Shown in pieces: positions 1 through 64,000 of a stretch of DNA of 64,000 nucleotides (within the stretch, counting starts at the first letter, position 1; the number at the start of each line of letters is the position of its first letter). Position numbers and translations under genes: made by a program. Below the pieces are notes generated by a model, which had not been told where the DNA came from, did not search any database, and worked only from the letters and a program-made list of their open reading frames with translations. Source of the stretch: the human T2T-CHM13v2.0 reference genome, Homo sapiens; the NCBI RefSeq assembly GCF_009914755.1, contig NC_060929.1, one strand, 5' to 3'.

Positions 1-702
1 GCTCCTAATTTTAGGGACCCTGAGGGGAGCCAGCTACATTTCCAAATGGTGGGGAAGGGTGGAGGGTGGGCGAAACGTCGTAGGGAGAGTTGAATAGAAG
101 GAGACAGATGGTGCCTGTGTTGGGGGAAGGGACCAGAGATCCTGGAAAACTTATGTTTCCCAATTCGCAAGAATGTTTCCATTTAACCACTTCTTGCCTG
201 ACTCCTGATTCTACACCACAGAAAAGCAGGGAGTTTTTAAGATTTGGGGCCACCTGTGCCGAGAGCCTGGCTACTCCGGGTGGAGAGAGACAGGAGCGTT
301 TTAAGTACAGGCAGAGCGGTTTTTGGCCCAGCCCCCTAGGTCTGGGACGCAGGTGAGGGGCGGTCTCTCCTTCCCCCGGCAGGGGCAGCGTAAGGGTGGC
401 CGGCGGCTGGGACTGTCCCACGAGGGGGCGCGTCTCGGGCCCTAGGACCCGCCCTCGAGGCGCTGCGCGCGGGGAGGGGACCCGGGAACCCAGGCGCCCG
501 GCGCTCCGCCTCCCGTTTCCGGGGCAGCGCGGTTACCTGCACCGCCCGAGCCGCACCTGGCGGAGGCAGAAGTCACAAACCCGGCGAGCTCAGAGCGGTG
601 GAGCGGAGAGGAGGGACGGCACCCGGCTGCAGGGAGGAGGGAGGCGGCAGCGGCAGCGGCGGCGTGGAGGGCGCAGCGCGCCGCGCGGCGGAGGAGGGCA
701 GA

Positions 703-719
703 CGGCGGCGGCGGCGGCG
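703..719 (+). repeat. (CGG)5 trinucleotide tract in the leader/promoter
   Basis: cggcggcggcggcggcg; an imperfect GGC/AGC run also lies at ~643-664. Confidence 0.85.
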
Positions 720-785
720 CTCGGCTCGCTCTGCCCGGCCGGCTGGGCGCGCACCCGGGCTCGCACCGCGCCGCTGCGGACGCAC

Positions 786-797
786 ATGGCAGCGTGA
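786..797 (+). promoter_or_regulatory. uORF1 (MAA*)
   Basis: ATG GCA GCG TGA; in the mRNA only if the TSS is upstream of 786. Confidence 0.45.
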
Positions 798-1142
<345 letters not shown>

Positions 1143-1466
1143 TAGGACCCTGGAACCCTCCTCCGTGCCCCCACACCCCCGCCTGGGCCCCCACCTGCCC
1201 CTGGAGCCGCCGGCCGGGACTGGGAGGGGGCAGGGGAGCTCTGCGTGCCTCTTGAGCTCTCTTCAGTTCGCCACCCCCTGCTCCCCCCAACCTTCTGGAG
1301 CGCTGCTCCCGCCTCAGTGGGCCACCGAGAGGAGGCGCCTGCCGGGGAGCTGGCCCAGGCTGCCCCACCGCCATCCCCAGTTGGAGGACTTAGGCCCCAG
1401 CCGGCACCTGCCCGGAGTTTTGACCTTAAGCTCTAGCCCCGCCCGCCCCCTTTAGGAAGAGAGGTC

Positions 1467-1566
1467 GGGCGGGGGCGGGGGTTGGGGGAGCGACCTAGCC
1501 GGGTGAAGCCGGGTCTTCCCGGGGAGGCTTCCACCCAGCGTGGGGGGTGGGCGGATGGGGATGGGG
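1467..1566 (+). other. Two potential G-quadruplex motifs on the non-template strand at the start of intron 1
   Basis: GGGCGGGGGCGGGGGTTGGGGG (1467-1488) and GGGGGGTGGGCGGATGGGGATGGGG (~1542-1566). Confidence 0.6.
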
Positions 1567-2368
1567 AAGTGTCCGGTTAGAGGGGGTGGTCAAGACCCCA
1601 GGATTCCGTGGGAGACCACTGGAGAGAGGGCACTCGGCGGAGAGGAAGGCAACCTGAGGTGTGCTTTTTGACAGGTGCCTTGGAAGCTGCTGAGAACAGC
1701 ACAGGGGCAGCCAGGGGGCCCTGGAACCCGAGGGTGGGGAGGAAGTGAAGAAGCGGGGGAGGGCAGATGAGGGAGACTGGTTATCCAGGAATCTGGCAGC
1801 AACTTGGAAGCTGTTAGGATGGAGATGGAGGTGAGAGGCCTCCCGGAAAGCCTTGCCCCTCGCCTCTTTCTCCTCTCTTTCTTCCCTGATCGGGGAAGGG
1901 GGCGGCGAGGCTCCTCAGCCCTGCACCAGCGGGACCTGACCTTGGTGGGTACCAGGCCGCTGTAGGTTGAGATAATGTGCAGAGGCAGATGGAGCCTGAG
2001 ATAGCTCGGTGTGGCTCTTACCTCTCCAGACTTTCTCCTGGTTGTTTGGCATTTCTTTGCTCACATGCTGCACACACACACATACATTCACCCTCTCCAT
2101 GTATGTCCTAGAGTCCCCGGACCACGATGTTGTTGACACGGTCTGTGGGCAGAGTGTCTTGGGGAATGCGGACTTTAAACCTTGTCTGTGACCTTGGGGG
2201 TCAGGTCCCTGTAAAGCAACCAAGGTGAATTTCTTGGACTCTTCATCTTGTGTGGTGGGGGTGGAGGTGTCCCAGAAGTGTATGTAGCAAGATGTGGGTC
2301 AAAAAAAGAATATAAGCGGAAAGAAAATGTGAGTTGAGATTCTCGGTAGTTTCTGGGAGCACTTACTT

Positions 2369-2394
2369 TCATTCATTCATTCATTCGTTCATTC
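2369..2394. repeat. (TCAT)n repeat, likely an L2 3' tail
   Basis: ttcattcattcattcattcgttcattca. Confidence 0.7.
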
Positions 2395-3465
2395 AGCGCT
2401 TCCTGGATGCCTCCTCTACACTCAGCACCATGCTGAATGTCTCATGAATGTAATCTGGAAGGTAAATATTTAGTGCTAGAGAGCATCTCTTAGGCAAGCT
2501 GCTTCAACCTCTGAGCCTCAGTTTCCCTGTTTGTCAGATGGGGGAGCCCACCATTTCCCTGAATTTAAAAAGTTTGCTTGGAAGGGAATATTGGGATGCT
2601 TAAAACTTGGAAGGGACGTACATCAGCGCCCAACTCCCATTTGAAACATAAGAGAAAATTTGAAGCCCAGAGGTGTGATTTGCTCAAGTATTTTGATTTT
2701 TCTGCCATTCTGCGTACCAGTTCTTCACCAGCTCTGAAGTTCTAACCTGCAAACTTGTCACCCTGACACACTGCTTCCCCACCCTTACTCGGGTCAGTTG
2801 CCAGCTCTGCTACTGTGTTGGTGAACTTGGCAGCACCTTTTCTCTTGTCCTTTTCTCAGAACAGACACAAGTTCAAACATATGTGACCTGCCCCAATTTA
2901 GGTCCCTGTAGTTTACGGAGGCCTGTGTGCTGTTAGCAGGTGGACGTCCTGTTGGAGGGAAAGGACCGCCCCTGCCAACACTGATAATCATGCATCTGGG
3001 GACTTCTAATACAGCAATAGGAGGCCCCTCTCAACAGTAATTCTTTACCCTTGGAAAAGGGTAAGCAAGTAGCTTCTATGAAGAACTGATTGGCTGGAGC
3101 ACAATCTCCCAAATTTTAGTGTTACATGGACCACCTCCATGATTTTTTTTTGCTATATCCACCTGTGCTATTGCTTACTTACTCCTTGACTTTAGATCAA
3201 CTCACTTTAAAAATATGTGTACCATTTTCACAAATGGGAAACTAGTTATATCTATTGTCATACAGGGGAAACAAAAAAGATAGGCAAACAAAAAAAACAA
3301 AAAACCAGGGTTAGTATATTTTAGCTAGGTACTGTGGCCAGCCTAAGGCCACAGCACCTCACCTGCCCAGCCTTTGTTTTTAAGCAGATTGGCAAGCCAT
3401 GGAGAGGCGGCAGAAACATAGTGGCACTTAGGTGAGCAGCTCACCTTCTTCATCTTGTGTCATTG

Positions 3466-3796
3466 GTTTTTTTGTTTGCTTTTGGTTTTTTTGTTTATTT
3501 GTTTTTGTTTTTTGGAGACAGAGTCTCGCTCTGTCGCCCAGGCTGGAGTCCAGTGGTGCGATCTTGGCTCACTGCAAGTCTGCCTCCTGGGTTCAAGCGA
3601 TTCTCCTGCCTCAACCTCCCGAGTAGCTGGGACTACAGGTGCACGCCACCACATCCAGCCAATTTTTTGTATTTTAGTAGAGATGGGGTTTCACTGTGTT
3701 GCCCAGGCTAGTCTTGAACTCCTGAGCTCAGGCAATCCGCCCACCTCAGCCTCCCAAAGTGCTAGGATTACAGGCGTGAGCCACCACGCTTGGCCT
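3466..3796 (-). mobile_element. Alu
   Basis: Poly-T followed by reverse Alu consensus; flanks gtcattggttt / gtcactggttt. Confidence 0.95.
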
Positions 3797-4350
3797 TGGG
3801 TCACTGGTTTATAAACTTCATCTCTGTACCTCCTTGTCATCCCACCTGGACTGGGGTGGTATTGGGCCCCTGAACTTGGGGTCCTGAGGGGGTCTCATGT
3901 CAACTCTGGGGGTCACTATTGTGGTCCAGCTTTGTATGTTTTGGAAAAGTGCTAATTGGAGGATAGCCACTTGTGGTTTTCTGGAATTTCCCTCCGGCAT
4001 ACCCCATTTTTGCCTTTTAGTTCTGTCTGTGTGGCCTTGGGCAAATCACTTGACCTCTCTGAGGTTTGAGTGCTTGAGAAGTGGGTTGGTTAGATGGTCT
4101 TCAAGGGCCTGCCAGCTCTTAAATATTATTTCAAACCCTTCTGCCGCTCTTACCTCTCCAGACTCCATGAGAGGAGAAGGGGGAACAGGGATGGGCTATG
4201 AGAAAAAGGAAGAAGAAATTTAACAAAGCTGAAAAGAGCCAAACTTATTCCGGGGGGTGGTGGGTTGGGGAGAAAAAATTCTGCCAAGGTAGTTATATCC
4301 CTGCAATTAATTAATGCTGTGAGACAAAAAATTGCACTAAAAAATTCTAC

Positions 4351-4353
<3 letters not shown>

Positions 4354-4393
<40 letters not shown>
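4354..4393. repeat. (GT)20 microsatellite
   Basis: Perfect dinucleotide run. Confidence 0.97.
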
Positions 4394-4395
<2 letters not shown>

Positions 4396-6142
4396 ATTTG
4401 CCTTGGATTTTTCCTTACCTGAATCATGGAGATGCCCACCCATTCCCCTGAATTTAAAAGAAGTAAGTCAAATGGTCCTTCAGTCAGAAAAGTGATTTCT
4501 TAGCCACCAAGGACAAAATAGCGTCTCTGGTTACCAACCCTAAAGAATGTCTTGGCACATTCCTCCCTCTGGGGCTGAGCTGTTTTGTGTGCTGGCCGGC
4601 CAGGAGCTGCTGGGGGTAGGGAATCCAGTTTTCAGCTTCCCCTTTCACCAGGGGGTTGGAAGAGCAGCCAAGCAGCCAGCCTTGCCAACTCTCTCCCCTT
4701 CTCACCCAGGGGAAGACTGGGAGGCCGAAATTCCTGAGGATGGTTGTCCCAACAACCGGAGAGGGTCCAGTGGGCAGCTTGGGTCCTGCCCACTGGGCCA
4801 AAGGCTCCAGCAGCACCACAGGCTTTTCCTGAGTCAAGGCCAGCCTGGGAAGGTGACAGGCCCTTCGGGAATCAGGTGCTGTGGATCAGGTCTGAACAGC
4901 ACCTTGGAGCCGTGCTCCTTTTGCGGAGTAACTCTGGGTGCTTTTGTGAGCTCTAGCGAAGGGGCCAGCGTCCTGTGTATTTCACTTCGTGGTATGCAAA
5001 ACAAATGCACCGATTGTTCTCGGAGGAAGAATAGATCTTTGGGGCTGGCCCTCCCAGAGAAGGTTCCTGCAGCCTGATTCCTTCTTGTTGTGCGATTTGT
5101 ATTCAGACCTTCTCATAGGAACCACCTGGGAATTCTGGGCAGTTTCTGGGTCTGTATGGTAAGTACCGGAGGCACACATGGCTGGAGAGGCCATGCTGAG
5201 AGGATCCAGCAACTTCTCCCATGACTTGAGGATCTTTTGCTAACCCTGTTATTTCAGAAATAATTGATATGGTAGGAAGTCAGGTCTACAGCAGTCAAAA
5301 AGTCTAAACCTCTGTCAGGTCACAGACCCTTATGAGACTGATAAAGGTTCAGAACTCTTCCTAGAGAAAAGGTTTTTGCACATAATTTCAGGGACCTCCT
5401 GGACCCCAGGTTCATAACCCCTGCCATAGATAAGCTTGGAAATTGCTTGTCACCATGGAAAGGCCTCCTGTTTAGCTAGGTAGCAAATAATGATTGGGTA
5501 TTTACTATATTCAGGCAGTCTGCTGAGAGCTTTACATAGGTTATCTCTTTAAATCCTCCTAACAACCCTGGGACTAGGTACAATTATTACCCACCTGAAC
5601 TACCCAATGCTCAGGGAGGCTTGGTAAAGCCCCTCAACCTTTGTGGAGCTGTGATGTGAATACTAGGCGGGCTCACACCAGAACACACATTTCTAACCAC
5701 TGCCTCATTTTACTTCCTGCTGAGTTAGCTGCAGAATCAAGACCACTGCTCCAGTGCCTAAGGAATTTGGCCTTGGGAAATGGAGCCAAAACAGGCATGA
5801 TTTCACTTACCTGTGACCATTCTGGTGTGGTCAGGTCATGGGCACCTAGAGGGCAAATGTAGATAAGTGAGTCTTTGGCTCCTGGAATCTTGGATCTGCC
5901 ACTTGCTACCTGAGTTACCTTGGTAATTGACATATTGTCCCTGAACCTTGCGTTTGCCTTCTAATGAATGGAAAGATGTCCATCAACCATCAAGGGTAGT
6001 TATGGGTGATAAGTAAGTGAAGGTAGGTAGGGCAGCAAGCCTGAAGTCTGACATGCAGGGGACACTGAGGAATGCCAGTTCCTTTAACTTTTCCTAGAAC
6101 GTACCTGTGAAACAGCAGCATCAAATGGATGCTGCATATCTA

Positions 6143-6616
<474 letters not shown>

Positions 6617-6856
6617 TTATATAAATTTTTTACTAAAAGTCAGATCTATGTCCTTCTCATCAATGATAATAATTCACACATATTTTATGTGCATGGCTGC
6701 ATTATTCTCCATAATCGTTTTTGATTGTATAGACCAGGAAGTTGCATTCATCGTGCGTCACAATCATTTGTGAGTTGTGTCATAGGAATTTGCTGTATGT
6801 CAAATGATTACATTTCCAGTGATTGCAAGTGAATTCCTATTTTTATAATCAATTAA

Positions 6857-7225
<369 letters not shown>

Positions 7226-7668
7226 TAAGTGAGAGTTATAACCAGTCTGCCAGGGAAGTTACCCAGAACCTCTTTATTCTCCATGCTGCTGCTCTTAATG
7301 ATCCACTAATACCTGTAGATGTATAATAATAATACTTACATACAAGTGATTAGAGGGCTTTTTATCTTTTTCTGAGGCTTGAGTTTAAGATCTACGTATT
7401 CCATGGGAGTCTACCATGCCTGGGAACATCCTATGTCAATTATTAAGAAAGAAATGAGGTTTAAAAACACTAGGATAGATAATAGGGAGAAGCAAGAGAT
7501 TTGGTAACCCAGAGAAGAATAAAATAATAGTCAATACCAGCATCTATTGAGTGTTTACTCTCTGCTGCCCACTGAGCTAAGCATTCTATATTGTGACCTC
7601 ATTTTATCTTTTCAACAGCCATATGGGGTAAGTACTTCAGATGAGGGAACTGAAATTTAGAAAGGTTA

Positions 7669-7968
<300 letters not shown>

Positions 7969-10215
7969 GGTTTAGTAACTTGCTCAAGATCACCAACAGG
8001 TGTTGCATCCAGGACTGGAGCCCACCTAGCTGGATTCTTGCATCTACACTCATACTAGCTGTAGCCTGGTCTGGCTCTGTCCTGGCTTATTAATCCATCT
8101 CAGGGCCCCAGAGTGCCCTGTTGACAGCTGGGCTTGAGAGTTACCATTTATTCTTAAAATGGGTGAACCTGATGTGGATCTGAGGGAGAGACTTTGCTAA
8201 GGAGCCTTAACCAGAGAAGCCAGTGAGATCCTCATGGCAGCTTAGGAGACTGTTTGGCATAAACTCCACCTTCTGGGAGCAGCTGGCTAACCAGAGCTTT
8301 GGGGATGGGAGAAGAGAGAGAGATGGAGGCAGAGGGACTCTTTGAAGGATGCAGTGTGTACAAGGAGTTCACAGTCCTTTCCAAGTCGCTTGGGTAAATG
8401 CTCCCAACAGCCAGGGAATGAGTAGCCAAGGCCGTTCCTCTCTGTCGCCATCCCTCCCCCTCCCGGGGAGAGGGCTTATCCAAACTGACCCAATTTTCCA
8501 ATTCCCTGGGGTCCCAGATTGCTGTGAGAAGAACACTGCCCTTTTGAAGGGAAGAGAATCAGGTTGCCTTAGTTACCTGGAAGGTTGGCACGCCAAGTTC
8601 AGGTGCACGTAAGGAGAAACAGGGCTAGAATAAGTGTGAGTCGAAGGTGGCCACCGTCTTGCTGCACGGTTCCCTCAGTGGCAGAAGCCTTGATCAGGCT
8701 TCAGTGGCACTTGCAGGGAATGCCGACCTAATGTCAGGTGGCTGTTCACGACGTGTATCAGGAGCTCTCTCCAGCCACATGTGGTGCTAGGTGATGAGGC
8801 TCTGCAGCCTCCAGTTCAGCAAGGGGCCCTGGATAAGAGGAATCCACTTCACTTGGAGAAGTGGCCTGGTGACAACCCTATCACCAGCTCCTCGCTATTT
8901 GCTAAGGGAAGCACCTCCACTTGGACAGGGCTGAGGGCTAGATCTGGGCAAAAAACTCCCGTCTTGCCTCTCCCAGCATGGAGATGGCCAGCTGGCTGCA
9001 CACCTTTAGGTAGAACAGCAAAAGGTTCAGTTGCTGCTGCCTCGAATCTGTTTCAGAGTGAGATAAAGAAAGAGAAAACTAAGAAACTGGATACAGTGAC
9101 ATTTTGTTATTAGACCTTCCCCAGCAGGCCATTTAGCCTTTAGTTCCTGAGCAGAAAAATAATAATGGGGTGGCGGGAGGAGGGGGCAGGCGTTCACTGT
9201 TGTGTGCGGAGAATATTCTCTAAAGATGCAGGATGGGGAAGAGGGGGTGGAGCAGAGAGTGGGGAGGAGGGAAAGAAAAAGGACAAGTGTGGTGGGTCAC
9301 ATGCCCATTCTCCCCACCCCCCACCCCTTGCCAGTTGCCTGCTCAATGCTTCTACCCATGACATCTCACTGTTGGGAAGAAATGAGATCTTTCAGTTTCA
9401 AATGTCTGCCAAAGAAAAGGGACGGAGGCTTAAGTTCTCACTCAATGGTCAGCCAGAAAAAAAAAAAAAAATGAAGCTGCATCAAGATTAGGGACACCTT
9501 TGTTGGCTTTTTTTTTCTTCTCTTGCTCCATTCATCACTCTCTGGCAGCGAGGACACCAGGCCAACTGCAGCTGCTGACTTTCCCCAGTCGGCTGCCTGC
9601 TGTTGCCCAGGCCTGTTTTGGTAGCAACCCCCACACTGGCTTCCTCCCCGCCCAGTGGTGGTTACTTGTTGGATTCGTCCCTGGGGTAGCCCCTGGGATC
9701 CACTGACGGGTAACAGACTTGGAAGGATAAAATGTCAAGATGCAGGCATCAGGTGGCTGCTAGGATGAGATGACCCTGGGACAGCCTTCCAGTCCTACAT
9801 CTGTCGTGGCTTTTCTTGGAGAGTCGGGCTGTGAGCATTTCACTGTATTCCAGGAATTTCTTCTAAGTGCATTGTTTGTCTTTGTATCACTAACAGTGAG
9901 AACAATAACTGGCACCTGGTGATAATGGTGATAAATAATCATGATTGTCTTTAAAGATCCTTATCCATTGTCTGTCACGTGCCAAACACTATTGCTCATC
10001 ATATTTTTATGGCATTTTGCAAATGAGGAAACTGAGGCCGAGAGACAAGTCAAGTGACAAGCTCATTTTTCCACTATGGAAAAAAATGTGTATGTGTTTG
10101 TTGTTCCACCCAAACATGGGATTGCATACCACACGATTCACGATTCCCTGTAGTAGATAAGCTCTCCATAAAGATCATTAGAGGACACTGAGTCAAGTCT
10201 GGCTTTGTCACTTTA

Positions 10216-10530
<315 letters not shown>

Positions 10531-11759
10531 GTAAGTGACCTTGAACCAGTTCCTTCTCAGCTATAAAACAAGGATAAGAATAGAACCTACCTACCCCTGA
10601 GAGTCATGGTGAGGATATGACATCCAACATAGAAAGTCTTAGCGCCTATCATGCCTTCATATGGGAGCCCTTTCCAGTTAGGCCAACCTACCCTCCTGTG
10701 CATTGGTAACGGTAGAGGAACTAAAACCCCTGTTTCTTCCTTGCCAACTCAGGTCTCTTCCTGGCGGGCCATGGCTCACCTGAGCCACACTGACATTAGA
10801 GCTCGCAAACCACCTTGGCAGCACTCATTATATGAATCAGTAAACTCCCCTCCTCCCCCAGTCTTATCAGGGGCAAGCCCTTCTTTGGAATTTCTGGAGT
10901 GAAGCGACTCTTGCCAGTGAGCTGGCACCAGGGCTGTGTGTGAATCAGGGTAATGAATTGCAGTTGTCATGGCAGAGCTAAAAAGGCTGATGCAGGAACT
11001 GGAGGTCTCTGGAACTCATTTGTAACTGCTTTGATATCATGTCCCCTCACTCAGTCTTCCCTTTTGCGCTGTTTGAGAGCTGTTTGAGGACCTGCTGATT
11101 TGAGCATGGTGGTGTTGCAGGAAGGGCATTGGCATTTATCATGTCCCACCCAGCGGGGGGTTGGCCATTCACTCAGCAGGTATTTATGGAGTGCCTACTG
11201 TGCTCAGACTCTGTTGCCAGAGCGGAGGATCAGAGCAAAGTCCCTGCTGCAATGGGGTGTGCACGCGGGGGATGGAGACTGGGAAATAGTTAAATAGATA
11301 AATCGCATTATGACTGGGGGTTTGATGTTCTCTAGAGCTCTTTTAGGAAGGTGGAGGGACAGACCTGGTGACACCTGTCGACAGTGGTGGTGCGGACCTA
11401 GATTTGAAGCCGGGAGACCTTGAGGCCTTTAGTAGGATGTTATCAAGAGCCTATTGTGGTGAGGTGGGCTAATTGCTGGGAGTGCAATGGTGATACACAA
11501 TAGAGTCTCCAACTCGTAGAATTTACTACAAATTAGTGAGAGGCACAGCTAGTCAAGGAGCTGTGCAAATATAGTAGAAATACCAGGCTCTCTGAGTCTG
11601 TTTTTCTTCCTCTCCTGTTTCATCTGGACACGTTCAGTCATTTAACAAATATTTGTTGGATAGTGTACCTGTAATATGCCAGGCATTGTTTTGGCACTGG
11701 GGGTTCAGCAGGGATTAAACCAACAAAAATCCTTGTCCTCATGGAGCTTACTTTCAAAT

Positions 11760-11890
11760 GCAGTGTTTGTCAAACTTGAGGAAACATCAGAACCACCTGG
11801 AGGTCTTGTTAAATACTCAGTTTGAGTCAGTGGATCTGGATGGGGCCCAAGAATGTGCATTTCCTGCAGGTCCCCAGATGATGATGCTGG
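11760..11890. mobile_element. MER5-like hAT-Charlie MITE
   Basis: cagtgtttgtcaaactt...catcagaaccacctggaggtcttgttaaa...cccaagaatgtgcatttc resembles MER5A. Confidence 0.65.
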
Positions 11891-12189
11891 CTTGACCCAA
11901 CTCATACCAACCAACTAATACACTGACTCATTGACTCCTTATAATAACCTAGGAGAGGGTACTCAATTATCCCCGTTTTGCAGACAAGGAAACTGAAGAC
12001 AAACGAAGTAACTTCGTCCTCCCTATGCTAAGAGGGCTAAAGAAAATGGTCTCATGAGCCAACACTGTCTACCTGCATCACTGTGATTATGAGGACCATA
12101 TATCATGTTCTTTTGTTTTGCTGACCAAAGCCTGACCAGTAGCAAAATCCTGTGGGTTTTTCTTGTTCATTAAGAAATAAGGCACAGGA

Positions 12190-12485
12190 GGCCAGGTGTG
12201 GCAGCTCACACCTATAATCCTAGCACTTTGGGAGTCTGATACAGGAGGATAGTTTGAGCCCAGGAGTTTGAGACCAGCCTGGACAAGAAAGTGGGATCTC
12301 ACTTTCTTGCCCATCTCTACAAACATTCAAAAAATGAGCTGGGCATGGTGGTCCACACCTATAGTCCCAACTACACCAGAGGCTAAGGTGGGAGGATCGC
12401 TTGATCTCAAGAGGTCAAGGCTGCAGTGAGCCATGTTTACATCATTGCAGTCCAGCCTGGGTGACAGAGTGAGATCATCTCAAGA
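12190..12485 (+). mobile_element. AluJ
   Basis: Diverged dimer with ttgagcccaggagtt and ggatcgcttga (J-type). Confidence 0.92.
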
Positions 12486-13389
12486 AGAAAGCAGGCAAGC
12501 AAGGGGAAGCAGCCAATCTAAGGGGATTCCAGAAGACCGAAGGGACTTCTCTTTCATTAGAATGTATAGAATTTGTATTTTCATGGCCACAGCAGGATCA
12601 GAGGAAATTGCCCTCCCTGTTTCTCAGTGGAACTGAGCCAGGACTCCCCTGCGCTGAGCTGCTCGGGAGAGGAAGGGTCCCTGGGCTCCTTCACCCCAGG
12701 GGACTTTCCCTACTTCAACTCCAGGAAGTGCAGGGAGGTGGTTTTGAGGAAAAGCAAATCCCTCCTCTCATGGAATCCTCACTTCAGCCCTCTAGGGAGG
12801 CCTTATCCACCGCTATTCCCCTAGACCACTGCTTCAGCTTTACATACCTTTGTCACTTGCTGGTTCTGTGACCTTGGTCAAAGTTACTTATATCTTTTTG
12901 AGCCTTCATTTCTTCACCGGCAAAATGAGAATAAGTTAGAATCCATCTCATAGAGTTAGTAATAATCACATTAGACATCTCTCATTATATTCAAGTTCCA
13001 CTGACCAGGCAGTTCTAATGGCAGCCATTACAGTCCCCATAATATATTTGATAACTTTCTCTATAGTTACAGAGTTACTGCTCAATTCGTTTATTTTGAG
13101 GACCAGATTTTTTGGATGTAAACCACTTCTTGTTTCTCTCTGAGCAAAATGTCCCCTGGAAAAACTGGTCATGCCTAAGAAGATAGACTTCTTCCTAGTA
13201 GACAATGACTTTTGCTGGACAGGAATATTAAGAGGTGTCTTAATAGCTCAAGGAGTTTCAAAACAAATGTAAGTGGTTTATTTCTATTGCTGATATAAAA
13301 CAAATATTTACCAGCAGCCAGTGGAGGACCTTGGGTTTTTCTTCAGCCTCTTCACTGGTCACGAGGCCCTCTAAGGTTTTTGCCCTCGT

Positions 13390-13575
13390 ACAATGGTTCT
13401 TCAGTGTGGCTCCAGACCAGTATATCAGCTTCACCTGAGAACCTGTTAGAAACACATTCTCATGTCCCATGTCAGACCAACTGAATCAGAAACTCTGGGG
13501 GTACAGCTCAGCAATCTGGGTTTTCATGAGCTCTCTGGGTAACTCTGCTGCCCACTCAAGTCTGTAAACCACTGG
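13390..13575. mobile_element. MER5A-like DNA transposon
   Basis: caatggttcttcagtgtgg...gttagaaacacattctc...gaatcagaaactctgg...aaccactg with terminal inverted ends. Confidence 0.75.
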
Positions 13576-13702
13576 CTAAGTGCACCCAGAAAGACCTGAG
13601 ATATTTTGTTAGTGGTTGAATGGCAGACGCTGGCCAGGATTGCAGAATCGCCTGAGCACAGGTGCACACAGCCAGTTGAAATGGTCTTAATTAGCTTATG
13701 AA

Positions 13703-14141
<439 letters not shown>

Positions 14142-14989
14142 AACTTAGGAACATTTTTAATATCATTCCCAAATCCTTGCTGGCCACTCTGAACCTCCAC
14201 ACTCCCTTCTCCAGGCCCTCACCATCGCCTCACGTCTTCTTGGCATTAAGATTCAGCTTACAAATGAAGTTTAGTAACACCTTCCCCACCTCCCCAGCCC
14301 AGGCTCCATAGCATCCTGTGCCGTAATAGAATGGCATAATTTCCTGCGTCTTTTCTATTCTTGGTTAATGGATAGCTCAGTGGCTGGCATGCAGTAGAAG
14401 CACATTAAGCCAGGGTTGAATGCTCCCCGGGTCCGGAGTTTTGGATTCTGTTTCTGGCCCTTCCTCTTAGCAGCAAATCACTTAACCTTCCTGAGCCCTG
14501 GTTTCCTTAGCTCTGCAATGGACGAATAAGGAGTCTTGATCTCCTTTCTACAAGGAGATGAGGAGGTGTCTTTGGAGCTGGGGGAACAAAAGGAACAGTT
14601 AGTGGTTCCCAGCTTCTGCTACATATTAGACTCGTCAGATCACTGGAGGGGACAACTAAAAATACCCACGCCTGGCCCACCCCCAAAGATTCTGGTTTAC
14701 TTGGTCTGTGGTATGACCTGAGCATGGAATTTCTAGAAAGTCCCTAGTTAATTCTAGGTTGCAGCCAGATTGGAGAAGCATAGCTGTAGGTAAATATCTG
14801 CCTTCCTTACAAACATTTGTAGAGTTTGAATGAGATTAAATGAAAGTACCTTGTAAAGGGGACAAGTGCCATAGGAATATGAGATATTTTAAAACCTAAT
14901 ATGTATAGTTTTACTTGGAAAAATTGAGATGATTCAGGAAGTATTTAAAAAATAGTTGCAGGAGGTGGAGAAGTAAATATCTGGGAGAT

Positions 14990-15299
<310 letters not shown>

Positions 15300-15474
15300 T
15301 CAGTTACCTTGCTGTTTGGTAATTTCCCCTCTTCTATGCCTATCTTCTTATTTTTTTCCTGATGGGTGAAGAAGCAAAGATATTTGGGCTCCTTTTGCCA
15401 TAATGTGAAAATCTTCAACTCCCACTGCAGCAGTAATGCTTTTGAATAAATTGATCTAAGCTGCTTTATTTTCT

Positions 15475-15774
<300 letters not shown>

Positions 15775-15939
15775 TAAGCTACTTTAGAGTTGTAAGCCTG
15801 GGGGCTAGGCCTTCCTTTCATTTGCTGAACCTGGTTTGGATTTTATGCACATAATCTACATCTTTGAGACTCCAAGAAAATGGGTTGCAGACACTACCAC
15901 CATATAGATCGCAGCCTGTGGACAGGAACTAATAATTGC

Positions 15940-16170
15940 TAATATTTATTACAACTCTAGGTTGTGCCAAGCTCTGGGCTGTGTGCTTTGAATGCATCGC
16001 CCAGTTTAGTTCTCATAGCAACCCTATGAGGTAAGAACCATCTCCATTCTGCAGATGAGGAAATTGAAGCTTAGAAAGTTGAAAACTTGCCCAAGATTGC
16101 GTAGCTAATAAGTGGCAGAACTGACATGCAAACCCAGTCTGTCTGCCCCCACAGATGCATGTTCTTTACC
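15940..16170 (-). mobile_element. MIR
   Basis: MIR core: aaccctatgaggta...cattctgcagatgaggaaattgaagcttagaaagttgaaaacttgcccaag. Confidence 0.8.
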
Positions 16171-16367
16171 ATCACGTAGGTCAGGCCAGGATGTCAAGGA
16201 GAGCAACCCCGAACTAGTCCTGGTGATTTAGACTAGAGCGTCTTTCACTGCTGTGATTCCTTCATTGGCACTTTCTTCCAGTTGTACAGTGTCTGTCTTT
16301 GCTTGGTCTTTGCTTGTTCTACCCTTAGTTTAGCAGATATCCCTCTCTCCATGAACAAGGTGAGTGA

Positions 16368-16782
<415 letters not shown>

Positions 16783-17439
16783 AGTTTCACCCTTCTTTTT
16801 ATGGACTGTTCTGCTCAAGGGGTCTCCATCTGCTTATTTGGTATGAAAGGCTTCGTGAGAACCAAGTTTGCCTTTGACTGTTTGGTGCCTGAACGGCCTG
16901 TGGGCTTGGTCTGCAGCATTCCTGCTTGCCCAATAGAACATCCTTCAGAAAGAATGTGTGTTTAGGGTTCACTCACTAGAAGTCAAGTGGGTCTTCAGGC
17001 TGAGCCTTGCAAGCAGGAGGTGGCTTTAGCCGTGCATGGGTTACCTTCCACTTCTGCAGCACATTGGTTAAAACTGAAACCAAAGAAAGCCATCCCTTCT
17101 TTGAGAACTGTGCTAGGAAAAGGCAGAGCAGTGAATTGCTGTCACCCTACATGGATCTTACAGACAAATAATAAAAAGCAAAATAATTACAGATTAGGAA
17201 AATCAGAGCATGCTGGATTGGAAAATAACAGGCCTTGTCACTGGCTCCAAAGGTCAGAGGATAAAGTTAGACAGTTCTGTAGTCAGAAAAACTGAGTTTG
17301 CTTTTAGCTTTAAATAAAATACATCTATAGTGATGCCTCTTCAACTGGAGTTTTCATCATTTTGCGCAGGAGTTCATGGCACTTTATTGGCAACAAGCAA
17401 TGTTTTTTTCTTGACCTTGGCAGAGGAGCTCTCAAGGCA

Positions 17440-17605
17440 GTGTGATCTGTTGGCCACGTGCATCTGAACTTCTAAAGAGAGTGGCTCAAATGCAGGTTCC
17501 AAGGCCCTACCCCAGTCAGAATCTCTGGAGGTGGAACCCAGACTCCACATTTGTAAAGAGAACCTCCAAGTGATTTTGATGGAATCTTCAGTTTGAGAAC
17601 CACTG
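17440..17605. mobile_element. MER5-like DNA transposon
   Basis: aaatgcaggttcc...cagaatctctggaggtgg...ctccaagtgatt...gtttgagaaccactg. Confidence 0.65.
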
Positions 17606-18055
17606 ATCAAGGGAATAGATTTGTGCCAAATTGCAAATCAATGTAGAGACCCAGCTAGAATCCCTTCAGCCTCCTCCACAACCTGGCCCACTTCTTGGTC
17701 CTCACATCAAAACAATCTCTTCCTTTCTTCAGTCTTTCATGGACTTTCAGTTCTCCAGTATGCTCAGGGGCTCCCTCTCCAAGAAGAAGTCTTCAATCTG
17801 CAAACCCCACCTGGTGCCCCTTTACCTGAAGAACATAGAAGAGTCCCACATCCACTGCCTCCACTGCCCCCATTCATGCCTCAGCACCTCCATCCCTCCT
17901 TCTCCCACCCCAGCCTCAGAGCGAGGTTCCAGAAGTGTCACCAGGGGCCACACAGTGGTATCCTCCTTGACCTCCTGTAGCACCTAGCAGTGCTCCCAAC
18001 TCCCTTCCTTTACAGGGTCATCCTCATCCAGAGGAGGTGGGGCATTTTGCACTCT

Positions 18056-18860
18056 TCTCCCTCTTTGCTCTTCCCTAGGGGTGTCCTGTGTCCCCAAGCC
18101 TTCAACCACATCCTTTGCCATGAAGCCTCCGGTGCCCATTTCTGGGTACCTACTGGACATTTCTGTGTCTAGACAAGCACCGCAAACAACAAATCGAAAA
18201 TTGAATCCAGTCCTGGTCTCAAACAACTTTGCCTCTGGCCTTTTTTGCCATTACCGTGAGACGGTATCTCTGTAATGATTACAACATAGGCATGGTTCCC
18301 ATGCTTAAGGTCCAAAGGGTGCATAGTGGAATGTAGATCTTCCTCACACCTGGTCCCTACCTACCCAGCCCCCTCTCCACAGGCAGCCCCTATTTCCAGA
18401 AACATCCATCTCCATTCCTTCTTCCTTCATCTAGCTGCCAAGTTCTGCCACCCTTTCTTTTGCAGGCTCTGACACCTCATTCCTTTTCTGTTTATTCCTA
18501 TAGAAGCTTAGTGGAAAATAGACCCCTCTCCCTCTGTCTTAGAAAATAGAGACCTCTCCCTCTGTCTTAGTAGAAAATAGACACCTCTCCCTCTAAGTAG
18601 AACATAGAGACCTCTCCCTCTGTCTTAGTAGAACATGGAGACCTCTCCCTCTTTGCTCTTCCCTAGGGGTGTCCTGTGTCCCCAAGCCCTCAACCACCTC
18701 CTCTGCCATGAAGCCACAGGTGTCTGTTTCTAGGTACCCACTGGACATCATTTCTGTGTCTAGACAAGCACGACAAACTACAACAAATCGAAAACTGAAT
18801 CCCATTCTGGTCTCAAACAACTTCGCCTCTTGCCTTTTCTGCCATTACCATGAGAGGGTA
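18056..18860 (+). repeat. Direct duplication of ~211/217 bp (18056-18266 and 18644-18860), L2-like
   Basis: Both copies start tctccctctttgctcttccctaggggtgtcctgtgtccccaagcc and end gccattacc.tgaga.ggta. Paralogous ORFs appear in the track (18081+/18669+ and 17984-/18593-). Confidence 0.93.
18507..18652 (+). repeat. Minisatellite, ~5 copies of a 27-31 bp unit (cttagtagaaaatagagacctctccctctgt)
   Basis: Five tandem imperfect units visible directly. Confidence 0.93.
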
Positions 18861-19089
18861 CCAGCTCAGTCTAACACAACCCAGCGCTGACCAGCCCTCC
18901 CCCTTCCCTGTCCCCTTGGGGTGCTGGGGGACACACTGCTGACCTTCTCGAAGCTGGTCTCACCCTTATCTTCTAAGCATCTCATATTTTGCCTCACTTT
19001 CCTCATCTGTAAGAATGAGAATGATAGTGTTTACTTCATCCTATTTTTAAGTGTCTTAAGAAGACCTTTCCCCTGTAATATTTTTGTAT

Positions 19090-19810
19090 CTCTTTAATTT
19101 TAATATTTCAAACATATAGGAAAATTTCAAAAATAGTACAAGAAATTTCCATATACCCTTTACCCAGATTTACCAGTTTTTTTGCGTTGACCATTTACCT
19201 TATATTCTCTTATTCTTTCTCTCTGAATATATTATATATAATTATTTATATAAACCATTTAAATTGTGTGTGTGTATATATATATATACACCCCATTTCT
19301 GTATCTCTGAGTATATATAATGTATCCAAAGATATAGAAATTGTACATATAATGTATATCATTTATAGATATATATAAAATATTTATGTACAAACAAACA
19401 CCATTTAAGAGTAAGTTGGAGGCCAGGCACAGAGTGGCTCATGCCTGTAAATTCAGCACTTTGGGAGGCCAAGGTGGGAGGATAGCTTGAGCCCAGGGGT
19501 TCAAGACCAGCCTGGGCAACATAGGGAGACCTCTGTCTGCACAAAAAATAAAAGAATTAGCCAGGCATAGTAGTGCATGCCTGTGGTTCCATCATCTTGT
19601 GGAATGCTGAGGTGGAAGGATCACTTGGACCCAGGGGGTCGAGGTTGCCGTGAGCCATGATTGTGCCACTGCACTCCAGCCTGGGTGACAGAGGGAGACC
19701 CTGTCTAAAAAAAAAGCATAACTTGGAGATACGTTTCTTTTTACTGCTAAATACATTGGTGTGAATTTCCTAAGAAATAAGGTTGTTCTCTTACATAACC
19801 ACACTAGTTC
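19090..19810 (-). mobile_element. Old L1 (L1MC-like) 3' fragment with a TA-rich tract, interrupted by an Alu
   Basis: tttcaaacatatagg...aaatagtacaagaaatttccatataccctttacccagatt...; ttcctaagaaataagg...ttctcttacataaccac. Confidence 0.65.
19421..19715 (+). mobile_element. AluJ
   Basis: J-type dimer; TSD agtaagttgga / cataacttgga. Confidence 0.93.
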
Positions 19811-20460
19811 ATGCAGTTTTTATGAGGATTAAACTGAATAAATAAAGTAAAGCACTTTGCAGAGTGCCCATCACCCTTGCAGGTGCCAATAATTGGTAGC
19901 CATGGTTGCTGAGTTCTCTTCATTGGTCCTTGGCTTCTAGCCTACCTGGGTTGGTGTCAGTTCCCAAGCATGCCCTACACTTTGCCATTCTTCCTGCTGG
20001 ACTGCAGCTCACCAGCCCCACCTGTATGCATTGACTCCTCCCCTCCCCTCCCAGGCAGCACCTAGTGCCTCCTGCTCCATGAGACATCTGTCATCTGCCT
20101 CCCTCCCTACTTCCAGCAGGAAGGGGTCTGCTTCAAGTCAGGCCCTTTCTGGTCGAAGGCTACAGAGGCCCATACAAGATGGCTCTGGAAAAAAGCTCAC
20201 AGGAATCTCAGGCAAGGAATAGCGGCCCCTGCTGCTGGGCAGGTGCGGGCTGCAACAGGGAGGTGTGAGGAACCGAGGCAGCAGCATCTCCCCACACCTC
20301 CCTCTATACCTACCCACCTATGTCATGGTTTCCTCTGCCTCCTAAAACCCTCATTTATGAGTCAGTTCTGCCTCTTACTAGCGTGTGACCCTCGGCAAGC
20401 TGCTTAATCACTTTGAGCCTGTTCCCTTGCTTTGTAAAAATAAGGCTAAGGGTAATAATA

Positions 20461-21100
<640 letters not shown>

Positions 21101-21109
21101 AGGAACAAT

Positions 21110-21350
21110 AACCAAGATTTTATTGAGTGCAAAGCACAGTTCTAACTGTTTTATATTTATTAGCTCAACTAACCATCATACCAACCTTCTGAGAAAGGTA
21201 CTAATATTGTCGTTATTTAGAGATGAAGACGTGGCGGCACAGGGGGATTGAGTAATTTGCCCAAGGTCGCACAGCTAGAAAGTGGCAAAGCCAGGATTCA
21301 AGCTCAAGTTGTCTGGCTCCAGAGCTTGTGGTCTTAAACTGCCATCTACT
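21110..21350 (-). mobile_element. MIR
   Basis: tttagagatgaagacgtggcggcacagggggattgagtaatttgcccaaggtcgcacagctag...ggattcaagctcaag. Confidence 0.8.
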
Positions 21351-21687
21351 TTGAAGGGTTGTTGTGAGAATTAAGCATGGATTATCTTATTTAAGGCATT
21401 TAGCAGAGAAGCAAGGCTCATCATAAATGCTTTAAAATGTTAATGGTTATTACAGTATCACAGCATTAGTTTGCAGGTGACCGCAGTGGACTTCATGGCC
21501 CCAGCCTATGCCTCCTAACCCTTCAGCTCAGCTGCTGCAAATCATGAGAGATGCTGAGTTGAAAATATCACAGAGCCAGCCTTGAGCTGGACTATCACTT
21601 GGTACAGGAGACGTCAGGGGTCATGTGGTGCCAACCGCAGCAGCTGCCCACTCAGGGTAGGTCATGGGTGACTGGTATCCTAAGTAC

Positions 21688-21979
21688 TTTTTTTTTTTTT
21701 TTTTTTTTTTAGAGTCTAGCTCTGTTGCCCAGGCTGGATTGCAATGGCATGATCTCTGCAACCTCCATCTCCCAGACTCAAGTAATTCTCCTGTCTCAGC
21801 CTCTCGAGTAGCTGGGACTACAGGCGTGTGCCACCACACCTGGCTAATTTTGTATTTTTAGTGGAGACAGGGTTTCGTCATGTTTGCCAGGCTGGTCTCG
21901 AAGTCCTGACCTCAAGTGATTCACCCGCCTCGGCCTCACAAAGTGCAAGGATTACAGGCATGAGCCACTGTGCCCAGCC
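21688..21979 (-). mobile_element. AluS
   Basis: Poly-T plus reverse dimer. Confidence 0.94.
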
Positions 21980-22104
21980 TAAGGACATTCTTTCTCAGAA
22001 CTTTGAAAGTAAATTGCTCTGAATGCTCATGGCAGTTCACAGGGCCTGGTGGTTTCTGCCTCAAACCCCTGTGGCAAACTCCTGTTTGTCTGTGTGATTC
22101 CTAC

Positions 22105-22580
<476 letters not shown>

Positions 22581-22968
22581 TATTCAATACTACTTCTGTT
22601 GTTTTTCTTTTTTTCTTTTGTGGCTGCCTGTGCCTCTTTCTAGTTCAGATTTAGGGCACACTACATACTTGTGGTATCAATAAACAGTGGACTTTTACAA
22701 CCAGCTATAAATACTATCTAGAGAAAGGAGCTTCGCAGCTTATTCCCAGAGCCCCATGTGAAATAAGAGATTGAAGCCGGGTGGGGCGATGGAGCTCAAT
22801 TGATAGGGGTTCACACCTGCAGAGAAAATGCAAGGTCCTGAGGTCTCAGTGCATCTACCAAGAAGGTCAGGTGCCAAAGGTCAGAGCAGTCTCAGGCTAT
22901 GCAGGAGGTCACCAGGGCTACAGAACACGGGACAGCGGATGAGGGCCAGCCAGAGGTGGGAGCACTCA

Positions 22969-23445
<477 letters not shown>

Positions 23446-24064
23446 GGAAAGAAATATTGCTGTGAGGGGACTAGCACAATGATGCCTTGGGCCAAGGCTT
23501 TGGTTGGGTGAGCTGGGACCCCTAAACATAAACCCTGGCCCCAGCCAGGGGGAACCTGAGCCTGGAGCAGTCCTGGGAAGCCAGAGGTGGGCTCCAGGTG
23601 TGGGACTGGGTACAGGTGGGGACAAGGAGCCATTCACGGGCTGCAGAGAGAGTCTGAGAGGCTCGTGAAGCAACTAACCTTTCCTGGCATGAGGGTGGCA
23701 GGAGGTGTGGCCAGATTCCAGAGGGCTTTCCCATCAGGGATTAGGACACTGCCCTCGCCAGGCCCTGGCTCACCTGTGCACAGCATTTTATCGGAAGCAC
23801 GGACCTTGCCCCAACACATTCCTGAGATAACACTCCCCCGCCCGTCTCAGAAGACACTCAGTCCGTTGGTGTGAGGGAGGCTGCTGACACCCCCCAGATT
23901 CATTTCCAGTTTGTTTGACGTTGGCATGTATGTCTGTGTAACATGACTGAAGAACGAGTCATTAGTGAGCTGTCCAAAGTCCCTTTGGGAACATTCCAGG
24001 AAAATAAACCAATATTCCATCAAAGCCACAAATAACTTTTTTTTTTTTTTCCATTCCTTCAAAG

Positions 24065-24250
24065 CAGGCTTTCTCAGAGTGTGGTCCACAGACTTCCTGC
24101 TTTAGACTCCCCAGAGGAGCTTGTAAAATGCAGATTCCTGGGCCGCCACCCTAAGCCTACTGAATCAGAATCCCAGTGGGGCTTCTGGGAACTGCATTTT
24201 TATATGCTACCCAGATGATTCTAATACACCTTAATCTCGAAAACCTCTCA
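24065..24250. mobile_element. MER5A-like DNA transposon
   Basis: ttctcagagtgtggtcc...gagcttgtaaaatgcagattcctggg...cctactgaatcagaat...ctgcattttt. Confidence 0.75.
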
Positions 24251-26760
24251 CTCTCTTTGCCCCTTTGCTTGATCGTTCCTTTGTGTCAACACCGTGTGCC
24301 CGCTGCGCTCTGATACTACCTCCCTGTGCTGCCCCACCTGGTGAACTTCAGCTGAAGGGCCACCTCTCCCTGGGAGCCTTCCTTGCCATCTTTGTCCCAT
24401 CTTGTGTAGGGGCCCACTGTGTTTTCTCCTAATATGAATCTACCACAAAGTAGTAGTTTCTTTCTGCCTGACTGCTCCCCTGAATGGGGAAGCATCCTGC
24501 CCAGTCTCTCCAGGCCCAGCAGAAAGTTTTGCCTATAATTGGTACTAAGAAAGGAATCAGTGCAAGTGAAGGGTGCTGAGCGGCAACGGAAGGGCTACAG
24601 AGTAGGGGTGACGAATGGTCGCTTCCCGTTAAGAAGCTGTCACCTTCTGACTCCTCTCCTGGTGAGTCTGAACTCCTAGGTCAAGTCTGGGGCCAGAGGG
24701 CGAGCATCAGACCCAAGAAGAGGCCAAGGCTCTGGCTGGCAGGAGGCACAGCCCACCTGTTTGGGACTGCGGTGTCCCTGGTGTAAGCTCAGATCCCTGT
24801 CTGTATTTCAGGGAGACTCCATAGCTTGACATTCTTCCTGCTACAGAAAAACAGATGAAAGAACAGTTTTCCAGTCCCAGGGCTGACCCCAAACCCAGGA
24901 CAGCTAGAATGCTCAGGCCTCCCCCCTCTTTTCAGGCAGGAGAAGCTGAAGAATAGAACTATTGGACCATGAAACTCCCAAGAGTCCTTCCCCCTCAGCG
25001 TTTCTCAGAATTTGCGACCACGATTTTCTCTGTGAGGCTCGCAATTGCTATTTGCCAAACTGGTAACTGTTGACCCAACAGAAATCAAACAAAGATACCA
25101 GCAGCCCCAGACAGGCTGTCTTCATCGCATCAGTGAAGGGAGAGCAGGTGCCTGGGATCGAAAGGACATTGTCCATCACCTGGCTCTGAAAAACAAAATG
25201 CATTTCCTTATTCTTAACAAGCTGAGCACCAGAAACCTGCTTTACCAGTCCAGGGTGCCTCCTGGAAGCTGGCTCGCTTATCTGCATGTATGTGAGGGCT
25301 GGGGGTGTTTTTGTGGGGCTGGCTCCGGGCAGGGTGGCTTTGGAAAGGAGAGGCCTGACCTAGCGAGACTCTAGGGTCAGCCCAGACTGCTGTGACCTCA
25401 GGGGACTCAGCCCAGGAGGTCCAGGTGAGGGCAGCCTGCCCTCTACGTCTGCAGTAGGTGAAGAACCCCTTGGTTACTTGAAGAGAAAGAAAGGACTGGC
25501 TGGGTTGTAGGCAGCAGGGCCGAGCAGCTGAGGGCTAAGTGCACAGCAGGCCCTAGCAAATGCTTCTGGAATTGAATTGGTCCAAGGGGAGACTCCAGCT
25601 TTAGTTCAACATGGGCTGTATCCGAATCCTTCTGAAATTTGCTGGGATTCCATGAGGGAGTCAGGTATTACAAGGTTTTGGCAATTACTGAGTTTCTTTT
25701 GTGCTTTTTTCTTTATGAGAATGTTGTTTCTGAACCCATTCCCTTTCTCTTCCCTTCTCACCAAATTACACTTGATTTGCCTCCAGGAAGAAAATAGTAC
25801 ATTGTTATCATTTGGTCAAGATTTCATATTCAAAAAAGAGTAAAGTGACAATATAGTTCAAAAATCTTGTTAGATGCTGTGGAAACCTCACCCGGCAGTA
25901 GTGATAGCTGCCACGTACTGAGGGATTTTATAGACATTTACATTTTCACTTGTCCTCACCTTCCAGATGAGGCAGCTGTGGCCCAGAGAGGTTAGGGAAC
26001 TTACCGAGGTCACACAGCAAGTTGGCAAGAGGGTTGGGGTTTCAGTCTGGGCTCTCTGACTCCGCAGCCAAGTGCCTGCCAGTGCTGCATTGTCTCAAGG
26101 TATTTGGCGTGTTGATGTGACATCACTCACCCTCCTTGAGTTCTCTGACATTTCTCAGAGCGTTTGTCTGTGTGTCCTGATTTGAGAATTAGTTAAGCTC
26201 TCGCACTCTCCGGGGTGCAGTGCCTGGAATTCAGGCACTGGAGGAAGTCCTGCCTCCTTCCTGGAGCTCGCAGCCAGATCCCACAGATCCTGCTCTGTTG
26301 GACAGTGAGGATGGGAGGTGTGGCCCAGGGGTTGGCAGGATGGTAGTGGGGTGCAGAGTAGACAGGGCTGCGATGACTCTCCAGGCCCATGCTTCTTGTC
26401 AGTTCCCAGGCACTGAACCCAGGACTTCCCCCACCAAGGCATCCTGTCCTATTTCCCCCATTGCCTCCTGCCCTCTTAGGATATACAGCTATTGAGAAAT
26501 GTGAACACAGAGGCCTTTTCAGAGAGAAAGAAGTCCTGCTCCTCAGTATTCCCAGGATCCTAGCTTACTGGAGAGATTAAAAGGCTGGATTATGTGGGAA
26601 GGAGAGGCAAGTGGACTGGGACAGTTTAGATCTAATTGCCTAATGACTCCTAGAATATGTCCTTCCAGATGTCCTCATTTTCATTCAGAGTCACTGCCTG
26701 CCTTTGTGAGAGGTCATACAGTGTTGAATGATGCGTTATCAGTGTAATGCAATAGCCCAG

Positions 26761-26768
26761 TGACGTCA
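26761..26768. promoter_or_regulatory. Full palindromic CRE (TGACGTCA)
   Basis: Exact CREB/ATF consensus in non-repeat sequence with CpG retained; GGAATG at 26806. Confidence 0.45.
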
Positions 26769-27413
26769 TGAAAATCCTGGCTTTCTGAGAACACGTTCAC
26801 AGATAGGAATGCAGTGCTGGAGAGACCCGAGGGTCTTGGTATACTGCACAATTCAGCTTCTATTGTGTAACTCCTGGGTTTATTGGCCCTTTGTTGCTGC
26901 TCTCTTTGATAAAGTATGATTTTTTTTTTTTAACTTTCTGATTAGAAATCAGTAGTTTAAGCCTGCTAATCACCTCTTTGGCTTGGCCTGCAGATCATGG
27001 AAAGTCCACAACACTTAATCTGTTTGCAAATGTTCTCTTGGTTCCAGAAGTTCAGAAATGTTACCAGCTCCCAATTTTTTATAAGATTGTATAATTTTTA
27101 CCTTAATTACAATAATAAAGGTTCTGAGATCTATTACACAGATACCTTTTCTTAGTTTACTTTTTAAAAATTTATTTTTAATTGTGGCAAAATATATGTA
27201 ATATAAAATTTACCATTTTAACCATTTCCGATGTACAGCTCTGTGGTGTTAACTACATTCATATTGTGCAACCATCACCACCATCCATCTTTAGAACGCT
27301 CTTCATCTTGCAAAACTGAAACTCTGAAAACTTCTACTTTCTGTCTCTATGAATTTGACTTCTCTGACTGCCTCATATAAGTGAAATCTTAGAGTATTTG
27401 TCATTTTTTGTGA

Positions 27414-27762
<349 letters not shown>

Positions 27763-27765
27763 CTA

Positions 27766-28359
<594 letters not shown>

Positions 28360-28377
28360 TCACATGGTAATTTATCT

Positions 28378-28661
28378 ATTTTTTTGAGACAAGGTCTCTT
28401 TCTCAGGCTGGAGTGCAGTGGTACGATCTTAGCTTACTGCAGCCGCTACTTCCTGGCTCAAGTGATCCTCCAGCCTCAGCCTCCTGAGTAGTTGGGACCA
28501 CAGGCGTGAGCCACTGCACCCAGCTCATTTTTGTACTTTTAGTAGAGACAAGGTTTTGCCACATTGCTCAGGCTGGTCTTGAACTCCTGAGTTCAAAGCA
28601 GTCCGCCCACCTTGGCCTCCCATAGTGTTGGGATTACTGGCATGAGCCACTGTGCCTGGCC
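28378..28661 (-). mobile_element. AluJ
   Basis: Reverse J-type dimer; TSD tggtaatt. Confidence 0.92.
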
Positions 28662-28868
28662 TGGTAATTCTATTTCTAATTTTTCGAGAAACTGCCATCT
28701 GTTTTCCACTATTTTACATTCCCACTAGCAGTGCAGAAGGGTTCCAATTTCTCCACGTCATCATCAACACTTATTATTGTTTTATTTTTATTTTTTTAAT
28801 AGTAGCCAACCTAATGGGTATGAAGTGGTATTTCATTGTGGTTTTGGTTTGCATTTCCCTAGTGATGA

Positions 28869-29194
<326 letters not shown>

Positions 29195-29239
29195 CATATG
29201 CTTTTTAAAAAGCCAACTCCTCATGCCACTTCAAAGCTA

Positions 29240-29500
29240 GAAAGGCAGTAGAGTGTAACATTCAAGGAACTGATCTTAGAAGCCAAACTCCCAGGTTTTA
29301 ATCCTGTCTGCTCTCCTTACTAACTTGGTGACTTTGAGTCAGTTACAAGACCTCTCTGTGCTTCAGTTTCCCGTCTGTGAAATGGGATAAGTGACCTAAT
29401 CTCATCAGGTTACCAGGATAACTCAGTGAATTAATAGAGATAAGTCCCATAACATGTGTAAGACTCTGTGTGTTTGGTAGGTGCTGGGCATCAGTGCTGT
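29240..29500 (+). mobile_element. MIR
   Basis: gtgactttgagtcagttacaagacctctctgtgcttcagtttcccgtctgtgaaatgggataa. Confidence 0.78.
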
Positions 29501-30392
29501 CAGTGAACAGAGCAGAATCTGCTGCCTTCATCCTCCCGGGATGGCTTTCTTCTCTGCTGAGGCTTTTTCAAGTAGAGCAAAGGCCTTGGGAGGCTGAAAT
29601 GAGATGGTGGCTGGAACTGGTGGGTTTTCACACCCCAAAGGTGGGTGTGTCAAGGGGCAGAAGAACAGGGGCAGTTTCTGTCCGATGTCCCTCCTGGAAC
29701 TTGGCATGTCTGGTTTCAAGAATGAGTGAGTGCAGAACTGGCAACCAGAAGACAGGAACAAGGCCTGGGAATGGAGCGGAAAGGTAGCTGCTATATATAG
29801 TTCCTTCAGCCAGTAACGATTAGAGCCAATAGCCATCTGGATGATGAATGGCTCCTAATTGCCTTAAATTACGGCAGTTAGCTAAGGGTTTCTGTTGCTA
29901 CATGGGTTACCGTAGGCCGCTGCACCCTGCATAACTGTCCTCAGGCCTGCGTCCCCTGAGTCTCAGCACTTGGGCCTCCATACAGTGCCGTATTTGGTAG
30001 GACATCCCCCTCATCCCAGAGATACCTGGGCTTTTGTGCCACCGGGATTAATTCCATGAGCATCAGAAGGACCCTAAGTTATAGCTTCCCCTTTTCTTCC
30101 CAGAGCGGATTTCCAACTTGGTCTGGGAAGAACCAGGTTCTTTTTCTAGAGGAGATGCCATGGGAGAAAGTAATCTCCATCTCTGATCCTTCTTTAAAGC
30201 CTAACCCAATTTCCTTAGCGAGGCAGGAAGATCAGGTGTACTGAGGGAGAGAAGAACTTCTGCCTTTTTCTGCCTTCATCTGGTTAACCTCCTTCTCAGG
30301 GCCCAGCTTAAAAGTTAGTTCCTCAAGAAATCATTCTCCAACTCCCTGAAGGGGGACAGGTTCAGTATTTGCCTTCTCTCATAGGGCAATAT

Positions 30393-30695
<303 letters not shown>

Positions 30696-30837
30696 CGGTG
30701 ATATCCTTTTCTTTTGAATCAATTGTTCTGTTGTAATTAGTTAATACCTCGTGTTATTTCTGCATAATGTCAGCTCAGGAGGTTTTTCTTTTCTCTTTTA
30801 AGCCTCTTCTGTTCTAGGAAGCCTAGAACTTTTCTAG

Positions 30838-31130
30838 AGCAGCAGTTCTTGAAGTGTGATCCCTGGAAATATTTGAGATCCTCTCAGGAGATCTGCGAGG
30901 TCAAAGCTTCATAATAATACTAAGAAATTACTTGCCTTTTTAACTTTCAACCTCTTACAAGAATACAGTGGAGTTTTCTGTAGGCAACATGACATGTGAT
31001 TTTGTAACAGATTGATGCAAATGCAGCTCTTAGGAGTCACTGTCTGCTATTAAACCATACATTACATTGAGGAGACTTGCAAAAATGTAAAATATACCAC
31101 TCTTCTCACCAATTTTGAAGGGAGATTGGA
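30838..31130. mobile_element. hAT-Charlie DNA transposon fragment
   Basis: cagttcttgaagtgtgatccctgg...gaggtcaaag...cataataatactaag...gcaaaaatgtaaaatataccactcttctc. Confidence 0.6.
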
Positions 31131-31169
31131 AAATACAAAAAAAAAAAAAAGTTTAAGAACTGCTATCCT

Positions 31170-31370
31170 AGAGAAGGGTTGGAAACCCTTCTGGGACTAG
31201 GCAGGCTTTGTGGACCATACCATCTCTGTCTTAACTACTCTGTGGAAGGAAAGCAGCCATAGATAATATATCGACAAACAGGTGTGGCTGTGTCTCAGTA
31301 GAAACCTTATTTGCAGAAACAGGCAATGGATAGATTTGACCTGTGGGTCATGGTTCTCTATCCTTGCTCT
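31170..31370. mobile_element. MER58A-like DNA transposon
   Basis: ggctttgtggaccat...aagcagccatagataatat...gtggctgtgtctcagtagaaaccttatttgcagaaacaggc. Confidence 0.72.
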
Positions 31371-32123
31371 AGACTAAAAGCTTTAAGAGGGCAGGAGCCA
31401 CATTTATCTTGTAAACTGCTTTATCCTCAGCACCTAGCACAAGGCCTGCTACTTAGTAAATACTTGTTAATTTTAATAGAAATAGTGTTTAGCTGCTGGT
31501 AGTAGAGATCAATAATAACAGTGGCTTCAAGATAGATGTTATCTCTTTGTTACATAAGAGAAAAAGAATCAAGAGACAGGTCGGTCTGGACCAGGGTGGT
31601 TTGGTGCCACATTGTCATCAGGGACCCAGATTCTGTATGCTTTTCTACCCCACCATTTTTTGCATGTGGTTTCCATCCTTAAAATCACTTCATAGCCTAA
31701 CAATGCTTCAAAACAATTCTCAAGAAGATTAAGCTGATCGGCCAATAAATTAGGCATCAAAACAAAACTCAACATTCTTGAAAGAAAGAAAACAAAGTTC
31801 AGATGGTCAACAACTTCATATTGACAGTGTCCAGCCAACAGTAGAAAAGGTACTCAGTTTATGAAGAAAGTCAGTCAATAGAAACAGACCTAGAGATGAC
31901 TTTAAAAAATTTCTTCGTTTCTTTAAAAGATAATTGACTGTTTAGATATGTTTAAAGATTTAAAATAAGTCAGTAGAGAAATGGAACTAAAGGAAAATTC
32001 TAGATGAAAATTACAACATCTGATGAAAAATTTGCTAGATGAGTTTAATAGTAGATCAGATGCTGTAAAAAAAAATAAAGACTAGTGAACATGCAGTCAG
32101 GGCAATAGAAAGTATTCAAGTGA

Positions 32124-32424
32124 GGCTGGGTACAGTGGCTCACACCTGTAACCCCAACACTTTGGAAGACTGAGGTTGGAGGATCCCTTGAACTCAGGAG
32201 TTCAAGACCAGCCTGGGCAACATGGTGAGACCTCATCTCCACTAAAATAAAAAAGAAATTAGCCAGGCGTGGGGTATGTGCCCATAGTCCCAGTTATTTG
32301 GGAAGCTGAGGCAGGAGGATCACTTGAGCCCAGGAGGTAGAGGCTGTCGTGAGCTATGATTATGCCACTGTATTCCAGCCTGGGCAACAGAACGAGTGAG
32401 ACCCTGTCTAAAATAAAATAAAAA
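32124..32424 (+). mobile_element. AluJ
   Basis: J-type dimer; TSD aagtattcaag / aagtacccaag. Confidence 0.93.
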
Positions 32425-33013
32425 GTACCCAAGCTGAAGCACAGAAGGAAAAAAAGCTTGGAAAAAAAAAGTCAGGACTTTAGCAATTTGTGGGACATTA
32501 TTAATCAGTCTAAGAAATGTGTATTTGCATTCCCATAAAAAAGGAGGTAGAGAGATTGGAAAAGAAAATGTATTTGAAGACATAATGGCTGAAAAATTCC
32601 AAAGTTGATGAAAATGATATCACCCACAGATCCAAGAAGCCCAATAAATCCAGGAAAATCATGTGGAAAACTACACCTAGACACATCATAGTCAAACTGC
32701 TGAAAACAAAAGATGAGAAAAATCTTAAAATCATCAGGGAATAACACACAGGAGAACAATAGGAATTACATACAGGAGAACAGTAAGAATACTGCGGACT
32801 TCTCATCAGAGACGATACAAACCAAAACATAACTGAATGACATCTCTAAGGTGCTGAAAGGGAAAAATACTGTCAACTTAACAATTCTGTATCCAACCAC
32901 AAGTATCCTTAAAATGAAGATAAAATCCAAACATTTTCAGATAAAATAAATTGCTTAGAGAAAGTATCACTAGCACAGTTATACAATAAGAAATGTTAAA
33001 GGAAATTTTTCAG

Positions 33014-33310
33014 GGCCAGGTGCAGTGGCCCATGCCTGTAATCCCAGCACTTTGGGAGGCTGAGGCGAGCGGATCATGACGTCAGGAGTTTGAGACCAGC
33101 CTGACCAACATGGGGAAACCCTGTCTCTACTAAAAGTACAAAAATTAGCCAGGCTGGTGGTGCTCACCTGCAGTCCCACCTACTCAGGAGGCCGAGGCAG
33201 GAGAATCGCTTGAACCTAGGAGGCAGAGGTTGCAGTGAGTTGAGACTGTGCCGCTATACTCCAGCTTGGGTAACAGAGCGTGACTCTGTCTCAAAAAAAA
33301 AATAAATAAA
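33014..33310 (+). mobile_element. AluS
   Basis: Full dimer; TSD aaatttttcagg. Confidence 0.94.
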
Positions 33311-34499
33311 TTTTTCAGGCCAAAGGAAGATGATATCAGGTGGAAACTTAGATCTACGTGAGAAATTAAAAGAGCACCAGAAATAGAAAAAACTAAAAAT
33401 TTCTTCATTTCTTTAAAAGATAGTTGACTCTTTAGAGCAAACATAATAATGGTGTATTGTGGATGATTTTTTTTTTAAAAGCAGAACAGAAAACAAGAAA
33501 CAGGTAAGACAAATAGACAACAAATGGCAAATTGGTAGACTTAAATCCAGCTATATCAATAATTCAGTAAAAGTAAATGGACTAAACACTTTAATTAAAA
33601 AGTAGAAAAAAAGAACAAGACTCAAGTATATAGCCTGCCTGTAACAGGTTCACTTTAAATATAAATACATAGGTTACAAGTAAAAGGATAGGAAGGATAT
33701 ACCATACCAATACTAATCAAAAGAATATTGGAATGGCTGTCAGCATGGCATGCAGAGAGCTTTTACAATAATAGGGTGATTCATCAAAAAGACATGACCA
33801 TCCTAAATGTGTAGACACCTAGTAGCTGAGTTCAAATACCTGAATAAATGACTGGATCCAGTAGAGCAAGCTTTCCAGCTCTTTGCAGGGGAGAGGACAG
33901 ATGGAGCCATTTCCTCATTCCAGTCCTGATCTCCTTTGACTCGCTGACAAGGGCAGAAGTGGGCAGAAGCAAGCTAACCTCCATGGCCTCATTCTGTGCA
34001 TAGCATTGAGACCACGTGTGTCCTCCTTGTCCTCTGAGATGGCAGGCCCTGGGGCCTTCTGATAGGAGCCCCTACCAACAGCTCCCACAGGGTACCCCAC
34101 CCTAGCTTTTCTTGCCATGAAGAGAGCTTTCTGGAACCTGCCAAGCTCACGTGTGATGCCAGTCAGGACTTGGGGCCATGCTCGCTGAGATTGGCAGGGG
34201 CTGGGGTCCTGGAGTGGTGGATGGCATCATTGTCAGTCTCTGGGAACTCTGGGTGTCCTAGGACACAGGAGAAGGTGGCAGTGTCCGCCCTCAGGCTGGT
34301 TCCTGGCATTCAGATACTGACAGGAGCTGAGTCAGCACCAGGTGGGGCAGTGGGGAGGGGAATTTTTAAGCAATAATGAAAAGTTGCCTGGAAGAGGAGG
34401 AGAAGCTTCCTGGATAGGCTGTATCTGGTGGCAAAGAATTCCATCATTTACAGGCAGTCCCATTTGCACTGACATTCCATGTGAGAAATGATTTCTTTT

Positions 34500-34990
34500 C
34501 CTTTTTAAAAAATTGTGGTAAAATATACATAACATAAAATTAATCATCTTAACCATTTTCAACGGTAGAGTTTAGTGCATTAATTATATTGTTATTATGC
34601 CACCATCACCACCATCCATCTCCAGAACTCTTTTCATCTTCCTACACCCACTAAACAATTCCCCATTCCACCCTGCCCCCAGCCCCTGGAAACTACTATT
34701 CTGTCTCTGGCTCTATGAGTTTGACTACTCTAGATACCTCATATAAATGAAATCCCATAGTATTTGTCCTTTGTGACAGGTGGTTTCACTTAGCATTATG
34801 TGAAATAATACATAAGACTCATCCATGTTGTAGACTGTGTCAAAATTTCCTTCCTTTTTAAGGGTAAATCATATTCCCTTGTATGTTGATATCACATTTT
34901 GCTTTTCTGTTCCTCTGTCGGTGGACATTTGGGTTGCTTTCACCTTTTGGCTATTTGTGAATAATGCTGCTAGGAATGTGAGTGGACAGT
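34500..34990 (-). mobile_element. L1MB-like 3' end
   Basis: attgtggtaaaatatacataacataaaattaatcatcttaacc...ccatccatctccagaactcttttcatc...ggacatttgggttgctttcacc. Confidence 0.88.
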
Positions 34991-35043
34991 AATGATTTTT
35001 TGTTTTGTTTTGTTTTAAGGTAATAAGGCGTAAATGGGGATAG

Positions 35044-35376
<333 letters not shown>

Positions 35377-35394
35377 CCCGACTTGATAGTGTTA

Positions 35395-35697
<303 letters not shown>

Positions 35698-37322
35698 CGG
35701 ACCGGATAGTCTTATTTCGCATTTGTAGAAACCTAGAACAAAAATAAGCATGTGGAAAGTTTATTCTGCAAATCTGCATTTTTGAAGGGACAGAGCTGCT
35801 GAGAGCCTTTGGTGGTTGAGGTCTCTTGACTCATTCCCACCCTTCTATGCACTGGCCATATGCAGGCCAGTGTCTGAGTTAAGGTGTCATTTCTTGCTTT
35901 GGTTATTGCAACAGTCAGCTAACGGTAACCAGGCTCCAAGATCATTTTCCAGCAATCTCTTGTTGCAACTACTTTTGGAATTTTCTTCCACAGGGCTTTC
36001 CAGAGCAAATTACTCTCCTTCTCAGAAATTGCTCATGGTTCTCCAGTGCTCATAGAAAACCCCAAAATATCTTAGCATGACTCAGGGCCCCCATTGGTCT
36101 TCCCAGTCTTCTCCCCCTCTCCTTTCCCTCATTCTTTCATTTACCTCTTGGTTCATTTGTTCATCCTGTGATATGTATTTTGTATTGGTTTCTGACATGT
36201 ATGTCTCATGCTGACTCGCTCGGATAGTGTGCTCTAGGGCCCAGGACCTAAGAGCAGGAATGTTTATGATGGAAAGGATCTTACTTTTTGGGGCCTCCTT
36301 AGCTCTTCGTTGAAACCTTGTAAGGTACATTGTTTCATGCCCAATTGGCAAGTTGGAAGATTGAGCTTCTACAGTTTAGAGAAATGGGTTTGCAATTATG
36401 GTCCTTGGATCAAATTTAGAACCAGCACCGGGGTGTTCCTCTGAGTGAGATTGTGGCTTTTTGAGACACTAGGAAGCTGGAGGTAGCAAGAGTAAATGCC
36501 CAGGGGCTCTGGATCTGCTTTGTCTCTGCAGTAAGGTGAGACCTTGCTAGGGCTGTTTGATTGAAGAATGATGAAAGGCCAGTGCTTGTAGATATTCCCT
36601 TAACAAAAGCCTGAGTGTGGTATAGCATTAAGTTGGCTGCTGTCTCCACTCTGGAAGGATATCAAATGAGAATATAAGCTCGTGTTGGCAGGAATATGCT
36701 CCCCACTTTATAGGGAACCCAGGAGTGAGGGGAAAGCCTTACCAAAATTTGTTGCATTCATGCTGATAAATTCTGAACACTCAGCTGGGTGGGTCAAGAA
36801 GTTAGAGCATGTGGGTGGATGTGGACTTCTCTCATAAATGTGCAACCCATTGAAACGCTGCTGCTCAAAACAGAGTGGGACCAGAAATACCTGCAGAGTT
36901 GAGTAACTTGCTTAAGGTCTCCCAGCTAACAGAAAGCAGAGCTGAGCCTTTCACAATTTAGGAGTCCAAGTTCAGCGCTGCTTCTAACACATCTGCCTCT
37001 TGGATGGCTTTGGCATAAGTTGCAGCCTTGGGAGCATTAACTAGTCTCAGTGATCTCACCCACAAAGTGTGCATAATAACATCTGCCTCACTGGGCCGTC
37101 ATAGAGACCAGCGAGCTAATCAGGTAAAGAAGTCAGCAGGGGCTAGAACAGAATGGGTTATGAATGATGCTGTTTCCTGGTGCACCCTTTCTTCACTTGC
37201 TGGTGAACAACAAGTTCTTGGGACTTGCTCTCCATGGTCAAGATTCTTGGTTGATCTTGACCAATAGGGGTATATAGTGGTGGAGGCACGATCTCTAGAG
37301 GGTGAAGAGTCTGATTGGATAG

Positions 37323-37694
<372 letters not shown>

Positions 37695-38269
37695 TGTGGG
37701 GAGTTTTTTCACTTCCCTTTCCCCAAAAGTACTTGCATGACCTCGGTGTCTGGTGCCCCTGCTTGCAAAAGCATCTGTTATTCCCTCAGTCAGCACAGCT
37801 GGCATCCACCTGTCTGGGCTCCACCCCTCATCCACCTGCAGTAAAGCAGAAAAGCCTCATTGAAAGAATCAGCTTTTTCTGGCACGAACAGGTGGATGTC
37901 GTTGCTCTTTCTGTCCTGATAAGTTGGTCTTGCCCCATGGCTCCCCCTCTGTAGGGTACTTGGTTTCTTCCTTCCCTCTTGGTGATATCTCAGTCAGGAA
38001 GAAAGTCCTATCGGAGAGCTTCCAGGAGACCACTTGATTGCACTGCTGACTGATAACACAATTTACCCTGAGCAGGGACCTGTAGTTTTGTATGATTCTT
38101 AGGATTTAACATACACTGCCCTCAAGGCCCAAGGGACAAACAGAAAGCCTGGTTATGCTGAGCCCAAGTGGGATATCATCTAGAAGGCTTTGAGGTTTTC
38201 TTTTCCAACGTGAGCTTATTTTCTTATTTTATATATTTAAAAGGGTTCTCTTTTTCTCGTGAGGCAGAA

Positions 38270-38605
38270 CTTCAAAGGAAGCATTCCAGACCACACTTCC
38301 TTTTGGTAAATCTTAACCAGTGTAAATGTTTACTTTTGTGTTGTAAATCCTAGGAGGTGAGGGGAGAAGGAATGTCCGAAGCAAGTGTCCTGCCAGCAAA
38401 AGTTGAAACTTAATCTGCTGTTTTAGGCGTTTGGGAGGAAGGGGAGTGTTTATAATTAACAAGCCATGCTAATGAACCTGGAGTTAGAACCTTTTTGCCA
38501 GGTTCTGCAAATTTCTGGACCCACTGGAATGAGAGAGAGTTAGGAAAGCCTGCTTTGCTTCTTCTGCTGCCAGGGAGGTCAGTGCATGAAAATGGAAGGA
38601 ATGAG
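38270..38605. promoter_or_regulatory. Candidate intronic enhancer (4 TEAD M-CAT, TCF/LEF, FOX and HNF1-like motifs)
   Basis: CATTCC 38282; GGAATG 38369, 38526, 38598; TTCAAAG 38271; TGTTTAC 38327; GTTTATAATTAAC 38448-38460. Motif-based only. Confidence 0.45.
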
Positions 38606-38668
38606 CAAAACAATAATTCAAAGGGTAGAAAGATAAAGGGGAAAGTGAAATGATAGAAAGCAATATTA

Positions 38669-39224
<556 letters not shown>

Positions 39225-40723
39225 CTACTCATGAGTTGTGTAACTTAGGCAAAGGCATTCACCTTTTCTGAGACTCAGTTTTCTTCTTATCAATAAAATG
39301 GAGCTAACAATAGGCACCTTCAGAATTATGATGATTAATTGGCTCGTGTTTTCTCAACACTGTCAATTGTTCTTGAGGTCACTATTGTTACCCCTACTTC
39401 TATGCACCCACCATGTATGCATGGAATGTGCTAGAAGGGGAAGAGGTAGTGGGAGGTGATCCTGGGGCAAATACAGCTAAGACCTCCCCCCATCCTACAT
39501 GCACTCATTCTTCTCTTTCCTCTGTTAGTCTGGAAGGGGTTGGGGCTGTTGGAAGAAAAGGAACATAAAGCAGAGAGAAGGATGCAGTGAGGGTGTCTGG
39601 GACTGTTGGCAGGCAGCAGTCGGGTTTGGGGGCTACAGGGCTCTGCAATTGAGGAAGCCAGAGGTGGATGAAGAGTTGGCCACACCTCTCCCCTAAAGCT
39701 GCAGAATCTTCTGACTATAAAAAGAGCTGGTGCATTCAGAATCCTCTACAACCAGTCCTTCCCCTGACCTTCCCAGAAGCTTCGAACCCTCAGTGCTGAG
39801 CTGCCAAGACGAGCTGGGTGACTAACATAGCCATTCTCCAGTTTGGGGATGTCAGAATGTCCACCCCTTCCCCACTTCTCGAGGGGGTCATGCTTCAGAA
39901 CTGCAGCCCTGCCACTTCCTCACTTCAGCCTTGTATGTAAGAGTAGCAAGCCCAGCAAACAGCCCAAATCTCTCTCCCTGGGGGCTGTGTGGATACATTT
40001 TGGGGCACCCATGCAATGGAGTACCTTGTGGACACTGACAAGTCTAAGGTAGAGCTACAGGTGCTCATAGGGAAAGGAGTCCAAGATACATGATGGAGCA
40101 TTCAGCAAGATTCAAAACAGTAGTTTATATGTTTAAAGAATGGAGTTAAAAGTATACACTCCCATCAACTAGAGTTTTACAGATGGGCTTCAAGGAATTA
40201 TCTGTTCCATAGAAATGTTTGGCCCACATGGTTTTGAAATAGCTGCTTCTCCAGGACCACCCTTTGAAAGCTTGTGTTCACTGCAGTCCACCCTTCCCAC
40301 TTCACTGGGTTACCTGCCTGGGTCATGCTGGAATTTGAGTTTGCAACCCCAAGACAACTGAGAGTGAGTTAAGGGAAATTGTGTATGTCCTACAGTGTGA
40401 TTGATCAGTTTTAAGATGAACTTGTTTGTTTTGCACGTTAATATCTTCGAATGTGAGGTACTCTTATCAATGCTGTTGGCCATTGCTATCGTTGCTTGCA
40501 CCATGCACAAATAATGTCGTTTCTGTTAAGGTAACGTGATAGCTGTGGCCCCTCTGTGTTTTCATTGAAAACCGTGGAAAAACCATTTGCAAACAGGTCT
40601 TTGTTCTTATTGAAAAACTTTCTTTGACATCTTCTGGTGAAGTCAAGAAAGTGCTAGAATCAAAATTCAAAGTAATTGTCAGCGGCTTGGAAGAGAATCA
40701 CGGAATTCTCTTTCAAGAAATGC

Positions 40724-41030
40724 TGCTGGGCACGGTGGCTCATGCCTGTAATCCCAGCACTTTGGGAGGCCAAGGCGGGTGGATCACTTGAGGCCAGAAG
40801 TTTGAGACCAGCCTGGCCAACATGAGGGAACCCCATCTCTACTAAACATACAAAAATTAGCCGGGCGTGGTGGTACGTGCCTATAATCCCAGTTACTTAG
40901 GAGGCTAAGGCAGGAGAATCACTTGAACCCAGGAGGTGGAGGTTGCAGAGAGCTGAGATCATGCCACTGTACTCCAGCCCAGGTGACAGAGTGAGATTCT
41001 GTCTCAAAAAAAAAAAAAAGATAAAAAATA
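40724..41030 (+). mobile_element. AluS
   Basis: Full dimer with A-tail. Confidence 0.95.
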
Positions 41031-41547
41031 AATGCCTTAACATTCAGTAGCACAAAAGAATGACACTGTGAATGAGAAACACACAGGTGCTGATGACTCA
41101 GAGCTGAGAAGGGGCTCAATCTTATACCATAGTTCATTCATTTCATTTAACTTCCTTGTCATACATGGAAAAGAGAGTCATATAATAAAGGCCATATCTA
41201 AAAAAAGTCTGAGCTTTTTCAGTACATATAAATATTCTAAGGTAAGGAAAGCTTTGGGTCATAACTTATTGGTAGTGTTTTCCTTTTCTGGTTGCATCTA
41301 ATAATTCTGTTTATAAGTGATACTTTCTTAGTAATGAAGTAGAATATGTGTATGTATTTGATCAGCATGTATATGTGTTTTTGTGTGCACATGCATGTGT
41401 GCTGGGTTAGTGTACCTGCTGATATGTCTGTGAAAACATTTCTGGAAGGGCACACTGGAAATATTAACTTCCCTGTAACTTAAGGGTTTGCATAGTAGGT
41501 GAGGAGGGAAAAGTTTCTTGTTACTTGTATTTGTGGGTTACTTCTGT

Positions 41548-41868
41548 ATGTTTTTGGTTTTTTCTTTTTCTTTTTCTTTTTTTTTTGTGACAGGGTCTCA
41601 CTCTGCCGCCCAGGCTGGAGTGCAGTGGCACAATCTCAGCTCACTGTAACCTCTGCTTCCCAGACTCAAGCCATCCTCCTGTCTCAGTCCCCCAAGTGGC
41701 TGGGACTGAAGGCATGAGCCACCACACCAGGATAATTTTTGTATTTTTTGTAGAGACAGGGTTTCACCCTGTTGGCCATGGTGGTCTCAAACTCCTGGGC
41801 TCAAGCAATCTACCCTCCTCAGCCTCCCAAAGTACTGGGATTACAGGCATGAGCCACTGTGCCTGGCC
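41548..41868 (-). mobile_element. AluJ
   Basis: Reverse dimer with ctcctgggctcaagc. Confidence 0.93.
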
Positions 41869-42791
41869 ATTTTTCACTTTTATTAAAAATGGTGGGGGAA
41901 CCCTTCAAGTCTCAAGCCCCACCTCAGACCTCCTGACTTCAGCATCTCTGGGGATGGCACCCCCGGTGCCAGGCAGCCAGATTTGGTTCTCTGTCTAACC
42001 AGGCTGAAAGCCAACTGGCATCTGTAGGGGACCAAGGACTCCATGAAGCTCACAGGGGTTTCAAAGAAACTACGAATTCACTAACCAATTGACTATCTCC
42101 TTGCCCGCCTCTTTCCCTTTCTCCTCTCCTTCCTCAAGTATTTTTTGAGTACCTCCCCTATGTATAATGTCAAGCATGCATCTGCAGACCTTCTTTTCCC
42201 TTCGGGAGCTGGGAGTGGATGATGCCTATTTTGCACCCTTGAGATTCATGGAAAATGTGCATCTTTATAATCCTTGACCGTCTCTTCATACCTTTATGCC
42301 TGAGAATGCACCCTTGGTGCTGTGAGCCCTTTGTGGAGAATGTGACTTCTTCTCCCAGACAAGATCTCATTGTGAGGCCAGGTCTAGGTTTAGAGGTTCA
42401 TAATGATGGGCAGCACCTCTGTGACTTTTGCAACCTGTAGAGGCTGCTCTGAAGTGCTATCTGTCCAGAAACACTGAGCTCTGCACTGGTGTGGCTGCGG
42501 AACTGTCCTGAAGGAGAGAGTGCAGGAGAGGGACATTTGGAAGGAGCACATCCCCCCGCCCAGGCTTTACCTGCACAGCTTCCCTATTTATCAGCCCAGG
42601 TTCATTATGCTAAGGACTTAGGAATTGCTATCCCTTCTATGCTGAGGACTCAGAAATTGCTATCCCTTACCAGCCCCCTCCCACTCCTTCAAGATGAACT
42701 CATTACAAGATTCTTACAGAACTATAGCCTGATCATCCCCTTGCATAAAACACTTTATGTTCTGTCATGGCTCTTAAAGTCTACTCTCCCT

Positions 42792-43111
42792 GGCCTGGCA
42801 AGGGGGCTCATGCCTATAATCACAACACTTTGTGAAGCCAAGACGGGGAAGGATCCCTTGAGCCCAGGAGGTGGAGACCAGCCTGGGCAGCTTAGCAAGA
42901 CCTCATCCCTACTGAAAAAAAAAAAAAAAAAAAAAAAAGCCATGTATAGTGGTATACAACTGTGGCCCCAGCTACTGGTGAGGCTGAGGAGGGAGGACCA
43001 TTTAAGCCCAGGAGTTCAGGCTTGCAGTGAGCTATGATGATACCCCTGCACTCCAGCCTAGGTGACAGAGCAAGATCCTGTCTCAAAACAACAACAACAA
43101 CAACAACAAAA
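42792..43111 (+). mobile_element. AluJ with expanded mid A-tract and (AAC)n tail
   Basis: Diverged dimer; A24 linker; TSD-like tctccct on both sides. Confidence 0.9.
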
Positions 43112-44199
43112 AACTCTTCTCTCCCTAACGTGGCTCACAGGACACTCAACAACACAGGACTGACCCTGATTTTGCCTCTCCGGCCCCATCCTGTTTCTCT
43201 GCCCCACCCCCACTGCACTCTGGCAACAGGTCTCGAGAGACATTGCAACCTTGTGCATTATAGAGACTTGCAAATGCTGGCCTCTCTAACCGGAGTTATC
43301 TTTCCTGCTCTCTTCACCTACTTACACCTACTCATCCTTCAGCCCTGAGTTTAATCACACTCACTTGGGAAGCCTTCTATAACTGTGAGGAGTAAGATCA
43401 GACCCTCCCCCCTCCACCCCCATTTACAGTCTCATGCTCCTGTGTGCTGCTGCTTTGTAGAATTGCCCAAATTATTTCTGTGTCTGCCTTCTCTACTGCA
43501 CTGCAAGCTCCTTAAGGACAGGGGACTCTGGCTGTTTACCACAAAACTGTATCCTCAGTGCCTGGCTCTAGTGAGTTCTGAACATATATTTTGGGCAACT
43601 GAATGAATCAATGACTCTCCTGCTAAGCAGCAATGCTTCTCCCAAGAACAAGGGTTAGGCCCAGCTTCCAGCAGGGAGGCAGCTGAGGATGTGACTGAGC
43701 GCCTGAGCGCCTGGAGCCCAGCTGAAGAAGCTGATTGGTGGGATGGAATGCTACCGGTCCCTCTGGTATCCTGGATACGGAGAGGGTGGGAATGTAAACT
43801 GGGCCCAGAGGCTGAATTCTTGAAATTTCACTGCAGCCTAGGAGGAGCCTGCAGGGAAGTGAACCTGACCTTGAAGTTCTAGCCTTGATTTTTTTCCCCT
43901 CTAAAAAAAAAATAAGATAAAAGGTGCAATCATGCAACACATTCTTTCTGAGGGAGCTGTGAGGTGAGGGCTTTCTAAGTCCCTCAAAAGTCACTTCTAA
44001 GTCACTTCTAAGTCCACTCATCACCCAGGCCTACTTTTTGCTGGTGCAGGTGCATCTTCCAAGGTTTCTCGGCATTGCACACCCTAGAGGAGTTGAAGTT
44101 CCTGGTGGGTACTTCTTGGGTGCTAGCAGAGACATCCCAGCAGCAGTTCTCCTAATGAGGTGTCACAGAAGATAATATCAAGTGTTTATTGAACATCTA

Positions 44200-44332
44200 G
44201 GCCAGCCATGGCGGCTCACACCTGTAATCCTAGCTCTTAGGGAGGCAGAGACTGGAGGATAGCTTGAGCCCAGGAGTTTGAGACCTGCTTGGGCAATATA
44301 GCGAGACTCCGTTCTCTTAAAAAGAAAGAAAG
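44200..44332 (+). mobile_element. FLAM (free left Alu monomer)
   Basis: Single monomer with an A-rich tail; TSD gaacatctag. Confidence 0.88.
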
Positions 44333-45148
44333 AACATCTAGAATTTCCTGGGCAATGTACTAAGCACTTTGTGTATCTCATTTGAGCTGGACCTCCCAGT
44401 ACACCTGTACTTGAAGAATTATTATGCTAATTAAACAGAAGAGGAATTAGGACTAAAGGAACTGAACTGATCTGCCTATAGTCACACAGCTAGAGGTGGA
44501 AGTGCTGGGATAGAATGGAGATCCATCTATCTAGTGGCTCCCAAGCCTCTGTTCTGAGCACTGTGTCACCTCCAAGTAGGCCTAGCAGCCAGCACTTGAC
44601 TATTTCCAGTCTTCTTAGCATGTTCCATTCATTTGCTAATTTAATTGTTTATAAAACTTGATGAGGAAGATATGATTACTTTCATTTCTGAAATTACTAA
44701 ACTGAGGCTTAGAGAAATTAATTAGCAGAACCAGGATACAGACACAGCTCCCTCTACCCAGAAAGCCCTTGCTTTCCTCCCCCTAAGGGGAGAGGGGAGT
44801 CTGTGTCACTTAGAGCAAATCGCTTGTCCTCTCTGGTCCTCGTTTCCTCATCTATAAAAGCAGGACATTGGACGTTGTCAGAGGTTTTCAAATGTTGTTT
44901 TAGCAATGGAACCATTTCTTGAAATGGAATCTTCTCATTGAACCCTGGTATGCAAACCCCTCCCTTAACCGCCCACTTACTGCTGCCCTCAGCCCACCTG
45001 GATATGTGGGCCCCACAAAACCCAATTTGAGAAACTCAGCTGTAGGTGATTTCCAAAGGCCTTTCCAGTTTGATCAGCCATCTTTGCTTCTGTAATTTTG
45101 GGTCCAGCAGAAGAGCCAAGGCACGTTCTCCTTTTTAAAAACAATACC

Positions 45149-45635
<487 letters not shown>

Positions 45636-46234
45636 TTAATACAGGACAGTTAGAGTTAAACGGAATTGGTTGGAATCACTGCACCTGTGGTCTATAGTGT
45701 GTGACTGTAGCAAGATGCCTACCCTGTCTGTGCTTTAGTTCCTATTGCATGTGGAGAAAGTGGTGACGCCGACTTCAGATCCTGCTTTTAAGCTAGATGG
45801 TGTATGTGCTCAACATATGTGAGCTGATATTACGAATCTTGATTGCAAAGCATCAGCTGTTTTTAATGTACCATGACCGCAGTGAGAAACTGGCACTGAG
45901 CTAAACAACCTTCACCTAGGTATAAAGATCCAAGTGACATCCTAAGAAAAAGGAACCTCACCCTGTGCTCCTCATACCAGCGGCCCAGCCATCTACACCA
46001 ACTGATGCTGGCAGAATCGTTGGGGTCCTGCAATCATTGGGGACCTGGTTTTGTAACTCTCTCCCCACTCCCACTGGTACACGTAGTGGGGAGCAGCCTG
46101 TCTTGGCATCCATATACCCCACTCTCCAACTGTGTGGTACTTTTGGATGAATTCTTTTTTTTCCTTACTTCAGGCGTATTCATCTTTCAAAAGCTCCATC
46201 GGTGTAACTAGGGAAGGTTTTGACATCTCCTCTC

Positions 46235-46410
46235 TTTCCTACACCCCTCCCCCCAGAAACAGCTGGCAATGTCAAGACATTTCTGGTGGTCACAACTGGG
46301 AGGGTGCCTCTAAATGGCTAGGGGCCAGGGATAGTGCTGGACATCCTGCAGTGCACAGGACAGCCCCCGCCACAAAGAATCATCCTGCCCAAAATGTCAA
46401 CAGGTCTCAC
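46235..46410. mobile_element. MER20 DNA transposon
   Basis: ggcaatgtcaagacatttctggtggtcacaactggg...gccagggat...catcctgcagtgcacaggacagccccc...cccaaaatgtcaa. Confidence 0.82.
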
Positions 46411-46890
46411 AGTGAAGATCAAGGCCAGGAGGCCCTGAAAGATATGTTAAGCATCCATCAGGCAGGCCTGGTGATGAACAAGAGAAACACTGTTTCTGTT
46501 TTCATGGATCTTATAGTCTAGTGTTTGTGCTACAGACGGTAAGGGAGGCGGAAATTCAATGACCAAAGAAAGAAAGAAATGCATCATTGCCAATTGTTGT
46601 AAGTTCCATGAAGGAAATAAAATGGTGCCATGGTGGAGAATAAATGAGGGGACCTCACTAGGATGACTCAGTCACACAAGAGGGTGACAGTTAAACTGGG
46701 GTCTGCAAACCCAGGAGCTAGCCATGCAGGAAGAGGATGGCATTCCTGGCATGGGTCACAGTGTGCTAGGGATGAGGAGAGAAAGAAGGGCGGGTGCTGG
46801 AGCAGAGTGAGCCTTGGAGAAGACGCCAGGACCTGGAGGAGGCTGGAGGGCTGGGCAAGAGTGTGCAGTTTGTTCTAAATGCAGTGGGAA

Positions 46891-47205
46891 GGCCAGGCGC
46901 AGGGGCTCATGCCTGTAATCCCAGCACTTTGGGAGGCCAAGGTGGGCAGATCACCTGAGGTCAGGAGTTCGAGACCGGTCTGGCCAACGTGGCAAAACCC
47001 CATCTCTACTAAAAATACAAAAATTAGCCGGGCGTGGTGGCACGCACCTGTAATCCCAGCTACTCAGGAACCTGAGGCAGGAGAATCACTGGAAGCAGGG
47101 AGGCGGAGGTTGTGGTGAGCCGAGATCGCGCCACTGCACTCCAGCTTGGGCAACAGAGTGAGACTTTGCCTCAAAAAAAAAAAACTAAATAAATAAATAA
47201 GTAAA
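46891..47205 (+). mobile_element. AluSx-like
   Basis: TSD taaatgcagtggga / taaatgcaatggga. Confidence 0.95.
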
Positions 47206-47264
47206 TATAAATGCAATGGGAGGCCAGTGGAAAGCCTTTAACTTAGAAGTGACAGGATAGAGTT

Positions 47265-47568
<304 letters not shown>

Positions 47569-47604
47569 TGAGAGTATGAATCAGAAGGGATTTTTCCTGC
47601 AAGT

Positions 47605-47990
47605 TGAACACTGCATGTTCTCACTCATGTGGAAGGTACAAAAAGTTGATCTCATAGAAGTAAAAAGTAGAACAGGGGATTCTAAAAGCTGCAAAGGGAG
47701 AGTTAGGGAGAGATTTGTTAAAGGATACAAAATTACAGCTAGACAGGAGGAATACATTCTAGTGTTCTATAGCACTAAAAAACTATAGTTAACCATATTA
47801 ATATAGTTTCAAATAGCTAGGAGGAGGATATTGAATGTTCCCAACACAAATAAATGAGAAATGTTTGAGATAATGGGTATGCTAATTACCCTGATCTGAT
47901 CACTATACATTGTATGTATCAAAACATCACTGTGTATTCTAAAAATATGTACAATTATGTGCTAATTTTTAAAAATTGAAAAAGAAAATG
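47605..47990 (+). mobile_element. L1MA-like 3' end
   Basis: ctgcatgttctcactcatgtgg...aaaagttgatctcatagaagta...atgctaattaccctgatctgatcact...aatatgtacaattatgt. Confidence 0.88.
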
Positions 47991-48626
47991 ATGAGGTGCT
48001 GAGAAACGGTCTGGCTATTGTTTAGGGACTGAAGGCCCCAGGGAAGCTGTTGGCCCCTCAGCAGGGGTAAGGACAAATGGGATGACATGACAAGGAGCTT
48101 TTCCAGCTGGGCTCCTGGTAGAAATAAGACTCTAAGAGCAGAGGGATGAGGGTGGGGTTCTGGGACCTGGGGAGGGAGGGAGCTCTTCCTTCCCCCTAGC
48201 TAGTTGCCTTGGGGGAAAGAATGCCAGTGGAGGCGCTGTTGGGGCTGTGAAGGGTGCAGTCATTTGATGTTAAGGAGAATGTCGTGTTTGTTTTTGCCAG
48301 GTGGTTCTGACTTCAAATCAAGGGATCTCTGGGTTTAGGGAACATTGTTGTATATGTGGTGGCTCGGGCAAGGGTGGCTTTCCCTGGTTCTGCCGTTTAC
48401 TAGCCCTGTCACCTTGGGTGAGTTACTTACCCTCTGTAAGCCTCAGTTTCTTCATCTGTAAAGTGGGAAAAATACAGTACTTCCTTCCCTGGGCTGTGAG
48501 GTTGAAATAAGGTACTGTTTGTAACTTAGCAGACTATCCAGCACATAGTCAAGGTGTAATGAGTATTCAGTTACTTACGTAGTCTAGGTAACAAACACTT
48601 GACAGATAATAGCACATTTAAGTTAA

Positions 48627-49710
<1,084 letters not shown>

Positions 49711-52401
49711 AGGGACTATTTTTCTCCTTGTTTTACAAATAAGGACATTGAGGCACAGAAAGTTTAAGTTATTTGCCTGGGTCACACAGCAGATAAGTAA
49801 CAGAGTCATAATTAGAACTCAGGTAGTCTGCCTCCAAAGTCTGTGCTGTTCATCAGTACCTCTCCTGAACGCTTCCTTATAGCAGCTACTGTGCCAGGAG
49901 CCAGAGAGACTGGGGAGAGCAAAGCAGACATGTCCCTGTCCTTGTGAAACTTACAGGGAGACCATGGTGCAATAATCGAAGACACGGGAAATAACTACCA
50001 TGACAGCTGCGTTAAGGATTACAGTCGAGAGTTGCAAGGTTCTGGCAGGTAGACCAATGGGCTATGGGACTTGTCATCATCAGAGTGGCCAGGGAAGGAA
50101 AGCTTCCCTGGAGAGGAGGTGCTTGCTCTAAGATCTGTAGGACATGTAAGTGCTAACCAGGCAGAGATGGAGGAAAGCAGCAGCTTTAAAGGATGCAAGA
50201 CTCGAGGGTGCGGCCAGTATAGTATGCAGGCTTCTGAAGTCAAGCATTTACTCATCTATTACTCAGCACCCCATAGGCACAAGGCTCCATGGATATTGGG
50301 TCCTAGGGACACTGCTAACTGAGAAAAATCTCTCCAGCCCCAGGCAGGAACACATCTTGCTGTCAGAGATCACTGATGTCCCAGTCTGAGAGACCCAAAT
50401 TCCCATCCCTGCCTCTCATTTTCAACATCAAAAGGCTGCTATGCTTTAGATCTAAAACCCAGGATGGCATTTTTCATCTCCTCTCCTCTAGGTAGCTGGC
50501 CTTTCAAATGGGGGAGAATATCATTCCTCTTCAAAGCGGTGCAGGTGTCATTTGCTGATTTAAAAAAAAAAAAAAAGATTTTGGAAAAAGTAAGGCCTGG
50601 GTCACCAGATACACACCTGCCAGGTGTTCAGATGCTGGTCCTTCCCTGGCCCCTTAAGTGAGCCATGAAAAGGACCTGGTGATTCACCCACAGATAACGG
50701 AAGAAAGTTCTGTTACCTCTTGATAGCAGCTTTTGTGTCCACCCCATTTCCCCAGGTGGGCCGAGAGCATTGGTAGCTAATTGTAATCACTCCACACAAT
50801 TAGAGCTGTGCTGCCCCTTCCCCTAGCCAGTGGACTTCGGTACCCAGAGTGAAGCCTGCAGCCTGTGTCAGACACCAGCATGTGTAATGGGAGGAAACAG
50901 CTTCCATGTCCAGAGCGCTGGTTCCAAGGGCATCTTCAGGCACTGAAATTGGCACTGAATAGGCATGGGGAAGTTTCAGTGGAAGTGAATGGGGAGCACT
51001 GGGGGGACTTACTGAAAGACTTTCAGATACAGGGAGTATTTGACACAGCTCACCTCCAACTGGCCTGGTTTTATTCTGAATTGTTTGGAGCAGAGGAAGG
51101 GAGAGGGAAAACATAAAGATCAGGGTAATAGGTTCTAGGAGCTGACGGAGCTGATGGAGCTGAACAGGGTAGGGACCATGGAAGGTAGAGCTATTGCGCA
51201 AAAATTAGGCAGCCTCTAGGCAGGCAGGCACTTGGCTGGATCCAAGTGGCAGTGTTAGGTGCTGTGGGTGAATGCACACCCACAAGTATATGCACATTCC
51301 CTGCCTCCTGGAAGCTCACAGTTCAGCCAGTGATACATGTATAGAAGTTTGAAGCAGTAACATTAGATATGAGGTTGAATTCATGCTGACCGGATTTCTG
51401 TGGACTTCGTGGAGGCCCTGAAGGCTTTGTAGGATCTAGAAAGGCAGAAACAGATGTGGTGGGGGATAGGTTGAAGAGTCGTGGATGACTCACTAAGACA
51501 TTGAGGTGGGAAGGTATGCAGGGACTATACCACACTGTGTGGAGGAGGGGGTTCATGGAAAGGGTAAGAACTCCCAAAGGGTAGATGAAGAGCCATGAAG
51601 ACCCAGCTAAGGAAACCCATGAATGACTGGGATCCACTGGAAAGTCTTGAGCAAAGAACCGGAGGATGCAAGTGCTGCAGAGAACAGACCCCATACTGTG
51701 GACGGATTGAGAGCACAGTGGGGGCCCCTCAAGCTGTTCCACACTCTGGGCAGTAGGGTTTATCCAAGTGCCCACCACCAAGTATCTGGGCACTAGGCAG
51801 GGAGCAAGGGGTGTTTCCAGTTCCAGTGTTAAAAAATTCCATCCAATTTGTAGGTTCCAAGGAAGGATTGGGCTCCCAGAAGCTTGGAGTTCTTGTTTTA
51901 TGACCACCATCCAGCCCTAAGAGCCTGGGGGGTTTGTATGCATTTTCATTGCGCAGATGGACCTCCCAATTTTCTCAACTTTACTTCCCTTTCACATTTG
52001 CACAGACCATATAATCATGGTTTTATAGGTCATAAAGTTCACTGTGCTAGGAGATACAGAAATACTTTCTTGATGACGGGGCCAAACGTTCATTAAGTGC
52101 TTTCATGTGCCCTGCATTTGAATTTATTCATGATAGCTTCAACATTCTGAGTGTTTACTGTGGGGCAGGCACTGTGCTAACTGTGTATTATCTTGTATAC
52201 TTTTCAGGACAAGTGAAAGTGATGACCCCATTTAATAGATGAAGAAAACTGACACTCAAAGAAGGGAAATAACTTGCCCAAGATCACAGAGCTCAGGTTG
52301 GCTGGACTCTAGGACATCCCATGCCTCCACACCATGCTGCTTGTCAGCAGCAGCACGCAGAGCTGGTTGCAAAGGAGGGGCTGACATATATTAAGAGTTG
52401 A

Positions 52402-52692
52402 GGCCGGGCGTGGTGGCTCACGCCTGTAATCCCAACACTTTGGGAGGCCGAGGTGGGCGGATCACAAAGTCAAGAGGTCAAGACCATCCTGACCAACATG
52501 GTGAAACCCCGTCTCTACTAAAAATACAAAAATTAGCTGGGCGTGGTGGCGTGTGCCTGTAATCGCAGCTACTTGGGAGGCTGAGGCATGAGAATCACTT
52601 CAACCCAGGAGGCGGAGGTTGCAGTGAGCTGAGATCATGCCACTGCAGCCTGGGCGACACAGTGAGACTATGTCTCAAAAAAAAAAAAAAAA
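52402..52692 (+). mobile_element. AluSc-like
   Basis: GGCCGGGCGTGGTGGCTCACG...ggtcaagaccatcctg; TSD aagagttga / aaaagttga. Confidence 0.95.
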
Positions 52693-53967
52693 GTTGAACT
52701 TTTGCTTCTGGGATGTTTATGTTTTTTCCTAGTCTTCAGGGGTTCAGGGCTCTCAGATGTCTCCCCCACCATACCTCCACTCAGTCTTCCACTGATGACA
52801 TTTCTTAATAATTCACGTGCTTCCCCCTCGGCTCAGTTACACATTGGAGAACACTGCTGCATCTGAACCACTGTAGCTGACAAGCTATCATGCAGCTCAC
52901 CCAAACAGCAGCTTGCAAGGCCTATCCATTCTGAACATTTGGAATGGAACTCTTCTGATCCTTATTTTCCACCTAGAACAGTCATAATGGGGCAATGGGA
53001 ATGTATTGATTGTCACTGTTTTGCTTGTATACCTTGGACTGTTTCTGCAAAAGGAGATATGTTTGAGTGTTTTAAGGCAGCCTTGCAGATAGCTTCTAAA
53101 AAGAATTCACTGGCCTGAAAAAATGATTCCTAGCCTGCAGAACTTTCATTTGTCTTCCCTGTGCTTGAGAGAGTTGGGTAGCCCACAGGAAAGAACAAGT
53201 GGTGAAAACCTGGCTTCTAATCCTAAAGCTTCCAACAGCGAGTTATGGGGTCTTGGGCACATTCTTTACATTTCAGGCTCGGTTTTCTCATCTGTAGAAT
53301 GTGAGTGTTACTTTTCTCCTCCAGAATTGTCCTGTGGGTCGAGATGAGATAGCAGATGTCATAAGAGCTTTGTAAGCTACAAAGTAGATGTATATGTGTG
53401 GGATAATAGTACACAGTTTCCTGAACTAACTCATGGAGTTCTTGAAGACATCAGATGAAACAGTAGATGGGAAAATTCTGTGAAGGGAAGAAACTCTGAG
53501 CATCTCTGAAGCAGGTGCTCTTGCTCAAGCCTTAGCATTGCGTCTGTCACAGCAGGAAGCAGCGGCTGCTTGACAAAGCAGTGCAGGGGGTTCATATTCC
53601 AAGGGGAGGTTTTATTTAGAAGAGAAATTACTTAAAATAGAAGTCAAACATTTATAGTAAATATTGGGGGGAAAAGATTTGATCAGGCCTTCATTTTGAG
53701 AAATGAAACTAAAAATTTTAAAGTATATTTATACTGTATTTAACAACATACTGCAACCATGCCCCAGTTCTTAGTTTGAACAAAGTGTTGATTTATTTTT
53801 TGTGTAATTATTTGGAGACAATGAGAATAGCAGAAAAGGACATTTTTCTCTTCTCGTTTGACTTTCCCACCAGGCTCATAAGGAAGGTCATTTTTACAAA
53901 ATATTGAAGGTTTTATCTGTTTTCCTGTGGCCTTGTTTAACCCCTTGGTATCACTGAAATCCTTCTC

Positions 53968-54255
<288 letters not shown>

Positions 54256-55136
54256 GAAATCCTTCCCTTTTAAAGGGCCTGTTGTCTCTTCTTCTTTATC
54301 TTAATGGATTTTCTCCTTTTCAGTTGTTACCTGAGTAACTCAGCCATTCCTTGGGTGTGATTGAGTAGTTATTCAACATGACATTCACAAACTTCATGAA
54401 ATCCTGCCTCTTTTAGAATATTAGTGATTTCCCTTGCAGTTGACTTGGATTGTACTTGCATTGCTTTGTCAGATGCTAAGACATCCAGCAGACCCATAAA
54501 GATGTTGACAGTAAATACTGATGGCATGGACTAGACACTAATGTTAAGTGGGGAGCAATATTTGTATAGGCATTGATTTTATTATAAGTACTCAATTCAT
54601 GGGTTAATTTTTTAACTCAGCTCATAGTTTTTATATTTTGATGACTCTTATTTCTCTAAGTGATCATCTAAGTGCAGGAATCAAGATACATATCCAGTCA
54701 TTGACTTTCCCCTGATTAAGAGAGCAAGCTGTGGAGTCAGAGTGGCTGGGTTAGAATCCCAGCTTCTACTTGTACAATCTGTGTGACCCTTGATAAGATA
54801 ATTAAATTATTGGAGTCTCAGTCTTCCCCAGTGCGAGCCTGCGGGGACCCTGTGTGGTGAGAGAGGCTCTGTCCAACACCACCAGGGCAGGGAGAAACAA
54901 CTGGCCCCATTTCATAACAGAATCAGCTGGCCCAGGAGGGACCCCCAAGAGTGTTTGATTGGGATGCCCAGCCCTGGCTCTCCCTCCACCTGAAGCCCAC
55001 CGAGATTAATCGGGTACCTATGTCTGATGTCGAAAGGAAGGAGAAGGGTTTGCTGAGGACTGATCTCAGCAGGTCTGAAGTTAGGCTGAAAATCTGTGTT
55101 TTGCAAGTATAAACACTGTAAGGAGATACAAGATAC

Positions 55137-55958
55137 TTAGGAAAGCAGGGAGCAGCCCAGAGTGCGAGCCCAGTGTCACAGACTCAGAATGATCCAGGAA
55201 CCATACAGGGAAACAATGCCCGCAGAAAACAGCAGCTGCAGATGTATTTCCTCCCCTGCTCAGCTCCTCCTGCCCTGCATGAGCAAGACCCTAAGACCCT
55301 CAAGAGACCCTCAGAAAATCTGTCCAGTGCCCCAACATCAGAATGAAGGCATCTGGGGAACAGGTAGAAACACAGTGCCTGACACACCGATGCCCTTAGT
55401 AGGCGTGCCTGAAATGCTTGTTGAGAAAATAAATGCATGCAGAATACAAGACTCATTTGAATACCTCCTGTTTGACTAGGAGCAGAGGAATTCAGGTGAG
55501 CCATTGTTGAGAAACCTGTATGACTAGTTAGAATTAGTTAAAAAGTAAAAGCCGGGACCTCCCAGGGCCCATGCTTGGTATGCTGTGAGTGAGATTGTTC
55601 TGTAAGTTGGTGGTGGCTTAGAAATGATTGACAGACATGTCTTATTTTTTAATGTGACAATGGATGTTTGGTTCCATGTAAAACAATTAGAGGAGGAGCC
55701 GTTTGGTTGGTGTCAGGCACTGTGTTTCGACCTGTTTCCCAGATGCCTTCATTCTGATGTTGGGGCACTGGACAGATTTTCTGAGGGTCTCTTGAGGGTC
55801 TTAGGGTCTTGCTCATGCAGGGCAGGAAGAGCTGAGCAGGGGAGGAAATACACCTGCAGCTGCTGTTTTCTGCAGGCATTGTTTCCCTGGATGGTTCCTG
55901 GATCATTCTGAGTCTGTGACACTGGGCTCACACTCTGGGCTGCTCTCCACTTTCCTAA
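55137..55958. repeat. Long inverted repeat: 249-bp arms (55137-55385 and 55710-55958), ~96% identical, 324-bp spacer
   Basis: Manual alignment of the left arm with the reverse complement of the right arm: no gaps, 10 substitutions. Mirror ORFs appear in the track (55162+ vs 55649-; 55184- vs 55624+). Confidence 0.97.
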
Positions 55959-57769
55959 TAGGGTCCTTGGATGTCACCCCCAGACGTTGGCAATGTCCCC
56001 AGCCGACTGAGTGACAAGGGTCCTCCTCAGAGGCTAAAGCCAGCATCTCTCCAGTTCAGTTGCCCTGACTGTAGATGGGTGCTGTGTCCTGGGGCCTGGG
56101 ATGCCCTGAGTTCTCGAGTTAACCGCTGTCAGTCATGTGCCCTCCAGGGCAGACCTCAAGAAGGAGGCAGTTCCAGGGATACTGCTTATTCAGCTCACCA
56201 GGCTCGCAAGGGTCTCTTCCCTACTTCCGATCCACCTTCAGTTGATCACCCTGGCCTTGCCTGGAGAGGGAATTTGAAATTCTGTGCCCTAATCCTGACT
56301 GCTTCTCTAGGATTTCTTTGGACCTTTCGTTGAGATGCTGATATTGAAGAAAAGGTCGTGTGAAGTCCATGCTCACCCTGTTAAGAAGTGTTTGTGGGTC
56401 CCCTGCTAAAGCAGAACTGAAACCCTGTTTCTGTCATTCTGTCAGCTCGTGGCCTCAACTGGGCACAGCGCTTGGGTTCCCTCTTGTACCCTCCCTCTTG
56501 GTGTAAGGGATGGCCCTGAAGAAGGTGAAGAGCAATCTATGTGATGATCTATTTCATTTATTAGCCCGAGTGAAATTGGAGGCCTCTTTTCTTTTACAGA
56601 GTCATTGTCGAGCAAGGTCAGTCCAAAAAAAAAATCCCTATATATTTATGATTATGTATCAAGAATGATTCTGTCCCCTGGGTATACTGCAGTGCTCTAA
56701 ACAGTCCTGATCGCTGCCCTTGCAGAGGTCACTATCTCCAGAGAAAGAATGTAAGTCATTGTGAAGAGCTGGGAAGGAGAAGCAGATGGGCTGTGGGCTT
56801 ATCAAGCTGGGATCTGCCCTGTTGGAAGGGTCAGAGGAGTCATGCTCAGGAGATGGCAGTGTGACTATTAGAGATTTCTGCTATGATAACAGAGTATTGA
56901 GCACCTGTTGTATGCAAGCACTGTGCAAACACCTGGCATACCTGAGCTCCTTTATTCCCGAGATGGGTGTTACTGGCAGCCCCATTTGACAGGTTGGGGG
57001 ATGTGATGTGCACCGTTTCCTGAAGGTGGCCAAGAGAAGTGATGTGCACCGGCCACACAGCTGGCAAGTGGCAGAGCTGGTTCCTGAGCTCAGGGGACGT
57101 GACTGTGATGTGTGTGCACGGGTGTGTGCACAGGCTCAGGTAGGGTGAAGCTCAGGGAGACCCAAGCCCTCACCCTCACCCTCTCTACTGTTTTCCTGCC
57201 AAGGAGGGGCACATCCTCAGGATGTTTGCAGGCTTTATTCTGCCTGGGCAGTGACCCAGGCTCCTTTAATCCACAGCCGGATGGGAAGAGCTGCTGGCAG
57301 AGGGAAGGGCCACACATCATTGTCCCTCTCCCTGAAGCATACCTCTCAAGAAGTTCCGGGGTGGGGTGGAAGCTTGGCTGTGAGCACAGGCCTCCCTTTA
57401 TCCCACCTTGACCTCAGGTGGGCCAGAGGAGAGCCACACACATTTGCCAGCTGGGGGTGCGGCCATCACAAACAAGGACTTCTCCAAGGAGGAAATACAA
57501 AGGTGCCATCCGGAAAAGATCAAGGAGTAGTTGTCCAGGCAGGGTCTGCTGGAGAAATACAAAGAAAGAAATTATCAGCCTAGGAAAGGGCCCTAGCAGA
57601 GCCATCCTGAAGGTAGCCCAGAAGGAATTTGATTGGGGTGGGGCCAGGGGTATCCAGCCCCCACACTGCAGCCTGGGATCTTTGCTTGAGGGTGTGAGAA
57701 GAAAGGGGTTTCCCTTCTGATGGAAAAGTTCCTGAGTGGTCTGAAAATTCCAAAGCTAACACATGTCAG

Positions 57770-57970
57770 CTGCTTTCAATATGCTAGACATAATGCCTAC
57801 TGCTGTACACACGTCATCCTATAAACCTCCCCACAGCTCTGTGAGGTGGGGATGATTGTTATCCCCATTTTACATAGGAGGAAACTGAGGCACAGCAAGG
57901 TTAATACGCCCGAGATTCAAGAGCTGGCAGGTGACAGAGCGAGTTGTTGAATGGTCATGGCCGAGTCCCT
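57770..57970 (-). mobile_element. MIR
   Basis: ctgtgaggtggggatgattgttatccccattttacataggaggaaactgaggcacagcaaggttaa. Confidence 0.8.
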
Positions 57971-58899
57971 TCTGTTCCCTGTGCGTCAATTTCCCCATCT
58001 CCACAATGAGATGACCAGACACAGTGATTTCTAAAAGTCCTTTCATTACCGAATTCCCATGATTGTGTCCCAGAGACCTGTAAGGTCATTCAGCCATGCA
58101 GGTGTAGGCCTCTTGGGCACGTGGGTTTCTGACACCCCCACCCAGTTCTCTTCCCACCCCTCTGACACGCCTGTTTCTCAGCAAGCCTTCTGAAATCTTT
58201 TGTATATGACACCCCCCACCTTATAACTATAGAAAGGTTTTGTTTGTTTTTTAATGCTTTCCAGCTTTGGGCTCAGGAAATCCCTTCTTTTCTTCCCTGT
58301 AAAAGATTTCTTCCTTCCATCCCACTCTCCAGGGCCTCATCCTGGCCAAGCAGCCTCACCCTCTCCTTCAGCACAGCCCTGCAGGCTGGCTCTGTCACCT
58401 TCTCATATTTACTGAGCATCTGTAACAAGGACTTGCTCAAGGGCACACAGTCGGTAAGTGGCCACGTCAAGCTGGTACCTACATTGTGGTCTGCTGTTCA
58501 GCACACAGTAGGTCCTCAGGAGTGCTTCCTTCTTTCTCCGTCATTTGACTGGCTCTCCTTCCCTTTGCTTCTGTTTGCAGATAGAAGGTAGAGTGGGGCT
58601 GGGAGTGGGGTTGGCTGCCGTGGGCCACTGGGCGGGAGGCTCACAGCCCTTCCTGTTTTTGGAAGAATTGGTCTGGAGCAGCAGCTCCACCAACCCCAGT
58701 TCTGTGACCAACAGCGGCCTCTTAAGTAACCGTTTGTTTCCTCAAAATAACACTCCACCTTTCACCTAGCAAGAAGGATGGTTATCTGCATGGGTGCCAT
58801 CTTTCTGGGCCCTCCAAATGCGGACAGCTCACCTTTGCTGCTAAAAACACCTGCTTCACCTCCCAGCTCCAGGTCATTCCTCTGAGATCTTATGGAAAA

Positions 58900-59310
58900 G
58901 CTCTCAGCTAAATTGGACATTAAATACTAGAGGAATGGATTGGTTCACATACTGGGAAAGTCCAGAGGTCACTGTTCAATGCAGGGCTCCAGTTGTATCA
59001 TCAGGTCTTAGTTTCTCTCCTCCTGACTCTGCCTGCTGCTGTATCGGCTTCGTTCTCAGTTTGCACATGATGATCTTCTAGGATTGAAGAAAAATGCAAA
59101 AAGAGGTCTCTCTTATTCATGGCTCAGATGGAAGTCCTGAGGTTGACTTTTACTAGTCCATAGTGGGTTGTGCAGGAATGATTTAAAATCAACTGCTCAC
59201 CAAAGCACGTGGATGGAGAATCTTTAGAGAGGTGGGTTCCTCAGGAAATTTGCAATGCTGTCACCAAAAGAGGCAGAAATGGGTGCTTGGTGGCAAAAAT
59301 CCAACAACTG
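58900..59310. mobile_element. MaLR (MLT1-like) LTR remnant
   Basis: ggattggttcacatactgggaaagtccagagg...tcagatggaagtcctgaggttgact...tgctgtcaccaaaagaggcagaaatgggtgcttgg. Confidence 0.55.
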
Positions 59311-59705
59311 TTCTCCATCCCTTCCTCTGCTGGTCCCCAGGTCACAGTCCAGGAGGCTATTTGGCGTGGGTCACGAGGGTGCTTGGACTGAAGTTGAGCA
59401 TGCCTCTTCTGGACTGGCTCTCCCTTGGCTCCCTACTCTTAAACATTGTTCTGTTTTTCTCCACCCCAACATAAAGGGCATCTGGCCAAGGGCAGGACAG
59501 GAGGAAAAGGACGTGGAAGAAAGCCTATTGTTATCATGATCATTCACTCATTCATTCATTCATTCTTCTGCTCAACTATGTGCTTAATAAATGTTTATTG
59601 AGCATCTAAGACATTGCAAACAATGAGCTAAATGAGGGTTTCCAAAACTTCAGTCACTGGTGCACCCTCTTCCCAATTTTTGCCAATAGAAGTAAAATGA
59701 TGTTA

Positions 59706-60019
<314 letters not shown>

Positions 60020-61427
60020 TCCCAGCTAGATAGCCCATGGGAAGGCAATGAGCCTAGGGTCCAATCTCTCTTAGTTAACAAAGGAGCCTGGCAGAGGTTG
60101 GAGTAGTTAAAGACACAGTAGCTCCAGACTGTAGACTCTACTCTTGATTGAATCTGAAAAGCTGAAGGGTAATTGAAAAGGGAATAGCATTTTCCCTGAG
60201 AGATCCAATGTTTTTTCCTGCCTTGCAAGTGCACCTCATAAAGTCATCCTGTGTGCCACCAAAAGGCATCATATACACATGGGAAATGTATAATACTCAT
60301 GGAATCCAGAAATGAATCCAACTCGGACCTTGTCTCGAAGCGACTTCCACTCTAGGAGGCGAGAGAAGAGCAGGATACAAATGAAAGTGCCATGAGTTAG
60401 GATATGATGGAAGGAGGGGTGCAGGTGAAGGGCTGTGGGAGATGAGAAGAGGTTGCTCTCCTGGGGCCTGGCAAAGGCTGCAGGTGGGAGACAGTGTTTG
60501 CAGCAGGCCTGGATGCCTGCGGAGAATTTGACTTCCAGAGAAAGGGATTGGGCAGCCCAGGCAAAGAGGAAACGAGAAAGACCAGGGAGGTTGGAGGTGG
60601 GTGGAGAACAGCAACCAGTCCTGTCACAGCCAGGCTGTTTCTGCACCACGTGCCGCCTGCCCACTCTGGGTGTCTTGTTTATCCTTGGATCCTAATGGTG
60701 GTGTTGAGTAGACTCCACTCAGAACTGAGACGGGTGTCTGCCTAGGGACTGGCTGCTTCTCTGCACCCTCTCCACCCAAGACACACTTGTTTGCCCCACG
60801 TTCTCTGTGCAGTAACCCTCCCGTGGCAGCTGATGTGGTAGAAGCAGCAGATTCCGATCTCAGAGCTGCCCTTTGCTAGCTGTAGGACCTGCTGTCCCGT
60901 TCCTTAGAGGTCACTGAGCACCTACCTCAAAGGGCGGTCAGGAGCATCCAATGAGACAAGGCCTGGCCCATGGCAAGAGCTCAATTAACATTAACACGCA
61001 CGAGTCTTGAATACTGTCCACATGTGCTTATTGAGGCCCTCTTGGCTTCTCAAGCTTTCTGAGCCTTAGTGTCATCATCTGAAAAATGGGATGTCCGTAT
61101 CAGGTGGTCAAATAATGTTTACAAAGTGAGAACCACTTAGTATGTCTTTGGCAAATATTTCCTTTGCCTGGGTGGCTTCTGCTGTGCTTCAGGTTTATCC
61201 AGTAATTATTCAAATATCATTCATTGAGCTCTGCACTTTTTCCTGATACTCCACAAAGTATTGATATTGTTGTTCCTGTTTTATTAATTGCATGGTGCAT
61301 GGTGATTAGGAGCTTAGAACCCTGAACCTATTTGCCTGGATTCAAATCCCAGCTCTGCCACCTTCCAGCTGCAGGACCTAAGGCATGCGACTTGACCTCT
61401 CCATGCCTTAGTTTTCATCTGAAATGA

Positions 61428-61745
<318 letters not shown>

Positions 61746-62789
61746 TAATAATTTTCAATTATACAAAATAGTACCATCTCACAAGATTGCTGTGGGGATT
61801 AAATGGAGTTAATATGGGTAACTCTTAGGTCAATGCCTATTGCATAGTAATACCCTGTAAATGAAAACTATGATTGTTGCTATCATTGTTACTAATGAGG
61901 TGAAGTTACTTCATTGGCTGAACTCCAATTCGAACCCGGACCTGCATACTCCAAAGCCCACGTTCCTTCTACCCCACAGATAGCCTCCCTCCCACTCTGA
62001 ACCCCTTTTTGTGTATTTTGGGTCCTTCCAGGGGGCCTGGGAAGGTCCCCACACTCCCCTCAGCAGGTTACTCACCTCCCACCCCACATTCCCTAAGAGA
62101 AGGCCATGACTGACCTTCCCCCTACTCCCTAGGCTTTCCTGGAGGTACCCTGTGACCTGGCCTGGCTCTTCCTTCCAGACTTTTCTTCCAGTCTCATGCT
62201 GTCCTTCCAGACCCTGAGGCAGTCCTTGCCCTTTGCATGTGAAGTTCTTAAGTAAAGAGACAAGATGCTACTAGTGTGCAAACACGCGACAGCCCTGCCC
62301 CTGGCATCAGCCACTCCTGGCATCAGCCTGCCGTCGTCTTGCCAACCCTCCACCTCTCTCAGGCCTCCTGCTGCCCCTCAATGGCATGCCAGCCTCTGTC
62401 CTTCTCATCTCAACCCCAAAGAGTTAGAGTTGCTGTCCTTCCTTCACCTGACGCCCAGGGAGCCTTTGCACCTGGACCATGATCTAGAGGGCTGTTCCTC
62501 CATCACTCGCTGTGTGCCGTCAGGCCAATCAAGCGCTTCTTGAAGCCTTAGTGTCCTCCACTGTGTAGTGTGTGGTTGGGAAGGTTAAATGCAAGGTCTT
62601 ATTTATTTGGCCCGATCACTGCCAAGTCAGGGCCCAAGCTACTTCCTGCTTCCTCTACAGAACCTCCTGGGAGTAGTCCAGCATGCACGGATTTCACCTT
62701 TCTGGGAATCCTGTGTCGCCTGTTGTGAAAGTTTCATTTGGAACGATGTCTTCATTCCTCCATATACATGATCATGGATGAATGAATAG

Positions 62790-63278
<489 letters not shown>

Positions 63279-64000
63279 TGAATCTTTTCTCATTGGCTGT
63301 ATTTTCATTAAGGAAAAGCAAAATTTAAACTATTTGGATACTTTTTAAAATATATTTTAGCTAATTTACTCCTCCATTCTATCTTTTTGGGGAACCTGGG
63401 ATATGCCTAGCACTAGTGCTGTCCTAGGTACAAAAGTCATGATGCCTGCAGTTTATAAGACCTTTGAATGTTTGTCATGGACCCAATTCCCGGGTCTGAC
63501 TTGCCAGTCTAGACATCTGTGTATTCCATTCCACTGGTAAGTTTCTCCTTTGTGGACCTGCCTTAGTTCCATCATTTCAGTCTTCCCAGGGAGGGTTCTC
63601 AGGGCCCGTTCTTTGGTCATTTCCAGTGTGCTGTGGGGTGTGTAGAGAGCATTGAGCTTCCAGAGTGAACAGTTTTGTGGCCTGCAGCAGGCCCTGGAGT
63701 AGGGCTATATGCTCTGTATCCCTGGAAGTCTTTGTTAGGCTGGCTTTGTAAGCAATAGGCTCAGGGACTTTGCTTCAGGAGGTAAAAAGCAAGACCAAAA
63801 ACGCCCCCAAAGTTTTCCTCTTAGAGAGGAGGAGATGGCCACAAGCCTTCTGCTATGTTCATTCAGCAGATATTAGGGAGCCTCAACTCTGCCAGGGCCT
63901 GTGTTTGGTCATAGGAAGACAATGGTGAACTCTGCAGGTGTGACTCTGTTGGAATGGGAGAGACAGACAGTCAACATATCAACACACAAATACAGTGACA

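What the first reader, a model, noticed from the sequence alone, without database searches (positions are those of the whole stretch)
55137..55958. Non-Alu ~250-bp inverted repeat: a predicted long dsRNA hairpin in WWC1 pre-mRNA
Seen: 55137-55385 is the reverse complement of 55710-55958 with no indels and 10 substitutions in 249 bp (~96%), around a 324-nt loop. The arms are not Alu and lack the short TIR plus TSD layout of a MITE. On the sense RNA the mismatches give 6 A.C, 2 G.U and 2 A.G pairs; on the antisense strand the six A.C become G.U wobbles. Established: long near-perfect intramolecular duplexes are substrates for ADAR (A opposite C is a preferred editing context) and for Dicer, PKR and MDA5. 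Inference: this duplex is more perfect than typical Alu-Alu pairs and could be an edited or endo-siRNA-producing hairpin, or could influence co-transcriptional processing of this very long intron.
Basis: partly seen in the sequence, partly recalled or inferred. Interest (0 to 1): 0.8.

Follow-up and report, generated by a model that had tools for sequence, protein, structure and literature searches.

The report
Single-copy inverted duplication in WWC1 intron
A 249-base stretch deep in the first intron of the human WWC1 gene was copied backwards a few hundred bases downstream some tens of millions of years ago, so the intron RNA should fold into a long hairpin, but nothing here shows that the hairpin does anything.

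Summary
Arms 55137-55385 and 55710-55958 are 249 nt and 96.0% complementary, with 10 substitutions, no indels and a 324-nt spacer. The sense-RNA mismatches are 6 A.C, 2 G.U and 2 A.G. Both strands fold into the hairpin (z -37.6 and -47.9).

It is not Alu, not a MITE and not multi-copy. The arm occurs only twice in the T2T genome. There is no target-site duplication, no Rfam family and no Pfam match above cut-off.

New here is the polarity of the duplication. The inner end of the left arm lies in the 3' tail of an old dispersed SINE, and that tail runs on uninterrupted into the spacer. The right arm carries only the truncated 17 nt. So left arm plus spacer is the ancestral sequence and the right arm is the inverted copy.

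The differences look neutral (8 transitions, 2 transversions, 3 at CpG; K2P 0.042). That suggests roughly 20 Myr, range about 10-40.

It belongs to the known class of intronic inverted duplicated sequences (PMC7006430). ADAR editing is likely but untested, and small RNAs or sensor activation are unlikely this deep in an intron. It is real but probably inert, and of modest interest.

The parts
55137..55385 (+). Left arm, inferred to be the ancestral (source) copy of the duplicated segment. Composition is 78 A, 74 C, 59 G and 38 T.
   Evidence: It is continuous with the spacer through a dispersed-SINE tail.
55369..55442 (+). 3' tail fragment of an old dispersed SINE (MIR-type; the family name is recalled, not given by a tool). 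It spans the left-arm/spacer boundary at 55385/55386 and has a 10-nt insertion at 55387-55396 relative to the family profile.
   Evidence: The 18-mer 55369-55386 occurs 4328 times in the genome at <=2 mismatches, against 105 for the reversed control. A profile of 29 copies aligns 55369-55442 at 21.9 bits, E 1.4e-6 in the window. A seed-free tail profile of 49 copies gives 6.4 bits, reached by 4 of 5000 random 90-mers.
55386..55709 (+). 324-nt spacer, which forms the loop of the predicted hairpin. It is 41.7% G+C and unique in the genome.
55710..55958 (-). Right arm, inferred to be the derived inverted copy. It carries only the first 17 nt of the SINE tail, cut off at the arm end.
   Evidence: The full profile matches only 17 nt at 7.9 bits. 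The tail profile finds nothing in the 90 nt adjoining it.

Best explanation
This is a single-copy, lineage-specific local inverted duplication. The 249-bp segment 55137-55385 of WWC1 intron 1 was copied in reverse orientation and joined 324 bp downstream. The copy is now 55710-55958. The inner end of the source segment lies inside the 3' tail of an old SINE. The most likely mechanism (inferred) is a replication template switch, or fold-back priming of a broken 3' end, with end-joining-type junctions. The two copies have since diverged by about 4% in a neutral pattern, which suggests an age of roughly 20 Myr (about 10-40), or older if gene conversion has homogenised them. When intron 1 is transcribed, the arms are only 324 nt apart and have no competing partner in the genome. 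They should therefore pair co-transcriptionally into a 249-bp imperfect duplex whose longest perfect run is 90 bp. Such a duplex is a textbook substrate for promiscuous nuclear ADAR editing (inferred, not shown), after which it is degraded with the intron. It is most likely a neutral passenger without a function of its own.
For: Shown:
- The repeat itself and its fold.
- Uniqueness. A search of the 3.1-Gb assembly with the arm finds only the two arms (2 candidates, 2 scored). A search with 54400-56700 at E<=10 finds only the region itself, the two arm cross-matches, and one 77-nt 78% match elsewhere for 54729-54805.
- Polarity. The 18-mer at the inner end of the left arm belongs to a dispersed family: 4328 matches against 105 for the control. 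The family profile runs across 55385/55386 into the spacer (21.9 bits), while the right arm keeps only 17 nt (7.9 bits). The seed-free tail profile scores 4.5 bits with 29 copies, a score that 10 of 2000 random 90-mers reach. With 49 copies it scores 6.4 bits, which 4 of 5000 reach. It finds no hit beside the right arm in either test.
- Neutral decay: 8 transitions and 2 transversions, 3 of the 10 in CpG context, K2P 0.0416.
- No TSD and no microhomology at the junctions.
- No RNA family and no protein family above cut-off.

From print:
- Inverted duplicated sequences are common in pre-mRNA, and long, nearly perfect ones are rare and often edited (PMC7006430; abstract and passages).
- Template switching creates inverted repeats and hairpins in primate genomes (PMC5453318 and 10.1101/2023.04.19.537475; search listing and abstract starts only).
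Against: No outgroup genome could be consulted. The polarity therefore rests on one SINE fragment of about 75 nt, and the seed-free support is modest (6.4 bits). The whole-window search with the seed-free 49-copy profile gives only E 0.11 for 55396-55456, and the 29-copy one gave no hit there at E<=1. The 10-nt insertion in the SINE tail begins 1-2 nt from the arm boundary. That could mean this junction was also touched by the event. The genome search is word-based and skips very common words, so a very old, strongly diverged family containing the arm cannot be excluded. The age depends on an assumed rate and on the absence of gene conversion. Editing and RNA folding in vivo were not observed.
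Confidence: 0.75

Rival explanations
1. The unit is a copy of a palindromic DNA transposon or MITE-like element whose long arms are a family feature.
For: Two-fold symmetric elements with a central loop exist among DNA transposons (general knowledge). The genome search used is not maximally sensitive (caveats printed).
Against: Only 2 places in the 3.1-Gb genome match the arm, namely the arms themselves. Nothing else matches arms or spacer at E<=10. There is no flanking target-site duplication. The arms are 249 nt rather than short terminal repeats. A different, unrelated dispersed repeat (the SINE tail) crosses the arm/spacer boundary, which a transposon's own internal boundary would not show. 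No transposase-like ORF is present.
Confidence: 0.03
2. The hairpin is a functional RNA element kept by selection. It could be a hyper-edited ADAR sponge, a source of endo-siRNAs or miRNA-like RNAs, or a structure that affects processing or transcription of the long WWC1 intron 1.
For: The duplex is exceptionally stable. It is the only 96% pair among 64 inverted pairs in the window. It has survived perhaps 20 Myr without indels. De novo miRNAs from template-switch hairpins have been proposed (10.1101/2023.04.19.537475, abstract start only).
Against: No Rfam family, miRNA included, matches at E<=1. The substitution pattern is what neutral decay gives, with 3 of 10 differences in CpG context. 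On the sense strand, transitions produced 6 disruptive A.C against 2 tolerated G.U, so there is no sign of pairing-preserving selection. Ten hits in 249 bp with no indel is unremarkable for 4% divergence. No paper in the library links WWC1 to an inverted repeat or to dsRNA in this sense: the two searches returned 3 and 8 papers and none is relevant. Human somatic Dicer handles long dsRNA poorly (general knowledge).
Confidence: 0.07
3. The polarity is reversed: the right arm with its right flank is ancestral and the left arm is the inserted copy.
For: The 10-nt insertion in the SINE tail begins right at the left-arm boundary. This could be read as filler at a new junction.
Against: A new junction would then have had to restore, by chance, the correct order and orientation of the SINE tail across 55385/55386 (21.9 bits against 7.9 bits). 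The sequence adjoining the right arm's copy of the motif shows no tail similarity.
Confidence: 0.08
4. It is an assembly artefact (a fold-back chimera) in the T2T assembly.
For: Fold-back chimeric reads can create false palindromes (general knowledge).
Against: An artefact would give identical arms. Here there are 10 differences with a transition bias and CpG decay, and a 324-nt unique spacer.
Confidence: 0.01

Closest known systems
Inverted duplicated sequences (IDS) in pre-mRNA, the 'long and nearly perfect dsRNA' class of Barak et al. 2020 (PMC7006430)
   Same: It is an intramolecular reverse-complement match within one pre-mRNA, it is intronic and it is nearly perfect. That paper's supplementary table lists human cases with very similar geometry, for example 326-nt arms about 540 nt apart on chr5.
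   Different: At 249 nt and 95.98% it falls just under the paper's thresholds (>300 bp, >96%) and is not among its 197 listed human structures: 'WWC1' occurs 0 times in the 3 supplementary files. The paper reports that most such structures lie in repetitive sequence (passage), whereas this arm is genome-unique.
Inverted Alu pairs (IRAlus), the main ADAR substrates in human RNA
   Same: Arms of about 250-300 nt lie a few hundred nt apart in an intron and are predicted to form dsRNA that ADAR edits.
   Different: The arms are not Alu and have no other partner in the genome. Identity is 96%, against 67-85.5% for the 63 other inverted pairs in this window.
Template-switch and fold-back inverted duplications (PMC5453318, PMC7954356, 10.1101/2023.04.19.537475; listings and abstract starts only)
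   Same: A nearby segment is copied in reverse orientation, creating a hairpin-forming inverted repeat with a spacer.
   Different: My recollection is that the short-range events described there are tens of bases long. Here the copy is 249 nt at 324 nt distance, and no microhomology is visible at the junctions.
Hairpin-RNA (hpRNA) endo-siRNA loci of Drosophila and mouse oocytes (recalled, no paper read here)
   Same: A long inverted repeat is transcribed as one RNA.
   Different: No small-RNA evidence exists here, no target gene is related to the arms (they are unique in the genome), and the structure lies deep in an intron of a somatic gene.

Membership tests
Intronic inverted duplicated sequence / long nearly perfect dsRNA (PMC7006430) | Reverse-complement self-match within one pre-mRNA | tested here: met
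   Both arms lie inside WWC1 intron 1 according to the annotation supplied with the finding.
Intronic inverted duplicated sequence / long nearly perfect dsRNA (PMC7006430) | 'Long and nearly perfect' subclass: >300 bp and >96% identity | tested here: not met
   249 nt and 95.98%. Not in the paper's table.
MITE / palindromic DNA transposon | Many dispersed copies in the genome | tested here: not met
   Only the two arms match in 3.1 Gb. The search is word-based, so very old copies could be missed.
MITE / palindromic DNA transposon | Target-site duplication flanking the element | tested here: not met
   The longest shared flanking word is 4 nt and is not adjacent to the ends.
Inverted Alu pair | Arms are Alu elements | tested here: not met
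   The unit has no match to the window's ~300-nt repeats. Rfam SRP/Alu-derived hits lie only at 54000-54253.
miRNA or other curated RNA family | Match to an Rfam covariance model | tested here: not met
   No hit within 55000-56100 at E<=1.
ADAR substrate | Stable duplex of tens of base pairs in a transcribed RNA | tested here: met
   Predicted 249-bp duplex with a 90-bp perfect run. Transcription is assumed from the intronic position.
ADAR substrate | Clustered A-to-G mismatches in RNA-seq | not testable with these tools
   No expression or editing data are available.
Endo-siRNA hairpin locus | 21-23-nt small RNAs from both arms | not testable with these tools
   No small-RNA data are available.

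The most novel reading that the evidence does not exclude
A primate-specific hairpin, created in one step by a template switch, acts in cis on WWC1 (KIBRA). As a 249-bp duplex with a 90-bp perfect core it would be hyper-edited and bound by nuclear dsRNA-binding proteins, or cut by Drosha/Dicer into small RNAs. That would alter elongation, splicing kinetics or stability of the long first intron in kidney and brain.
Probability: 0.05. Interest if true: 0.6.

Novelty: new member of a known kind. Interest (0 to 1): 0.27.

Why it matters
Genome-unique, nearly perfect intramolecular duplexes of this length are uncommon in human genes. PMC7006430 counts 197 above slightly higher thresholds. They are the cleanest natural substrates for asking how ADARs and nuclear dsRNA-binding proteins treat non-Alu dsRNA, because reads map uniquely. 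This locus also shows that an old SINE fragment crossing a breakpoint can give the direction of an inverted duplication from one genome alone. Beyond that, nothing suggests a role in WWC1 biology. It is best kept as a well-defined test locus, not as a discovery.

Tried and rejected
- Single-sequence nhmmer of 220-nt tiles across 54900-56200 against the window found no related copy outside the unit. A family profile therefore had to be built from genome copies of the 18-mer.
- The profile of the SINE body upstream of the 18-mer finds 23 hits at E<=1 elsewhere in the window but none in the left arm. The full profile run with --max on 54900-56200 finds only the tail. So most of the arm is not recognisably SINE, and its origin stays unknown.
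- The 29-copy seed-free tail profile gave no hit at 55386-55460 in a whole-window search at E<=1. Only the targeted tests were positive.
- A search for a template of the 10-nt insertion 55387-55396 within 53001-58000, on either strand and with <=1 mismatch, found only the insertion itself.
- Stop-to-stop ORFs of 112, 117, 74 and 69 aa over the arm gave no Pfam family above cut-off. The best were E 0.034 and 0.069, far below gathering scores. The open frames follow from the T-poor composition.
- Literature searches: WWC1 with 'inverted repeat' returned 3 papers, none relevant. WWC1 with 'dsRNA' returned 8 papers (7 listed), none relevant in the listing. In the search on WWC1, 'A-to-I' and 'hyper-edit', none of the 15 listed papers contains WWC1. 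'WWC1' occurs 0 times in the main text of PMC11838218 and of PMC13251931.
bioRxiv supplements, such as the dsRNAscan tables that may list this locus, could not be seen.

Full report
**1. The observation**

The sequence at 54900-56200 and the repeat finder show one large inverted pair. The arms are 55137-55385 and 55710-55958, 249 nt each and 96% complementary, with 324 nt between them. My base-by-base comparison gives 10 substitutions and no indels. On the antisense RNA they become 6 G.U and 4 non-pairs.

Complementarity ends abruptly at all four ends: the next 60 positions outward and inward match at chance level. The pair has a blastn E-value of 7e-115 within the window.

Folded as RNA, 55100-56000 gives -613.3 kcal/mol, against -288.8 +/- 8.6 for 20 shuffles (z -37.6). 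The minus strand gives -597.1 against -276.5 +/- 6.7 (z -47.9). Watson-Crick runs between mismatches are 9, 0, 1, 15, 39, 15, 20, 24, 90, 7 and 19 bp.

**2. What it is not**

- **Not Alu.** The 1.1-kb unit has no match to any other part of the window beyond 12-28-nt chance words. The window's ~300-nt dispersed repeats, by contrast, match one another freely. Rfam's Alu-related hits (Metazoa_SRP, mir-1268, mir-3135, all below gathering score) lie only at 54000-54253.
- **Not a known RNA family.** Nothing in 55000-56100 matches at E<=1.
- **Not a multi-copy element.** A search of the window's own 3.1-Gb assembly with the left arm returned only the two arms (2 candidates, 2 scored). A search with 54400-56700 at E<=10 returned the region itself, the two arm cross-matches and a single 77-nt, 78% match on another chromosome for 54729-54805, outside the unit. 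The tool warns that it works from words and skips very common ones, so a very old and diverged family cannot be formally excluded. The 78% hit shows it does reach moderately diverged repeats.
- **No target-site duplication.** The longest word shared by the 40 nt on either side is 4 nt and not adjacent to the ends.
- **No coding signal.** Several frames are open across the arm. This follows from its T-poor composition, 38 T in 249 nt. Pfam finds nothing above its cut-offs; the best E-values are 0.034 and 0.069.
- **Not an assembly artefact.** An artefact would give identical arms, not ten differences with a transition bias.

**3. Which arm is the copy**

The last bases of the left arm looked to me like the tail of a MIR-type SINE. 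That name comes from memory, so I tested it only with data from the tools.

- **The seed belongs to a dispersed family.** The 18-mer 55369-55386 occurs 4328 times in the genome at up to 2 mismatches, against 105 for the reversed control pattern.
- **The family profile crosses the boundary.** I aligned the 29 exact copies other than this locus with their flanks and built a profile. In the 64-kb window this profile finds ten hits at E<=0.01. One of them is 55369-55442 (21.9 bits, E 1.4e-6). That alignment runs across the left-arm/spacer boundary at 55385/55386 and on for about 55 nt into the spacer, with a 10-nt insertion at 55387-55396. On the right arm the profile matches only the 17 nt that lie inside the arm (7.9 bits), and nothing beyond.
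- **Seed-free tests.** Because the seed itself was in the profile, I repeated the test with profiles built only from what follows the 18-mer. With 29 copies, the 90 nt after the left-arm motif score 4.5 bits, a value that 10 of 2000 random 90-mers of the window reach. The 90 nt adjoining the right-arm motif give no hit. With 49 copies (20 more fetched), the left side scores 6.4 bits. Only 4 of 5000 random 90-mers reach that, all four at about 14 bits, and they probably overlap the profile's one other window hit at 11166-11201. The right side again gives nothing.
- **Weaker whole-window results.** In a whole-window search the 29-copy tail profile did not find the locus at E<=1. The 49-copy one finds 55396-55456 only at E 0.11. 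The support is therefore real but modest.

My reading is that left arm and spacer were contiguous before the event, and that the right arm is an inverted copy whose inner breakpoint cut through the SINE tail.

**4. Age and mode of change**

The ten differences are 8 transitions and 2 transversions. Three lie in a CpG context in one arm or the other. At both CpG transitions the left arm keeps the CpG.

The Kimura two-parameter distance is 0.0416. The Poisson 95% interval on ten differences is 4.8-18.4, or 1.9-7.4%. If the arms diverge at twice a rate of 1e-9 per site per year (an assumption), the event is about 21 Myr old. Rates between 0.5e-9 and 2.2e-9 give 42 to 9 Myr. Gene conversion between the arms would make it look younger than it is.

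Three differences sit within 4 nt (55146, 55147, 55149) and may be a single event. On the sense strand the transitions gave 6 disruptive A.C and 2 tolerated G.U. This is not significantly skewed, but it shows no sign of selection to keep sense-strand pairing.

**5. How it arose (inferred)**

Appending the reverse complement of 55385 to 55137 after position 55709 is what a nascent 3' end would produce if it switched to the complementary template, or folded back on itself, 324 nt upstream, copied 249 nt and was then rejoined.

I see no microhomology at either new junction. That fits end-joining, or else erosion over time. The 10-nt insertion next to the boundary is unexplained and has no template within 53001-58000.

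Template switching as a source of inverted repeats and hairpins in primate genomes is described in PMC5453318, PMC7954356 and 10.1101/2023.04.19.537475. I saw only the search listing and the starts of their abstracts.

**6. What it probably does**

The arms are 324 nt apart and have no other partner in the genome, so the intron RNA should form the duplex as it is made. A 249-bp duplex with a 90-bp perfect core is a standard substrate for promiscuous A-to-I editing by nuclear ADARs, and A opposite C is a favoured context (established knowledge, not tested here). The sense RNA carries 78 A in the left arm and 42 in the right.

The structure lies about 54 kb into intron 1 and will be removed and degraded with it. 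The following points bear on its likely fate:

- PMC7006430 (abstract and passages read) reports that inverted duplicated sequences are depleted from mRNA but much less from pre-mRNA.
- The same paper reports that long, nearly perfect ones are rare: 197 in human RefSeq transcripts above 300 bp and 96%.
- It also reports that most of these are barely expressed and that some are heavily edited.
- This locus falls just under those thresholds and is not in its table: 'WWC1' occurs 0 times in the 3 supplementary files. The table does list cases of very similar geometry.
- A 2026 preprint (PMC13251931, passages read) finds that the dsRNAs recovered with MDA5 filaments are mostly inverted Alus in 3' UTRs.

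Cytoplasmic sensing and Dicer processing are therefore unlikely here. I found no paper that connects WWC1 with an inverted repeat, dsRNA or hyper-editing. 'WWC1' is also absent from the main text of PMC11838218 and of PMC13251931.

**7. Verdict**

The feature is real, unique in the genome, and much more perfect than the 63 other inverted pairs in the window, which are 67-85.5% identical. It is a new member of a known kind: an intronic inverted duplication predicted to give a long hairpin.

The origin and the polarity of the duplication are reasonably supported from this one genome. Editing is a sound expectation but was not shown. A function is unsupported. What remains open can be settled by alignment to other primates and by a look at editing and small-RNA data, neither of which was available here.

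Noticed in passing
window 55387-55396: A 10-nt insertion relative to the SINE-family profile begins 1-2 nt from the left-arm boundary. No template for it exists within 53001-58000. It could be a coincidence or a trace of the duplication event.
   Followed up: partly
window 55146-55149: Three of the ten arm differences fall within 4 nt near the outer end of the duplex. This may be one complex mutation.
   Followed up: no
window 55493-55501: The spacer contains a consensus-like 5' splice-site string (CAG followed by GTGAGC) on the sense strand, read directly. It was not tested and could be chance.
   Followed up: no
window 53969-54261: One of the ~300-nt dispersed repeats lies just upstream. It gives sub-threshold Rfam matches to Metazoa_SRP, mir-1268 and mir-3135 and pairs in inverted orientation with 52395-52692 at 76.7%.
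   Followed up: no
window 49703-49908, 52122-52306, 29278-29392, 15935-16124, 48384-48477, 11517-11794, 21213-21311, 31353-31488, 61338-61432: Nine further hits of the same old SINE-family profile at E<=0.01. They served as a positive control for the profile.
   Followed up: partly
window 54729-54805: A 77-nt stretch upstream of the unit matches one place on another chromosome at 78%. It overlaps a weak hit of the SINE-body profile at 54764-54830, E 0.17. It is probably another old repeat fragment.
   Followed up: no
window 55137-55385: The arm is strongly T-poor on the + strand (38 T of 249), which leaves stop-free frames of 112 and 117 codons. No protein family matches above cut-off. The origin of most of the arm sequence is unknown.
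   Followed up: partly
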